From positions 1-64,000 of IMG/VR virus record IMGVR_UViG_3300033143_005857: a stretch of DNA of 64,000 nt; one strand, 5' to 3'. How positions within the stretch are numbered: position 1 is the first letter of the stretch; each line of letters starts with the position of its first letter. Source of the stretch: a virus. This document shows, piece after piece, positions 1 through 64,000 of this stretch. The position numbers and the translations under genes were made by a program. The notes beneath the pieces are model-generated. The model was not told where the DNA came from. It saw only the letters and a list, made by a program, of their open reading frames with translations, and searched no databases.

Positions 1-1651
1 GCTGCCATACATGTTAAGTGCCTTTAACTATGCCGCACGGCTTAAATTACAAGCCGTTTGCTACTGCTAAATTGCCATGCTAAGTTTATTTATACAGCCG
101 TTGCATGCAAATTAAAAGCGTTTGGGCTGCTATAACCATTACTGGTTTACGGTGGCAGCGTGGTAAGTTATTAAAATGCTGCCAAAGTTGGTTTTACACG
201 TATAGGGTTATTTTTAGCACTACTAAGTGCCATTTTACCCGTTTGTTTTACCAAATAAGCGGTAAGTGCCTATACCTTGGCTTTGCAACCACACACAGCA
301 GCCCCACGTGGCTAACTGGGCTGTGTGCTAAGCAATACAGCAAGCCAACTACTGCCTAAACAACGCAACAAACAAATGTGCTATTATTTAGCGTGCAATG
401 GGCTGCCATACGCAACAATATTTTACTGGGTTTTTACCATATTTTTACCGTGTTATTACCATGCTTGTTTATACTTAATTTTATTATGGGTGTAGGCTAT
501 TTAAATATACCCTACTATATAAATAACTATGCTGGTGTGTGCTGTGGGCTAAGTGGTGGCAGCAAAATTTGTGGAAAATATGGCTGTGGGGGGTAGTGGG
601 CAATATGGTTTTTTGGCTTAAACGCTGCTGGTGGGCTGTGGGCTTGGAAAACTTAGCAAATATTTGGGTTTTTGGCAATTATTTGTAATAAATGGTTCAA
701 ACGCACTTAATGTTAGTGTGTGCAGCATGTAGGGCTGGAAAACATGGCACAAGTGCCTAATAATATGTATTGCTGTGGGTTGTTGTGGGCTACTTAGTGT
801 TTTTATGCCACTGTGCTGCTTGTAGGGCTGGAAATGTTAGCAAATAGTTGCTTAGTTATAGCCGTATACAGTAATAAATAGGCTATTATTAATTTTGCTA
901 CGTTTGAGCCGCTTGTGGCTGTTGGTGGGCAAGCAAATGTGTTTTTGGTGCTGTATAAATAGTAATTTGGGTTGTAGGTAGGGGTTGGGTTTTTTGGGCT
1001 ATAAAATGGCTTGCAAATAGGGTTTTTGTGCGTGTTTGGGGTGTGTTTTTGGGGTTTGTGGGCTACTAAGTTAATAATTTAGTTGTGTTTTAGTGCTGTT
1101 GTGTGTGCTGTGTGTGTTTGTATGGCACAACAGTGGCTAATAATTATGTTATTTTGCATGTATTTGGTTGGTGCGTGCAGTAGCACACTGTTGTGCGTGT
1201 TTGGTTGGGGTGCATTTGGGCTGTTTGGTGGCTTGTTTGGTAGCACTATGGTAGGTAATAAATTAGTAGTAATTAGTAGTAAGTTGGTGTGGCTTGTGGG
1301 CTAATTTGGGTTGTAAATTGGTAGTATAGTTGTTATTTTGCACGCAATTGCTAATTAATAGTATTATATTAATAGGCAGATAGTTAGTGGGTTGCTGTTG
1401 GTGGGCTATTTGGTGGCTTATACGTATGTATAGGCTAATATAGGGCACTTTAGTGCCATGTTGGTGGTGGCTTGCAGCCAGCCATGTAGGTATATAATGT
1501 AATAACCAAGCCAACGGCTTGCGTAAGCATATACAATACTAATTAATAGGCAATTAGATTGCTAATAGGCTGCTAATAGGCAATTTAGTAGTATTAATGT
1601 ATAAGTATATATAAATGGAAATATATTTAATGCCCTATAACAAGCCATAGG

Positions 1652-1719
1652 GCTTGTAGCAATTAATACCCGTGCCCCCCTATATATATATAATATAGGG
1701 CAATTTAGGTATTAATTAG
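1652..1719. repeat. Imperfect palindrome AATTAATACC..CCC(TA)n..GGG..GGTATTAATT, copy 1 (origin-like)
   Basis: Inverted homolog of 35212-35279. The 15-mer TTAGGTATTAATTAG (1705-1719) is the exact reverse complement of 35212-35226. Confidence 0.8.
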
Positions 1720-1829
1720 TATGGCTGCTGTGGGCTGTTGTAGGGCACGTAATATTACTAAGTATATACCCACTATATACCTACTGGGCACGTGGTTAAA
1801 GTTTAAGCGTGTGGCACGCAAATTTGTAA

Positions 1830-1849
1830 TGGAAAATAGGTTTAAATAG
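1830..1849 (+). promoter_or_regulatory. Archaeal-type BRE+TATA promoter candidate
   Basis: TGGAAAATAGG-TTTAAATA; a similar TGGAAA-TATATTTAA lies at 1616-1630. Confidence 0.45.
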
Positions 1850-2143
1850 TAATAGTGGCTTAGGTTTATTAATATCGCACACACACGCTGTGTTTACCAG
1901 TTGGGCAAATTGGTGCGTGGTTGGGCTGGTTATGGCACACTATGTAATGCAACGTAATAGCCAACACACCACACACTACATACAACGTGGTTGCGTAAAA
2001 TATACCATGTATTAGGCACAGTGCCACGTGCCACAACGACATCACCCAAGTGTAAAACTATGCAACATACAGCCAAACCCAACAAGCACCACGTGGAAAA
2101 AAGCCAGTGCAGCAAGACTATAAGGGGAGGGGGGGGTTGCGTC

Positions 2144-2479
2144 GTGTCGTCCGAGGATCTCAGATCAAGATCTCAAAAAATCACTAACGGGAGTGCCTTT
2201 CGCTACAAATCTCTATGCAAGTTAATTAGGTCCTTAACTGAGTCGCAAGAGTATGCCTTTATCACTGATTACCGTAAACTTGTCGACACACTTATTGATT
2301 TCGTAAACGAATTAGACCATTCCCCAAATGACCCAAAAACACGCAATTACAACCATAAACAATTCACCTCTGAAACCGTTGCACGACGTCGCCAAGAAGC
2401 CACCGATCAATTAGCAGCCTACCATCTTGCCAAAGCCAAAGAGAGAGAAGACCCAAAAATTTTTACAGACAATCTATAA
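2144..2479 (+). CDS. Hypothetical protein (likely GTG start at 2144; 3' part of track ORF 1991..2479)
   Basis: In-frame GTG after GGAGG/G-run gives MSSEDLRSRSQK...; normal D/E content begins here. Confidence 0.45.
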   Translation: MSSEDLRSRSQKITNGSAFRYKSLCKLIRSLTESQEYAFITDYRKLVDTLIDFVNELDHSPNDPKTRNYNHKQFTSETVARRRQEATDQLAAYHLAKAKEREDPKIFTDNL

Positions 2480-2520
2480 CGTTTACGTAAACGAAATATA
2501 ACATATACGTAAATGAAATA
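2478..2520. repeat. Tandem pair (22-bp period) of palindrome CGTTTACGTAAACG, site A
   Basis: AACGTTTACGTAAACGAAATAT-AACATATACGTAAATGAAATA; matches 7506-7543 and 49517-49554. Confidence 0.85.
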
Positions 2521-2592
2521 GACTGCTTCGCAGCCTAAAAATCTCAAAAAATCTCAAAAAAAAATCCAACATTAACTGGTTTGAAACCTCCT

Positions 2593-3372
2593 ATGACCAT
2601 TAAACATAAGCCGATCCTTAACAAATGTAAAATTTGCAACTCGATCCATACTCCCCAAGTCAATGATATGCTTGAGAAGAACGTGCCTCAAACAGTAGTA
2701 GTCGCCTATTTAAAGGATAAAGGACTCATACTCTCTGCTATGAGTGTGTCTCGACACCTTCATAACTGTTTACTGAAAGACGGTAAAAAGCAACGGCAAG
2801 TGCAAAAAGGTGGCATACGAAATGCCCAAGCACAAGCCAAGCATAATACTAAAAAAGGAAAGGATGTCAAACTTCGAAGTAATCAAAAGAATATGAACAG
2901 AACTGACACCAATCATGCCAGAGACACCAACGGAGCACGGAAACGACGAGCCTATATAGCAGAACTGGAGAAATTGGAGAAGGATGTTGACGTCGTAAAT
3001 GAATATGTATTTATCCTAAAAGCGTCGAAAGAGCGTGTTGCACGTGGTTTAGTGGAGGAGGATACAGCAAACTTAGTTCTCGCTACAACTGGGAAAGCCC
3101 TATCAGATTACGGTGCTCTCCTACAAAAATTTAATGAAATCACACAAGGTATGGAATCACTTCAATCTCTCCGTTTTGCAGAACTCATACAAATGGTTGG
3201 TAATATGTTTGCCAAAACTCCGATTACCGACCGTTCTCGGAACGAATTGCTTAATGTAGTTGATCAATACATAACAAATACTAAGATGACCGAAGAAATG
3301 GAAGAAATTAGCCTTATACCATCAGAAATTAGAAAATCGAAACTTAATAAAAAACCAAGTGTATTATTATGA
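2593..3372 (+). CDS. Putative terminase small subunit (N-terminal Zn/HTH-like DNA-binding region, helical C-terminus)
   Basis: CKIC...HLHNC motif, basic linker, position upstream of the large terminase. Confidence 0.5.
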   Translation: MTIKHKPILNKCKICNSIHTPQVNDMLEKNVPQTVVVAYLKDKGLILSAMSVSRHLHNCLLKDGKKQRQVQKGGIRNAQAQAKHNTKKGKDVKLRSNQKNMNRTDTNHARDTNGARKRRAYIAELEKLEKDVDVVNEYVFILKASKERVARGLVEEDTANLVLATTGKALSDYGALLQKFNEITQGMESLQSLRFAELIQMVGNMFAKTPITDRSRNELLNVVDQYITNTKMTEEMEEISLIPSEIRKSKLNKKPSVLL

Positions 3373-3620
3373 GCGAAGTAAAATGGATCACACAAGAAGA
3401 ACTTAAAAAAGAATCAGATAAAAAACCAATGAGTCAAGCAGAGTTTGAACAAGAATATATGCTGAATGTTTGCACTCCACAATGTCCTAAGTGTGAAACG
3501 TATAACTCACACTGTTTTGGACAAGATAATGGTAAATGGTTATATAGATGTAGAAAATGTAAAATTACCTTTAAAGTTGATGAAAATGGACAAACCAACA
3601 CTAACAAAAAAGCAAATTAA
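3369..3620 (+). CDS. Small Zn-ribbon protein
   Basis: CPKC...CRKC; overlapping start/stop with the previous gene. Confidence 0.55.
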   Translation: MSEVKWITQEELKKESDKKPMSQAEFEQEYMLNVCTPQCPKCETYNSHCFGQDNGKWLYRCRKCKITFKVDENGQTNTNKKAN

Positions 3621-3765
3621 AGAAGGCTTTCATATCTGGACTGAATTTGAACATCAAGACAAGCCAACAAAGATGATAAACGGAAAACGTGTTAGACCTC
3701 CGTTAGTAATAGGATTTAAACACTGGAAAAAATGTCCATGCGGACGAGATATTAGACTAAAGTGA

Positions 3766-4047
3766 TTGAAAATGGTGCGATCTTGTGAGATATGTAATAC
3801 TTTTTCTTTTTCATATAAAGACACTTTATTTGGAATAGATATCAAGATTTGTTTTGATTGTGTTCAAGGGCTTGAAAGATTACGTAAAAAGGCTAAGGAT
3901 AAGAAACTTAAATTACAACAACCAAATTTCAAACATTTTGAAAAGAAGATGTCGCTAAGCCAAGCCCAAATGGATAAAGTGAATAAAGAACTGCATGATG
4001 TGACAATTATCTCTGATGAAACACTAAGGATGAGATTTAATATATGA
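3766..4047 (+). CDS. Small Zn-finger protein
   Basis: CEIC...CFDC. Confidence 0.45.
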   Translation: MKMVRSCEICNTFSFSYKDTLFGIDIKICFDCVQGLERLRKKAKDKKLKLQQPNFKHFEKKMSLSQAQMDKVNKELHDVTIISDETLRMRFNI

Positions 4048-4186
4048 GTATTAGATTAGCACGTTGTGAAGAGTGTAAGGTATGCTCTATTAACTTTTCG
4101 CTTCCATGTATACCATTTTGGGACATTTCTATTATTTGGGCAAATATATTAGAGGCAATGCAAATACAGCAAGAAGGATGAACGTT

Positions 4187-4396
4187 ATGCCAAAAAGTAA
4201 GACTAAAAGCAAGATTAAAGAATGGGACGCTGGATACTTAGAAGAATGTATTGCAAGCAACGATAAGCGTGCTCTCTTAATTTTCCTAATGCAATCTATC
4301 GATACAACTGTTCTCCGCTTAAATAAGTTTAAAGGATGTATAGAATTGTATCCAAATGTTCCAGACTTAGAAGATCAATTAGATGAGGAAGAGTAA
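4187..4396 (+). CDS. Hypothetical protein
   Basis: ORF whose stop overlaps the terminase ATG (TAATG). Confidence 0.45.
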   Translation: MPKSKTKSKIKEWDAGYLEECIASNDKRALLIFLMQSIDTTVLRLNKFKGCIELYPNVPDLEDQLDEEE

Positions 4397-6024
4397 TGGC
4401 AGCCGTTAATGATGCTATCCAACGTGCGTTTGATGAATACCAGACCAATACGATTCAAACCAAGTTGCTTAGTGAGGCTGGCATTTCAAGCCCATCCGAC
4501 CCTATGTTCTTTCGAATTCTTAAAGCATCGCTTGATTTTAGTTATCATGCAGAACTATTCTTCCCAGACCCATCTGACCCCAACAAGCCATTACGTTTGG
4601 AACCTTGGCAGAAAGGTGAATTAAAGTATGCTCAATGGGGAGACGGGTTATACGATAAGGCTGGTGGTGCTATTCGCAAGCCGATTGCTATTAATTCGCC
4701 TCGTGGTTTTGGAAAGTCTGTATTCTCATCCATAACTGCTGATGAATTTGCTATACATTTTCCGTTTACTTTAATTGCCCTTTTTTCTACTTCTCAAGAC
4801 CAAGCAAACGACCTTATGGCGAAGGTTAAGTGGTTTATTAAAAACTCAATATATGCCTTTATGATCAATAAAAAGATGGATTCTAAGACACAAGTCGGCT
4901 TGATAAATGGCTCTGTGATTAAGGCATTTCCACAATCAGAAGTGACCATTCGTGGATTTCACCCACATATTAAAATAGTTGACGAAAAATCCCGTATAAA
5001 ACGAGAGATACTTGAATCAGCCATACGTCCTATGGGTCGTAAGGTTTGCTGGCTTGAAATTGGTATTTCAACACCGTTTGGTATGGCTAACAACCATTAT
5101 GAAGATTGTATGAATCCAGACGTGTTTCATGTAAAACTCCTAAAACCTACTGATGTATCGTGGGTTGATGAAGAGAAACTTGCAAGAGAAGTTAAAATGA
5201 TGGGAGATCGTATTGCTAAGCAAGAATTGTATGCAGAGTTCGTTGAGGACGCAAGTTCTGTGTATAAGCCGAGTTGGATAGAACTCATGCTTAATCTTAA
5301 ACTTGAACCACAATTGAAAGGTGTAGCAGCACGATCATACATTATGGGTGTAGATTTTGGCAAACATCGTGATTATACAGCGATTACTATACTTCATGTA
5401 GAACGAAATGGAATGATAGTTATCGATTGGATGGAACGGTTTTTAGGCTTAGATTACAAGTTAGCAATAGAAAGAATACTACATTTAACCAACATCTTTA
5501 ATATCAAATTAATTGTGCCAGATGGAAACAGTATTGGTATAGCAATTTTGGAAGAACTTGCAAGACATGTGAAAGTGCCACTATACCAGACTAAGTTAAA
5601 GAAAAAGGATAAGAAAGGTAGAGAAATGTATAGGCTTGGATTTCTCTTTAGTAATACAAGCAAGTTAAACATAGTGGATGAGTTAGTAGTAAAAATGATG
5701 AATTCTCGTATTAAATGCCCACATCACCATAATACAACAGATCCTCAAAACGATCGATTTATTTTCAAAGTGCTCGAAAACGAAATGATACAATTCACGT
5801 TTACTCGCACACCATCTGGTAATATCGTGTTTGGACACCCAGAAGATAACAAATCGCACGATGACACACTTATTTCACTGATGTTGGCTGTTTGGGGAAT
5901 TAGATATGCTCAAGCAATGGACGCAACAATTAGCGGTGTGCCAACGATGAGACTGGCTAAGAGTGACCGTTTAGCCTCTCGCACGTTTGGTGTTGAGAGA
6001 AGTGCTTTGTTTCAACGTGGTTGA
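4396..6024 (+). CDS. Terminase large subunit
   Basis: Walker A PRGFGKS, Walker B IVDEKS, ISTP coupling motif, nuclease motifs GVDFG and HDDTL. Confidence 0.95.
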   Translation: MAAVNDAIQRAFDEYQTNTIQTKLLSEAGISSPSDPMFFRILKASLDFSYHAELFFPDPSDPNKPLRLEPWQKGELKYAQWGDGLYDKAGGAIRKPIAINSPRGFGKSVFSSITADEFAIHFPFTLIALFSTSQDQANDLMAKVKWFIKNSIYAFMINKKMDSKTQVGLINGSVIKAFPQSEVTIRGFHPHIKIVDEKSRIKREILESAIRPMGRKVCWLEIGISTPFGMANNHYEDCMNPDVFHVKLLKPTDVSWVDEEKLAREVKMMGDRIAKQELYAEFVEDASSVYKPSWIELMLNLKLEPQLKGVAARSYIMGVDFGKHRDYTAITILHVERNGMIVIDWMERFLGLDYKLAIERILHLTNIFNIKLIVPDGNSIGIAILEELARHVKVPLYQTKLKKKDKKGREMYRLGFLFSNTSKLNIVDELVVKMMNSRIKCPHHHNTTDPQNDRFIFKVLENEMIQFTFTRTPSGNIVFGHPEDNKSHDDTLISLMLAVWGIRYAQAMDATISGVPTMRLAKSDRLASRTFGVERSALFQRG

Positions 6025-6065
6025 TACAAAGTATTAAATGTTTCAAGTTCTTATATTTATTAAAC

Positions 6066-6347
6066 ATGTCCAAATCAAAAATATTGAATCTTCTCGATGA
6101 TAAAATGAAATTTGACGTTGGAGATACAGTTATCTTCCGAGATGGTGCTGGGATAATGCGTGTTGGTTTTATATTACGTTTTGCCGTTGTTTCATGCAAA
6201 ACAACATCACTTATTGTCACAATCGAATATGAAATCAAAAGTCTACTTGAAGAATATATGGTAGATGTAAAAGACGTTTACCCTCACAATAAAAAAGACG
6301 CAGATTTAATTAAGGACTACAACAATCGTTGGTATCATGGAGTTTAA
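6066..6347 (+). CDS. Hypothetical protein (SH3-like, KFDVGDTV)
   Basis: ORF track; YorP-like N-terminal motif. Confidence 0.45.
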   Translation: MSKSKILNLLDDKMKFDVGDTVIFRDGAGIMRVGFILRFAVVSCKTTSLIVTIEYEIKSLLEEYMVDVKDVYPHNKKDADLIKDYNNRWYHGV

Positions 6348-6354
6348 TTAAAAA

Positions 6355-6678
6355 ATGGTAAAAACAGCAAAAAGATTACGTAAAGTTGATTTTGTTGGTA
6401 TGATCAACAACATCAGTAATTTAATTGTAGGAACGACAACTCTCTACAATTTACATAGGGCTAAGAACAGAATCGACTTTTTACGTATTGGAGTATCAGT
6501 GGAAGACAAAGAAGGTTTAGAAATGTTAAAAGCATTAGACCTTCTTGTTTCAAAGAAAGTAAGCAACGTGAAATTGCGTGATAGTTGGCACGAGTTTAAG
6601 GACGAAAACGAGGAACGCTTTTTTGACCAAACGGTAGGCGAATTAGAAAAAGAAATAAAGAGGTTAAAACAAAAATGA
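6355..6678 (+). CDS. Hypothetical protein
   Basis: ORF in tight operon. Confidence 0.55.
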   Translation: MVKTAKRLRKVDFVGMINNISNLIVGTTTLYNLHRAKNRIDFLRIGVSVEDKEGLEMLKALDLLVSKKVSNVKLRDSWHEFKDENEERFFDQTVGELEKEIKRLKQK

Positions 6679-7049
6679 ACGATAAAGTGATATTTAGAAT
6701 ACTCGACCGTATAGCAGTTTCTATGGATACGGTTGCAAAAGCGATGATTAGTATTGATGACCGTTTTAAAATAATTATTGGTATGGATCAAGCAAATACT
6801 ATGCAAGATCCTGACATATCTCGATGTGATGAATTTGATCCAGACGAATTGAACCTTCTTGTTAATGGACTTCAAGTTCTCAACGTTGGAGTCACAGACC
6901 AACTGAATTTAATGTCTCCGTCACGAATGGCTGGAACATTATCAGCCGATGATATGGAATTATTCGAAACTATGGTTAAGCGAAACGCTGACCTTTGCGT
7001 TCTTACAAACGAGATTGCAATTGTTATTCAGAAAAAGGCTGGATTATAA
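6675..7049 (+). CDS. Hypothetical protein
   Basis: Overlapping start/stop with the previous gene. Confidence 0.55.
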   Translation: MNDKVIFRILDRIAVSMDTVAKAMISIDDRFKIIIGMDQANTMQDPDISRCDEFDPDELNLLVNGLQVLNVGVTDQLNLMSPSRMAGTLSADDMELFETMVKRNADLCVLTNEIAIVIQKKAGL

Positions 7050-7050
7050 A

Positions 7051-7476
7051 GTGATTAAACCAACAGAAAAAGACATAGGCAGAATGGTAGTTTATCGCCA
7101 ACCATACATGAAAACTACTGAAAATTGGGAATTTGGTATAATTACAAGTTTTAACGAGCATTTTGTTCATGTTCGATATGGAACGGAAACTGGTTCGAAA
7201 TCAACAAAACATAGTGATCTAACATGGCTCGACGAAATTAAGATGTTAGATATTGGACAGAACCGCTACATCTTCCCGACAAACGTCACAAAAGAACATA
7301 TCGAAGGATTTGTGTTTGATGCTTACAACAAACATATTAGCATTAAAAAACGAAAAATTCTTAGAAATAGAGTATTTAACGAAGTAAGCAACGAGGAACT
7401 TGCTACAATAAAAGAAACGTTTGGTATCGGTTATAACTTCATTCAAGCTGCTCTAACCATGTTTATACTTGGTTAA
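7051..7476 (+). CDS. Hypothetical protein (SH3-like N-terminus)
   Basis: In-frame GTG right after the previous stop; DIGRMVVY...GIITSFNEHFVHVRY. Confidence 0.5.
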   Translation: MIKPTEKDIGRMVVYRQPYMKTTENWEFGIITSFNEHFVHVRYGTETGSKSTKHSDLTWLDEIKMLDIGQNRYIFPTNVTKEHIEGFVFDAYNKHISIKKRKILRNRVFNEVSNEELATIKETFGIGYNFIQAALTMFILG

Positions 7477-7505
7477 AATCCATGTTTTACACCATACATT
7501 TTTTT

Positions 7506-7543
7506 CGTTTACGTAAACGTTATATTTCATTTACGTAAACGTT
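7506..7543. repeat. Tandem palindrome pair, site B
   Basis: 38-bp exact reverse complement of 49517-49554; followed by a T-tract. Confidence 0.9.
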
Positions 7544-7565
7544 TTTTTTTCTTTCTTTTCTATTA

Positions 7566-7580
7566 AAAATTTACATATAT
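7566..7580 (+). promoter_or_regulatory. Late promoter motif AAAATTTACATATAT (1 of 6)
   Basis: Identical 15-mer upstream of structural operons; here before the portal. Confidence 0.8.
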
Positions 7581-7634
7581 TTTAAGTTGGTTATATTAGT
7601 ATATTAAAATAGAAAACTTACTTAGGTTTGAATC

Positions 7635-9137
7635 ATGGCTAAAAAAAAGGTAGTTGGTAAAGAAAAAATACAGCAAAATACATCGATAGTTGCAAGTCCA
7701 GCGTTTATTCAAGGAATTCCAGCTTCAAAAAAGCCAATACAAGGTGATGATGTAGAGAAACAAAGCAAGTGGGATGAATACTTAGAAGATCCAGAGATCT
7801 TAAAATTAATGTATATTATGATTAATCGCTCAAAACAAAATAAGCGATGGTTATACAATAATGATAACGCTTTAAAAGCGTCTGGTTATATGCTTGCAAA
7901 TGCCGTAATAGGTGCAACTGGTTTAGAAACAAAAACAAATCGAGATGATGTAAGAGAAGCACTTAGTGCGTATTTTAAGGCAATTAATACTAATAAAATT
8001 ATTCAAATTTCAGTGAAAGATCAAATTTGTTTTGCAGATTCTTTGTTCTGGAAAGAGTATGACTTTGAGAAAGGGCTTATTATTCCACGTTGGATTGATT
8101 ATCTTACTGTTCGACGTATTAAAAACAAATATACTGGTGATGTTAAGTGGATCCAAGCAACATACTTAGATTCACGTATGCCTAAAAAAGATGGTAAAGA
8201 ATGGGAAAAATATGAACCTTATCTTGACTACTTTAACAATCTCAGTTCAGAAGACGACAATCCAATGCGAGACAAGTTAGTTAAAGCACATATTATGGAA
8301 GATGAAGCATTAAATTTTAACTACTTTCCTTCTCCGCTAATAGATTCTATTGTTGAAGTTGTTTTATGGAAAAAGTGGATGCAATACGATGCTAAGTTAG
8401 GTGGGCAGAAATATGCTACTCCGTTAATGGATGTAGAAGTGACACGACCAGAAAGCGAAGATTTAAGCAGCGAAGAGTCTGCAGCACTTATGGCAAAGAT
8501 TGCTGAAGATTTGAGTAGAATGATGAATTTTGGTGTTTTGGCACATGGAGATGCAATTAAATTGCAATCAATAAGTCAACAAGGGCAAGTCTTTAATTAT
8601 GTGCAATATCTTGAATATGCTGACAAGCAAATCCATAAAGGAGTAATGGTATCTGCAAACTTGCTGGAAGCAAGTGGTTCTGAACTTGCAACAAGCAGAA
8701 CAGTGAAAGATATGTTTAATATTGTTATTACTGCACTTCGCAAGCGTTATATTAATACATTTACTGATTTAGCCTTAGAATACTTGTATTTTATTGGTAT
8801 GGATGTAGATGAAACAGAATTTCAGTTAATCTTTAGTGAAGACGATGCACAACAACAAATGACTCAAAATGAAGAATTTAATGCAGTTATGCAGTTATTT
8901 GACAGAGGAGTTTTACGAGATGAAAATGAAGTGCGTAAATATGTGGCTAAATTTGGAATGGACTTAGATCAATTAAGTGAAGAGGAAATTGGATTAAAGG
9001 CAGAAGAAGAACTTCAACAAATGCTGCTTGAACAAGAGTTAGAAATAGAGCAAATTCAAGAACAAGGCAAAATAAAGGCAGAACAACAATCTCAAGCAGC
9101 GTCTCAAACTAAAACTAAAACTGGTGATAAAAAATAA
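7635..9137 (+). CDS. Portal protein
   Basis: 500 aa, between terminase and head genes, helical, KYATP and SELATS segments. Confidence 0.75.
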   Translation: MAKKKVVGKEKIQQNTSIVASPAFIQGIPASKKPIQGDDVEKQSKWDEYLEDPEILKLMYIMINRSKQNKRWLYNNDNALKASGYMLANAVIGATGLETKTNRDDVREALSAYFKAINTNKIIQISVKDQICFADSLFWKEYDFEKGLIIPRWIDYLTVRRIKNKYTGDVKWIQATYLDSRMPKKDGKEWEKYEPYLDYFNNLSSEDDNPMRDKLVKAHIMEDEALNFNYFPSPLIDSIVEVVLWKKWMQYDAKLGGQKYATPLMDVEVTRPESEDLSSEESAALMAKIAEDLSRMMNFGVLAHGDAIKLQSISQQGQVFNYVQYLEYADKQIHKGVMVSANLLEASGSELATSRTVKDMFNIVITALRKRYINTFTDLALEYLYFIGMDVDETEFQLIFSEDDAQQQMTQNEEFNAVMQLFDRGVLRDENEVRKYVAKFGMDLDQLSEEEIGLKAEEELQQMLLEQELEIEQIQEQGKIKAEQQSQAASQTKTKTGDKK

Positions 9138-9175
9138 GCAAAAAATGGATTCCTCCAACAACTCGTAAAAAAGTA

Positions 9176-9439
9176 ATGACTACTCCAATTGAAGCACGTA
9201 AATTAGATATGGAGTATAAGAATAACTTAAAGATTATTAAAGAGATCTTAGTTAAGTGTGAAAGTAAAGAAGAAGCAATGAAGAATCCAGTTTATATGCA
9301 ACTTAAACGAATTAACAAGACTAAGTTAGACAGATACTTTGAATTGGTTGAACAATTTCAGATAGAACATGGTTTTGGTAAATTTGGCGACCCAGAAAGT
9401 AAGCACTTTGTTGGTAAAAAGAAGAAAAAGAAAAAGTAG
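9176..9439 (+). CDS. Small basic protein, paralogous to an internal domain of the next gene
   Basis: TTPxEARxLD..YK..LK.IKEI...FQ....GKFGDP.S.H shared with 9903-10148. Confidence 0.7.
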   Translation: MTTPIEARKLDMEYKNNLKIIKEILVKCESKEEAMKNPVYMQLKRINKTKLDRYFELVEQFQIEHGFGKFGDPESKHFVGKKKKKKK

Positions 9440-9449
9440 ATGATAAATT

Positions 9450-11705
9450 TTGAAAAAGTCAACATTAGAAATTATTGCAAAATATGCTATACAAGTTAAA
9501 GGACATCAGCGAACAAGTAAATCTGGTAAAATGACGACAGTAAATACGTATCAGAAAAAAGGAGACAAAAAGGTAAGGTCTGCAAATCCACGTGCATCTG
9601 TTCAAAGTGTTGTATCTCCGTCTAAAAAATCTAAAAAAACTGACAAGAAAAAGTCAAAATCTAAGAAAAAGCAAGAATCAAAAACATCAAAGACTGGTGC
9701 TGGATATATTGATGTTAAGAAGAAACTTGCCAAATCAACCAACAAATCAAAGAAAAAGGCTGGTTTTGGTGGACTTATGTCTATCAAGAACAAACAAGAT
9801 GAAATCAAAAAACGTGTTGATGATCGTGTTAATGCAAATAAGGAAACTAAAAAACAATTTGATGAAATGAATAAAAAGAAATGGAAACCAAAAGATTACG
9901 GTATGGCTACTACTCCAGAAGAAGCACGTGTGCTTGATAGAGCTTACAAGAAAGGGCTTAAAGAAATTAAGGAAATCGTGCTTAAACATGGGAAAGAAGT
10001 AGCAAAAACGAGTCGTGCGTATAAAAAAATTAAAATTCTAAATAAGTGGAGAATGCAAGAATGGTTTCGGATCGTTAAGCAATTTCAAGTAAAAAACCAA
10101 GTAGGTAAATTTGGTGACCCAGACAGTCCACATTACATATCAGATCCAGAGACAATACCTAAAGAGTATGATTATCCATTTAAAAAGAAAGCAACCTCTA
10201 AGAAATCAGCAAAAAAGAAAGTAGTTATTCCTAAAAAAGTAGCAAAAGAAGCAGCTGAATATAATAAGAAAGTTGCTAAAACACCAAAAGCAATAAAGGC
10301 AAAGGCAGAACACAAGAAAGCATTACGAGATGAAAAGCGGGATGAAGTAGATAAGCGGATAATGGCAAAAATAAAAGCACAAGAAAAGCGAGCACTTGAA
10401 AAAGCTAAAAAAGCAAAGAGAACAGATAGACAAGCATTAACAGATTTTGCTATGAGAATTTACGGAAAAAAGAAACTAACAGACAAAATGCGTGATGAGT
10501 TCTATGATGTAAGAAAGAGGTATGGTGAAGAGTTGTGGGAAGGTTATTTAGGAGATATTGAATTTAATCCAAGTGATGTATTAACAGATAGCCAAGTTCA
10601 TGATGCTATTGAATCTCTTGGTGCTTATGCTGAAATGCTTGACGATAACGAAGTTCCAACAAAAAAAGGTATGGAATATATTAAAAAACATCCAAAATCT
10701 AAGTTTTCAAAGGACTTTGATCCAGAAGGAGCAACAATGAAGGCTTTTAATGCAGCAAATAAAGGGATTAAATTACGTGCTAAAGAAAAAGCAAAAAAAA
10801 AGCCAACTTCTAAGAAGCCAGCAAAGAAAGATTTAAAAATAAAAGCCGACTTTGCACAAAGAATGGAAAGTGAAGTTGCAGTAGCAAGTATGTGGGACAA
10901 ACATCGTATAAAAGCAGTAATAGAACTCAAAAACGCATACAAAGATACGGACTATTCAAAATATGAAAGTGGAAGAGATGCTTGGGATAAAGAATGGAGC
11001 AAAGTAGACGGTATTATTAAAAAGTATGAAAAAATTAAAAATAAAATAGATCCAAAACAAAAAACAAAAATTACAGCACTTATAACCGAGTTCAATAAAA
11101 CTCAAAGCGGACGTAATAGAGCATGGTTTAAATTTACACATGGTGGCGAGCGTGTGGCATATCATCCAGCAAGAAGTTATGCAGACCACGAATATTCTGC
11201 CAGTGCTGCTGTTGGAGATACTGAAAAACTTATGGATATGTTTAGAGGAAATATTGCTGGTAGTGCATTTGACAAAGAAATTAAAGCACTTGGTGCTCCA
11301 ATTGACACAAAAGCAAACAAATACAATCAAGATGTAGTTGGGATGATAGGTAATCTTAGGAAAGATTTAGAATCTGGCAAACATACTCCAGAACAGCAGA
11401 AGTGGAGAAAATCAGTATTGAAATTTGCAGACAATGCAGTTAAAGAAAAAACAGCATCTGGAGGTTCGCTTCAAGCAAGTGGAAAAGCAATAAAACATAG
11501 AGTTGAACTGCACCTCAAACGAGAAAAAGCAAAACAACCAACAACACAAACAGAAAGAAGACAAAAATATTATAGTCTTAATAAACAATACTTAGCAACT
11601 AAGAAAAAAGCAGATGCATCAAAAAACCCAATAGAGCAAGGCAAACTCATGAATAAGGCAGCAAGATTTAAGAAGCAGTCGCAAAAATACATTAAAGATA
11701 TATAG
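9450..11705 (+). CDS. Large Lys-rich putative internal head or ejected protein
   Basis: 751 aa, very basic, N-terminal VKGHQRTSKSGKMTTVNTYQK motif, between portal and MuF. Confidence 0.6.
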   Translation: MKKSTLEIIAKYAIQVKGHQRTSKSGKMTTVNTYQKKGDKKVRSANPRASVQSVVSPSKKSKKTDKKKSKSKKKQESKTSKTGAGYIDVKKKLAKSTNKSKKKAGFGGLMSIKNKQDEIKKRVDDRVNANKETKKQFDEMNKKKWKPKDYGMATTPEEARVLDRAYKKGLKEIKEIVLKHGKEVAKTSRAYKKIKILNKWRMQEWFRIVKQFQVKNQVGKFGDPDSPHYISDPETIPKEYDYPFKKKATSKKSAKKKVVIPKKVAKEAAEYNKKVAKTPKAIKAKAEHKKALRDEKRDEVDKRIMAKIKAQEKRALEKAKKAKRTDRQALTDFAMRIYGKKKLTDKMRDEFYDVRKRYGEELWEGYLGDIEFNPSDVLTDSQVHDAIESLGAYAEMLDDNEVPTKKGMEYIKKHPKSKFSKDFDPEGATMKAFNAANKGIKLRAKEKAKKKPTSKKPAKKDLKIKADFAQRMESEVAVASMWDKHRIKAVIELKNAYKDTDYSKYESGRDAWDKEWSKVDGIIKKYEKIKNKIDPKQKTKITALITEFNKTQSGRNRAWFKFTHGGERVAYHPARSYADHEYSASAAVGDTEKLMDMFRGNIAGSAFDKEIKALGAPIDTKANKYNQDVVGMIGNLRKDLESGKHTPEQQKWRKSVLKFADNAVKEKTASGGSLQASGKAIKHRVELHLKREKAKQPTTQTERRQKYYSLNKQYLATKKKADASKNPIEQGKLMNKAARFKKQSQKYIKDI

Positions 11706-11713
11706 GTGATTAC

Positions 11714-13063
11714 TTGAAACTAAGCAACAAGGCTTTTCTTATAGACAGTAAAGACATTCATAGAACTCTAAGACTAACTGTGCTATCTGAAAATAAAGCT
11801 GCAGCAGCAGTTAAAAAAATAGGAATCGAATTACTAAAGTTGGTGAAATATGTTTTTGCTAACAAAGGAGAGTTAGAAGAAGTTGTTTTGCTTAGTGCTA
11901 ATTCCGTTATAGCACAAATAGACAAAGAACTCAACGGTTTAGAAAAGAAACTTGGTAGTAGCTTTATGAACATTATGAATCAAGCAATTCAACAATCGTA
12001 TCAAAGTGCTGGACAAGCAGCAACACAACAAATTAGTAGAATAACACCACAACAAAGATTCACGCTAACATCAAAAGATAAACGAATGATTAAGATGCTT
12101 AAAGATACAGATTTCTCTCTTGTTAAAACACTTTCAAGCAGTCATATAGCAGAAACACGTGCAATCTTTGTTCAAGGCATGCAAGATGGTTTGAGTCAAA
12201 CAGCGATGATTAGACAAGTAATGAAACGTGTGAGAAATACGGAGTATCAAGCACGACGAATTATTCGCACAGAAATTACACGAACAGCAAATATATCTGC
12301 AAGAAAACGTTATCTTGAGGCTGGTATTAAATATTGGCAATGGAATACAGCAATCGATGAACGTGTTTGTAAAGAATGTGCTCCTCTGCATGGAAAAGTA
12401 GCAAAAATAGGCGAATCATTTACAATTCGAAAAGGAAAGAGTATGACTCAGCCACCACTTCATCCATTTTGTCGATGTGGTGTATCTCCAGCATTCAATA
12501 AGCCATTCAAACCAAAGAAAGTTGCACCAAAGCCTAAAAAACCAATTACGAAGTATAAAGGATTTGTTGATAACGATTTGGCTATCGTTAAGAAAATTGT
12601 TGGTTTGATACCAGACGAAATTAAGCAAAAAGTTAAAGTTCTTAACGGAACTCATCCTATTGTTAAAGTAAAAGGGAGGCTATTTGATGATAAAGAAGTT
12701 AGAGCGATAATACCAGCAGCCACACTGACAAAATATAAGAGTGCAACTGGTTTCTATATTAGTGGCAGTATAAATAAGGTTTTTCTTTCAAGTGTAGCAA
12801 CTAACAAGCAACTCATACATGAAATCGGACATGCAATCTATGACGAGTATTTCAGTTCCAATAAACGAGGAAAGTGGATTTTCATGCATCAATTGCATAC
12901 TATGTCTGGAGATTTCATTACTCCACGAGCATCAGTGAATCCAGACGAACATTTTGCAGATGCATTGAGAACGTTTATACTTAACCCAGAAGTGCTCAAA
13001 ACAAAATTCCCAGAATTATATGATTTTATTTTAGAAAATGTCTTTTTTGGTAAAGAGTTTTAG
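11714..13063 (+). CDS. MuF (SPP1 gp7-like) head morphogenesis protein with C-terminal zincin metallopeptidase
   Basis: ARRIIRTE, DERVCKEC..LHG, PPLHPFCRC, then HEIGH...DEHFAD; GGTGA RBS before TTG. Confidence 0.9.
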   Translation: MKLSNKAFLIDSKDIHRTLRLTVLSENKAAAAVKKIGIELLKLVKYVFANKGELEEVVLLSANSVIAQIDKELNGLEKKLGSSFMNIMNQAIQQSYQSAGQAATQQISRITPQQRFTLTSKDKRMIKMLKDTDFSLVKTLSSSHIAETRAIFVQGMQDGLSQTAMIRQVMKRVRNTEYQARRIIRTEITRTANISARKRYLEAGIKYWQWNTAIDERVCKECAPLHGKVAKIGESFTIRKGKSMTQPPLHPFCRCGVSPAFNKPFKPKKVAPKPKKPITKYKGFVDNDLAIVKKIVGLIPDEIKQKVKVLNGTHPIVKVKGRLFDDKEVRAIIPAATLTKYKSATGFYISGSINKVFLSSVATNKQLIHEIGHAIYDEYFSSNKRGKWIFMHQLHTMSGDFITPRASVNPDEHFADALRTFILNPEVLKTKFPELYDFILENVFFGKEF

Positions 13064-13075
13064 GATTGATAAAAA

Positions 13076-13381
13076 ATGGATTATGTAGAAATTTACTACA
13101 ACAATACAAAAATTGGCTATATTGCACAAGATAGTGAAGGACTTATATACGTCAATGCGAAAGACGACGGATACATTTCAATCTTAAAGAGTTTTTTAAT
13201 TCCGTTTAGAATAGATAAAGCAAGCGTTGAAGGAGACGTTAGCATATCAGAAGATTCCGTTATATTATCATCAGATCCAGACTGGATAAATTATCTTGAG
13301 TATAACTTGCCTAAAGACTATACAACGTCTGAGTTAAAGAATACAACCAAGAAAAAGTTTGTAAACAAAGGATTTGGTTAG
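13076..13381 (+). CDS. Small protein after the MuF toxin domain (candidate immunity protein)
   Basis: Position only. Confidence 0.45.
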   Translation: MDYVEIYYNNTKIGYIAQDSEGLIYVNAKDDGYISILKSFLIPFRIDKASVEGDVSISEDSVILSSDPDWINYLEYNLPKDYTTSELKNTTKKKFVNKGFG

Positions 13382-13997
13382 ATTGGTGCAAGATTTAGAC
13401 CTATTACAACCTCTCATAGACGGTTTAGATAATTGGGTCTTAGCATTTAAAAAGGGAATGGGTGCTTATATTGAAAAGACTATACAAGATATCTTTGTTC
13501 GTCAAGGACCACCAACAGATGACACAGACCCACTAAATCCAAGGGGTTTGAATCCTCAATGGAAACCTCTAAGCTGGATTACTGTTCAATTAAAGGGTTC
13601 AAGTGCAATTTTGTTAGATACAAGACAAATGGCTAATTTTGTGCGATGGGAAATAGAAGATAGTGAATGGGACGACCAGCAACAAATAGTTAAAATAGGA
13701 TGGTTTGAAGATGCTGGAGATCGTGTGTTTATTGCAGCAATTCATGAATTTGGGCTGACTGGAACAACATTTAAAACTCCAGACGGACAAATAATGGGAG
13801 GAGAACCAATAGGACGAACAGCGACTGCACGAGCTGGTGTTCGTTCATGGTTCTATAAAACTCTTGGTTTGAAAGTGACTGGTCGTGTGATAATACCAGA
13901 AAGATCCATGCTTAGAAAGGCTGCTGATATTATTGTTCCAGACTTGGAAGATATGGCATGGGCAAGCTTTTTAAGCTTTTTGCGTGGTATAATATAA
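13374..13997 (+). CDS. Virion morphogenesis / tail-completion protein (Mu gpG-like)
   Basis: WKPLS..T...KG...L.DT, AAIHEFG, IPERSML. Confidence 0.75.
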   Translation: MVRLVQDLDLLQPLIDGLDNWVLAFKKGMGAYIEKTIQDIFVRQGPPTDDTDPLNPRGLNPQWKPLSWITVQLKGSSAILLDTRQMANFVRWEIEDSEWDDQQQIVKIGWFEDAGDRVFIAAIHEFGLTGTTFKTPDGQIMGGEPIGRTATARAGVRSWFYKTLGLKVTGRVIIPERSMLRKAADIIVPDLEDMAWASFLSFLRGII

Positions 13998-14009
13998 TAA
14001 GGGATTGAT

Positions 14010-14660
14010 ATGGGTTGCACAAAGTGTGAAATGGTTAAAACTGTTCAAAGAGTAGCCAAAAGCAACAAGGACAAACAAACAAAGGTTGCTCTCAGTAGTC
14101 GTGTAGTATTTGAAAGAATGGATAAATTATCTAAGTTTTCCAAGCCTATCGGTGCATTAAAACAACATAGCAACGAAAAAATAACACAGAAATCGTTTGT
14201 GGTTCAAACGAAGGGGACTGGTAATTCTCTTGCGAGATATAAATACTATTTTGGAGAACAATTAAAACTCAAAATGCAACCATTTTCAAATATTATAGAA
14301 TACGACAAAATTAGAGAACAGTTAAACAATATTGATGATAAATTATGGACAGCAAAGCGAGAATATGAAAGAAGTATGCTTGCAACAGATCCAGAAGAAG
14401 AATTGCTTAAGGTTAGAATTGCTGCACGAAAATCGATGTTTGTTGGAAATAGCAAGCCAGCAGTTAGTGAAGGTGTTGTATATTTAGAGAGTGCTGTAAT
14501 TCAACCAAAGCAAGATAATAATGCTAAGTCTGATGGTTTGTTAGATTGTATGTTAGACTCTGTAAATGAAGCAGAAGCAAAGAGAAAGTTGCATGCTGCT
14601 ATAAAACGTGAACAACCAATGCTTAGCGACGATGTTATAGAAGATCTAATTGGGGAATAA
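14010..14660 (+). CDS. Hypothetical protein
   Basis: ORF in head operon. Confidence 0.6.
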   Translation: MGCTKCEMVKTVQRVAKSNKDKQTKVALSSRVVFERMDKLSKFSKPIGALKQHSNEKITQKSFVVQTKGTGNSLARYKYYFGEQLKLKMQPFSNIIEYDKIREQLNNIDDKLWTAKREYERSMLATDPEEELLKVRIAARKSMFVGNSKPAVSEGVVYLESAVIQPKQDNNAKSDGLLDCMLDSVNEAEAKRKLHAAIKREQPMLSDDVIEDLIGE

Positions 14661-14663
14661 ACA

Positions 14664-14813
14664 ATGCCAAACAATCCTATATCACAAGAAACACGAGAAC
14701 AGATCGAACAATTATCGAGAAAGGACTTTGCAATAAATCGAATAGCCAAATTGACAAATACGTGCAGACCAACTGTTAGAAAGTATCAACACCTTATGAA
14801 CGAAGCAGATTAA
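14664..14813 (+). CDS. 49-aa HTH DNA-binding protein (not in ORF track)
   Basis: MPNNPISQETREQIEQLSRKDFAINRIAKLTNTCRPTVRKYQHLMNEAD. Confidence 0.65.
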   Translation: MPNNPISQETREQIEQLSRKDFAINRIAKLTNTCRPTVRKYQHLMNEAD

Positions 14814-14852
14814 CATACTTTTATTATTTTTAATATCTAAGCGATCTCAGTC

Positions 14853-14867
14853 AAAATTTACATATAT
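14853..14867 (+). promoter_or_regulatory. Late promoter motif (2 of 6)
   Basis: AAAATTTACATATAT upstream of the protease/scaffold gene. Confidence 0.8.
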
Positions 14868-14920
14868 TTAGTGATAACAATATCAACTTAACTTAACCTT
14901 AAAATTGGTTGATATTTTTT

Positions 14921-16018
14921 ATGAGTCAAACAGTAACTGAACAGATAGCTGAAGAATACATTTCTCTAAGCGTAAAAACTGAAGACGTGTATTCCCAAGG
15001 TGGAAGCTTATTCTTTGTAGCGAAAGCCTTAGTAGAAGCGTTCGTTCCAGTTGAAGTTATGGAGCAGTATGCGTGGACTGGTAAGGGGAAAGAGGCACGA
15101 TGGAGACACGAATTACCAGAAGACGATGTAAACGTTCTTATAGGACACATGCACGATTGTTGGTTTGAAGACGGAGGTGTTAAAGCGTTTGTTGAAATTT
15201 GGGGATATAAAGAATCTCTAAAAGAAAAGCAAGCAAAAATAGAATCTGGAGAGTTTAGTGTTTCTCTTGGTTTTAAAAAAACATACGACGAAGCCAACGA
15301 AAATATTGTAGGAATTTACATTCGGGAGATAAGTCTTACTCCAACACCACAATGCACTTTAGAACTTGGTTGCTCTATCGAATCAATTATAGCATTAGAA
15401 GAAACAGATGAAGTTGAAAATACAATGCCAGACAACAACGAAATGATAGAATTGCTACAAAAAACTGTTATTTCTGAAAATACGACGTTAAAGGCTCTGT
15501 CTAATGAACGTCTCGAACAAATTACCACGTTGGAAGCAACGGTATCTGCTATGGAAGAACGAATCGTTTCTTCAAATTCTATCATATCAGAACAAGGTGA
15601 AAAAATAACTACTCTCGAGAAACAAGTAGACGAAGCAGAATCCAAGTTGGGACAATCTGTGACAACTGGTATTCGCAACGAGATTATCGCACTTTTAGAA
15701 ATTACGGACGAAAAAGCCAAAGAAGCTGAGTTTGAAGAACTTTCACAACTTAGCATTGAACAATTAAAAAGAGAGAAAAAGCGAATCGAAAGGATCACTA
15801 CACTAACACAGAAGAAGGCTAAAAAAACATTAGGACAACAGCCAATCTTTTCTTCTGATTTAGAGAATAGTGAAGAAGAAATTTCAGAGCTTGATAAGTT
15901 GACGCCAGAGCAACTTGCAGCAAAAGTAAACCCAGAATTTGCACAATATTTAAAAAAACGCAATGCTACTCCCGCTGGGTTTGACGTCAAAGATGGCAAT
16001 GTGCCAATGATTGATTAG
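14921..16018 (+). CDS. Prohead protease-scaffold fusion
   Basis: H...IG...SVSLGF...EISLTPTPQC protease pattern plus acidic coiled-coil C-terminus. Confidence 0.75.
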   Translation: MSQTVTEQIAEEYISLSVKTEDVYSQGGSLFFVAKALVEAFVPVEVMEQYAWTGKGKEARWRHELPEDDVNVLIGHMHDCWFEDGGVKAFVEIWGYKESLKEKQAKIESGEFSVSLGFKKTYDEANENIVGIYIREISLTPTPQCTLELGCSIESIIALEETDEVENTMPDNNEMIELLQKTVISENTTLKALSNERLEQITTLEATVSAMEERIVSSNSIISEQGEKITTLEKQVDEAESKLGQSVTTGIRNEIIALLEITDEKAKEAEFEELSQLSIEQLKREKKRIERITTLTQKKAKKTLGQQPIFSSDLENSEEEISELDKLTPEQLAAKVNPEFAQYLKKRNATPAGFDVKDGNVPMID

Positions 16019-16029
16019 GAGAAAAGACA

Positions 16030-16911
16030 ATGAGCATAGAAGCATATCCAAATAGGACAACCTTTATTGCAGACAAATATTATCTGAAAAATGGTGTAGC
16101 AGTTAAGACGATGGATGTTATGGCTTTAACTGGTAATACTGTTAATGGACGATTAGAAGTAGACAAGATGAGTGGATCTTATACTAAAGACAAAGTAGTT
16201 GGAGTGACCCCAAACTCGCTTGATGCAGCTTATATTGACCGTGCTATTACTATTGGTGTAAAAGGACCGATGGTTGTTAAATTAGCAAAAGCAGTTGTAG
16301 CAAATCAAGCATTGCAAGGATCTTCTGGAACAATAACAGAAACTTTTAGCGGAGACAATACCGCACAGCAAGCAGTTGTTGTTGAAGCAGTTCCAATTGC
16401 AACCGTGACCAGTTTCAAGGAAGATAACCCAACAACTTTAACACGTATTACTGATGGGACAGCTCCTTCAACTAATGAATATTCGCTTGATGATACAACT
16501 GGTGCATTAATTATCGGTGGAACTTCAGTATCTGGAACAGATAACTACACGCTTATCTTCACAATCGACAGCGGACGGTTAGAACCGTTTGAAGAATTTG
16601 TTGAAGAAGTATTAACAGCAGCAGCCAACGTGATAACTTTATCACATGAACCAGATTTTATTGAATTTGTTGATCGAACAACTGGAACTGCAACTGGTGG
16701 AACTACGCTTATTATTGGTGGAACAGTTGCAACTGGGGAGGGATTATTAGATAGAACTGCAAAGACAATAACGTTTTATGCAACAGACGCTGTTTTAACA
16801 GCAACTATTCGTTATAAACCGAAAAATTATCGCCATTGTGCAAGAGCATTAGAATCAAAAGCCGCTGGAGAACAGTGCAATGTTTACTTTGAAGGAGTTG
16901 AGGCTGCATGA
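16030..16911 (+). CDS. Capsid decoration/cement protein with inserted beta-sandwich domains
   Basis: Cement-like N- and C-terminal halves (VGVT...GPMVVK; ARALESKAAGEQCNV); directly before the MCP. Confidence 0.6.
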   Translation: MSIEAYPNRTTFIADKYYLKNGVAVKTMDVMALTGNTVNGRLEVDKMSGSYTKDKVVGVTPNSLDAAYIDRAITIGVKGPMVVKLAKAVVANQALQGSSGTITETFSGDNTAQQAVVVEAVPIATVTSFKEDNPTTLTRITDGTAPSTNEYSLDDTTGALIIGGTSVSGTDNYTLIFTIDSGRLEPFEEFVEEVLTAAANVITLSHEPDFIEFVDRTTGTATGGTTLIIGGTVATGEGLLDRTAKTITFYATDAVLTATIRYKPKNYRHCARALESKAAGEQCNVYFEGVEAA

Positions 16912-17891
16912 GCTACATACCAAACAACCTAAGAGGACCAGACGACAATTTAGGGCAATGGACTCGCCAATATCCATCGCTTCTAAAAAAGAATTTTATT
17001 GGAATTTCACGTATTTGGGACAAACAAGCTCCTCCAGTGACATTTCAATTGCTGCCACCAAGACCTATGCCTTTCCATTTCGCATGGCAAGTTGCTATTG
17101 ATCCATCAATAATGGCTCCTTACGTGCAAGAAGGTGCAGACACTCCAATGGCTGACAGTGAGCAGAAAACAGAGAACTTTGTTTGCAAAGAAGCAAGACT
17201 TGGATCAAAAATCTCTCAACGTGCAATTAGCTTTGGTATTAAAAACATTGTGCAACGGAAAGTGACCAATCTTGTAGATGCAGTTAATCTTACTCGTGTT
17301 TGGGAAAATATTCAAGCATTGACTGGAACTAATGCAAATCAATCGCTTGCTCTTACAAGATTGAATACTGCTGTTGCTGGACAACCTCACGGAAGTGGAA
17401 CTGCGAAAGGTTGGGACGAAGAATCAAACACTTTACTCAAAGATATTATAGCCATGAAGACTGACATCCAAAAGAAAAGCGGACACATGCCAGAATGGTT
17501 GTTCCTCCCAATTGATGAGTATGAATATCTCCATGATGACTCAAACATTTTAGACCAACTGAAATATACAAGCGGAACTTTGCTTGTTGATGGTAGATTG
17601 ACCCGAATCAAAGGATTGAAAATTGTAATTGTGCCTCACTTCTGGAAAGAACGTGCAAAAACTGGTGTAGAAACTAAACACTGGCTTTTACAAGACAAAG
17701 CAATTGTTGCGTGTAGTAATATTGGTTTTACAGCAGTTGCAGAACCTCAATCTGGATCTGCTCCAGTAATGGATCGATGGTATGAAAAGAAAGCACGAAG
17801 TGTGTTTATTCACGGCTACAGCTCATTTACCTCTGTTATTGAAGACTATGGTAAAATTGGTATTATTAGCGGAACAAACTCAAAGGTGTAG
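16908..17891 (+). CDS. Major capsid protein (HK97 fold)
   Basis: APYVQEGADTP, DIIAMKTDI..KSGHMPEWL, position after scaffold/cement genes. Confidence 0.85.
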   Translation: MSYIPNNLRGPDDNLGQWTRQYPSLLKKNFIGISRIWDKQAPPVTFQLLPPRPMPFHFAWQVAIDPSIMAPYVQEGADTPMADSEQKTENFVCKEARLGSKISQRAISFGIKNIVQRKVTNLVDAVNLTRVWENIQALTGTNANQSLALTRLNTAVAGQPHGSGTAKGWDEESNTLLKDIIAMKTDIQKKSGHMPEWLFLPIDEYEYLHDDSNILDQLKYTSGTLLVDGRLTRIKGLKIVIVPHFWKERAKTGVETKHWLLQDKAIVACSNIGFTAVAEPQSGSAPVMDRWYEKKARSVFIHGYSSFTSVIEDYGKIGIISGTNSKV

Positions 17892-17904
17892 GAAAATACC
17901 ATTA

Positions 17905-17927
17905 TTTTTTTTCTATTTTTTCTATTT
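17905..17927 (+). terminator. Oligo-T terminator after the MCP gene
   Basis: TTTTTTTTCTATTTTTT; same string at 35175-35191. Confidence 0.6.
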
Positions 17928-17939
17928 GTATTTGTGTCC

Positions 17940-17954
17940 AAAATTTACATATAT
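17940..17954 (+). promoter_or_regulatory. Late promoter motif (3 of 6)
   Basis: AAAATTTACATATAT upstream of the neck/tail operon. Confidence 0.8.
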
Positions 17955-17996
17955 TTTTGACAACCATTTCTTATTTAAAATTGGGTGTTTTACAGC

Positions 17997-18311
17997 ATGA
18001 CTTTTAAACCTACAAGAGAACAAGACTTTCAGAACCTAACCGCTACTGTTGCTGGACAAGCTGCTGTATTAGCAAGAACTTATGTCAAAACATTGATTCA
18101 AGTAGATACTGTAGACGCAAGTATACGTATCGCAATTAATGGTATTGTTGCTGTTGCTGATATGGATGGAACAAAGGCGATAAAGGTTAATTATGGCACA
18201 GATTTATACATCGACAACCATTATGTAGAATCAATATCATTTATTCGTGATACTGGCGAGGTTTCTGACGTTGACTTTCATATCTTTGGAATGTCACGCA
18301 AATTTAATTGA
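17997..18311 (+). CDS. Virion-associated hypothetical protein
   Basis: First ORF after the late promoter. Confidence 0.55.
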   Translation: MTFKPTREQDFQNLTATVAGQAAVLARTYVKTLIQVDTVDASIRIAINGIVAVADMDGTKAIKVNYGTDLYIDNHYVESISFIRDTGEVSDVDFHIFGMSRKFN

Positions 18312-18325
18312 AAATGGTGAATTAA

Positions 18326-18817
18326 ATGACAACTAACTGGAAAAAGCACAAACCAAAGGTAGCGTTTTACTGTTTTGGTGATAGTTCACGTCAGTTAGAT
18401 ATAGACAATATAGTTATGGAAGACGCTGTTTTACTGCTAAATTCAGAATTAGATAAACTTAAAGAAAATCTTTCAGCAACAGCAAACAAAACAGATCCAA
18501 TGTTATTGCAAGCAATTGTATTTTTTGCTTGTCATTTAACTGTTAAGGCTGGAAGAGCAAACGAACGAAGCGGAAAAGTAGTATCTGAAAGTATGGATGG
18601 AATGAGTGTAAGTTATGAATCAGTTGGGTTAGAAAAAATAACACAACGCAACCAACCAAAAGATTTTTACAGTTCTGCTGTTGATATGATTAATAGATAC
18701 GCTGAAAAGTATCTACCTTCAAGAAAAACAGTGCCGTATGCTATTGCAAACAGTAGAAGTGGAATACTTGACGGACTCTATGATAAATACACGGATAGAT
18801 TTACACATGGCATTTAA
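18326..18817 (+). CDS. Head-tail adaptor
   Basis: VVSESMDGMSVSY motif, position, GGTGA RBS. Confidence 0.7.
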   Translation: MTTNWKKHKPKVAFYCFGDSSRQLDIDNIVMEDAVLLLNSELDKLKENLSATANKTDPMLLQAIVFFACHLTVKAGRANERSGKVVSESMDGMSVSYESVGLEKITQRNQPKDFYSSAVDMINRYAEKYLPSRKTVPYAIANSRSGILDGLYDKYTDRFTHGI

Positions 18818-19178
18818 CAACTTTGCACCACTGATCCGAAGTCATAAAAGGGAATTTATACTTATATCAAGAACTTCTGGTGTAAGAGACCCTTTAACAA
18901 GCAGATTTAGGAAAGGTTCAGCAGATGACGGTATAAAATGTAATGGTGTGTTTGAAACAGTGACAGAAAAGGATTTGAAAAAACATCCAGATTTTGAATT
19001 GTTAAGTTCTGACTTAAAACTAACCACTACTCCCGAAATGATAAAAAAGCATATCCCAACGTTGAAAGAGAAAATTGTGTATAATGGTTTAACATATTGG
19101 ACTCATCGCATTGTAAATAAAGTGCATTACGGTAATTATTATATAATTTTTTTGAAAAAGGAGGAAACAAGCGTATGA
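18807..19178 (+). CDS. Head closure protein
   Basis: Size, beta-rich pattern and gene order. Confidence 0.55.
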   Translation: MAFNNFAPLIRSHKREFILISRTSGVRDPLTSRFRKGSADDGIKCNGVFETVTEKDLKKHPDFELLSSDLKLTTTPEMIKKHIPTLKEKIVYNGLTYWTHRIVNKVHYGNYYIIFLKKEETSV

Positions 19179-19762
19179 TTACACGTGCAGAGCAAAAAGC
19201 ACTGTTTGACAGTATAAATGGCGATTTAACAATAAATACTGTTCCAGATGGTTCTGGAAATGATGTAGTTATACCAATCGAAGTAAATTGGGGATTTGAA
19301 CCAATAGAACTTGTTTTACCTTCTATTACTATAAACTTCATAGTGTATGGAAGACCTAAGGAACGAACTCTCGGAGATTTATGGAGAGATACACCAGAAG
19401 GTTATTATATAGGTTATATTGCAACTTATAGTTTATTGGTTAAAATTAGAACAGCAGATCATACAGACTCTGATAATAATTTTATCGAAAAAACTGATAT
19501 TGCTGAATCTTTGTATGATAGAGTATTCAAACAAGCACTACATTTTTGGGACAGTTTAGTTGACGAAGGTTCTGTGGAAGATGGAGGTATTGAGCCAGCA
19601 ACAGATGTTTCGCAATTGTTAGGGCTTGAAGGTTTAAAAGAATTACAATTAACTATAAGGATCAAAAAATTGACTGGTGGAGTTCCAAACGAACAAGGAC
19701 CAGTTCTTTTCTCGACTGCTCCGACAATACTTAGTGTTGACGGTATAGTTGAATTTGCCTAA
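19175..19762 (+). CDS. Tail terminator-like protein
   Basis: LPSITINF motif; just before the sheath gene. Confidence 0.55.
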   Translation: MITRAEQKALFDSINGDLTINTVPDGSGNDVVIPIEVNWGFEPIELVLPSITINFIVYGRPKERTLGDLWRDTPEGYYIGYIATYSLLVKIRTADHTDSDNNFIEKTDIAESLYDRVFKQALHFWDSLVDEGSVEDGGIEPATDVSQLLGLEGLKELQLTIRIKKLTGGVPNEQGPVLFSTAPTILSVDGIVEFA

Positions 19763-19777
19763 AAAAAGTGAAAAAAA

Positions 19778-21064
19778 ATGGGAAGATATCTACAAATAGC
19801 AATTTCGACGGACGGGTTGTATACGGTTGGTTCTCGCTCGTGGGGAAATGTAGGCATTGTAGGACGTGGTATCGGTGCTGGGTTTACTGCTAATGAGGCA
19901 TATACAATCAGAAGTCCAGCAGACGCAGAAACTCTGTTCGGTATTACCAGTTCATTATACAAGTCTATTCTCTTACTGTTCGAAAATGGTGCTACTAAAG
20001 TTATAGCAGTAGCTGCTGAAGTGACCGCTGACTCACAAGAATTATTCAATGGTGATGGTTCTACTAAAGTGTTTACAGTGACCGAAATACCAGTGCAACC
20101 TCTTGATACTGTTGCTGTTGACGCTGGTGCAAAAACCGAAGGTATTGATTTTACTGTTGATTACGGTAATAAGCAAATTATCTTTGTTGTAGCTCCTCCA
20201 GCTGGAACTGATAATGTTGCAATAGATTATTCAAGACATTCTGTTGCACATATTCAAGCTGGACTTGCTGCATTAACAACTGAAGATGTGCAAATTATGG
20301 TTCTTGCACAAACATACGAAACAACGTTGCTCAGTGAACTTAAAACGCATTGTGTTGCAACAGAAAGCACATCTCCTCGACGAGGCTATTATATGCTTCC
20401 AAATGGAAGCACTACATTGACTCTTGCCACAACTCTTGCATCATATTTGAGCACATTAATTGCACATAAATCTCTTAAAGATGCTGCTGCTGGTTGTGCT
20501 GGAAAGGTTGCAAGCTTAGCACCTTGGAAAGATCTAACAATGAAAACTGTTTCTGGGTTGCAACAAAGTGGACGGTTTACTCAAAGCGAAATTGATGCAT
20601 TTGATGAAGTTTTTATTGTGACTATGTTTGATCCTCCAAAATTAACTGGAACTGCTGTTGTATTTAGCACTGGATGGACTATTGACGATACTGCTGCATT
20701 TCAGTTTATTGATCAAATACGTGTTGCTTTTCATCTTACTGGTGTGCTTGATTATGGATTAACAAATCCAAACATTATTGGAGAATTAAAAATGAACCGT
20801 TCTGGTTTACAACAATTGGATACATATATGAGATCGTTGTTGACTCCTTGGGTTAATGCTGGTGAAATTGACAATTATGTTATTGATAATCCAGCATTAC
20901 GTTTGTTTGAATTGACAGAACCAGAAGCATCAGAAGTTGCTGCTATGGCTGCATTACAAGCAGCAAGAAGGGTTGAAGGTGCATACCAAGTTGGTGTGCA
21001 ATTAATTTATAGCGGAACTATTATATTTCTGAAAATGAATGTTTCTCTAACTGGAGGAGTGTAA
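19778..21064 (+). CDS. Contractile tail sheath protein
   Basis: SPADAETLFG..S.L, FENGA, FIDQIRV, GEID sheath motifs. Confidence 0.85.
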   Translation: MGRYLQIAISTDGLYTVGSRSWGNVGIVGRGIGAGFTANEAYTIRSPADAETLFGITSSLYKSILLLFENGATKVIAVAAEVTADSQELFNGDGSTKVFTVTEIPVQPLDTVAVDAGAKTEGIDFTVDYGNKQIIFVVAPPAGTDNVAIDYSRHSVAHIQAGLAALTTEDVQIMVLAQTYETTLLSELKTHCVATESTSPRRGYYMLPNGSTTLTLATTLASYLSTLIAHKSLKDAAAGCAGKVASLAPWKDLTMKTVSGLQQSGRFTQSEIDAFDEVFIVTMFDPPKLTGTAVVFSTGWTIDDTAAFQFIDQIRVAFHLTGVLDYGLTNPNIIGELKMNRSGLQQLDTYMRSLLTPWVNAGEIDNYVIDNPALRLFELTEPEASEVAAMAALQAARRVEGAYQVGVQLIYSGTIIFLKMNVSLTGGV

Positions 21065-21065
21065 A

Positions 21066-21536
21066 ATGCCAAGCGATTGGAAAGCCAAATTATTTGTTAG
21101 TGTAATAACAGCCGACGGACAACAACTTTTAACACCAATTGTTGATATTAATCCAACATTCAATACACCAAATGTTCCAGAACATTCTCTCGAAGGAGAT
21201 GGTGTAGGTGTGACTATGGGAAATGATACTTTTGCCTTTAATCTAACAGTTAAAGCATTAAGAGATCAAGTATCTGGAACAAATCCAGCAGAAGTAATGT
21301 CGAAATTACAACTAAAGCATGAAAAGTTTAATATCGTGATTGTTGAACGAGACACCAACATATCTGGAGGAAAAAATTGGGCATTTGACAGCCTTATGCT
21401 TGAAGATTGTTATGTAAATACTGGTTCGCCAAGCAGAGCAACACTTGGCACTTCACCAGTTGCAGTATTTAACTGTATGTGTTTGGGTGTTAATGTAGAT
21501 GGAGAGTATTATAATGGATTCAAACCCCCAGCATAA
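21066..21536 (+). CDS. Tail tube protein
   Basis: 156 aa, follows the sheath gene. Confidence 0.7.
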   Translation: MPSDWKAKLFVSVITADGQQLLTPIVDINPTFNTPNVPEHSLEGDGVGVTMGNDTFAFNLTVKALRDQVSGTNPAEVMSKLQLKHEKFNIVIVERDTNISGGKNWAFDSLMLEDCYVNTGSPSRATLGTSPVAVFNCMCLGVNVDGEYYNGFKPPA

Positions 21537-22068
21537 TAGCCTACTTGACATAAAGCAGATGGTTCAATTTGGCACAAGAAAGCCAGAGGACTATTCTATT
21601 CTTTTTTATAAAGAAGTTTATGGCAAGGAAGTTAAAGTAAAAATACGAGGACTAAGTAATTACGAATATGATGAAATTAGTCTGGAAATGTATGCAGATA
21701 TTAAAGATCCAGCAACAATCAAGTATGTATTTAATCCAACTCAGCCAAAGATTAAGGCAGAAACTGAAGAAACTGAGAAGGACGAATTAGATACAGACCT
21801 ACCAGAAAATATAAATTTGATTGAATATACAAGAGCACTAACAATTCGTAATGCTCTTATTGTATATTATGCAATGAGGGATTTTTATCCAGACTTCACG
21901 CTTAATGATGTTAGACAATTGGAAGGAATCGATGAAATTGCACATAGAGTTAATGATAAATCTGGACGAACTGAAGAAGTAATGGAAAAAATCAAATTTT
22001 TTCGTGAACAACAACGAAAGCTCGACACTTCGGTATCTTCTGGAGAAGGGACACAAACTGTGCAATGA
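21514..22068 (+). CDS. Tail assembly chaperone (G-like)
   Basis: Between tube and tape-measure position; ends with a TTT-TTT-CGT slip site. Confidence 0.7.
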   Translation: MDSNPQHNSLLDIKQMVQFGTRKPEDYSILFYKEVYGKEVKVKIRGLSNYEYDEISLEMYADIKDPATIKYVFNPTQPKIKAETEETEKDELDTDLPENINLIEYTRALTIRNALIVYYAMRDFYPDFTLNDVRQLEGIDEIAHRVNDKSGRTEEVMEKIKFFREQQRKLDTSVSSGEGTQTVQ

Positions 22069-22228
22069 TATTGACCAATATACAGAAGCTCAAGTTTTTT
22101 TTATGTTGTTGGTTGAAGAAAAGGCTTATTCAGATTCAGTTTTACCAGAAAAGTCGTTTTTAACAATTTCATCTGATGACGGAAAAGAAGAAATGAAACG
22201 TAAATTTGCAATGTGGAAAGGGAAATAA
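22001..22228 (+). CDS. Tail assembly chaperone extension (T-like), probably reached by +1 frameshift
   Basis: +1 frame is open from 21983 to 22228 and overlaps the previous ORF. Confidence 0.6.
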   Translation, partial: FVNNNESSTLRYLLEKGHKLCNDIDQYTEAQVFFMLLVEEKAYSDSVLPEKSFLTISSDDGKEEMKRKFAMWKGK

Positions 22229-24241
22229 ATGACAACGATTAGACGATTGCTACTTGAACTTGGTGTAGATGGTGATATATCTGCTAAAGAAAAGTTAAAA
22301 GACGTTCAACAAGCAGCAACAAGCCTTAAACAGTCTTTAGTAGAACTTGAAGTTCAATTACAAATCGTTGGTAAATCATTTACTGGCATGCCAACAATCA
22401 GCTCATTTGGAAATCTTGGTGGAGGAGGTGGAGTTGGTGGAGGAGTTGGTATATTAACAAAAAATGAGCGTAATGATGCACAAGCACGTATGAATGCTGT
22501 TCGTGAGCAAGCAAGAATTACTCATGATATGGACATTAAAAAGTTAGATATTGCAAAAAAAACAAACGACTTGCAAGCAAATATTCAAAAAACATTAGAA
22601 AAACAAGTTTCTGAACAATTGCGTATATATCAAGAAACATCTAACGAACTCAAAGCAGATCGTATAATGTTTAAAAATATGCTAACAAATTTACAAGATT
22701 TGATAACTAAAGCACAGCCGTATGTAAATAAAGCAAAATATCCAACTGGAAAGCGTGGAAGACCACCAAATGCGTATGAGGATTGGTTTGATCCGTCGAT
22801 AGGAAAGAAAGGTATGCCAGCAAAAAGGCTTACTGCAAAGTGGGTTGTGTGGGCTGGAGAATTAAATAAATTAAAAGACGACATCACAATTACTGCAAAA
22901 CAATTACCAGTAGAAATAGGTTATATAAACAAACTATTGAAAGATGCTGGTTTGGACCACATTAAAACGTTTAAGGATTTAACAGAAGAAACAGAAAAAG
23001 CAAAAATGGCAATGACATTGCTTCGTAAGTATAGTTTACATGGCATTGATGTTAAACCATACACTAAGGCTGATGACTATTTAAAATCTGGTTTATATCT
23101 TGAAAATCAACTAAGAGAAATGTCATACGAGCGTGGAGGCACTGCTAAAAAAGATTTAGACCTATCAAGTTCACTAATGGCTTCAATAAGCAGAATAAAA
23201 AAAGAAGAAGCACCAACTCCAAAAGCTCCAACAAAGCAAGAATTAACAGAGTATGAAAAATTAGTTTTAAGACATTCAAAACTTCCACCAGCAGATCCAT
23301 ACGTTTCACAAACAGCAGCAGAAAGAAGTAAAGAAGCAGATAAAGCAATAAAAGAAATAATGGCAAGACCAAAAGGAGAAGACTTTTATGCAAAAAATGC
23401 ACGTGAATATAGAGAATATATAAAACGACAAGCAGCACCAAAAGAAGAAATTACACCAAAAAGAAAAGAGACAACGCTTGATGAAGACATTACAGACTTT
23501 GAAGTAAGAATTGCTGCTTTAAAACATGCTCGTTCGGAAAATCAGTTTATTCCGTATATACCAAAGTCAAAATCATACAATGCACCAACACCTCCTCCAC
23601 CAAAAAAACCAGTTCGACAATTAAATAAACGAGGATCTTCAACATTAACTTCACAACAGCTTGGTCTTCCACAATCAACAAGCAAGAATCCATTATCAGC
23701 AACAATAGAGGCTGAATATCTAAAAGCTCTAAATAATATAATGCACTATCAAAAAATACAGCAAGATAAAATGCAATTTAGATATCCAGAAGCAAGCAGA
23801 GCTGTAATTGCTAAACGGTTAGAAAGTGATGCAGAACGAAAACGTGTGCAAGAATATATTGAAAAAATTGAAAAACAAATACGTCCTACAATAGATCGTG
23901 AAGAAGAAATACGTAAACGTGGATTTGCAATTGAACCAGTAGAAAAAGCATGGAATTGGCAAAGAATTCAATCTCAAAAATGGGAAAGAACAAAAGAAAA
24001 TATGAAAGGGAAAGCAATAAGTTTTATGAGTAAAAGTAGTATGTTTACACCAGCAAAGGATTATATTGCATCTCAGCGTGCTAAAAGGGTTCAAACTGCG
24101 AAAGATCTTGCACTAAAAGGTGCTGGTGCTCAAGTAATCAAACATTATAATATAGCTTTTAATTATGCAACAGTAGATTCTGATAAACGTAAAGCTCAAC
24201 TAATAAATGATTTACAACAAGCATTGAGGGGTGCAGACTAA
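22229..24241 (+). CDS. Tape measure protein (atypical: charged, Pro-rich)
   Basis: Gene order; TMP-like N-terminus (IRRLLLELGVDGD) and C-terminus. Confidence 0.55.
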   Translation: MTTIRRLLLELGVDGDISAKEKLKDVQQAATSLKQSLVELEVQLQIVGKSFTGMPTISSFGNLGGGGGVGGGVGILTKNERNDAQARMNAVREQARITHDMDIKKLDIAKKTNDLQANIQKTLEKQVSEQLRIYQETSNELKADRIMFKNMLTNLQDLITKAQPYVNKAKYPTGKRGRPPNAYEDWFDPSIGKKGMPAKRLTAKWVVWAGELNKLKDDITITAKQLPVEIGYINKLLKDAGLDHIKTFKDLTEETEKAKMAMTLLRKYSLHGIDVKPYTKADDYLKSGLYLENQLREMSYERGGTAKKDLDLSSSLMASISRIKKEEAPTPKAPTKQELTEYEKLVLRHSKLPPADPYVSQTAAERSKEADKAIKEIMARPKGEDFYAKNAREYREYIKRQAAPKEEITPKRKETTLDEDITDFEVRIAALKHARSENQFIPYIPKSKSYNAPTPPPPKKPVRQLNKRGSSTLTSQQLGLPQSTSKNPLSATIEAEYLKALNNIMHYQKIQQDKMQFRYPEASRAVIAKRLESDAERKRVQEYIEKIEKQIRPTIDREEEIRKRGFAIEPVEKAWNWQRIQSQKWERTKENMKGKAISFMSKSSMFTPAKDYIASQRAKRVQTAKDLALKGAGAQVIKHYNIAFNYATVDSDKRKAQLINDLQQALRGAD

Positions 24242-25260
24242 TGGTTTCTCCAGAAGTAGTATTATTAGGCATTTTACCAATAAAAGTTGTTAAAAATATT
24301 ACACATACACTTGGTTCAACTGCTGTTGGTTATGCTGTTGGAAACGGAGTTCGTGTGTATCAACCAAAAAACTCATTAGAACCAGAGAGAGTGCAATTGA
24401 ATTGTAGTTTTTTAGACGCTGACAGATATTCGCACAAACTAATACTTGATTCAATGCACTATACAAAGATTCCATTTCCGTTTGTTTCTGGATTAGCTGC
24501 AATATCATTAGTCACAATCGAATCATTAGTATATATGCAAAATGCCAGCAGAAAGTCGTTTGCTGGTGGAGCAGTAATAGATTTTGTGATAACACTTTCA
24601 GAGTATAAAGCAAACATATTTACACGGATTGGTAGCAAAGTAGTTTGGGCTTTATGGACGTCATCAACGCATAAAGACGTTGGTGCAAATACTAAATTAA
24701 TACCGACATATATTCCAATAAACGAATCTGCTACAACTACAACAGAAACGATAACAATGTCGTTAGAAGAATTGGAAGAACTTTCAATTAGAGTTCCAGA
24801 TAGTTGGACAACTGTTGAGATATCTGCAGCACACTCTCTTAATAGCAAATTTGATTTACTTCCATTTAATGCTGATGGTGTATTTCCACAATCTATAAAA
24901 TTACGGTATCCTCCAACACCAGAACATGCTGAAAACTTTAATACTTTTACAAATATACCAGACCAATACGAGGATTATTGTTATCTTTATCCAGATTATG
25001 ATTCAAACCAGAATGTTATTATTGAAATCACAATAATAGTAAAACAAACCCAAGGATCGATTTATACAACAATGAAAATAGTAGTAGATGGTGAAGAATT
25101 GTTCCAACGTAAAATAGTGCCAAATGTTGCGTATCAAATCGATGGTAAATATGAGATAGCATTTTCAGAGATAGATATTAAAGTAAAAAACATACAACCA
25201 GTTAATCTCGTTGGTGGAATTTATGGAAGCAAGCTAATAGGAGGTATTAGACTCTTATGA
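24241..25260 (+). CDS. Baseplate / tube-initiator protein
   Basis: Follows TMP; VTIESL...IDFVITLSEY pattern. Confidence 0.55.
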   Translation: MVSPEVVLLGILPIKVVKNITHTLGSTAVGYAVGNGVRVYQPKNSLEPERVQLNCSFLDADRYSHKLILDSMHYTKIPFPFVSGLAAISLVTIESLVYMQNASRKSFAGGAVIDFVITLSEYKANIFTRIGSKVVWALWTSSTHKDVGANTKLIPTYIPINESATTTTETITMSLEELEELSIRVPDSWTTVEISAAHSLNSKFDLLPFNADGVFPQSIKLRYPPTPEHAENFNTFTNIPDQYEDYCYLYPDYDSNQNVIIEITIIVKQTQGSIYTTMKIVVDGEELFQRKIVPNVAYQIDGKYEIAFSEIDIKVKNIQPVNLVGGIYGSKLIGGIRLL

Positions 25261-26738
25261 GCATAATACTCAACAATCCAATGTATTCTATCTTAATAAA
25301 TGGTGTTCCAATTACAAATCAATTTGTTGATGCAGACATAAAAATAACGATGGACTCCTCGTTTGAACCAGACATTTTCAGAATTAACATTTACAATATA
25401 AACGAAGTAATTCAACAAATTATAACAAATGGAGCTTTAGTAAATATAACTTTAGGCTATTCTGCAGCAATTATACGAACGTTGATGACTGGAATTGCAA
25501 CTAAAATTTACAGAGATGATACTGATAATGATGAGATTATTGTGATTGAAGGAATAGACCTTGTGACTCATTTGCTAAAGAAGAAAACTATAAATTTAAA
25601 CATAAATATACCTATGGATGTTGTTGAAATTGTTCGAAAAATTTGTATTAGTGCTGGTGTAATTTTAGCACCATCATCAATACCATCTGGTATAATTCTG
25701 AGCAATTATACGATTGATGATGTTTCAGCCTATGAATCAGTAAAAGAATTGGCAAAACGTGTAAAATTCAATGCAACATCAAAAAATAGTTTGTTATATT
25801 TTATTGCAAAATTAAATAATCCAATTCCGACATCTTCAATAAGCGACGGTGTTAATATAAAACTAACAAAAATTAGTGGGCTTAGCAATTCTGCTGAGAA
25901 CAAATTAGAAGGATATAGTTTCTATGGTGTAGGTTTACCAACACTAATTCCTCTTAGTTTAGCAACAGTTTTAAAAACTACAGAAGGAATAATTGGCACA
26001 TATCTTGTTGAAAGTGTTGTTCATGAGTATAATAGTAAAACTGGTTATTTATGTAATGGAATACTTGTAGAAATTAATGCAAATGAACAAGAAGTAAAAT
26101 TAACCAATTTACCAACAGAAAAATCAATTGTATCTTCTATTAAAAATCTTATTGAAAATTCGTTTAAAAATAAAAGAACGTTAGATACTGGTGTAGTAGA
26201 ACAGTTATTTACAGTAGAACGACTACTAACATTAAAGTATGGGTTAAATCTTTATGATAATAAGCAGATAATAACACCAAGTCTTGAATCTGACATTTCT
26301 AAAGAAAATGTATTTTTAACAAAAAAGCCAGTTATGTCTATGCTTGCTGGCGACGGTTTTGGAATAATTACACCAATTTACAAGGAAATGCGAGCTGTAT
26401 TAGGATTTAATAAATTTAGTTCGCAAGATGCAAATATATTAGGTTTTTTATGGAGAAAGGGATGGACAATACCAGAACATGATGAAGGAGAATATTTAAT
26501 TCATCTTAAAAACCATTCTAAAATTAGTATGAAAGAAGATGGACATGGAATTTTTCAATTCAAAGGATTGAAGATAGAAATCAATAGTTCTTTAACTGCT
26601 GCAAAGACTACTGCAACGGACGATGGTAAATTAACAGTAATTTTGGGTTCTCAAGAAATTACAATGGATGGGTCTTCTATTGTTTTAAAAAGCGGTTCAA
26701 CCATAACATTAACATCAAGCGGAGCTGACGTGACATGA
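25257..26738 (+). CDS. Baseplate hub-spike (gp27/gp5, VgrG-like) protein
   Basis: INIYN..VNITLGY hub motifs, YLVESVVH, OB-like segment and beta-helix-like C-terminus. Confidence 0.7.
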   Translation: MSIILNNPMYSILINGVPITNQFVDADIKITMDSSFEPDIFRINIYNINEVIQQIITNGALVNITLGYSAAIIRTLMTGIATKIYRDDTDNDEIIVIEGIDLVTHLLKKKTINLNINIPMDVVEIVRKICISAGVILAPSSIPSGIILSNYTIDDVSAYESVKELAKRVKFNATSKNSLLYFIAKLNNPIPTSSISDGVNIKLTKISGLSNSAENKLEGYSFYGVGLPTLIPLSLATVLKTTEGIIGTYLVESVVHEYNSKTGYLCNGILVEINANEQEVKLTNLPTEKSIVSSIKNLIENSFKNKRTLDTGVVEQLFTVERLLTLKYGLNLYDNKQIITPSLESDISKENVFLTKKPVMSMLAGDGFGIITPIYKEMRAVLGFNKFSSQDANILGFLWRKGWTIPEHDEGEYLIHLKNHSKISMKEDGHGIFQFKGLKIEINSSLTAAKTTATDDGKLTVILGSQEITMDGSSIVLKSGSTITLTSSGADVT

Positions 26739-27133
26739 GCATAGAGGTTGCAGTTGATGGTATGACAGCAGTTTATACAAGTAGCGGACATGTTGCAGCA
26801 GATACTGGTGGAGTTTTGCCACAAGTTCCGTCTGGTTCATGGGGAAACACGTCATTTGTGGTTATAAAAGGTACGAAATGGTCTGTAAGCAGTAAAAAAG
26901 TAGAGTTAAGTGCAACTGCTACTTGGCTTTATACTGGTGGGATAAGTGGTCCACCGTCTGCTCCAGTTCCTATACCTCCTATACCAGATTCTGCATCATT
27001 AACAGCATCTACAACTAAAGTAAAAGATAAAGGTGCTAACGTGCTAAGAAAAGGAGATAAAGCAACTGGAACTATTGACAGTGATAATTATATTGAAGTT
27101 GATTCTGGACAAACAAAATTAAAAAGTGCGTAA
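26735..27133 (+). CDS. PAAR-like spike tip protein
   Basis: STTKVKDKGANVLRKGD...SGQTKLK; position after the spike gene. Confidence 0.55.
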   Translation: MSIEVAVDGMTAVYTSSGHVAADTGGVLPQVPSGSWGNTSFVVIKGTKWSVSSKKVELSATATWLYTGGISGPPSAPVPIPPIPDSASLTASTTKVKDKGANVLRKGDKATGTIDSDNYIEVDSGQTKLKSA

Positions 27134-27136
27134 ACT

Positions 27137-27514
27137 ATGAGTTATCTAACATTGAAAATAGAAGATGGTGATTTGCTTTTAAACAGCGACAATCAATTAG
27201 TTCTAACAGATGATGTTGCACAAGAATATAAAGTTTTAATTGAAACACAATTTGAAAGCGATTATCGTGATGGAAATTATGGTTTCAAACTATACGAACT
27301 TATGGAATCTGAATACGATGATAAATTGCAGTTAATACGTTTATATGTTGTAGAATGTATTTTTCAGCACTCTCGAACAGAGAGCATTACGGAACTTACA
27401 ATAGAAAAGATAGAAGAAGAAAACGTTCGTGATAGTAGAAAATATTTAGTTAATGTGACAGTAAAATTAAAAAGTGAAACAACAATAAGTGTTGGTGCAA
27501 CGATAAATGGCTGA
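27137..27514 (+). CDS. Baseplate wedge / sheath initiator (gp25/Mu gp46-like)
   Basis: GDLLL...YG pattern; precedes baseplate J. Confidence 0.65.
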   Translation: MSYLTLKIEDGDLLLNSDNQLVLTDDVAQEYKVLIETQFESDYRDGNYGFKLYELMESEYDDKLQLIRLYVVECIFQHSRTESITELTIEKIEEENVRDSRKYLVNVTVKLKSETTISVGATING

Positions 27515-28841
27515 ATACGGTATAACTGCAACTGGTTTTAACCAGAAAACGATAGACGTTATAGAAGAAGAATTTAAAGAATTATTAAAACAATTTTTCG
27601 GGACAAGTGTTGATGTTTCACAATTAAGCCCACTTTGGAAAATGGTGCAAGTTCCAGCAACAGAAGCAACAAATACTTGGACTCTTGCAGAATTGATGTT
27701 TTATAATAATTTTATAAATACAGCAGAAGGTGGAGCACTTGATCTTTTGGCAGAAGACCTTGGGCTTTCAAGAAAATCTGCGATAAGTGCTGAAGCCATA
27801 TTAACTATTTACAAAAACAATGACGACCCAGTCACAGTTCCAATAAACTCTGTATTTGAAACGTCTGAAGGTATTCAGTTTAAAACAGATACAGAATTAA
27901 CAATAATTGTTGGTGCAAAAGAAACAACAACTGGAACTGTAAATTCAATTGCTATTAATGCTGGTATTGTTGGAAATGTTGCACCAAATACAATAATATT
28001 GCTTTCTGCAGCAATATCTGGAGTAGATAGATGTGATAACTTACTTGCTGCAGATGGTGGAGAAGAACGTGAAACAGATTCATCTTTGCGAAAACGTGTT
28101 AGATCGTATGTTAGAGCAACATGGACAGATGATGCAATAAGAGCAGCAGCATTAAATGTTGAAGGTGTTGATGGAGTAAAAATTATTGAGGCTGCAACAA
28201 GTTATAATTGCTTAATTGTGCCAAAAACAGTATTTGATAACGATCTCAAAACAGCAGTTGAAATTGCAATAGAACCAGTGACTTGTATTACTGTAGAATA
28301 CACAGTTTTAGAAGCTGAAAGTGTAGGAATTGTTATTACTGCAGATATTAATATAGAAATAACATACGACGAAACAAGTGCAGAATCAGACGCAGAAGTA
28401 GAAATCCGTGAATATTTGCAGACATTAGGTATTGATAGTGACGTATTCAGATCAAAAATAATACAAGCAATTATGGAAACTGTTGGAATAAATAATGCTT
28501 ACAATGTTCTGCTATTTGCTCGACCAAATAATGAAACTCATCTTTATTTAACAGCTTCTGGCTTGACATACAACTTAGATTACTCAACTGGAACTGATTC
28601 TGCAAGTGTAATAGTAAAAGGAACGCTTGCTGCTTCTCCAGATCATACGTTTGTAAAAACAACAGACTACACAATTGGCACAAGCCCAGCACGTGTAATA
28701 TTTACTGGTTCTGGTGATTTGCCAGACAATGATACAGATATTTATGTGACTTACACATTTCCAGCAAATGCAATTGGAGACATAGAAATAAATCAAGACG
28801 ATATTGCTTCATTTGGTTCAATAGACTTTACAGTAATTTAG
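27507..28841 (+). CDS. Baseplate J-like protein
   Basis: YGITATGF, TAEGGALD, AGIVGNV, GGEERETDSSLRKR. Confidence 0.9.
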   Translation: MAEYGITATGFNQKTIDVIEEEFKELLKQFFGTSVDVSQLSPLWKMVQVPATEATNTWTLAELMFYNNFINTAEGGALDLLAEDLGLSRKSAISAEAILTIYKNNDDPVTVPINSVFETSEGIQFKTDTELTIIVGAKETTTGTVNSIAINAGIVGNVAPNTIILLSAAISGVDRCDNLLAADGGEERETDSSLRKRVRSYVRATWTDDAIRAAALNVEGVDGVKIIEAATSYNCLIVPKTVFDNDLKTAVEIAIEPVTCITVEYTVLEAESVGIVITADINIEITYDETSAESDAEVEIREYLQTLGIDSDVFRSKIIQAIMETVGINNAYNVLLFARPNNETHLYLTASGLTYNLDYSTGTDSASVIVKGTLAASPDHTFVKTTDYTIGTSPARVIFTGSGDLPDNDTDIYVTYTFPANAIGDIEINQDDIASFGSIDFTVI

Positions 28842-28849
28842 GTGATAAT

Positions 28850-29851
28850 ATGATAGAACGAATGGCTGCACGATTTAAAGGTTGTATATCGTATGAAAAC
28901 GGTATAAGAACAACAAGATTAGCAAGTTTCATAACTGATGGAACAACATTTACTACAACTATATTTGATATACCACATGAACCATGTCCAATATTGGCTA
29001 CATTAAAAAATCAAAAGAATAACATACCATACGAAGACGAAATACCACTCCACTTTGAAATCAGCTATAAAAACCAAGATGACATTACACATACCGCTTA
29101 TTGTGAAATTCCAATTTATGCTGAAAAAGATTTAGACTTTCGTATAAACATGGAAGAACCAAACGATTTTGTTAAAGAAATACTATCTATTGCACCTCGA
29201 ACTGGATATACTGATTATAAAGGTGATCTTAACGATGTAGTTGAAATTATAGCATTAGAAGGAAATATAATTAAAATTCAAGCAGCAATCTCAATAATAT
29301 TTAGCGAAGCATTATATCAAATTCGTGCTGTTTCAATACAGAAATTTGTTGAAACTGCATATTCTGGTGGTTTGAGACGATTAGCACAAGACTTTGGGTT
29401 AAATCTTGGTTCTACATTTACAGAAATAGAATTACGGTTATTTACACGGATATTTTCAACGTTTGTTGTTCCGTCAAAATCGTTTATGCAAGAAACTATG
29501 TCAACTATCTTTAAAGTATTAGATCCTACTGGTTATGTGGAAGTAATACCAGAATATAGCGACAGTTATTATAGAATGCTTGTAGATATTTACACAACTA
29601 TAACAGACTTTACAGAAAATAATATTAAAATTTTGTTATTATTTGCAGAACGTTACAGACCAGTTCCAGCAACAAATTTAATAACAGTAATATTTCCAGT
29701 ATTATTTGACATTGACCTTGCAAGAGATGAAGGCAGCGTTGAAATAACAGAAGCAATTATAACTATGAGCACAGTCACATTTATGAGTTCAACAACTTAT
29801 ATGGGTGCTGGAAACATTATCGAGCCAGATTTACCAACTACATATCCGTAA
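28850..29851 (+). CDS. Baseplate wedge (gpI/gp48-like) protein
   Basis: TAYSGGLRRLAQDFGL...RPVPA; follows J. Confidence 0.55.
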   Translation: MIERMAARFKGCISYENGIRTTRLASFITDGTTFTTTIFDIPHEPCPILATLKNQKNNIPYEDEIPLHFEISYKNQDDITHTAYCEIPIYAEKDLDFRINMEEPNDFVKEILSIAPRTGYTDYKGDLNDVVEIIALEGNIIKIQAAISIIFSEALYQIRAVSIQKFVETAYSGGLRRLAQDFGLNLGSTFTEIELRLFTRIFSTFVVPSKSFMQETMSTIFKVLDPTGYVEVIPEYSDSYYRMLVDIYTTITDFTENNIKILLLFAERYRPVPATNLITVIFPVLFDIDLARDEGSVEITEAIITMSTVTFMSSTTYMGAGNIIEPDLPTTYP

Positions 29852-29853
29852 AC

Positions 29854-29868
29854 AAAATTTACATATAT
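29854..29868 (+). promoter_or_regulatory. Late promoter motif (4 of 6)
   Basis: AAAATTTACATATAT upstream of the fibre operon. Confidence 0.8.
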
Positions 29869-29900
29869 TTGTCAATAGAAAAATAAGATAGGTTAAAAAT

Positions 29901-30395
29901 ATGAGTGAAACAAAATTTGTGAAAGGAGAAGTAACAATCAATATAATTGATGCTAAAACTGGCAAAATTAAGGAGACTCATGAATTCACAAATATTTTAG
30001 TAGATACTGGTAGAAAAATGCACAGAAATTGGGCTGCAAGCATTGCACCAGCAACAGATCCTAATTATAATGTTGATACTCATATATCTCATATTGCTGT
30101 TGGTGATGATAATACTGCTGTGGCTCAAACCCAAACATCATTAGGAAATGAATTATTAAAGAAAGAAGTGTATCCTACACCAAATGCTGGATGTGGTATC
30201 ACGCTTGTAAACAACGAAACAGTGCAATATGAAATGCTAATTAATACATCTGAATTAAATGGTGAAACAATAAGAGAATTGTGTTTGATTAGCGAAACAT
30301 TTACAAATTTTATGGTATCCAGATTATTGTGCGGCAATCTTGCAAAAACAAGTGATGTTCAGTTTTTAATTAAGTATAGATTTGTGTATGGTTGA
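29901..30395 (+). CDS. Tail-collar / fibre attachment protein
   Basis: NILVDTG, HIAVGD...LGNE, NGETIRELCL, KTSD. Confidence 0.7.
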   Translation: MSETKFVKGEVTINIIDAKTGKIKETHEFTNILVDTGRKMHRNWAASIAPATDPNYNVDTHISHIAVGDDNTAVAQTQTSLGNELLKKEVYPTPNAGCGITLVNNETVQYEMLINTSELNGETIRELCLISETFTNFMVSRLLCGNLAKTSDVQFLIKYRFVYG

Positions 30396-30400
30396 TAAAA

Positions 30401-33064
30401 ATGGTAGAAGTAAACTTAGAAGAATTTTACAAACAAAAAAATATAAAGCCAGAATATGATAGCAGTGGTGGAAGTGATTATGTTGATACTGTTGACAATC
30501 TTCAAGCAGCGAAGTTTAATCATCGTTGGAATGTAGAAGATGTAATGTTTCTTTTACTTCAGAAGCATTTACGAAATTCTCGTGGGCTTTCAAACAACAA
30601 AATTGCATCTTATTTGTATCCACAAATTTCTGGAGATATATTAGCAAATTTAGCACGAAAACCATTTGAATCTATGCTTGATGCAAATAATGCAATGGAT
30701 TTCATTATACGAGGTAGTCATGCAACGATAGGTTTAAATTCACCGTTTAAAATGCAAATGCCAACTGCAGATTTTGTTGATATGGTTTATCCAGCAGAAG
30801 AAGAATTTAGTATCTTAAGCGGAACAACAAATCTTTTTGAAATACAAACAAATTATCCAACAACTGCTAATAGATGGTATCGATTAGGACATGATGGTGC
30901 TGAAGGTTCGCCAGACGTTGTTATAGTGCAGAAAGCATTGCCAAGTTCTGTGCAATGGGCAGTAGTGGAGATTGTTTTTGAAGATTATCAAAACAATCCA
31001 ACAACGAAAGACCAAGTTATTCGTATTAAAGGCGACGATCATAGCGAATACATAGAACTTATTTTAGATCCAGACAATTCAAATTACAGATACAATTATG
31101 GATTATGGAATGGGAGCTCTTTGCAGACTGGCTCAGACCAAGATACTGGAGTAGCACGAAGCAGTGCAATACATAGATTTCAAATAGTGTGTTATAAAAC
31201 AACTACTAAACTATACTTAGATAACAGCAACTTCTTTACGTCTCCAGTATCTCAGCGGTTTGAATACGTTGATGATTTAGAATTCGAAAGCGGAAACGAT
31301 GGTGGAGGTGCTGATCATTTTGATATTATACGATTTAATGTATATCATAATGTTATGTTTACGCTTGCAGCAGACACAAAAAATTATATATATATTGACC
31401 AAGCAGATGGTATAATTAAAGAAACAACATCATTACCAACTGCTATTCTTGGAGTTATATTATATATGGTAGATGTTCCAAGTGGTGCAAGCAGTATAAT
31501 AACTGATTATGTAGCAGATTTACGGACATTAACTGGTTTTTATAAACAATACAAATATTTGGAGGATATGGTTGAAGCACTTGTAATTGATAGTATTGCA
31601 AGTGGTGATTCAACACATGCACCAAGCAGAAATGCTGTATTTGACGGACTTGGAACAAAAGAACCTACAATCGCTGTTAAAGACAATGCTAATCCTAAGA
31701 ATCATGATAGATATGCTACTTCTGAAGCAAGAACTGATTGTGTTGCTGATTCAATTTTAGATGAAGATTTAACACACGCTCCAGACGGAAACTCTGTATT
31801 TGATGCATTAGCATTAAAAGAAAACAATATAGACTATGGAATTGCAGACGGAAATGTTATGAAAGCAGAGAATACGGTAGTTGCTACTGAAATTGCAAAG
31901 TTTACTGCTACTGGATTAGAAGGACAATCAAAGGCAGAAATGCTCTCATTTTTAAATGCTGCAGATGGTGCAGTTGATGGTGCTGGAGCACTTACTTATG
32001 TGCAAAATAATGGCTTACGTATGGCAGAAAGCAAAGTAATAAGCACAAATATTGCAGAAGATTCGTATGTTTATCGTGATGTTGCATCTCGTTATGGTAA
32101 TCAGACTGGAGCTTTATTAATTACATTGCCATCAGTTCCACCATCAACTACAAGAATGGTTGTTCATCTTGAAGGAACTGCACTTGATGAAGGAGATGGT
32201 TCATATTATACATGGAGAGCAGAAATATCTGCTTATGCAATTGGTTCTAATGGCTGGTTTGCTCATGCAACTTCTGATATAGGGTTAGAAATATATGGAA
32301 AATGCTCATTTACTCCAAAAGTAAATCTGATGCAAACGTCACAATACAATCCAACAACTATGTATATGGTATTTGGAGATATAGCAGATGATGGAGCACT
32401 TGTAGAAAAAATTACGATAACTAAAGTAGAAATATGGGATTTTTCACATACTTGGGATGATGCTGGGTGTGCTACTGGGTGGACGTTATCAAACATCACA
32501 GATTTAACTGGATATTGGCATACACTTATTGGAACTACAGATGGAACACAAGCATTCTTAGATGGAAGTTATTTTGATGTTAATGGATTTAATGCAGAAA
32601 AGACTGCAAATTTTAATGCTGCTACCAATTTTAATAGTATAGCAACGATTGCTGACCAAAAACGGCTTCGGTTTGAAAATTTTTCTATTGGCACATTAGA
32701 TGATAATGAATATAGTGGAATTACTGCAAAATTCTTAGTTGGAGAAACGTTAGTATTTGGAGATGTTTGTTATGTTAGTTCTACTGGTATGAAAAAAGCA
32801 GATGCAGATGGTGTATCTACATATCCAGCAATTGCAGTAGCGTTAGGAGCATGGAGTGCTACAAATGTTGAAGAATTTTTAATTATTGGAATTTATTATG
32901 CTTCACAGTCTGTGACGGCTGGATTGCCAGTGCATCTCTCAGAAACATCGGGTGCTGTTGTAACATCTATAACTGGTTTGAATTATGTTCAACGTTTAGG
33001 TATTGCACTTTCATCAAGAGTAGTATATTTCAATCCAAGCTTAGACGTATTAACAGCATCGTGA
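30401..33064 (+). CDS. Tail fibre / receptor-binding protein
   Basis: Mosaic: lectin-like beta domain, two THAPxxNxVFDxL repeats, C-terminal cement-like domain. Confidence 0.7.
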   Translation: MVEVNLEEFYKQKNIKPEYDSSGGSDYVDTVDNLQAAKFNHRWNVEDVMFLLLQKHLRNSRGLSNNKIASYLYPQISGDILANLARKPFESMLDANNAMDFIIRGSHATIGLNSPFKMQMPTADFVDMVYPAEEEFSILSGTTNLFEIQTNYPTTANRWYRLGHDGAEGSPDVVIVQKALPSSVQWAVVEIVFEDYQNNPTTKDQVIRIKGDDHSEYIELILDPDNSNYRYNYGLWNGSSLQTGSDQDTGVARSSAIHRFQIVCYKTTTKLYLDNSNFFTSPVSQRFEYVDDLEFESGNDGGGADHFDIIRFNVYHNVMFTLAADTKNYIYIDQADGIIKETTSLPTAILGVILYMVDVPSGASSIITDYVADLRTLTGFYKQYKYLEDMVEALVIDSIASGDSTHAPSRNAVFDGLGTKEPTIAVKDNANPKNHDRYATSEARTDCVADSILDEDLTHAPDGNSVFDALALKENNIDYGIADGNVMKAENTVVATEIAKFTATGLEGQSKAEMLSFLNAADGAVDGAGALTYVQNNGLRMAESKVISTNIAEDSYVYRDVASRYGNQTGALLITLPSVPPSTTRMVVHLEGTALDEGDGSYYTWRAEISAYAIGSNGWFAHATSDIGLEIYGKCSFTPKVNLMQTSQYNPTTMYMVFGDIADDGALVEKITITKVEIWDFSHTWDDAGCATGWTLSNITDLTGYWHTLIGTTDGTQAFLDGSYFDVNGFNAEKTANFNAATNFNSIATIADQKRLRFENFSIGTLDDNEYSGITAKFLVGETLVFGDVCYVSSTGMKKADADGVSTYPAIAVALGAWSATNVEEFLIIGIYYASQSVTAGLPVHLSETSGAVVTSITGLNYVQRLGIALSSRVVYFNPSLDVLTAS

Positions 33065-33068
33065 TAAT

Positions 33069-33398
33069 ATGACAACAGCAAAAGAGTTAGCACAAGCATG
33101 TATAGCAGAAAAGTGGCAAAATATCAGTAGTATTACTGATAACATACTTGGAGATTGTGCATTTTGTGTTGATGCTAAATCTCGTGCTGTTGCTGATGGA
33201 AAAACAATAACTGATAAAGATTCCATTTATTGTGATTATTGCCAAGCACCAACTAATCTTTGTAATAATAATAAAGAAACTGTTTCTATATTTGTAGATA
33301 TGCGTAAGCTTATACGTGATGGTAATTCTGTTGACTTTCTTGAAAAGTTAAACACTTTCAAACAAGGGCTTTTACTTATTGCCGAAGATGGTGAATAA
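33069..33398 (+). CDS. Cys-rich hypothetical protein
   Basis: CAFC..CDYC..C. Confidence 0.55.
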   Translation: MTTAKELAQACIAEKWQNISSITDNILGDCAFCVDAKSRAVADGKTITDKDSIYCDYCQAPTNLCNNNKETVSIFVDMRKLIRDGNSVDFLEKLNTFKQGLLLIAEDGE

Positions 33399-33944
33399 AT
33401 GGCAACAATAGAACTTACACCAAGATTAGACACAGCAGTGCATACAGATTGGAATCCGTATACATATACAAATATCGACGGAGGTTCTGGTGGATACAGT
33501 GATGGAACATCAATTAAAACTGTTGAGAGTGCAAATGCGTATGCAGAGCACTTGTATGATGCTGCACCATCAGACACAGATGTAGTATCAAGCATAAGAT
33601 TTTATGTCCGTTGTAAAAGGCTTGGAACACCAGCCACATGTGACGGAGAAATATATATTGCTGGTGCGTGGAAAGGAGAAAAAACATATACTTTACAAAC
33701 CGATTTTACAACTTATAGCCAAGTATGGACTGGTTCTTGGACAAAGGCACAAGTAGATGCTATGAAATTTAGAATTGAAGGGACTAATGGTGACAAATCT
33801 CAAGTTCAAGTATCAGCAATTTGGTGTGTAATAACGTATACAATTATTCCAACTTATGATAAAGTTATTAACGGTGTAAGTAGTTATTCTCATATTAATG
33901 GTGTTGCAGTTGCAGACATAACTGCATGGAACGGAGTGACTTAA
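33399..33944 (+). CDS. Putative virion adhesin / fibre tip protein
   Basis: Beta-rich; C-terminal INGV..INGV..NGV repeats; GGTGA RBS. Confidence 0.55.
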   Translation: MATIELTPRLDTAVHTDWNPYTYTNIDGGSGGYSDGTSIKTVESANAYAEHLYDAAPSDTDVVSSIRFYVRCKRLGTPATCDGEIYIAGAWKGEKTYTLQTDFTTYSQVWTGSWTKAQVDAMKFRIEGTNGDKSQVQVSAIWCVITYTIIPTYDKVINGVSSYSHINGVAVADITAWNGVT

Positions 33945-33960
33945 ACTAAGGTGATATATA

Positions 33961-34410
33961 ATGGGAACAGACAAAGAACAAGCAGAATCTATTATAAAAA
34001 TGCTGCTACCAAAGGTTCAAGAAAGCATTACTGCAATGGTGGAAGGTAAATTTAGTGAAAAATTACCAGAACTAAAATCTGCCATGCAAAATGAGTTATG
34101 GGACAAAGCGGTAGAAGAAATAGGCAAACGAATGAATTTGCCAGCAGACCTAATTGCTAAACTTCAAACTATTGATGATTTAGTAAAATCACAAGAATCT
34201 CAGATTGGTTTATCTTTAGAAAAACTTATATCTGATGTAGAAGCCTTTAAAGATCGACTTAAAGGTGTAGACCTCAATAAGACTATTACTATGTCTTATA
34301 AAGAATTACAGACCGTTCGTATAAAATCAGCACTCTCATGGGCTTTAATTAGTTTTGCACTTGGCTTCTTTGCTGGTATAGTTTCATACGGAAAATTTGT
34401 AGGATTTTAG
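33961..34410 (+). CDS. Coiled-coil protein with C-terminal TM helix (egress candidate)
   Basis: Hydrophobic tail ALSWALISFALGFFAGIV. Confidence 0.55.
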   Translation: MGTDKEQAESIIKMLLPKVQESITAMVEGKFSEKLPELKSAMQNELWDKAVEEIGKRMNLPADLIAKLQTIDDLVKSQESQIGLSLEKLISDVEAFKDRLKGVDLNKTITMSYKELQTVRIKSALSWALISFALGFFAGIVSYGKFVGF

Positions 34411-34418
34411 GATGAGCC

Positions 34419-35078
34419 ATGAGACGTCGTTTTTTTTGGATGTTAATTGCATCTATACTGCTAACGATTGTTCTCATTTATATGCTTTCTGAATATATTG
34501 ATTTCTTTAGCAAAATAACAAGTTTTATTACTTTCACGGTAGATTCAGTCAAAGACTATCTTGGCTGGCTTGGAACAGCAATAGGTTTTTTGATATACAT
34601 TAAAAATAGGTTTCTCGACACTGGAATGTTCCGTAAAATACAAAAATCATACGGAAAACAACGTTTCATAGTTGCTTTGCGTGTGATGCTCGAACTTCTT
34701 GATGTTTACAACCCAGAAATAGTTATACAAAAAATATCGCAAATAAGCAATACACAAACTGAGATGAGACGAGCTATGGTAGAACTTAACGAAATCCTTA
34801 TTACTGTTGGAGAAACAACACAAGAAAATGTAATCATATTAAGTAATCGTGAAAGACGTCTACTTACTCGTGAAATCAACAAACTTCTTGAACTTATTGA
34901 TAAAAAGTTCGACATACACTATACAACAAAAAATATTATGAGCAAGACCGATAAAGCCGTTGCAGTCTTGGAGAAAACCTTAGAAAAATCAAAGATCAAA
35001 CGAGAATCATTATTCAAACGGAAGAAACAGAAAGATAAGGAAACTAATGATAAACTTCGTAAAAACCTTAATAATTGA
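34419..35078 (+). CDS. Membrane protein with two N-terminal TM helices (holin-like candidate)
   Basis: Hydrophobic segments plus basic coiled-coil tail; last late gene. Confidence 0.5.
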   Translation: MRRRFFWMLIASILLTIVLIYMLSEYIDFFSKITSFITFTVDSVKDYLGWLGTAIGFLIYIKNRFLDTGMFRKIQKSYGKQRFIVALRVMLELLDVYNPEIVIQKISQISNTQTEMRRAMVELNEILITVGETTQENVIILSNRERRLLTREINKLLELIDKKFDIHYTTKNIMSKTDKAVAVLEKTLEKSKIKRESLFKRKKQKDKETNDKLRKNLNN

Positions 35079-35080
35079 TA

Positions 35081-35095
35081 AAAATTTACATATAT
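35081..35095 (+). promoter_or_regulatory. Late promoter motif (5 of 6), with no downstream ORF
   Basis: AAAATTTACATATAT followed ~80 nt later by an MCP-type terminator. Confidence 0.75.
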
Positions 35096-35109
35096 AAGCC
35101 AGTCGCTAT

Positions 35110-35182
35110 ATCCATTAAATCCCACAAATTTTAACGCTGCTGACTTATTGTTTTGTTTTTCACATAGTTTCACCTTTTTTTT
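35110..35182 (+). ncRNA. Candidate ~65-70 nt late small RNA
   Basis: Bounded by the late promoter motif and TTTTTTTTCTATTTTTT; no ATG on the + strand; 5' end estimated. Confidence 0.4.
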
Positions 35183-35211
35183 CTATTTTTTTCCACCGAA
35201 AAGCAGCTGAT

Positions 35212-35279
35212 CTAATTAATACCTAATTTCCCCTATATATATATATTAAGGGGAACAAAGGGATTAATTGTCTAAAAGC
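35212..35279. repeat. Imperfect palindrome with (TA)n core, copy 2 (origin-like)
   Basis: CTAATTAATACCTAA...CCCTATATATATATATTAAGGGG...GGATTAATTG; inverted homolog of 1652-1719; sits where the two gene blocks converge. Confidence 0.8.
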
Positions 35280-35371
35280 GAGAAGGTAAAATGATCCAAG
35301 CTAGGAAAGAAATGCTTGAATTTCGCTATCTCTCAGCCCAAAAAATAGGAAAAAAAAGTGGATTATACTAT

Positions 35372-35782
35372 CTAAATTACTTTTTCTCGAGTCACTTTTT
35401 TCACAATACGTGTTGCATGTTCTTGTGCCAATTTTGTAATAGCATCCCATAAGAAAGCGTCCCGTCCTCTATTAGATGTGCTATTTCCTCGCTTATATGG
35501 CTTAAACATTCGATTATAAAGCTTATATTCATTTGAGCCAGCCACTTTACGATTTGCAAAGATAATTTTCTCAAGTTCGATGAAATCAATCTCTAAGGTG
35601 ATGTCTTTAGATTCAATAATAATCATTTCGTTATCAAGCGATTGAAGGGCTGCTGCTATCTTGGCTGCGTCTTCGTCGGCTTGTTTTTCTGCTTTAGCGT
35701 TTGCTTTTTTAATATTTGTCTCTGTTTTTGCAAATGCTAATTTTGCTTTTTGATCTTTGATATTTTCTGCCATAGTCTTCAT
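35372..35782 (-). CDS. Hypothetical protein
   Basis: ORF track; overlaps the RHH gene stop. Confidence 0.55.
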   Translation of the reverse strand: MKTMAENIKDQKAKLAFAKTETNIKKANAKAEKQADEDAAKIAAALQSLDNEMIIIESKDITLEIDFIELEKIIFANRKVAGSNEYKLYNRMFKPYKRGNSTSNRGRDAFLWDAITKLAQEHATRIVKKVTREKVI

Positions 35783-36066
35783 TGCACAATCATCTCCATA
35801 ATTTCAGCATGTTCCAGTAAATGAGGTCGGTCCAAATACTTATTCAATTTACCATTCTGAAATAATTCGTTAAAGAAATTGTAGAAAAATTTAACTGTGG
35901 TTTTTTCCGAACCATTCAAACCTTCGGATACTGCTCTGTCTGGGTTAAAGATAATATTTCTTAACCAATCCCCAAGTTCAGCATTTTCTGGCTTTGTTGC
36001 TAAAAATTCCGCTGGTAGTCTAAGTGATACAACCTTAGCATCCTTTACTTTTGCTGGTCTTCCCAT
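35779..36066 (-). CDS. Ribbon-helix-helix-like transcriptional regulator
   Basis: MGRP...KVVSLRLP..L..WLR pattern; GGTGA RBS. Confidence 0.55.
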   Translation of the reverse strand: MGRPAKVKDAKVVSLRLPAEFLATKPENAELGDWLRNIIFNPDRAVSEGLNGSEKTTVKFFYNFFNELFQNGKLNKYLDRPHLLEHAEIMEMIVQ

Positions 36067-36140
36067 AATTTCACCATAATGTAAACAAAAAAGTAATGTA
36101 ATGTTTACAGAATAATAACGTAAACATTATTTAATAAATC

Positions 36141-36809
36141 TTAGTCTTCTTCTGCTTCAACAACAATAACGTTTTCTTTTTCTTCATCAACTTCTTTTTG
36201 CCCATATACTACAAGTTCTTGTATAACTGGCTCACGAAATTGCATATCACAAACTTCTGATGGTTTAGTTTTGCCTTTACTAAACTTTGCAGTCATTGCT
36301 CTAATAATAGGCTTAGCATTTTTGTTTACTTTATTTGGTGCTGGTAATCTTGGTGTGCTATTTGGTGGAGGAGGTGGAAGAAACGGTTTGTCTGTAGGAG
36401 GACCGCTTGGAAATACGTTAGTTTGCTGTATCATGTTAGGAGATTGTTGTTGATTCTGTGGAAGATATACTAATTGTGGTTGTTGTGATCGTGCAGAAGC
36501 ATCAATCAAACGTTTATGAGCATCCCACAGATTTGTGTCGTTGCTATCAATCTTTACTTGCAAAGCGTCAATCTTTTGTTGCATAGTTTTCTGCAAGTCT
36601 ACATAACCATTTGTTAATTTTGTAATTTCTGTCCGATACTCTACATTGGTTTGAATCAAATGCTGAAGAGCAAGACGAAAAGTGCCGTATATTTGTGTAA
36701 GGTTCTTGAGATACAGATAACTTTCATGGTCTACCGTGACGCTGTGAGTTTGTGCAACTTTTATACTGAAAGCAATTTTATCTTTGCTTTTCTTTGTTGT
36801 TATTTTCAT
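36141..36809 (-). CDS. Coiled-coil, Gln/polyproline-rich protein with acidic tail
   Basis: QQPQ..QNQQQ, LPPPPPN, EAEED. Confidence 0.6.
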   Translation of the reverse strand: MKITTKKSKDKIAFSIKVAQTHSVTVDHESYLYLKNLTQIYGTFRLALQHLIQTNVEYRTEITKLTNGYVDLQKTMQQKIDALQVKIDSNDTNLWDAHKRLIDASARSQQPQLVYLPQNQQQSPNMIQQTNVFPSGPPTDKPFLPPPPPNSTPRLPAPNKVNKNAKPIIRAMTAKFSKGKTKPSEVCDMQFREPVIQELVVYGQKEVDEEKENVIVVEAEED

Positions 36810-37123
36810 GTGTTGTAACCTTTTTAATATGGTTTTCAATACGATCTAATACGATACTTAAGGAAATTATAAATGAAAGCACTCTAATACCATTTTCACT
36901 AATCGGTATAAAATCTGCAACTAAGTAAAATAAAAGTAAAAAACATATATAATTCCATATCAATTTCATTTAAGTTCCCCAGTCCTCGTCAACTACAAAA
37001 TCGCATTTTTGCTTGTTGTTTCGCAAATGATCTTTAGCAACTTCGTTGCATTTTTTATGCTTCCTATGGCATTTGTATTGAGAACTTCGAAAAATACAAT
37101 TGTAGCAATTTTCCGATGTCCAA

Positions 37124-38425
37124 TTACGTATCTTCTTCGTCATTTTCATCGTCCTCATCTTGTGAAATTAGGTCAATTAAAGATTCTACATTTAATTTGT
37201 TGTAAATTTCTTGGATTTTTGCAACTTTCTCAATATTAGATTCGTTTGTCTCAATAATTTTTTGCAGCTCTTTGGATTGATTGTAGATGTAGGTTTCATA
37301 ATCCTTAATCGCTGCGATATCGCCAGTAAATGCTCTGTTAATTTTGAGCATCTTTGAATATGGCTTCATAACACATTTATTAAAGTTAATATCAATAGAA
37401 TCTTCGCCAGTTGCAGCAAGAACTATTTTTTCCCACAATCCTTCAAGTTGATCTCGCATATATCGATATTTTTTTGGCTTCATAACATACGGTTTTTTAA
37501 TTCTGTTTATGTCCCAAATGCTTATATTTTCATCGATAACTTTTTCCGTATAATCACAAAATGGCTCAATTCCTACATTAACATAGAGATTGTCAAGTTC
37601 TAACCGATATTCTCCAAGTTGTGCAAGAGTCATTGCTAAACCAATATTTTTCATGTATTTCATTTGCTCTGCATTAACTCTTGTTTTTTCTTTGATTGTA
37701 TCCCATAAGCTCGGATTGATTGAATCAAGCATATCAAAGTTGATACCAAAATCAAGTGTTTCATCAAACCATTGCTTGATATCTTGGTAAATACCAATTC
37801 CAGCAATGTCTAAATCATGGATAACACCAATCACAATGTTTGTTTTTCCATCTTCAATATTATCTCGGATTTCCATAATTGTTTCAACAACTTCACACGC
37901 TGAAAAGCCTTGAGTAATGATAAGAACAATTTTCTCTTCCCATCCTCGCTTGTTCATTGCAGCAAGCCATTTTTTGCCGAGAGTTTCTTTTTCACAAATT
38001 GCAATCAATAACCCAGAATCAACATATTTTTCACGATTTTGTGGAACAATCATAATATCGTCACCAACACAGCCATAAGCAATGGCTCGTCCTTTAGATT
38101 CAATATTAAGAGATTTACGTAATATTCCCCAGTAGCTATTTTTGCTATCTATTTCGATTGCCTTGCTCACAATAGATTTCTTTTCGCAAAATGCACGAAT
38201 TGATTTGAGCATAGTGTTGTATTGCTTGCTTGCATCTCCAGAGATGTCTAATTCGTCCGTTCCGAATTCTTTCTTATATTTAGAAACGGAATTATACCAT
38301 AACATACGTTGAGATATGCTATCCGAATGAGCTTGTAAATATTCAAACCCATGTTCGTATAACATGTCAAATCGTCGCTGAAGTTCCAAGCGAACGATAC
38401 CAAGAAAATTTGATGCTTTACCCAT
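37124..38425 (-). CDS. Topoisomerase VI subunit A / Spo11-like TOPRIM protein
   Basis: SQRMLWY (catalytic-Tyr-like), ICEKE, TQGFS, HDLDIAGIGI, ELDNL. Confidence 0.7.
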   Translation of the reverse strand: MGKASNFLGIVRLELQRRFDMLYEHGFEYLQAHSDSISQRMLWYNSVSKYKKEFGTDELDISGDASKQYNTMLKSIRAFCEKKSIVSKAIEIDSKNSYWGILRKSLNIESKGRAIAYGCVGDDIMIVPQNREKYVDSGLLIAICEKETLGKKWLAAMNKRGWEEKIVLIITQGFSACEVVETIMEIRDNIEDGKTNIVIGVIHDLDIAGIGIYQDIKQWFDETLDFGINFDMLDSINPSLWDTIKEKTRVNAEQMKYMKNIGLAMTLAQLGEYRLELDNLYVNVGIEPFCDYTEKVIDENISIWDINRIKKPYVMKPKKYRYMRDQLEGLWEKIVLAATGEDSIDINFNKCVMKPYSKMLKINRAFTGDIAAIKDYETYIYNQSKELQKIIETNESNIEKVAKIQEIYNKLNVESLIDLISQDEDDENDEEDT

Positions 38426-38505
38426 AATTTGTCACCAGCAGTGGTGTGATCGAAATATAGAACGCTTTTTATTTAAATATTGGTAGAAACCATGTATCAA
38501 CTATA

Positions 38506-40251
38506 TTAAACAATTTTACAGTAAATAGGCTTTCTGCCTCGTGTTTTTGTATTAACCTTATATATTTTTATCATGTTATCTTTAACAAGACGTTTGATAA
38601 CTTCTGATACAACAGTATTCTGTCCTTTTATCTTTCTTATAATTTCAGTAATTGTATGATCTTTTTCTTCAAGTAGTGTTAAAATGTCTTCACGTATCCG
38701 ATCTTCTTTGTCTTCTGTGACATATTCTGTTTCTCCACGTAATAATGACTCTAATTTGCCAATCGGCATACGATTAACATTTTTGAAAGGTAAAAGTAAA
38801 TTTGTGAGTAAATAAATATAAGTTGGCTTATTTCGCTTTAATGCGATACGGATTCTATGAATTCCTTGAATTATGTTAGTTTCTCGCATGATATAATGTA
38901 AATCATCTTCATCATAGCCGAGAAGTATTGATTTTCTATGCAAATCATCCCTTCTTGGTTCTGGTGTTCCAAATATAACAACTACATTAAACTTTTCATA
39001 TTCGTTTGATCCTACAAGAGGATAATGATCTGTTGTAATATAGGAAGGATTAGAGTCTTTTATTTCTTCTTCGTATTTTTTACGGGAGAGAACAAGCACT
39101 GGTTCTTGGTGCTTATTGATAATAAGTTGAATTAAATTAATCAATCTTCGTCGTGTTTTAATATTTTTGTCCAACGTTCTCATAACATATTTTGCAGTGC
39201 TTATTTGATATATAGTAGATTTAATGTTGATCTCTTGCTCAATTGCTTGAATACTTCTCATAAACATCGACTGATAAAACTTAGGAGGTGTTGTAGCATC
39301 CAATATCATAACTTTGCATGGAAAGTCTAAAGCATCCAAATCGTATCGTGCAATATCAATATAGCTATGCTGCTCTCCAACAACAGTTTTAATGACGTTG
39401 TCAATGAACTCAAGGTGGTTTGGATCATACATTGGAAGATATTTTTTCCAGATTGCAGCAGCAGTTTCAAAGATAAATGTGACTATATTAGTAAAAATCT
39501 TTTTCTTTTGGAAATAATAAACAGCAAGTAAATGTTCATACTCTTCAGCAAAGTCTGCTAATGATTCTGCTGAACCATCAATTTTGAAAAATTGGTAAAT
39601 TTGAGCATACAAATAAACATTATTTACAAACTTGTTTTGTAATGCAAATGCAAATTCATGTAAGAAATCAAACAGAAAATCTTTTTCTGGGCATTCTCTC
39701 ATACGAGCAGCAAGATTAATTGTATTTACTATATGGCTATAATAAATTCGTTGTTGCTTGTAAATAGCGTCAATAAAGTATTCATCTATAACTACAACAT
39801 CGACGTTGTTTTCTTCTACATACGAATTAACCAAACCTCCAAGATGGTGATGCACACCAATCCAAGACTGAGGTTCATGCCAGATTTCTATGATACGTTG
39901 ATAATATTCACAAATACTCATATATTGGCATTCTGGGCAAAATTGCTTGATATTAATACCATACTTAATTAGTGGTTTGTATTCATCGTTTCTACATAAT
40001 CTGCGTCGTGATTCAATTTGTAGCAATCCAAATAATGCTTCATTTTTGTTTATTTGTTCGCTCGCAATAGTATGATTATTAACAAGATAAATAAACAGAG
40101 AATCAGTATTATCAAGTTCCTCTGCAGTAATTGTAGTCTTTCCAGCACCAGCAAAATGATTTAAATGTAAGTTATAATCTGGTGGATTTGGTGTATACAA
40201 GTAGTTTTTTACGGACTTTCGTAAAAATGCACGAATTTCATCAATATACAT
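38506..40251 (-). CDS. SF2 helicase-like replication protein with Cys cluster and C-terminal wHTH (origin-binding candidate)
   Basis: AGAGKTT, C..CPEC...CEYY, VVIDE, LDAT, GSNEY, QGIHRIR, wHTH with RGRKP. Confidence 0.7.
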   Translation of the reverse strand: MYIDEIRAFLRKSVKNYLYTPNPPDYNLHLNHFAGAGKTTITAEELDNTDSLFIYLVNNHTIASEQINKNEALFGLLQIESRRRLCRNDEYKPLIKYGINIKQFCPECQYMSICEYYQRIIEIWHEPQSWIGVHHHLGGLVNSYVEENNVDVVVIDEYFIDAIYKQQRIYYSHIVNTINLAARMRECPEKDFLFDFLHEFAFALQNKFVNNVYLYAQIYQFFKIDGSAESLADFAEEYEHLLAVYYFQKKKIFTNIVTFIFETAAAIWKKYLPMYDPNHLEFIDNVIKTVVGEQHSYIDIARYDLDALDFPCKVMILDATTPPKFYQSMFMRSIQAIEQEINIKSTIYQISTAKYVMRTLDKNIKTRRRLINLIQLIINKHQEPVLVLSRKKYEEEIKDSNPSYITTDHYPLVGSNEYEKFNVVVIFGTPEPRRDDLHRKSILLGYDEDDLHYIMRETNIIQGIHRIRIALKRNKPTYIYLLTNLLLPFKNVNRMPIGKLESLLRGETEYVTEDKEDRIREDILTLLEEKDHTITEIIRKIKGQNTVVSEVIKRLVKDNMIKIYKVNTKTRGRKPIYCKIV

Positions 40252-40276
40252 AATAATTACCTAAAAAAATAAAGAA

Positions 40277-42385
40277 TTATTTAAATTCTTTTTTGTTAAT
40301 CATTATAAGATTTTTAACCACTCTTGTGCTTAATCTTAAGGCTCGTGCTACTTTAACTGGATCTCCATTCAATACATCACCAATTGAATTAAAACCAGCT
40401 TTGTATAGTAATTCTGCACGTTTCAAACCAATCTTTTTGAGTTTGCATAATTCAATCAATTCGGTGCGAAGAGTTCCAGCTTGGCACATTAAGCTTAGGA
40501 TTCCAAGAGAACTGCTAAGAGTTTTGTTGCTGCTGAAGATTACGCTTGCAGCATTAAACATACGGAAGCCATTTTCTTTGAGAAGCATTTTATCACCAGT
40601 AGATAAGTATATTTTTTTGGTGATTTCGTATTTCTTAATAAGATCTTCGTTAAATGTTAAGAAATAGCATTTGAGAAGTTGTTTTTCAATTCGCCAATCA
40701 ACTAAACGGATATATTCGTCGCATTCTGTCATTTCTGCATTTTGAATGTTGCAATTTGAAATTGATGCACACGTTGAACATGGTAAATTGTTGCAATGTC
40801 GCTTCATTGGTGGAAATACTTCACCAAGATCGTGAGAAGCGTAATCCATGATTGTTTCGTCTTCTTTTCGAGCGGTCACAACATCGTAATATTCTGCTAC
40901 TGTTCCAAATCGCACAAATAACTCTGTCAGATCTGTTGAATCAACGATATTGCATATTTGTCCTTTCCATGCAACAACAGTTTCTGGCATAACATACATA
41001 GCAACAGTTAAACGTCCGATTTTTGTAATTGCTAAGCCATATTCTGTTTTCTTAAGGAAGTCAAACATTGTAAGCCATTCTACTGCCTTATCTGCTTCTG
41101 CATCGCTAATTTCTGCATAACTACCAGCAGCAAGTTCCATGATATCCATTTTGTCGCTTGCTAATCCAGAAGCAATCCATTGTAAAATCTTTTCGTGCAG
41201 TCTTGGTTTGAGTTTACTCTCAACAACAAGAGGATTTAACGCACGGTCTGTGATAACTTCTTCTAAGCGTTCTGGAACAAATATAAAGGCATAACCCATA
41301 TCTGAAAGGTTTGGTCTGCCAGCACGTCCGATTGTTTGTTGAATTCGATTTGCTTCTAATGGTTCACTACCGTTAATGGCTGAATATTGTTCAACATCAA
41401 AGAGAACACAGCAATCTGCTGGTAAATTAACACCAACAGCAAGAGTAGGAGTAGCACACACAACTTTGATAGTTCCATCACGGAAGGAGTCTTCAACATA
41501 ATGTCGTTCTGCTTTGCTTAATCCAGCGTTGTGATAGCCGATACTATGCTCTTCAACTAATTCTTCTAACGTATGCCGTTTTCTGTCGTTTACCAAAGCA
41601 TTTGCAACTTGGATTGTTCGAAGTCGAGATGTAGTGAAAATAATCCAATTTTTGTCTTTGTATTGTCTCATCAACGATCGAAGCATTCTCATACGTAAAT
41701 CAAAGTTTTTTTTGTGGTCTGGATAATCAGCCCAAGATACAGTAATTTCTTCGTATGTATTGATTTTAAGTTCAAGAGGAACTGGTCGTTCGCTTGGTTC
41801 TGCAAAAATTAGTTCTGATTCTAACCAGTCTGCAAAGTGGTGCGGATTACCAACAGTTGCACTTAAGAACATATATTTAAGTTCTGGATATGCAATACGT
41901 GTAGTGATTAAGTAGTTCTCCATACGATGTCCACGTGATGCATCGCCAATTGTGTGTGCTTCGTCTGTAATTATTAATCCAACGTCTTGCATAACAACTT
42001 CACGCTTTTTAGCAGAGTTCATAATAACGTCGAATTTTTCTGGAGTCATACACGCAATTCCCCACTCCTCTTCTTCGTATTCTGCCAACTTTTTGCGATG
42101 GTCACTATCATCAATAAGAGTAGGCATGATTTCTTGGAATTCACCAAATTGCTCTTCCGTTAATGCTTTTAGCAAGCCAATAAGAATAGTTTTTTTCCCT
42201 TGCGTTTCCCACAAGTATTTAGCAGCCAGTTTCGCTGGTAATGTTTTTCCATAACCAGTTGGCAAAAAGAGTGCAACATTATTACCGTCTACAAAAGAGT
42301 TAATTGCTTCTAACTGTCTCTTTCGCATTTCGAACGGGAGCTTTTTCATGTGGCACAATTCTAAAATTTCTGCTTGATTCATCAT
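40277..42385 (-). CDS. hel308: Ski2/Hel308-like SF2 helicase
   Basis: PTGYGKT, TPEKFD, DEAH, SAT, YHNAGL, TPTLAVGVNLPA, QTIGRAGRP, C-terminal HhH. Confidence 0.9.
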   Translation of the reverse strand: MMNQAEILELCHMKKLPFEMRKRQLEAINSFVDGNNVALFLPTGYGKTLPAKLAAKYLWETQGKKTILIGLLKALTEEQFGEFQEIMPTLIDDSDHRKKLAEYEEEEWGIACMTPEKFDVIMNSAKKREVVMQDVGLIITDEAHTIGDASRGHRMENYLITTRIAYPELKYMFLSATVGNPHHFADWLESELIFAEPSERPVPLELKINTYEEITVSWADYPDHKKNFDLRMRMLRSLMRQYKDKNWIIFTTSRLRTIQVANALVNDRKRHTLEELVEEHSIGYHNAGLSKAERHYVEDSFRDGTIKVVCATPTLAVGVNLPADCCVLFDVEQYSAINGSEPLEANRIQQTIGRAGRPNLSDMGYAFIFVPERLEEVITDRALNPLVVESKLKPRLHEKILQWIASGLASDKMDIMELAAGSYAEISDAEADKAVEWLTMFDFLKKTEYGLAITKIGRLTVAMYVMPETVVAWKGQICNIVDSTDLTELFVRFGTVAEYYDVVTARKEDETIMDYASHDLGEVFPPMKRHCNNLPCSTCASISNCNIQNAEMTECDEYIRLVDWRIEKQLLKCYFLTFNEDLIKKYEITKKIYLSTGDKMLLKENGFRMFNAASVIFSSNKTLSSSLGILSLMCQAGTLRTELIELCKLKKIGLKRAELLYKAGFNSIGDVLNGDPVKVARALRLSTRVVKNLIMINKKEFK

Positions 42386-42460
42386 GTTTTTTTTCACCAA
42401 TAGTGGTTTAAACCACTATTTAAAATATAGTTTAAACGGATATTTAAAATTTTTGTAGTT

Positions 42461-43234
42461 TTATTTCTTAGGTTTGAATCCATAAATCCCAGTATTTTTG
42501 GTATGGTCTTTTTTCCATTTTTTAACGTCTCCTTTATCCACAACTGGACGTTTTTTATTCATAATATTCCATACTTTTTTAGCACGAACTTCCCCAATAC
42601 CGTCAAGCTCTTGTAGTTGTTCTGGTGTAGCATGGCAAATTTCGTGAATGGATAAAAATCGATTGAGTAGCACTTTGGCAAGAATCTTTCCAAAAAAAGG
42701 AATCCCTCGCACCATTCTCATACGGACGTCTTCATCTTGTGGTGCATCTCGAAGCATTTCAAGTGATGGATTCAATTTTCCAGTAAGCTTTCTACAAAGA
42801 GTCACAAAATAATAGCAAAGCATTTCATCTGTGTCGAAAAACATTGTGCGTATATTATAACGAAGTTCCATGTCGGCAAGGCATGTATACACTGCTTTTG
42901 CTCGTCGTGGGTCAATTTCTGACGGAGAACCAGACACCAAAAAGAAACCATATCGATAATTTTTTGCCATTTTTTTAACTTGTTTCCAAACACGTCCATC
43001 GTAAATTGAACCAACAAAATCGTTTATTTCTTTTCGTTCTCCAACAAGATTACCACAAACCAAGTCTCCAACTGGTATTTGTTTGTTTACAAGTGTAAAA
43101 CCAATAAAATTTTTTGCTGCCATAAATTTTTCGACTGATGCAATAAGATACAGTATTTCTTCATAGATATGTTCTGGTTCACGTTTGTCTACATAGATAG
43201 TAGTTTGATCATTTTGTGTGCGTGGTTTTAGCAT
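42461..43234 (-). CDS. ERCC4/XPF (Hef-like) structure-specific nuclease
   Basis: VDKRE, GDLV...ERKE..DF..SI.DGR..Q, tandem HhH. Confidence 0.9.
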   Translation of the reverse strand: MLKPRTQNDQTTIYVDKREPEHIYEEILYLIASVEKFMAAKNFIGFTLVNKQIPVGDLVCGNLVGERKEINDFVGSIYDGRVWKQVKKMAKNYRYGFFLVSGSPSEIDPRRAKAVYTCLADMELRYNIRTMFFDTDEMLCYYFVTLCRKLTGKLNPSLEMLRDAPQDEDVRMRMVRGIPFFGKILAKVLLNRFLSIHEICHATPEQLQELDGIGEVRAKKVWNIMNKKRPVVDKGDVKKWKKDHTKNTGIYGFKPKK

Positions 43235-44117
43235 GTTTTTCAAGCCATCTTTTACTTTTTTCTTCAATATAGTTGTCTAATGTTCCTCGATATATTGTAT
43301 CTCCATCTTTCTCCGATTTAACACGTTGATAAAATGGATATTTGCCAATATCTACACAATTTTGCTTTGGAGCATAGAATTTGCAGTGATAGTATCGTGT
43401 TCTTGCTTTGTTGCTAATTATACTAATAGATATCTTACGTGGAGTATCTAAATATAAATCTTTTCTGGAAAGGATTCCACCAGAAGACTTCATTAATACA
43501 TCAGCATGGCGTCCATTTATAGCAAATCTACACCCAATTAACTTTTCTAACTGTGTAGTTGTAAGATTGTGGTGTTTGTAATATTGTTTTGGCTGTCTAA
43601 AATATTCTAATTTTGGTGGCACAAATGCAATATTTATTGGAATCCAATAACCATAACCTCCTTTACCGTCTACACAAGCTTCTGGAGAAACAAAGCCGAC
43701 TAAGCTACCTTTAATATATTTTGGCATTTTTTCAATATAACCAAATTGTCGTTCACAATGATAAACACAGTCAACACATTTTTCTATGAGATAATTTGCT
43801 ACTGAAACTGTAATACAATTTTCTGGTTTTGTTTGTAATATTGACCAGCATAAAGTTGTCATAAACTCGTGTTCTTCTTGTTTATAATTAAGTTCGATAT
43901 ACGTTCCTCCAACTTGGACTTTGCATTCATCATACAAATCAAATAGTGCAGCAAAATTATATTTTTTAAACACGCTCAATATCCAATCTAAGCCTTGTTC
44001 TAAATACAAATCGTTATCAAACATAATAGTAGCACCAAGTTCTTCAAATTGAGCACTTAACTCTGTCAATTTAAGATATTTGTTTGTAAGAGCCTCGATT
44101 TCTACAACATCCACCAC
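43209..44117 (-). CDS. Hypothetical protein
   Basis: 302-aa ORF in the replication operon. Confidence 0.6.
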   Translation of the reverse strand: MVDVVEIEALTNKYLKLTELSAQFEELGATIMFDNDLYLEQGLDWILSVFKKYNFAALFDLYDECKVQVGGTYIELNYKQEEHEFMTTLCWSILQTKPENCITVSVANYLIEKCVDCVYHCERQFGYIEKMPKYIKGSLVGFVSPEACVDGKGGYGYWIPINIAFVPPKLEYFRQPKQYYKHHNLTTTQLEKLIGCRFAINGRHADVLMKSSGGILSRKDLYLDTPRKISISIISNKARTRYYHCKFYAPKQNCVDIGKYPFYQRVKSEKDGDTIYRGTLDNYIEEKSKRWLEKHAKTTHTK

Positions 44118-44119
44118 AA

Positions 44120-44377
44120 TCAGTCCTCTTTGATAGAAACAAGGATATAATTTCGTCCACGCACCTTTCGTAATACAACACCGTTTCGAGTTAATTCTTC
44201 ACGAATTAGCTTTGGAATCCAAGTTGTTATGTAGTCAGATGCAGTAAAACCAAAAAATTTTTCGATTACTGTTAAATCCATTTCGACAATACTTCCTTTG
44301 TTTTTGCTAATAAACTGTTTAGCGTTTTCTTTAAATTGTAAACACTTATCTGTTAGACTTAGTTGTTTTCTGAACAT
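44120..44377 (-). CDS. Small hypothetical protein
   Basis: ORF track, internal ATG. Confidence 0.45.
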   Translation of the reverse strand: MFRKQLSLTDKCLQFKENAKQFISKNKGSIVEMDLTVIEKFFGFTASDYITTWIPKLIREELTRNGVVLRKVRGRNYILVSIKED

Positions 44378-44687
44378 TTTTCTTTCCCTTCTTTGCTGTT
44401 TTTTTAGTTTTTTTATTAAGTTTTGTAATTCCAATTGCTGCTGCCTCTTCCAAAGCAAGCACAAGATCGTCGTTTAGCTCTTTGAGTTTTCTCTTATCAT
44501 CAACATGCTGTGAGATCACTTCTTCTTGGTGCTTGAATAATAACTCAAATTTGGCTTCACTTTGATTGTTTGCTTTTATAAGCTTAGTAATATACTTTTG
44601 ATTGTTTGTATTTTTTAGGCGAAGAATTTCTTGTTTGAGAAGATTTACTTCCGTTTGCTTCTTTTTAATTTTGCTGTTGTTGTTCAT
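44346..44687 (-). CDS. Coiled-coil basic protein
   Basis: ORF track. Confidence 0.5.
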   Translation of the reverse strand: MNNNSKIKKKQTEVNLLKQEILRLKNTNNQKYITKLIKANNQSEAKFELLFKHQEEVISQHVDDKRKLKELNDDLVLALEEAAAIGITKLNKKTKKTAKKGKKNVQKTTKSNR

Positions 44688-44726
44688 TGTGGTTAATCCT
44701 TTTATGCTTTGTTTGAAATAAAAAAA

Positions 44727-45725
44727 TTAGGCTACTAAAACTTGGTAAGCCTTTTCACGTAAGATTTCAAGTGTTCGTTCGCTTGATTTGTCTGAATCGG
44801 TATGAGTTCCAACAAACGAGAGTGCTTGGCTCAACGCAAATGCTGTTTCACTGTTGTCGAACTCGTGCTTAAAGCGGTTAATCAAAGCAGTTTTAACATT
44901 GCGAATTTTGTCTTCGTCTTTGATGCTAAGTTTTAAATTTGTGATATATTTAATACCAACTTCCAAAGTCATTGCCTTAGTTGCACCAGCAGTTATCATT
45001 TTTTGTGCAATTGAAGCAATTTCAACTGCAGATGTTAATGTTGTGCTTAATCTTTCTCGCCAATTTGCAGTATGTTTTATGCTGGTATAATTTGCACAAA
45101 TTACAGAATTTTGGCAGCTTGCAATTTTCATTTCGGTCATTACCTTAATTGCAGCCGTTTTAATGTTTCTACCAGATGTCACTTTGATCTTTATGTCAAA
45201 ATTGTCCAGTTCTGTTTCAAACATGCCGTAAGTCTTTTCCCAGATTAAAACACGGTTAAATTCTGTTTCAACAACGTCTTCTCCAAGAAATTCTTTTACT
45301 TCTTTACGCACTTGTCTGAAAGTAATAACTTGATGCTTCAAAGTGCTAAAAGCGTAAACAAACATATTGCCATTGTAGTCCGAAGCGTTAATTTGCAACA
45401 TTCTACCATTCTGTTGATTAAGAATTGCTTGAAGTTCTGCAACTGTGTCAGAACTGTTTGATCTAACCATATCTTGTAATTCACGTCGTTTCATGCCGAG
45501 AAAGTCTGCTAACATACCAATTTTTGCCCAGCCAACACAGATTAAGTATTCGTTTGGGTTTTTTGGATCACGGATTTTAAGCACTGGCTTCCGTTTTTTA
45601 GCCATGCTTTCAACGATCAAATCGCTTGCACGAATTTTGATGTTTAGAAATTTACCACGCAAGTTATACTCTAATTTCCCATCGGTTTCTGGGTTTGAGT
45701 CCAAAAGTTTAGTTTGGTTTAACAT
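44727..45725 (-). CDS. DUF932-like protein
   Basis: CQNS...KHT and TAFALSQALSFVGTH C-terminal pattern. Confidence 0.5.
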   Translation of the reverse strand: MLNQTKLLDSNPETDGKLEYNLRGKFLNIKIRASDLIVESMAKKRKPVLKIRDPKNPNEYLICVGWAKIGMLADFLGMKRRELQDMVRSNSSDTVAELQAILNQQNGRMLQINASDYNGNMFVYAFSTLKHQVITFRQVRKEVKEFLGEDVVETEFNRVLIWEKTYGMFETELDNFDIKIKVTSGRNIKTAAIKVMTEMKIASCQNSVICANYTSIKHTANWRERLSTTLTSAVEIASIAQKMITAGATKAMTLEVGIKYITNLKLSIKDEDKIRNVKTALINRFKHEFDNSETAFALSQALSFVGTHTDSDKSSERTLEILREKAYQVLVA

Positions 45726-45815
45726 AGTTGGTTTGCACCAATGAAATAGTAGAACACAACATATTTAAGATTACTTAGTATCAACTACATTTCAACGTTG
45801 TTTGGAAATTTATCA

Positions 45816-45830
45816 AAAATTTACATATAT
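45816..45830 (+). promoter_or_regulatory. Late promoter motif (6 of 6)
   Basis: AAAATTTACATATAT upstream of the displaced + strand cassette. Confidence 0.8.
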
Positions 45831-45882
45831 TCAGCAATAGAAAATTAAGTTAATTACAATTAAAATCAATATTGATGATTAT

Positions 45883-46386
45883 ATGGCTATTACAACAATT
45901 CTCGACGAATATAACACTGTTGGTGAAACAGAAACCCAAAATGTCACAAATTGTAATATGGGAAGTGATGATTCACCAAACCTTGTTCCAGCTACTTATC
46001 CAATTAATGCTGGAAATAACGCTTTTGAGAAATATAATAAAATGAGATTTACTGGGACAGCAAATAAAGTAAATAAATTAAAGGTATGGATATCTGCTGG
46101 AACTTTAGATGCTGAAGCAGCCCTAAAGACTTGTGCTCGTGAAGCTGCTTATGTAGAAAGAACATTTGTGACGCCAACAGAAACAACAAGCACACAAGCA
46201 ACTGAAGATATGCCAACAAGCGAACCGTCTGGTGCTAATCTTGGAATTGGTGGAATTTTAGCTGGTGAACATACTGCTTTTCCAGACGTTTCGGATTATT
46301 TGGTGCAACAATATCAGACAACTGCTTCTCATCCAGCGGGAGATATTACACAACTAACATTAACATTCCAATGGGACGAACAATAA
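45883..46386 (+). CDS. Putative virion structural protein
   Basis: Beta-rich, acidic, behind the late promoter. Confidence 0.55.
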   Translation: MAITTILDEYNTVGETETQNVTNCNMGSDDSPNLVPATYPINAGNNAFEKYNKMRFTGTANKVNKLKVWISAGTLDAEAALKTCAREAAYVERTFVTPTETTSTQATEDMPTSEPSGANLGIGGILAGEHTAFPDVSDYLVQQYQTTASHPAGDITQLTLTFQWDEQ

Positions 46387-46404
46387 ACACTTTTTTACGA
46401 ATAA

Positions 46405-46863
46405 ATGGAGGGCAATTCAATGCCACATCAATGGTTAGCACAATTAAAAGATAAAACTCAGATAAAACAGTTTGATAATGAAGGAAAAACTACGTGGGAT
46501 AATGGAGAGAATAGTTTTCAGTTAGTCACAGATGCTGAAAAACAGAACAATTTAGATATATTTTTTGTTATTGCAGAAAAAAATACTTTTGCTGTTGATT
46601 TGAATACTGGATTTTTCTATATTGACAATATTGCATTAGATCCAGCACCAGAACTAACTATGAAGAAAGAGAAATATCGAATAATTTATTGGAGACAAAG
46701 AAGAGAACAGCGTGGACCACAGAAAACACGAGAAGGAATTTATCTTAATGCTATCTTACTTGGTTGGCAAGTTCTCATTAATGGTGCAAATCATCAGCGT
46801 ATGATGTTTATTACTCCAAACAATAGCGGTAATTATACTGTTGAAATCAGAAAAAAACATTAG
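46405..46863 (+). CDS. Hypothetical protein
   Basis: W.A...Q, RIIYWR, LGWQ...G.N.Q. Confidence 0.55.
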   Translation: MEGNSMPHQWLAQLKDKTQIKQFDNEGKTTWDNGENSFQLVTDAEKQNNLDIFFVIAEKNTFAVDLNTGFFYIDNIALDPAPELTMKKEKYRIIYWRQRREQRGPQKTREGIYLNAILLGWQVLINGANHQRMMFITPNNSGNYTVEIRKKH

Positions 46864-46871
46864 GAGAAGTA

Positions 46872-47255
46872 ATGTTGACAGAAATAACATTACCAAGTTG
46901 GACAGACCAGCTAAGAATTTCTGTTTTTGCTGGAAATGAATTGGTAGCACAACGAGATGTTATTTCTATATTTAATCCTATAACAAAAAAGCATGAAATG
47001 CACGTTCAACCATTTAAAATAAAAGTTGGACGATGTTGTGGGTGTGGAGATTGTTGTGGTGAAGGAGGGTCGCCATTTCCACCTAAAATGTTAGAAGAAG
47101 TAAAACAAAGACTTAAAGATTATGAATATTCCAAACATACACCTTGTCCTTTTTTAGCAGATGATGGATGTATTTTGAAAGGGAAAATCCTTTTCTCGTG
47201 TGCTTCATCGAATTGTGAAGGATGGTCGAAGAATTGCACAGAGGTGCTTAAATAA
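46872..47255 (+). CDS. CxxCxxCC (YkgJ-like) metal/Fe-S-binding protein
   Basis: CCGCGDCC...CPFL...C......C...C. Confidence 0.6.
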   Translation: MLTEITLPSWTDQLRISVFAGNELVAQRDVISIFNPITKKHEMHVQPFKIKVGRCCGCGDCCGEGGSPFPPKMLEEVKQRLKDYEYSKHTPCPFLADDGCILKGKILFSCASSNCEGWSKNCTEVLK

Positions 47256-49135
47256 TGGCTGGCTCTGATTATAATCTCACTAATGAGCGGATCGGGATTG
47301 ATGGTGCGAGTTCGATTACATGGCAAGGGACTTGTGATCATGTTTCTTTAACAGATTGGGCTAAAACAAATAAGGCTATTATTTCTGTGTTTGTGCAGTC
47401 TACATCGCACACACCAACAACTGATTATTTTCAATTGCGTTGGCGAAATGCCACCGATTCTGGAACTTTTACAACATTAACCACAAGCGGAGAATTACAG
47501 CGAGGTATTTCAGCGGGTGCTATAAACAACGGTGATCCCGTTGGAGGTAGTGCTGGTTGTCAAACTACTGAATCTGATGAAGAAGTTGAAAATGAATCCC
47601 CACTCCAATCTCAATCCTTTAGCCCGTCGCAGAATGCTTATATTGAAATCCAATTTTGTGTAGATATTAGTAATGCTCTTGATGGAAAAGAGTATGAGTT
47701 TGATGTTTACGACGGAACAGATTCAGTTGGAACAATCACACCAACTATAACCATAGCTGCTGGAGCAACACCACAATCAATTACTAAAAATGCTAATGCA
47801 CGAGTTGTATCAGAAGAATTTATTGCAAAAGTTGTAAATGCTCGTATTGTAGACCAGTTCTCAATTGAAAAAGCATTAGATTCTCGTGTTATTGGACATA
47901 TTTCAATTGATAAGGTATTAGATTCTCGTGTTATTGGACATATTTCAATTGATAAGGTATTAGATGTTAGGGTTATAACAAAAAAGTTTATAGCAAAAGT
48001 AGTAAATGCTTTAGTTGTATCTTCAAATTCGATACCAAAAACTGCAGATGCACGTGTTATTGGGAATATCTCAATTGATAAGGTATTAAACGCTCGTATT
48101 ATAAACAAATTTTCAATTGATAAAATAGTAAACGTTTTGGTTGTAGCTTCAAATTTTATCCCAAAAACTGTAAACTCTCGTGTTATTGGGCATATCTCAA
48201 TTGATAAAGCATTAGATTCTCGTGTTATTGGACATATTTCAATACAAAAAACAGCAAATGCACGTGTTATTGGGCATATCTCAATTGATAAATCAGCAAA
48301 TATTCGTATTGTAGATCAATTCTCAATACCAAAAACTATAAACTCTCGGGTTATTGGACATATTTCAATTGATAAAGTAGCAAACGCACGTATTGTTGAC
48401 CAGTTCTCAATAGATAAAGTATTAAACGCACGTGCAATCGGACATATCTCAATTGATAAAACAATTAATGCAAAAATTATTGGTGGAGTAATACAAAATT
48501 CTATTAATAAGGTAGAAGATGCACGTGTTATTGGGCATATCTCAATTGATAAAGTATTAATCGCACGTATTGTAAATGATTTCAATATTACTAAAACAGC
48601 AAGTGCTCGTGTATACAGAAAAGAATCTATCACAAAAGATATTAATTCTCATGTAATAGGACATATTTTTATTGTAAAACAAACAAATATTAGGGTTATA
48701 GCAAAAGAATCATTAGACAAAACAATAATCGTTCGTATATACAAAAAAGAATCTATAGATAAAACAGCAAGTGCTCGTGTATATAAAAAAGAGTTTATCA
48801 CCAAAGACATTAATTCTCGTATAGTTAGGTTTGAATCCATAGATAAAAATATAAATATTTTTGTGACTGGTGTAAATTCAATAGAGAAAGTATTAAATGC
48901 ACGGATATTTGCAGTAGTTTCTATCGATAAAACGGTAAATATAAAAGTAGTTCTTGATAAAAAATTAAACAAAGTAATAAATGTATGTGTGGTTAATGTT
49001 GCTTATACCACGAAAACTGTTAATATTACAGTAGTTATTATTGAAAACACAGTTTTACATGCCGATGTTAGCAAATACAAAGACTTAAGAGCAACAGCAA
49101 TTCCGTATAACAAATTATATACAACAATAACATAG
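47255..49135 (+). CDS. Fibre/adhesin-like protein with ~30 tandem 14-aa repeats
   Basis: Globular N-domain, then SIDKVLNARVIGHI-type repeats. Confidence 0.75.
   Translation: MAGSDYNLTNERIGIDGASSITWQGTCDHVSLTDWAKTNKAIISVFVQSTSHTPTTDYFQLRWRNATDSGTFTTLTTSGELQRGISAGAINNGDPVGGSAGCQTTESDEEVENESPLQSQSFSPSQNAYIEIQFCVDISNALDGKEYEFDVYDGTDSVGTITPTITIAAGATPQSITKNANARVVSEEFIAKVVNARIVDQFSIEKALDSRVIGHISIDKVLDSRVIGHISIDKVLDVRVITKKFIAKVVNALVVSSNSIPKTADARVIGNISIDKVLNARIINKFSIDKIVNVLVVASNFIPKTVNSRVIGHISIDKALDSRVIGHISIQKTANARVIGHISIDKSANIRIVDQFSIPKTINSRVIGHISIDKVANARIVDQFSIDKVLNARAIGHISIDKTINAKIIGGVIQNSINKVEDARVIGHISIDKVLIARIVNDFNITKTASARVYRKESITKDINSHVIGHIFIVKQTNIRVIAKESLDKTIIVRIYKKESIDKTASARVYKKEFITKDINSRIVRFESIDKNINIFVTGVNSIEKVLNARIFAVVSIDKTVNIKVVLDKKLNKVINVCVVNVAYTTKTVNITVVIIENTVLHADVSKYKDLRATAIPYNKLYTTIT
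47770..49040 (+). repeat. 42-bp coding tandem repeat array
   Basis: CGTGTTATTGG(A/G)CATAT(T/C)TCAATTGATAA recurs at multiples of 42 bp. Confidence 0.85.
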
Positions 49136-49146
49136 AAGGTTAAATT

Positions 49147-49518
49147 ATGTCAGTTGAAGATGAATTAGAGCCAATAAATCTAAACACATTTATTGGAAAC
49201 GACGTTTCGTGGACGTTTACGGTAAAAGACGAAAACAACGCAACACCAAATATTACTGCTGCAAAGCTTACTTTTACCTTAAAGGATGAAATTGAAGGAA
49301 CTGTGCTATTCCAAAGAAAGAATAGTGCTGCTGGTGGAGATGATACTGAAATAGAAATTACAGATGGTTCAAACGGAGAGTTTGTGTTATATATTGTGCA
49401 AACAAATACTATCAGCTTAGATATTTTTAAGACATATTATTATGATATCGAAATTGATCTTGTAAATTATGGCTTGAAAACAGTCGCACACGGAGAATTT
49501 ATTGTGAATGGTAAATAA
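49147..49518 (+). CDS. BppU-N-like fibre attachment protein
   Basis: GND...FTVKD..NIT..FTLK...ITD..NG.F...YYYDIE...GEF.V. Confidence 0.65.
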   Translation: MSVEDELEPINLNTFIGNDVSWTFTVKDENNATPNITAAKLTFTLKDEIEGTVLFQRKNSAAGGDDTEIEITDGSNGEFVLYIVQTNTISLDIFKTYYYDIEIDLVNYGLKTVAHGEFIVNGK

Positions 49519-49554
49519 CGTTTACGTAAATGAAATATAACGTTTACGTAAACG
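49517..49554. repeat. Tandem palindrome pair, site C
   Basis: Fills the gap between two convergent stop codons; exact reverse complement of 7506-7543. Confidence 0.9.
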
Positions 49555-50580
49555 TTAATCATAAATTGGATTTCGTCTACCACAATCTTCTGGACAGTAG
49601 CCTTTTTTTCTTATTTCGTGGCATGTTGGCATGTAATAGTCTTTGTGCATAATACTTCTAAACTTTCTGCCAAGATGTCCAGAATGACGTCGTTTCCGTG
49701 CTGTTCCGAAATAGTGGTTAAATTCGTTGCTTGTAAACGATTTTCTTAGTATTGCAATAATTTCCTCAACTGAATATGGTATGCTTGTTGCTTGCTGGTC
49801 TTTTAGGTATAAAACAAGTAAGAATTTACCTTCACCGCTTAGATTCGGTGAACTTAGCCATGTTTGAACACACGGAGGAAATAGTTTGTATTCTACTTCT
49901 ACTTTTACGTCGATATCCATTAGATTTGCTGCTATGTTTTCAAAGTCCATGTATAGATATTCATCTATATCCCAGCGTTGTAGACTTAATAGATATTTGC
50001 CAGCGAAACCACTCACAAAGTGTTGTTGTGAAGCATATTCATGAAACCATGATTCGCTTCGCTTCGTTCTAAATACTTTTTCATGTAATGGCACGCAATA
50101 ACGTAATCCTTTAAAATTATACGTGTTTGGATAGCGAAAGATACGAGACGTGTCTCCAATTACTTTAGGATCGTTTTTAATTTGTATTTGATGTTGTAAA
50201 AACCGTTGAAAATTGCCTATTGATTCTTTCTTGTTTGATACAACACCGTCTGTAAATATTAAACACTGAGTTCCACGACCGCTAAACTGATTATATCGTA
50301 ATATATCATATTTGTCGCACCAAGCATTTATTTTATAAATATCGTCTAACCAATCATCATCAAAATCAAAAAATACTTTATCGATGACTGCTGTGCTTCG
50401 GTCTAATTCGCCTTCTTCTGTTAATGTTCTAAATTTATATACGCTAATGTAGAGATCGTTAGTTTTTATGTATTTTTTAATGTAGTCATCACGTTGTTCA
50501 GCAGTAAAAGCAATAAAACGCTGTCGTGGATTTCCCATAGAACGAGGGAAATCGGAAATTAAGTTAGCAGATTTGGTCAT
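49555..50580 (-). CDS. priS: Archaeo-eukaryotic primase (PriS) fused to a PriL-CTD-like Cys domain
   Basis: DKVFFDFD, FSGRG, DTSRIFRYPNTYN, then PPC...YYMPTC..I...GYCPEDC. Confidence 0.85.
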   Translation of the reverse strand: MTKSANLISDFPRSMGNPRQRFIAFTAEQRDDYIKKYIKTNDLYISVYKFRTLTEEGELDRSTAVIDKVFFDFDDDWLDDIYKINAWCDKYDILRYNQFSGRGTQCLIFTDGVVSNKKESIGNFQRFLQHQIQIKNDPKVIGDTSRIFRYPNTYNFKGLRYCVPLHEKVFRTKRSESWFHEYASQQHFVSGFAGKYLLSLQRWDIDEYLYMDFENIAANLMDIDVKVEVEYKLFPPCVQTWLSSPNLSGEGKFLLVLYLKDQQATSIPYSVEEIIAILRKSFTSNEFNHYFGTARKRRHSGHLGRKFRSIMHKDYYMPTCHEIRKKGYCPEDCGRRNPIYD

Positions 50581-50825
50581 TCTAATTGTTCCATTTTGAG
50601 TTTTTTGCGATATTTGTTGGCAAGTGTTTTGTCTTGACGATCAAGAAATGTTCTATAACCTTCATCTGTTTTGTATGCGTTTAATGACCTTTTTCTATTT
50701 TTTCGTGCAAATGCTTTATTGATTCTATTTGGTCTATGTGGACAATTAACACAAGGCAAAGATAGGTCGCATAAAAGCACATTTCTACATGCGTTTTTAC
50801 TGTTTAAGTTTTTCTTTTTTACCAT
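50577..50825 (-). CDS. Small Cys-rich basic protein
   Basis: ORF track. Confidence 0.45.
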   Translation of the reverse strand: MVKKKNLNSKNACRNVLLCDLSLPCVNCPHRPNRINKAFARKNRKRSLNAYKTDEGYRTFLDRQDKTLANKYRKKLKMEQLE

Positions 50826-51813
50826 ATCCCATCAACTTTACATGTTTTATATTTGCTTTAATTCTTTTCTTTGCTAATAAAATAGCTTTCTTATTTTTAT
50901 CTATACCTATAAATTGTCGATTTAATTTTTTAGCAACAAGTAATGTAGTTCCACTACCACAGAATGCGTCTAATACAAGATCATATTCATTAGAAGATGT
51001 TTTGATTATTCTTTCAAGTAATGATTCTGGTTTTTGTGTAGGATAGTTAAGATTTTCTTTAGAGGACGAACTTAAATATGTTATATCATCCCATAACGAA
51101 TGAACTCTTTGTCCAGCATAATTATCAGCATAAATCTTATAACGCAACTTGCCATTACTTGTAAAATAAAATATACGGTTGTTTTTAGCCCACCTTTCAT
51201 CAATTGTTTTTTGTGACCATCTCCAACCAATATCTGTTGTTTTAACAACCTTTTTTCCACTTGGATAATAAAATGTTCGTGTTTCTCCATTAAATTTGAA
51301 ATTTTGTTTTTGTTCTAAACTTGCAATTGGGTTAAATTTTCTATTAGTTATAGGTTCTATATAACTAAATTTGGTTAGATTTTTGTTAGATCTATATTGA
51401 ATATTAAATGTATAGATTGTAGACTTAACGTAAAAAAGGATAGTATCAGTAATATTATCATATTCGTTGCTTAAATCGTGTGGTGAACATCTTTTCCATA
51501 TTATCTTACTTTTCATATTTTTATAACCAAATATATTGTCGCACACTACTCTAAGATAACTATCTGCATGATAATCACAATGTAAATAAAAACTACCAGT
51601 TCTTTTTAATATTCGGTAAATTTCCATAACTCTAACTTTTATAAATTGAATATAATCCATTATAGAATAAAATTTATCATTAAACTCTACAAAATCACGC
51701 TGTGTAAAAAATGGTGGGTCGATGTAGCATAGATCAACACTTTCATTAGGAAGATTTTGCAGAATCTCTAAATTATCTCCACAAATTATTTTTTTAATTG
51801 ACTTTTTTACCAT
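50797..51813 (-). CDS. Beta-class N6A/N4C DNA methyltransferase
   Basis: IDPPF (motif IV) before YPTQKP and DAFCGSGTT (motif I). Confidence 0.9.
   Translation of the reverse strand: MVKKSIKKIICGDNLEILQNLPNESVDLCYIDPPFFTQRDFVEFNDKFYSIMDYIQFIKVRVMEIYRILKRTGSFYLHCDYHADSYLRVVCDNIFGYKNMKSKIIWKRCSPHDLSNEYDNITDTILFYVKSTIYTFNIQYRSNKNLTKFSYIEPITNRKFNPIASLEQKQNFKFNGETRTFYYPSGKKVVKTTDIGWRWSQKTIDERWAKNNRIFYFTSNGKLRYKIYADNYAGQRVHSLWDDITYLSSSSKENLNYPTQKPESLLERIIKTSSNEYDLVLDAFCGSGTTLLVAKKLNRQFIGIDKNKKAILLAKKRIKANIKHVKLMGYGKKEKLKQ
50814..50840. repeat. 27-bp direct repeat flanking the MTase (copy 1; copy 2 at 51802-51828)
   Basis: CTTTTTTACCATATCCCATCAACTTTA in both places. Confidence 0.85.
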
Positions 51814-52120
51814 ATCCCATCAACTTTATATGCTTGATTTTTGGTTCTTTTACTGGTATTTTACAATTTTTACATACTCCAGCAGTAATACTAACTCTTT
51901 TTTCTTTACAATAGCCGACAAGCTTCCATGTTTCCTTTACTTCGCTGCTTTCTTTACTATCAGTAAAAAATGGACAAAAAGGTAATTTGGCTTTACAAAC
52001 TGGACAGACTAACTTTCCTTCCTTATCTTGCGTGAAATTAAATGCTTCCTCTGTAAAACCGCACTTTTCACACGAATAGATGTTATGTCCGTAATGTTTC
52101 ATCGATATTCTTGTTGTCAT
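51794..52120 (-). CDS. Zn-finger protein
   Basis: CEKC, CPVC, CKNC. Confidence 0.55.
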   Translation of the reverse strand: MTTRISMKHYGHNIYSCEKCGFTEEAFNFTQDKEGKLVCPVCKAKLPFCPFFTDSKESSEVKETWKLVGYCKEKRVSITAGVCKNCKIPVKEPKIKHIKLMGYGKKVN

Positions 52121-52384
52121 TTAATAAACCTCATAACTTCCTTTAATAAACGACCTTATTAGTATTATATAACCAATAATAATAAAGATAAATAATATTC
52201 CAATAGCACACAATATTATAATCCACCAACTATTTAATTCAACAAGTAAAAATAAATATCCGCTTTGATAATTATCAATTATTGTAAATAGTAGCAATGT
52301 AAACACAATAAAACTTAGTGCAACAAGACTACCAACCAAAACAAAAAACCAAGCAGCAACCAAATTATTTTTAAATTTAATCAT
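52121..52384 (-). CDS. Two-TM membrane protein
   Basis: Two hydrophobic helices. Confidence 0.55.
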   Translation of the reverse strand: MIKFKNNLVAAWFFVLVGSLVALSFIVFTLLLFTIIDNYQSGYLFLLVELNSWWIIILCAIGILFIFIIIGYIILIRSFIKGSYEVY

Positions 52385-53060
52385 TTTCTTGTTCTCCTAT
52401 ATCATCAAAGATAATTGGGATTAATGTTTGAAAATAGTTTAGAACTTCTAACATTATTTCTCTAATTTGTGGATGAGCGTATTTGCTTGTTCTCAGCTTA
52501 AGAATATGTCGCCACTCTGTAGGATTTGCACTTATTACAATATGTGTTTTAACATCAATTGGCAATACACCTCTTGCTTCTTGTGGAGTTTTACCTTCCT
52601 CTATTAATGTTTTGTAAGTAGATTCAGCAACAAGCATATTTTGCAGCCAATAGTGTGCTGGAGTAATAGGCTCATACATGAAATCTATTGGCATATTGAG
52701 TTTTTGAGTTGCTTCTTTAATCCATAAAGGTTTGATAACAGTTAATTCTCTGTTATGTTTTTCCTTATTGTAATTGCAATAACGAGTGCTTTCTTGTGCA
52801 TAACTTGCCAATCGATGTCTAACCAATTCGTGACTTAAACCACGATTACTAATTATATCAACTGTTATTAATCCACCATGCTCAAGCATAGCAAAATGCC
52901 CTTTAGCAACAAGGTCTTTGCATAATTTTTTATAACTGTTCTTAGTTATACGTTCCTCTGATTTATAGCAAACACGTGCTATTCGTTCAATTCTCTTAAG
53001 CATTTTTATACCGTCTAAGTCCTCATGTATAAACCAATTTTGCTCTATTACCTTTACCAT
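52377..53060 (-). CDS. thyX: FAD-dependent thymidylate synthase
   Basis: ARVCY, LEH, ELVRHRLASYAQESTRY, ARGVLP, AHPQIR. Confidence 0.95.
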   Translation of the reverse strand: MVKVIEQNWFIHEDLDGIKMLKRIERIARVCYKSEERITKNSYKKLCKDLVAKGHFAMLEHGGLITVDIISNRGLSHELVRHRLASYAQESTRYCNYNKEKHNRELTVIKPLWIKEATQKLNMPIDFMYEPITPAHYWLQNMLVAESTYKTLIEEGKTPQEARGVLPIDVKTHIVISANPTEWRHILKLRTSKYAHPQIREIMLEVLNYFQTLIPIIFDDIGEQEND

Positions 53061-53924
53061 TTAATTCACAACTTTTTTGAAAGTTAATACATATTCATGA
53101 TATTTTACTGTTCTCCGCTGCTTTCGCACGGCATTATCTACTCCGCTCACAAATGGTGTTCGAATTACATTTATCACAACATCCCATAATTCAAACCCAG
53201 CAGCCATGAAAAGTGTAATTGTATCGCCACTAAACCAGTGATATTTTCCATTTCGTCTAAAATCATTTACAACATAAGTGACAAACTTGTTTGGTTTTAA
53301 TATCTCATACAATATCTCAATTATAAAACCGTAATCAACCAAGAATGCTTCATACGTTTTAATGTCGCTTAGTTGTCCGTCGCAAGACTCGTATCTCTCT
53401 ACATTCCAATATGGAGGGCTTGTGTAGATGTAATCAAAGAACTCACTCAAATTACCATTTGTATCAAAATCTTTAGCGTCTCCAAGTGTTAGGTGGATAT
53501 TTTTAGCCCATTCTTTGCCAGACGCAATAAGCTCTTTGACACGCTGGTCAACGTTATCGTAATAACTTTCAACAATTTCATTACCGTATCCTTGTCTACC
53601 AAAGTAAGCAGCAATAATACTTGTAGTTCCACGATTCATAAATGGATCTAAAACTTTATCCCCTTCGTCAGACCAAATCTGCAAGCAACGTTTAGCAATG
53701 TCTGGATTGAACTCAGAAAGTGGTTGTTTACCATTACCGTCTCGATATCGTTCCATACTATCATCTTTGACGAGCCGTGTCAATTCTTTTGATTTAGTAA
53801 TATCCCATATACTTTTAGGGATATAACCATATCTGTCTTTGATCTTGCCTTCTGTAATAACAGTTTCCTTTCCAAGCAAGCCCTTAATTTTCATTCGTTT
53901 TCCGTTTTTTATTAATTTTGCCAT
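53061..53924 (-). CDS. DNA methyltransferase (SPPY type, probably N4C or N6A)
   Basis: DPFMNRGT then TSPPYW, HEYVLTF. Confidence 0.85.
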   Translation of the reverse strand: MAKLIKNGKRMKIKGLLGKETVITEGKIKDRYGYIPKSIWDITKSKELTRLVKDDSMERYRDGNGKQPLSEFNPDIAKRCLQIWSDEGDKVLDPFMNRGTTSIIAAYFGRQGYGNEIVESYYDNVDQRVKELIASGKEWAKNIHLTLGDAKDFDTNGNLSEFFDYIYTSPPYWNVERYESCDGQLSDIKTYEAFLVDYGFIIEILYEILKPNKFVTYVVNDFRRNGKYHWFSGDTITLFMAAGFELWDVVINVIRTPFVSGVDNAVRKQRRTVKYHEYVLTFKKVVN

Positions 53925-54270
53925 AGTTCATCAACTTTTTTTGTATTTTTATATATTTAATTGCTGGTTTATCCTCTGGATACGTGCTCGCAAACGGCAT
54001 ATAGAGTTTTGGTTTATTGTCTTTAATCCCACGTTGATTCCATGCAACTTTGCAAATTATTTCCCCAAATCGTTTATCTTTTTGGTTGTAGGTTTGAAAC
54101 CCATATTTCCAATAAGTTTTACATTTACGGTTCATACAGTGAATCAGTGTCATCTCTGTGTGAAAGTAATAAGAAAAACTACTTTTTTTGCACGATGGAC
54201 ATATAGGCAGCGACATATTTGCCTCTTTCATCCATATTTCGTTTTGAGCATATTTTGGTTTTTTTGCCAT
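53884..54270 (-). CDS. Zn-ribbon protein
   Basis: CPSC...CMNRKC...WNQR. Confidence 0.55.
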   Translation of the reverse strand: MAKKPKYAQNEIWMKEANMSLPICPSCKKSSFSYYFHTEMTLIHCMNRKCKTYWKYGFQTYNQKDKRFGEIICKVAWNQRGIKDNKPKLYMPFASTYPEDKPAIKYIKIQKKLMNYGKINKKRKTNEN

Positions 54271-54845
54271 TTATTATTCCTCTTTATAAATTCTGCGTCG
54301 TTTAGTATGTAATAAGTTAGCAAGATTTGTTCGATATACCCTAACATCGCAATAATCTTCGTTTTCATGCCAACGACGCAATTTATCTTGCAATTCAGTA
54401 TTTGCTTCCATTTTAATCACTTAATAGTGCATATCTGTTGGATGCTGCCAGTCAAATGGTGGATTATGTGTTATTGCTGCAAATTCTTCTTTTGGTATTT
54501 TTCTTTGAATGAAATGATCTTCTAAATTTGGGATAACACCAAACATTCCACATTTACATTTATTACACGGTTCATAGGCATACATATCTTGTGTGCCTTT
54601 TTCTTTAGCCCAATCAATCGGACGTTGGCATTCATCGCATTTTTTAGTCATTTTTAACCATTCCAACAATTTTTTTAACTCCAATAAATTGATTACATAC
54701 TTTACAACAACCTCTTTCAATATCAAGATGTGGGCAAAAACGTTCTAAAAGTATGTCTATTAGCGAGGATGTATAACCATATTGCTGATTAGCCCGCTTA
54801 TCGTTAAGCAACGCTTTTATAAATTTATCATTTTTTTCGCTCATT

Positions 54846-55898
54846 TTAATCTTCATCCATTACATGCTCAATTTCAAGCCACCTTGGATTGAATTCACAC
54901 AAATCCCAGTAATAACCACACCATTCAAAGCAAGCATCTTTAGGAATAGGTTTAAACATTCCTTTGTTTAAGCGTTCCCAATACCTATCAATTTGTTGCT
55001 GCACTGAACGTAATATATGACTATTTATTTTAACCAATTCTCTTGTCTTGTTAATGTCTTGAAAGAATAGCATAGCACCATAGTAGAACTCTGGTTTAAA
55101 ACCAAGAACATCTTCAATGGGGAGTAGTGTTTCATCATCTTGAACAACTGCAACGTTATCTCCTTGCATTAATAAGGCATAAAACCCAATCTCACGGTTA
55201 ATGGCAGATTTATGATATTGATTTGAAAAGTATTTTGGTTTTCCATACTTATATTCAACCATAGCAAATACATCGTTGGTTGTTCTATCGATTCGGTCAA
55301 TAATCCCAATCAAATTGTTGCTATAATTTTCAACTTTCAATTCATTTGCTACTGGAAATACATATCGTTCAATAATCTCTCTTGACTTTCCAAGTTCATT
55401 GTAAATTCCATTAATCCTTTCTGTTTCAAACCAACAGAAGTTTGCAGCCATTTTCAATACGAACTTTGTGTCTTGTCCTTTAGGAATTATTTCAAGATAT
55501 TTATCCCATATTAACTTGTAAACGCTATTGATTCCGTCGTCTGTGTCTGTGTTGTAGCCGAGATCTATAAAGTCTTTTGGTTTAAGTTTTTTATTCCATA
55601 TTGTCTCGTTTGCAAAATGCAAGTTCAAGCCGTCTATCATGATTCTGGTTCTATTGTCTAACGTGCATTTTACAATGTAGTTGCATTTAAACTGAAACGG
55701 ACAGTAGTGGCAAGCATTTAACCGAGATTTGCTTAGAAATTGTAAATTGTCTAAGATAGTATTAAAATCTGGTATGTCTGCCAAAGTAAATTTTCTTGTG
55801 ACTGTGCCGTCTGAATGGTATAAGATTCTAAACGCTTTTTCAAGATCTTCTTGCGTTCTATCCTTTTTACGTATTATTGCCAATGCTCCACTGCTCAT
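54846..55898 (-). CDS. Cas4/AddB-like PD-(D/E)XK exonuclease with Fe-S cysteines
   Basis: LSKS...CP, GIIDRID, EYKYG, C..C.....C. Confidence 0.8.
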   Translation of the reverse strand: MSSGALAIIRKKDRTQEDLEKAFRILYHSDGTVTRKFTLADIPDFNTILDNLQFLSKSRLNACHYCPFQFKCNYIVKCTLDNRTRIMIDGLNLHFANETIWNKKLKPKDFIDLGYNTDTDDGINSVYKLIWDKYLEIIPKGQDTKFVLKMAANFCWFETERINGIYNELGKSREIIERYVFPVANELKVENYSNNLIGIIDRIDRTTNDVFAMVEYKYGKPKYFSNQYHKSAINREIGFYALLMQGDNVAVVQDDETLLPIEDVLGFKPEFYYGAMLFFQDINKTRELVKINSHILRSVQQQIDRYWERLNKGMFKPIPKDACFEWCGYYWDLCEFNPRWLEIEHVMDED

Positions 55899-55909
55899 TT
55901 TATAGTCTC

Positions 55910-56422
55910 CTAATGTATCATTTTTTTACAATGTGGACAGAAAATACCAAATTTAAATGATAGAATTGTTAGCTCGTTATTGCATGTAGGACATAATATA
56001 GTAGAATTTGCAACACATTTGAATCTTATACCTAAGTTATTAACAAATGTTTTTCCAGCAACAGCAAGGTCTTCATCAACCATTCCGTTTACATATTCGT
56101 TTTCTTCTAATACTACTAAACCGCTTCTAATACCACACATACTAAAATATTGTGTGCAATATTCGAAAGGGATTTTTTCGTTTTTTATTACTCCAGTTTT
56201 ACTGCATATATTTGCAGCAAGGTCAAAATATTTACAAGGTTTTTTGCTTTCAACAATACCTATACGGTCTTCAGCCATTGCAGAAAGAGTAATAAGATCC
56301 ATTTTCATTTTTATCAACACGTTCATGTGTTTACAACCTCGAAGAAGTTGCTTATACATATCTAATGGTTGATTGGAGTAATGTCGTTCTTGTTCTTCGC
56401 TTATTTCGTGTTTTTCTTCCAT
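55910..56422 (-). CDS. Cys-rich hypothetical protein
   Basis: Multiple Cys pairs; GGTGA RBS. Confidence 0.55.
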   Translation of the reverse strand: MEEKHEISEEQERHYSNQPLDMYKQLLRGCKHMNVLIKMKMDLITLSAMAEDRIGIVESKKPCKYFDLAANICSKTGVIKNEKIPFEYCTQYFSMCGIRSGLVVLEENEYVNGMVDEDLAVAGKTFVNNLGIRFKCVANSTILCPTCNNELTILSFKFGIFCPHCKKMIH

Positions 56423-56436
56423 TTAGTTCACCTTAA

Positions 56437-56509
56437 CGGGAAAAGAGGGCTTTGAACCCTCACCTTCTCAGTGCTAACCAAGACGTGCAACCAAATACAC
56501 TATTTTCCC
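56437..56509 (-). tRNA. tRNA-like element with aberrant 8-nt anticodon loop (identity unassignable)
   Basis: Acceptor GGGAAAA/TTTTCCC+G, D-stem GTGT/GCAC, anticodon stem TCTTG/TGAGA, T-arm GAGGG-TTCAAAG-CCCTC; no encoded CCA. Confidence 0.7.
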
Positions 56510-59274
56510 TTAGTTGTATAACTTGTCAGTCGTTTTACTTTAAATTTTGAAACAATTTCATCCCATGTAATGTCTATTGCTTCAAGTATAGTTTCTATTT
56601 TCATTTTTATTGTTTTCTCTATGAGTGTATTATAATCTATTATTTCTACAAGATGAGGTGGAATATAATAATTATCATCCAGTGCAATAATTTCTATTCT
56701 GCTAAATGGATGTGGAACTTTAGAATATTTAATATACATAAACTTTGGTTTAGATCCTCCACCATAATTTGTTTGTGCTCCCCAATAACCACTAAACTCA
56801 TTTGTCCAACGTGCAGCACGTATCCAATCTTGGTTTCCGTATGTTTGTAGTGGCTTTGAAATACCTTTAGAGAAAGCCAACTCTTCTAACTCGTATTTAC
56901 CATTTCGTATTTTAAACAGTTCCTTCTTAACATGTTTAATCATATCCGCTTTAGGTTTGCCATAGCAAGCCATTCGAAGCAGTTTCTTCATAAGCGTATT
57001 TCCAACACGGCTCATATCAGATCTGTCAAATCCTTTAATATCTAACTTATCTTTTTCATAATCTTCCCATACAACATGTCCAGCATATCTTTTCTTTGCT
57101 GCTCGGTTTGAATCCTTTTTGCGAACCATGAAAAGTGTTTTATAAATTTTTTCTGCTTTCATGAGAAAATAGTGCTTGTCAATATTGAATATTTCGTTAA
57201 AGATATCATACTTGCTGTTAAGATAGTTAGCCAAATATTTTGCTTCCTTTAAGCATTCTTGTGTATTATTTGATTTTAACAACGGAAATACACTGTCTGT
57301 ATCTCCATAATACACAATATACATAAGTTTTATTAGAAGATCGATAGAATACTGGATAACTATACGACCAGTTGCTGTAATGTTTGCAAATATTTTTCTG
57401 TTGTATAGTCTAAACACTTCTAAGCCAAGCACACCAAAAATTGAATTTGTAATAAATTTTACAACAACTTGAATACGGTCAGTAAGCTTGCTTTCGGATA
57501 TTTTGCCAGCATTCTTTTGCGTTTTAACAAGAGTTTTTAGGCTGTCACGATATTCTATAAGGTCGATTATAATCTCCGCTAAAAAGGATGTTTTATCCTT
57601 TCTAAAGTAAACATCTTTAATTGGTGATTTGATGAGTTCTGGTATACGTTCTGGTTCTGGGCTGTAGACTATTGTATCTTCACCCATATTTAATGTTAGC
57701 ATAGCATTTGGATACAAACTCTTTAAATCTAATACAGTAATCCAGTGTTGAATGCCTTTTTGAGGAGCTTGGATAACCAAAGCACCTTTTGATTTTTTAT
57801 CTTTATTTTCAGCACGTCGTTTGCTTGGTAATACAATTTGTTGTTCTTTAGCTTTAAATAGCATATAAGAATCTACAATTCTGCTGTTTTTAAGCACATC
57901 TTCAAAGTTGCAACCGCTAAAACATTTAACATCATAAAAAAACTTAAATACTCCTTCCTTAACACCGATAGCGTATTCTAAGAACACGTCTTGCACGTTA
58001 TACAAGATAAGTTTGTTAATATCATGTTTATACATAGCATCTATGCCATTATGCTTAACTTTGCCAATACCAAATAAGTCTAAAGATACATTATCCAATT
58101 TGTTGCTTTCACGTTCGTGTGTTAATGTTTTAACAAATCCTCGCCATGTATCAAACACTATCTTGCCTTTAATACGTGCAAACCCACTTTTATCTATCCA
58201 TACTGAACGTAATGGACTTAATTCTGAAGCATCCAATCGTAATTTTTTCATCCGTTCGATTATGTATGGTGCATCAAATTGCTTAAAGTTCCAGCCAGTA
58301 GGTATGTCTGCATTCATGTCTTTCCAAAAATCTATAAATGTATTAAGCATATCTATTTCGTTGTTAAATGTCCACAAACTTAATCTATAATGTGGTTTGA
58401 GTTCGTTTTTAACAAATTCTGCAGTTGAAATGTATTCTTTTAATTTTTCTGTTAGTGTATAATGTTGTGTTGTATAATTTGTATACCGTTTTTCTTCTTC
58501 GGTTAAATTTTCGTATGTAATATTGTCTGGTATAATTAAATCTATATCTATTATATCTTCATACTCTTTTTTTAATACATCTAATTCTACTATTGTTGAT
58601 TTAATACTTTTTTCAATTGCTGCTGGTATAGGATTAGTATAATATTTTGTATATTTTGCACGATTTTTAAGATCCTTTCGAAATACAAAGCAATATAACT
58701 TTTTTGAATAACTATCTAAACATGATAGGCTGTAAATACGATTTACTGGGTTTCTATACGATGGAAAGCGTCCACCAGTTTCTACTGTTGATACTTCAAT
58801 ATCTATATGCAAACGCTTTAATTCTACTCTGAAATCGCATGGTTCTATTTTATCTTTTCCATAAAATACGTCTTCCTCTTCCCCTTCGATTTCAAACCCA
58901 GATTTAATACCAAGTTCTAATAAAGAACGTGTTGTAAATTCTATATCGTCTTCAAATGTTTTGCTAAATCTAACACGGAAACCTTCCTTATCTTTTCTAT
59001 TTCCACCGATATCAGATGGTGTCCTCATTACTATTTTCTTTAACTGCTCTTCTTTAATAGATTTCCAGCCTAAAGGTGTCATATCAACAATTTTAACAAT
59101 TCGTCGATTTTTAGGCACTGGTGTTGATTTTAATACATAAAAAAATGGACGTAAGTTATAAACACAAACATGCCAGTCTCTTAGTTGCTCATCACGACCA
59201 AACAAATGAACGATTGGTTTATCGTCTGATATAGTATATTCTGCAATAGATAAGGCAATTTTCATGTTAATCAC
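56500..59274 (-). CDS. polB: Family B DNA polymerase
   Basis: DIEV, GWNFKQFD, YNVQD exonuclease motifs; DLKSLYP, K...NS.FG, YGDTDS, KKRY. Confidence 0.97.
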   Translation of the reverse strand: MINMKIALSIAEYTISDDKPIVHLFGRDEQLRDWHVCVYNLRPFFYVLKSTPVPKNRRIVKIVDMTPLGWKSIKEEQLKKIVMRTPSDIGGNRKDKEGFRVRFSKTFEDDIEFTTRSLLELGIKSGFEIEGEEEDVFYGKDKIEPCDFRVELKRLHIDIEVSTVETGGRFPSYRNPVNRIYSLSCLDSYSKKLYCFVFRKDLKNRAKYTKYYTNPIPAAIEKSIKSTIVELDVLKKEYEDIIDIDLIIPDNITYENLTEEEKRYTNYTTQHYTLTEKLKEYISTAEFVKNELKPHYRLSLWTFNNEIDMLNTFIDFWKDMNADIPTGWNFKQFDAPYIIERMKKLRLDASELSPLRSVWIDKSGFARIKGKIVFDTWRGFVKTLTHERESNKLDNVSLDLFGIGKVKHNGIDAMYKHDINKLILYNVQDVFLEYAIGVKEGVFKFFYDVKCFSGCNFEDVLKNSRIVDSYMLFKAKEQQIVLPSKRRAENKDKKSKGALVIQAPQKGIQHWITVLDLKSLYPNAMLTLNMGEDTIVYSPEPERIPELIKSPIKDVYFRKDKTSFLAEIIIDLIEYRDSLKTLVKTQKNAGKISESKLTDRIQVVVKFITNSIFGVLGLEVFRLYNRKIFANITATGRIVIQYSIDLLIKLMYIVYYGDTDSVFPLLKSNNTQECLKEAKYLANYLNSKYDIFNEIFNIDKHYFLMKAEKIYKTLFMVRKKDSNRAAKKRYAGHVVWEDYEKDKLDIKGFDRSDMSRVGNTLMKKLLRMACYGKPKADMIKHVKKELFKIRNGKYELEELAFSKGISKPLQTYGNQDWIRAARWTNEFSGYWGAQTNYGGGSKPKFMYIKYSKVPHPFSRIEIIALDDNYYIPPHLVEIIDYNTLIEKTIKMKIETILEAIDITWDEIVSKFKVKRLTSYTTKGK

Positions 59275-59741
59275 TTAGTTTTTGTTTTCTTTTTTGGGTT
59301 GTAAATTTTGTATTTTTCTAAACCTACAAAATCTTCATGGTCTACTTTAAGAACATGTGTCTTTACAGTTGTTGAAAACTTCTTTTTGTTTGATTCTCCA
59401 CGCACAATTTGTGCAATCTTAAACCATTTTGGTTGAATTAAGATTATAATATTTTCAACAGCTTTAATTGGCGAAGCATGTGCTCCACAACTGTAAATAT
59501 CTATAGATACATATAGTTCTTCTGGATATGTATGCAGACATAAATGGCTTTCAGCTAACAGCAAATTAATAGAAACTCCTTGTGGTTGAAATTGATGCTC
59601 TGTTGATTTAATTAATTTGTTATTGCTTAACTCAACTGATTTAAAGCAATTTGTTAGCAAAGTTATTTTGTCATCTAATAACTTTGGTTTACATTGACAT
59701 TCAAACAAATCCAATATTAGATGCTTTCCTCGTGTTATCAT
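59271..59741 (-). CDS. speD: S-adenosylmethionine decarboxylase proenzyme
   Basis: GKHLILDL, FQPQGVS...LAESH...HTYPE...DIYSCG. Confidence 0.9.
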   Translation of the reverse strand: MITRGKHLILDLFECQCKPKLLDDKITLLTNCFKSVELSNNKLIKSTEHQFQPQGVSINLLLAESHLCLHTYPEELYVSIDIYSCGAHASPIKAVENIIILIQPKWFKIAQIVRGESNKKKFSTTVKTHVLKVDHEDFVGLEKYKIYNPKKKTKTK

Positions 59742-59900
59742 GGTAATTCAACCCTAAATTTAACACCACAAGCACCACAAATTAACCAATTTGTTGCTGT
59801 TTCTTGAGGTTGTTGCATAATTGCTGATTTGCCACAATTTAAGCAATACTTTACAGCTTCTAACCCAAGATATTTGGTTGGTTTAACTTTTGGTTTGTCT

Positions 59901-60833
59901 TCACTCATTTTCATCATCCTCGTTATTGTCATCCATAGATTCTGCCAATTGATTGTTAATATCTTCATCATCAACACCATCTACAGATCCTTCACCGTCT
60001 TCTTGGCTATCTTCTTCAAGTTCGGTTGTAGCAAGGATGTAAACCAAGTTTATTTCTTCGGTTGTTTTTCTAATAATCATTGGTCCTTCATTACATAACC
60101 AGATTTCTATTTCTCCTTTGAGATTTCCAAAAGCATTACCAAATCCATAACTGTAAATGCTACCAATCGTTTCTTTTGTTTTAATTTCTTTAGCATTTAA
60201 CTGTCGTCGGATTTTAGCACCACTTTCATCATCAGAAACAGTTACAAGAACATATTTTTCATAAACTGTTATAGGAAAGCTTCGATACTCGATTTGTTCA
60301 CCGTCTTGCACTACTTCCATAAACTCTTCAGCATCAATTTTGATATATGTATCCAGCACCAATTCTCCAGCAGACCATGTATTTGTCTTTTTGCTAAATT
60401 TGAATGGTATATCAGCACTAACAGACGATGTCACAGTATCTAAAGCGATTGTTGGTAATTCAACTTCAAGCTTTGGTTTCACACGTTTGAATATAACTAT
60501 ATCAGTTCCTTCATCTTGAACATACCGCACAGTTATAGTTTCATCGTTTTTGAACCGTTTAATACCATTTACATGATTTTTTTTGTTTGTTTCATCTAAA
60601 TCAAATGGAATGTTTCCAATTTCTTTCACCAAATCTTTCTTCATAGGTGCTTTAATCAAAGTAATAAGCACTTCGTTTTCGTCTATCGCTTCTACTTTAA
60701 TATTTGATTTGGATACATTCAGAATTAGGTCTTTGAGCATCGGCTTGTTTTCACCTTTAACCGTGCGTCCAATTGCTTGCACATAACTAAAGATATTTTT
60801 TAAAATTCCAGCTTTAATATTAAACTTGGTCAT
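59901..60833 (-). CDS. Sliding clamp (PCNA-like) with acidic tail
   Basis: Two-domain clamp pattern (AIDENEVLIT; EGPMII...YILA) next to polB. Confidence 0.7.
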   Translation of the reverse strand: MTKFNIKAGILKNIFSYVQAIGRTVKGENKPMLKDLILNVSKSNIKVEAIDENEVLITLIKAPMKKDLVKEIGNIPFDLDETNKKNHVNGIKRFKNDETITVRYVQDEGTDIVIFKRVKPKLEVELPTIALDTVTSSVSADIPFKFSKKTNTWSAGELVLDTYIKIDAEEFMEVVQDGEQIEYRSFPITVYEKYVLVTVSDDESGAKIRRQLNAKEIKTKETIGSIYSYGFGNAFGNLKGEIEIWLCNEGPMIIRKTTEEINLVYILATTELEEDSQEDGEGSVDGVDDEDINNQLAESMDDNNEDDENE

Positions 60834-60837
60834 CGTT

Positions 60838-61266
60838 TTACTCCGTTGTAGCAAGCCCAATAGACACTGAAACAGAATAAGATGCTGCAATCTTCTTTGC
60901 TTCAAACATCTTCTCCAGTGCTTTCTTATCAACAACAGTGGAAATCATGTCTTTGCTTACTCCAAGATCTTCAGCGATTGTTTCAAGCTCTGCTTTTGTT
61001 TTACCATCATAATTACTTGTCACAGTAAGAGAGTGGTGTTCTGGCAATTTCCACTTAAGTTTCTTTGCCTCTTCAATATTCTCAGCAAGTAAAAAGGAAT
61101 ATTTACGTGTAAACTTAAGTCCGTGCAAGTCTCCTTTATATTCTTTTTCTGCTGCATATCCACGAATTTTTGCGTAATGCTTGTCCATGTCCTTCTCTGC
61201 TTTTTTCTTAGCAATTTTGGCACTTCGAAACTTTTTACATGTTTCTTCAAATTCTTTATCATCCAT
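60838..61266 (-). CDS. Hypothetical protein
   Basis: ORF track. Confidence 0.55.
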   Translation of the reverse strand: MDDKEFEETCKKFRSAKIAKKKAEKDMDKHYAKIRGYAAEKEYKGDLHGLKFTRKYSFLLAENIEEAKKLKWKLPEHHSLTVTSNYDGKTKAELETIAEDLGVSKDMISTVVDKKALEKMFEAKKIAASYSVSVSIGLATTE

Positions 61267-61302
61267 CGTTGTTTTCTCCGCTTGTTATGTAAAATAAAAA
61301 AA

Positions 61303-61632
61303 TTATTTTGAGTGATTTACAGCAAACATATACTCTTCTTTAGAAGATTTGCTTCTATTTGCAAATTGGTTAATAACTCTACCAAATTCTTCATCGTCCA
61401 TAATTCCTCTAATAAGAATTACAGTTTCATTTCCGTCACAATACATTTCAACTTTCATTGGTCGATTTGGAGTTAAATGGTCTGGAATGTTGGCTGCAAA
61501 CAGTTCTTTGTCTAATCTCATATACAATTTACCGTCAGATTGACGAAATACTGGCAATGCAAAATATGAGCCATTATAGTCCCATCTACCACTAAGTTTT
61601 GGTTTTGGATGTTCTTCTGCCATTTTAATCAA
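61303..61632 (-). CDS. Hypothetical protein (AbrB-like possible)
   Basis: ORF track. Confidence 0.45.
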   Translation of the reverse strand: MIKMAEEHPKPKLSGRWDYNGSYFALPVFRQSDGKLYMRLDKELFAANIPDHLTPNRPMKVEMYCDGNETVILIRGIMDDEEFGRVINQFANRSKSSKEEYMFAVNHSK

Positions 61633-61877
61633 TTCTTTTTTTGTGGTGTTAAGATAATGCTTCCATCTTCAAATAATACAGTCATTATAGAGTTATCTAA
61701 TATCATTTGTTGGATCTTAACAAAATCTGCAATTACTTCCTTTTTTTTACCATTTGCCAAATACGCTGTTATAGTAATTGATGGAGGGTCAGAAACAGTA
61801 ATTTCACAGTTCATCTTACTGATAGCAAGACAAGTGCTGTTCTGAAAATCAAAACGCATATTCTTTGTTCTTCCCAT
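61629..61877 (-). CDS. Hypothetical protein
   Basis: ORF track. Confidence 0.45.
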   Translation of the reverse strand: MGRTKNMRFDFQNSTCLAISKMNCEITVSDPPSITITAYLANGKKKEVIADFVKIQQMILDNSIMTVLFEDGSIILTPQKKN

Positions 61878-61886
61878 AGTTCTCGC

Positions 61887-62990
61887 CTACAACAAATCTT
61901 TGAACAAGTCAATCAAATCAGAAAATGTTGGATTCCCAGTTAATTCATAACTTCGTCCTTTCATGTTTTCTGTTTCAAACCGACTGTCAATTACACGTAA
62001 TGTTCTAATTGTTTCTTTGTCGTCTCCAGAGCCGATTGTTTCTTTCTCATAACGAGCAATAACATCAACCCAGTAATCGCTGCCTTTTAGCACTTCTGAA
62101 ATTTGATTTCCAGTCTTGTATCCGTCCATTGCACCAGAACCAGAAGAAGCCCACTCATCCTTGGTTTGAGCCACGAGTATAACGTTCATGTTGATGTTGC
62201 GTAAACGTCGTAAGAAGCTTTTAACCTTTTTTGTTCTCCACTTATACTGAATTGGGATTGGTTTTTTCTTTTCCTTTCCGTCATCATCAAATCCGATACC
62301 AAGAATTTTATCAACCAATTTGAAATAAGCCCAATCACAGTAATCGCTAAAATTGTCAATAACGAGCGTGCCTTGTTCGTCGTCTGATAAGGCATAAGCC
62401 CATTCTTCCAATTCTTCAATAGATTTTGTTGGGTCTATTTCTTTAGTTATAGGATTTTCAACGAAGCAGTTATGTATGATGATATTACCTCCATCGATAT
62501 GTTCTGGAAAATTGAAATCTGCTTCGTCTTCGCTTGCATTTTCTGTATCTAATACATAGATTGGATGTCCCGCTGGTATAATACGACGTTTACCTTCAAA
62601 TCCATCAAAGTCTGCTGGAGTAAAAGTGAAGTTAGTTTTACCAACCTTAGATCCACCATCAAGCAAAATTACAAGCCCTTTCTTGCGTTTTCCTCGATCT
62701 TTATTGTCAATCCTTGCTTGATCCCACGTATCTTCTTTGCTTCGCAATACACGTGCTTTAACCTTTCCAGTTCTAAGTTTTTTCTTCCATCCAGCAACTT
62801 TAACGTCTTCTGGTGGAGTTGCTTCAGATACTGGTGTTTTCTTGATTACTGTGGTTGGTTTAGTGGTTGCAACGCTAACAATCTTTTTTGTGCTTCCAAC
62901 AACACGTTTTGTGACTGTTTTTTTCATTCCTTTTTTTACTATTGTTTTTTTCTTGGTTGTTTTTTTAGTTCTTGGCTTTCTAACTACCAT
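61887..62990 (-). CDS. AAA_24/Sak4-like RecA-fold ATPase with basic N-terminal tail
   Basis: GGSKVGKT, LDTE, LVIDN, ILVAQ, DSR. Confidence 0.75.
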   Translation of the reverse strand: MVVRKPRTKKTTKKKTIVKKGMKKTVTKRVVGSTKKIVSVATTKPTTVIKKTPVSEATPPEDVKVAGWKKKLRTGKVKARVLRSKEDTWDQARIDNKDRGKRKKGLVILLDGGSKVGKTNFTFTPADFDGFEGKRRIIPAGHPIYVLDTENASEDEADFNFPEHIDGGNIIIHNCFVENPITKEIDPTKSIEELEEWAYALSDDEQGTLVIDNFSDYCDWAYFKLVDKILGIGFDDDGKEKKKPIPIQYKWRTKKVKSFLRRLRNINMNVILVAQTKDEWASSGSGAMDGYKTGNQISEVLKGSDYWVDVIARYEKETIGSGDDKETIRTLRVIDSRFETENMKGRSYELTGNPTFSDLIDLFKDLL

Positions 62991-64000
62991 TTTCCATCTT
63001 CCTCTTCGGTTTCGTCTGCAGCATCATCGTCAGAATCAATTGTGTCAGTTTCATCTATGATTGGGTCAACAGTTCCTTCTGCTTCGTGGTTATCTTCTGT
63101 TCCACCACTTTCATCTTCGATGTCTTCTGGCTCAACTAAATCTTTAACGATAATACCGCTAACTTGGATGCTCGGTCGTCCCATTTCGTCCAGCACTTCG
63201 TTAGTAGCCATATCTTTCTTAAGGCTTGCACTCGTTTTACCAAACATAATAACAGTGCTGTATTTACCGAAACCAAACTCAAAGTTTGGATTTATCCAAC
63301 AGTTTACTGATTCAAGGATGTCTTCACTGTCGTCATCACCAAATCCAAGCGATTCATCATCAATAAGCATTCGATGGTTATTATCATTATCACTTTCAAT
63401 AATATCAATTACTTGCCCTTCAGTAACAACAATACGATTGCAAAATTGCCGTGTGCCGTCAGCGTTTTCTTCCATAAAAGAGTCATGATATTCTTGCAGT
63501 TCTCCAAGCGGAACATAGAAATTTGCAAAGTGTTCTGGAATTGAGTCTAAATCAAGTTCCAAATCTTCCATTAAGTTCCATTTTGTTACAGTAGTTGCAT
63601 TAAGTTCCCATGATTCTTCGTTGTCTTTGCTTGTCTTATTTGTAGCCTTTGATTTATACCATTTACCAAGATCAAACCCAGCACCTACAAATGATTTACC
63701 AGTAGGGTCTGCAAGTCTACCACTTATGGTCATTTCAAAAGGACGCAATTTTTCATCATCAATTGTTAAAAATGATTCACCAGTATCCTCATCTATTGCT
63801 TTTTTGTTGAGAGGAGCACCTAATCCACCAATTGTCATAATGTAGGCATGTTCTGGCAGAGGTTTGCCAAAATTCCTATTATCCTTTCCAGCTTTTGTTT
63901 TTGGTCGCTCGTCAATTGGTATTACAGTTTTCTTTCCCCTTGAATCCCTATCAATCCTTACAAGCTTTTTCTTTTTTGCTTCTGCTGGATTTTTGGAATG
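62984..64000 (-). CDS. Putative ssDNA-binding (RPA/OB-fold) protein, 5'-truncated by the window
   Basis: Frame open to 64000 (..NRNFGKPLP..); OB-like strands; very acidic tail ending in Trp. Confidence 0.55.
   Translation of the reverse strand, partial: HSKNPAEAKKKKLVRIDRDSRGKKTVIPIDERPKTKAGKDNRNFGKPLPEHAYIMTIGGLGAPLNKKAIDEDTGESFLTIDDEKLRPFEMTISGRLADPTGKSFVGAGFDLGKWYKSKATNKTSKDNEESWELNATTVTKWNLMEDLELDLDSIPEHFANFYVPLGELQEYHDSFMEENADGTRQFCNRIVVTEGQVIDIIESDNDNNHRMLIDDESLGFGDDDSEDILESVNCWINPNFEFGFGKYSTVIMFGKTSASLKKDMATNEVLDEMGRPSIQVSGIIVKDLVEPEDIEDESGGTEDNHEAEGTVDPIIDETDTIDSDDDAADETEEEDGKW

Follow-up and report, generated by a model that had tools for sequence, protein, structure and literature searches.

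Why does one segment of this viral genome go almost entirely without the dinucleotides GA and TC? The window analyzed here, a stretch of 64,000 nt, forms the first part of a contig of 76,386 bp, the ends of which overlap by 114 bp. Positions 1–2035 contain 9 GA (574, 647, 738, 831, 906, 1379, 1557, 1618 and 1832) and 2 TC (697 and 1875), against ~235 expected from base composition (133 GA and 103 TC), corresponding to observed/expected ratios (O/E) of 0.07 for GA and 0.02 for TC. In 2036–64000, the O/E is 0.97 for both GA and TC. A preliminary description of the window had listed these 11 positions by eye, and the recount reproduced them exactly, together with the absence of GA and TC from 1–573 and their free use in the rest of the window. 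Its view that a single double-stranded motif is excluded also held, with GA and TC both purged. It had placed the block at 1–2140; the purge itself stood, but both bounds moved, to ~73,421 across the contig junction on the left and to 2035 on the right. Positions 2036–2140 are a transition zone with conserved boundary motifs, outside the purge proper.

The purge thus wraps over the contig junction, from ~73,421 to 2,035, and totals 4,887 bp. The whole block contains 33 GA and TC against 583 expected, which makes the purge ~94% complete, with ~18-fold fewer GA/TC targets, in one segment only. A genome-wide dinucleotide check found no other purged dinucleotide pair anywhere in the genome. The GC content of the block is 39%, compared with 34% for the genome; GC and GGC are enriched in it, and TT is not. 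The coordinates of the block and of the features discussed below are collected in Table 1.

Table 1. Features of the window, with positions counted from its first nucleotide.
Feature	Position	Strand	Remarks
GA/TC-free leader, non-coding	1–2035	.	Window part of the block; continues left to G000:C1:73,421 (L003:11421-14272)
G+T-rich leader core	501–1500	+	65–71% G+T on the + strand; six TGTGGGCT copies, all on the + strand; repeat families D1–D7
Six TGGAAA motifs	572–1837	+	At 572, 645, 736, 829, 1616 and 1830
Palindromic AT-core element	1652–1720	-	Alignment with the twin at 35211–35279
Sharp right edge of the purge	2036–2200	+	Candidate packaging/terminus site; motifs conserved with relative L004
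ATCTCAAAAAA repeats	2169–2566	+	Upstream of the first packaging-module gene; similar repeats in L004
First large + strand gene, putative small terminase subunit	2593–3372	+	By position only; position conserved in L004
Large terminase subunit (TerL)	4396–6024	+	phrog_2, 8e-28
Portal protein	7635–9137	+	phrog_113, phrog_9232
Unpurged palindrome twin	35211–35279	+	Sits where late and middle genes converge
N6/N4 DNA methyltransferase 1	50797–51813	-	PF01555, 5e-48
N6/N4 DNA methyltransferase 2	53061–53924	-	Profile match, PF01555

The part of the block within the window is probably non-coding, as had been proposed: 1–2035 contains no convincing ORF, just short, start-poor ones, and Rfam and tRNA scans of the block gave no matches. 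The TGGAAA motifs account for six of the nine surviving GA of this leader, and three of the six motifs form part of a GGGCT(T)GGAAA element that is itself repeated. The leader repeats are oriented, and the palindrome is origin-like. Alignment of the palindrome with its twin showed that the GA/TC positions of the twin are replaced in 1652–1720 by non-transition changes. Positions 1–2035 also give a hint of a 10.3–10.6-bp periodicity in WW and GC steps.

The purged part left of the window, from 73,421 to the contig end, is coding. The preliminary description had guessed that genes free of Asp and Glu might lie there, and six or seven such genes were found. They open an early array of 22 genes, have ORFs of 54–129 aa and can be taken as real genes because each follows a conserved early cassette (T-tract, double hairpin and AAGGTG). 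The same cassette spans the purged and the unpurged early genes. Asp and Glu make up 0–2% of the block proteins, and Gln (8.6% vs 3.6% elsewhere) and Asn (7.6% vs 4.7%) are raised, while Lys is not. Over the 733 codons of the purged genes, Ser is encoded by TCN in 0 and by AGY in 42 cases, against a TCN share of 63% of Ser elsewhere; GGA is used for none of the 30 Gly, and CGA or AGA for none of the 14 Arg. The stops are all TAA, and TGA is never used. Codon junctions contain 1 GA (~29 expected) and 3 TC (~37 expected); of the 20 GA that survive on the message strand, 19 belong to Asp or Glu codons in frame. The early cassettes have GGTGT as their ribosome-binding site, GGTGA being the form elsewhere, and the hairpin loops in the block are rewritten as well.

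These proteins resemble little else. None of the block proteins matched a PHROG or Pfam family, and none has a paralogue within the early array. Three were searched for homologues and returned self-matches, the sole non-self match being weak (E 7e-6) and limited to a short part of an unrelated protein of 464 aa. Structure prediction by AlphaFold2 with no alignment as input gave pLDDT values of 43 and 50 for block proteins, too low for a fold search, and the ESM Atlas model of a 124-aa acid-free protein (pLDDT 0.66) had no named neighbors.

Proteins, codons, ribosome-binding sites and regulatory hairpins are thus all affected by the purge. It results from selection, and not from deamination or misassembly, because codon choice, the replacement of Glu by Gln and of Asp by Asn, the rewritten ribosome-binding sites and the paralogous palindrome all show it. 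A cause at the level of translation or tRNA is ruled out by the purged codon junctions and the purged non-coding DNA.

Relatives were sought in one metagenome scan, which gave ten loci, of which L004 alone reaches the block, with 228 bp. L004 is the closest relative available (TerL 74% identical), and these first 228 bp contain 0 GA/TC against 27.6 expected. The purge thus recurs in the closest relative available. The boundary motifs are conserved in L004, but its GA/TC-free stretch does not align with the window. Locus L005, with a TerL 65% identical, lacks both the purge and the avoidance set described below. The objection that relatives might be normal in the syntenic region was half borne out, as GA/TC content is normal in the syntenic intergenic region of L005. 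Given the lack of a purge in this relative, the trait is young or host-specific. Relatives P0001–P0015 have TerL sequences 61–99% identical. Scans of IMG/VR and species genomes with TerL alone and with a TerL alignment gave no relatives, and the early-cassette pattern had five chance-like matches in IMG/VR, none of the five with a purge.

The exclusion is sharply bounded beside the packaging genes, as first described, with its edge at 2035. This edge coincides with motifs conserved upstream of the terminase genes, namely AAAAGCCARTGCA (2099), a G-run (2124–2136), GTCGTCCGA (2146), TAGATCA and CTAACGGG (2184). The product of 2593–3372 had no family match. Starting from the block, the gene order is early, replication and structural. 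The virus is uncultured and tailed and has archaeal-type replication genes, and its host is probably an archaeon.

Short words are also avoided outside the block. The remaining 65.7 kb (2,141–67,800) contains 0–2 copies each of GTAC, CTAG, GGCC, GCGC, CCGG, CGCG and CAGG/CCTG, and classical restriction-site avoidance extends genome-wide to GTTAAC, CATATG and GTGCAC besides these 4-bp words. This avoidance set is common to L004. Other words become rarer toward the block. The O/E of AGCT is 0.50 in the rest of the genome, 0.26 in the other early genes and 0.11 in the block (2 vs 17 expected); observed/expected counts of GATC are 138/207, 3/19 and 0/17, respectively; and TCGA thins toward the block, where none is found against 17 expected. 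A purge of a 2-nt step exceeds the classical definition of avoidance, which concerns recognition words of 4–8 bp.

The explanation that we favor, to which we give an even chance, is that the block is a stealth segment maintained by selection, comprising a ~2–2.1-kb leader and the first six or seven early genes. Because it abuts the probable packaging site, the block would most likely be the last-packaged and first-delivered end of the virion DNA. There it would face the host defenses alone, before any early protein is made. Selection having stripped nearly every GA/TC step from both strands, a defense that needs this double-stranded core would find ~18-fold fewer targets. The agent may be a type I CRISPR-Cas system of the archaeal host with a TCN or TTC protospacer-adjacent motif (PAM), or a set of restriction-type enzymes whose sites contain GA/TC. 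The extreme site avoidance, the thinning of AGCT, GATC and TCGA toward the block, and the sharing of both block and avoidance set with L004 are consistent with a stealth segment. Of the original form of this proposal, the motif, the boundary, the non-coding leader, the acid-free genes and the action of selection were upheld, and the normal L005 went against it.

Several points weigh against a stealth segment. We know of no restriction enzyme that reads a bare dinucleotide, and evading 4–6-bp sites would not require giving up Asp and Glu. The 33 GA/TC left in the block mean that any benefit must be quantitative. The 114-bp end overlap shows only that the assembly closes on itself, and headful packaging with permuted ends would void the positional logic.

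A more specific form, which we advance tentatively and think unlikely as a whole, is that the first-delivered 4.9 kb has lost the TC core of the PAM (TCN/TTC) of a host type I CRISPR-Cas system on both strands. TCN is the PAM of the archaeal type I-A2 system and TTC that of haloarchaeal I-B (PMC3737346), and the depletion in the block is, as expected for a PAM, on both strands and independent of frame. A search for host spacers in 328 Methanobacteriales genomes with 20 kb of the virus, in which two candidates were scored per genome, gave low-complexity matches only, at 74–96% identity. If PAM erasure were true, the lone segment would offer no protospacer for acquisition or attack, which would amount to a protein-free anti-CRISPR strategy. 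In phages with anti-CRISPRs, spacers map earlier (bioRxiv 10.64898/2026.10.15.759504).

Beyond the block, the early array shows a pattern that a purely double-strand reader does not predict. In the other 15 early genes (67.9–73.3 kb), message-strand TC is reduced to 0.45x in all contexts, with junction TC at 0.26x and junction GA, the loss of which would be just as cheap, at 0.97x. Toward the block, message-strand TC falls stepwise to zero, and message-strand GA (Asp/Glu) climbs more gradually with distance from it. This strand-specific tier, the step of message-strand TC to zero and the more gradual GA gradient favor an agent acting on single-stranded DNA or RNA at TC/UC, possibly GA, an alternative that we consider possible though improbable. 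Candidates would be a DarT-like ADP-ribosyltransferase (TNTC), a CmdT-like enzyme (GA in mRNA), a TC-specific deaminase with its hits selected against, or an endoribonuclease. Early transcription would expose the message strand of all early genes, and near a DNA end, resection or transcription of both strands would expose the other strand also. We know of no such single-strand enzyme for archaeal hosts. The gene-free 2-kb leader is nevertheless purged on both strands. Two specificities or exposure of two strands would be needed, and to account for the sharp right edge one would still have to invoke a DNA end or a boundary of transcription. CmdT does modify GA in single-stranded RNA (PMC11618068), but it is triggered late, by a capsid protein, and would hit GA, not TC, in the unpurged early genes.

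A more doubtful alternative is that the virus marks its own DNA at a very short GA/TC motif and keeps free of the mark the segment that the host polymerase transcribes first or that modification-dependent nucleases are first to see. The marker would be the two N6/N4 methyltransferases (PF01555) that the virus encodes or an unrecognized enzyme. The nearest solved relatives of these methyltransferases act on GA-containing sites (MboIIA, GAAGA; CcrM, GANTC; DpnA, GATC), but the similarity is confined to the catalytic core and is uninformative on the motif. An effect on the template strand would be in keeping with message-strand TC being lost from all early genes; there is no evident need to purge the non-template strand and the non-coding leader, and to our knowledge N6-methyladenine does not hinder transcription. 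A phage DpdA is known to modify G at GA (PMC7544227). In this genome, six-frame searches gave no match to DpdA/TGT (PF01702), which 14 of 14 control genomes matched, or to QueC of preQ0 synthesis (PF06508), and self-modification by DpdA is thereby ruled out.

That the leader and first genes need special mechanics or a special chromatin state, such as archaeal histone wrapping or exclusion, origin function, or dense binding of an early regulator, appears to us decidedly improbable. The hint of periodicity, the oriented repeats and the origin-like palindrome are in its favor. However, a mechanical need is unlikely to justify the loss of Asp and Glu from six proteins, the palindrome twin at 35.2 kb works with its GA/TC in place, and we know of no protein or structure for which one step would have to be missing from both strands over 5 kb.

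DddA- and APOBEC-like deaminases classically act in a TC/GA context, and the purge could in principle be the mutational footprint of a TC-specific cytosine deaminase, with no selection for avoidance. We regard this as very improbable. Hypermutation would leave TT/AA products, AT enrichment and transitions only, and none of these was found: the block is GC-richer than the genome, Glu has given way to Gln (a G>C change) and not to Lys, Ser is retained by the use of AGY, the two palindrome copies differ by transversions, and the surviving GA are in frame or within a repeated motif. An assembly chimera or foreign insert, to which the ending of two independent contigs within the purged region might point, is scarcely credible, as purged and unpurged genes share the same early cassette, the two contig ends, both of them purged, overlap by 114 bp, L004 shows the same junction in a different sample, and the block proteins are recorded on 2–3 contigs.

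To return to the stealth segment, the purge illustrates the reach of motif avoidance, with regulatory DNA, codon choice and amino-acid composition all rewritten to drop a two-letter step. It implies a GA/TC reader with strong fitness effects, for which the agents above are candidates, and the purged segment would mark which DNA counts earliest in infection. Should the agent prove to be a CRISPR PAM or a new short-motif defense, purged blocks in metagenomes could locate the leading ends of uncultured viruses by sequence alone, and would make it possible to deduce the specificities of host defenses. In addition, the acid-free early proteins amount to an unusual natural experiment in protein chemistry.

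The known systems resemble the block in part. T5-like phages are restricted only via sites in the first-step-transfer segment (PMC10644984). In T5 and BF23, this segment spans a few kb at the genome end, with small pre-early genes beside a long, repeat-rich non-coding region, and is kept free of sites, as defenses act solely through sites inside it (PMC10644984). Here, too, sites depleted in the segment are present elsewhere (GA/TC, GATC, TCGA and AGCT), and the six or seven ORFs of 54–129 aa behind their cassettes correspond to small pre-early genes with their own promoters. In contrast to T5 and BF23, avoidance in this virus is at the dinucleotide level and rewrites proteins. There is no kilobase-long terminal direct repeat, only the 114-bp overlap, with the block present once; PHROG and Pfam searches of all block proteins and homologue searches of three revealed no homologues of A1, A2 or Dmp; and the non-coding region is terminal, rather than on the inner side as in T5. 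Two-step entry is a feature of T5, and the host in the present case is probably archaeal.

Type I restriction sensitivity is likewise decided by motifs in the leading region (PMC12455610). In Autographiviridae, as for Murciavirus and the type I system Mme2I (PMC12455610), with T7-like transcription-coupled entry, only the first-injected motifs matter, and the early genes point along the direction of entry. A single bipartite type I motif is concerned there, compared with every GA/TC step over 4.9 kb here.

Two enzymes share the GA specificity. The DpdA of phage CAjan, which places 7-deazaguanine at GA and GGC (PMC7544227), shows that a phage enzyme can read a GA dinucleotide on DNA; this genome lacks DpdA/TGT and QueC, and the block, far from avoiding GC and GGC, is enriched in them. 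In the CmdTAC defense, CmdT ADP-ribosylates the adenine in GA of single-stranded mRNA (PMC11618068). RNA is the sole target of CmdT, and its trigger comes late, whereas the purge covers non-coding DNA and both strands. Evasion of a CmdT-like enzyme would appear as loss of GA from the message strand of transcribed regions only; instead, the leader and both strands are purged, and the unpurged early genes lose TC and not GA.

Also comparable is the depletion of PAMs in phage genomes (CC for type I-F, PMC12174588; GAA for type I-C, PMC4246573), in which a double-stranded motif of 2–3 nt is likewise selected against on both strands. TC is the core of real archaeal PAMs (PMC3737346). The published depletions are genome-wide and slight (e.g. 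CC at 8.27% vs 8.74%), whereas that described here is ~94% complete and confined to one segment.

The leader of the purged block (positions 1-2035) was recounted and matched the preliminary description to the base: it contains nine GA (574, 647, 738, 831, 906, 1379, 1557, 1618 and 1832) and two TC (697 and 1875), where base composition predicts 133 and 103, respectively. In the window outside 1-2035, the observed/expected ratio (O/E) was 0.97 for GA and for TC. The sliding-window scan proposed in that description, covering each of the ten symmetric dinucleotide classes with a 1-kb window, revealed no second dinucleotide purge in the genome. The block had been placed at 1-2140; the purge and its sharp bound stood, but the limits had to be redrawn. 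The window makes up the first 64 kb of a longer virus contig (76,386 bp) with 114 bp repeated at both ends, and the purge spans the junction of these ends. From 73,421 to the contig end, the + strand contains GA only at 74,548 and 75,132, and TC becomes sparser from approximately 73,260. Counted as 73,421-76,272 plus 1-2,035, the block comprises 4,887 bp, with 33 GA+TC against 583 expected (O/E 0.06). Its left edge lies inside the seventh ORF of an array of small early genes, and its right edge is sharp, at 2,035, the adjoining gene having 26 GA and 24 TC.

The suggestion that the block is probably non-coding held for the leader, which contains only short ORFs with weak starts and in which no Rfam families or tRNAs were found, but not beyond the window, where the block is coding. 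A near-identical cassette precedes 19 of the 22 early ORFs, in the order T-tract, TTTACGGTAT, hairpin 1, ACGTAAA, hairpin 2, AAAAGGTGTAAA and ATG, with a variable hairpin of 9-10 bp showing compensatory changes, and with mutually complementary TTTACG and CGTAAA. Elsewhere in the genome, only a one-mismatch match to its 11-nt core was found (+ strand, 30,308). The cassette probably combines terminator, promoter and leader in one unit, and a number of annotated ORF starts (MVARQPP...) come from reading through it. Genes nearly free of Asp/Glu, which had been proposed as something to look for left of the window, are present there: Asp+Glu content is 0-2% in the first four early ORFs, 6-7% in the fifth and sixth, and the usual 9-21% in later ones. 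The block proteins are orphans (ESM Atlas model of a 124-aa member, pLDDT 0.66), and because they are net basic and almost without Asp/Glu, a role as acidic DNA mimics resembling Ocr/ArdA was ruled out.

Coordinates of features on the virus contig (L003 and G000:C1 coordinates both refer to this contig)
Feature	Position	Strand	Remark
G+T-rich core	501-1500	+	65-71% G+T
TGTGGGCT, six copies	within 501-1500	+	all on + strand
Palindromic element, ~60 bp	1652-1720 and 35,211-35,279		two copies; (TA)n core flanked by CCC/GGG
TerL	4396-6024	+	after block
Portal	7635-9137	+	after block
ThyX	52377-53060	-	between both DNA methyltransferase genes
tRNA-like element	56437-56509	-	Rfam tRNA 45 bits; no anticodon from ARAGORN; begins at polB gene end
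SAM decarboxylase gene	59271-59741	-	directly upstream of polB
22 small early ORFs	76,184 down to 67,899	-
19-20 co-oriented cassettes	L003:6400-13800 (G000:C1:68,400-75,800)	-	between unrelated orphan ORFs
Six to seven early proteins	L003:11372-14184	-	near Asp/Glu-free, Gln/Asn-rich, net basic

Codon statistics were compiled for the seven purged ORFs (733 codons). Ser is encoded by AGY 42 times and never by TCN, which accounts for 63% of Ser elsewhere. GGA (0 of 30, 41% elsewhere) and CGA + AGA (0 of 14, 53% elsewhere) are absent, and all seven stops are TAA. Codon junctions contain one GA and three TC, against approximately 29 and 37 expected. On the message strand, 19 of 20 GA form the first two bases of in-frame Asp/Glu codons, and the predicted frames are therefore real.

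Beyond the block, the remaining 15 early genes showed a weaker tier of avoidance when compared with other genes. Message-strand TC was 0.45x in all contexts and 0.26x at codon junctions, junction GA was 0.97x, and use of GGA, CGA and AGA was near normal. The avoidance in this tier is strand-specific. Cost differences cannot explain the pattern of TC loss, and any full explanation of the purge has to cover it. The tier favours an alternative in which the agent acts at TC/UC, possibly also GA, of single-stranded DNA or RNA.

A deaminase footprint was rejected on codon, composition, ribosome-binding-site, hairpin-loop and palindrome evidence. Gln (8.6%, 3.6% elsewhere) and Asn (7.6%, 4.7% elsewhere) are raised in the purged ORFs with no rise in Lys; Glu to Gln takes a G>C change, and retention of Ser as AGY takes a complete codon-family switch. 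GC content is high (39% in the block, 34% in the genome), and TT is not enriched. The ribosome-binding site is GGTGT in early cassettes and GGTGA genome-wide, and where unpurged copies have hairpin-1 loops like ATTTCG or AAATCG, purged ones have ACAACG or ATTTAG. Aligned with its twin, the leader copy of the palindromic element has other bases at the GA/TC positions, mostly transversions. A chimeric or misassembled block, raised as a possibility in the preliminary description, was rejected, since one cassette serves genes with and without the purge, the contig is purged at each of its ends, and an independent contig shares the junction. The purge is due to selection, and is neither decay nor artefact.

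The leader is rich in direct and inverted repeats. It also carries a repeated GGGCT(T)GGAAA element, and TGGAAA holds six of the nine surviving GA. The strand carrying the six TGTGGGCT copies is the one whose 3' end would lie at the putative terminus, and a directional array of motifs pointing towards a DNA end merits attention. At 627 there is an exact GCTGGTGG, the Chi octamer of E. coli, probably by coincidence. Spectral peaks at 10.3-10.6 bp (WW and GC dinucleotides) in 1-2035 reach 11-17 times median power (16-17 times for the GC + WW peaks), which hints at curved or histone-phased DNA. The twin of the palindromic element lies where late and middle genes converge, and the element may serve as origin, terminus or regulatory site.

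Word counts covered the remaining 65.7 kb (2,141-67,800). CCGG, CGCG, GCGC, GGCC, GTTAAC, CATATG and GTGCAC are absent there; GTAC and CTAG are each present a single time, with approximately 207 expected by base composition (146 and 109 under a Markov model). Non-palindromic CAGG/CCTG (2, 165 expected), GTAAC/GTTAC (8, 110 expected) and CGTAG/CTACG (2, 52 expected) are also avoided. AGCT, GATC and TCGA are tolerated in late DNA and become progressively rarer towards the block: from the rest of the genome through other early genes to the block, AGCT O/E falls from 0.50 through 0.26 to 0.11, and observed/expected counts are 138/207, 3/19 and 0/17 for GATC and 138/207, 7/19 and 0/17 for TCGA. These absences, steepest towards the block, indicate that the virus relies on lacking targets, most strictly at its early end.

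TerL has homologues at 46-99% identity; the relatives compared here at the DNA level came from a metagenome scan. Locus L004 (TerL 74%) begins within a stretch of 228 bp with no GA/TC (27.6 expected), followed by the boundary motifs seen in the window (AAAAGCCARTGCA, a G-run, GTCGTCCGA, TAGATCA and CTAACGGG), and has its avoidance set in common with this virus. The stretch could not be aligned with the purged DNA of the window, so that the purge is kept up while the sequence diverges. Normal GA/TC content in a relative's syntenic region had been named as evidence against the stealth reading; this was found in the 0.9-kb intergenic region of L005 (TerL 65%, 75-kb contig), but not in L004. CTAG, GTAC and CAGG are not avoided in L005, and the sets differ in other relatives, L008 and L009 avoiding GATC, TCGA and CAGG. 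Judged from only two genomes against one, the purge accompanies a particular defence landscape.

The replication module encodes a family B polymerase, a PriL-like protein, an RFC-like clamp loader, an ERCC4 nuclease and a Hef-like helicase, and its region also contains ThyX, SAM decarboxylase and two PF01555 methyltransferases. Neither DpdA nor QueC is encoded in the genome, a point that bears on the rival explanations. Gene order from the block runs early, replication, structural. T-tract terminators without a preceding hairpin, GGTGA ribosome-binding sites and the polymerase's nearest structural cluster, mostly Methanobacteriota, point to an archaeal host.

The sharp right edge coincides with conserved motifs and ATCTCAAAAAA repeats that closely precede the first packaging-module gene, a common location for cos or pac sites. 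Lambda and T7 deliver their last-packaged DNA first; packaging rightwards from this edge would make the block the last-packaged, first-entering DNA. Given the edge at a likely packaging site and the leading-region precedents in T5-like phages and Autographiviridae, we put at about even the chances that the block is a leading stealth segment. PAM recognition by type I CRISPR-Cas, the best-defined 2-3-nt double-stranded DNA reader in prokaryotic immunity, is a candidate agent. The archaeal I-A2 PAM is TCN and the haloarchaeal I-B PAM is TTC (PMC3737346), and spacers map earlier in phages carrying anti-CRISPRs (bioRxiv 10.64898/2026.10.15.759504). Phages infecting I-C hosts show depletion of GAA/TTC (PMC4246573), and Pseudomonas phages a slight depletion of CC (PMC12174588). 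For comparable purges, we found in the literature only slight, genome-wide PAM depletion. A near-total, sharply bounded dinucleotide purge reaching protein composition is, to our knowledge, undescribed; leading-region target avoidance is an already known kind of strategy. In an Autographiviridae genus, leading-region motifs alone count for a type I system (PMC12455610). T5-like phages are open to restriction, CRISPR and other nucleases solely at sites within the first-step-transfer segment, which also adjoins a long repeat-rich non-coding region (PMC10644984).
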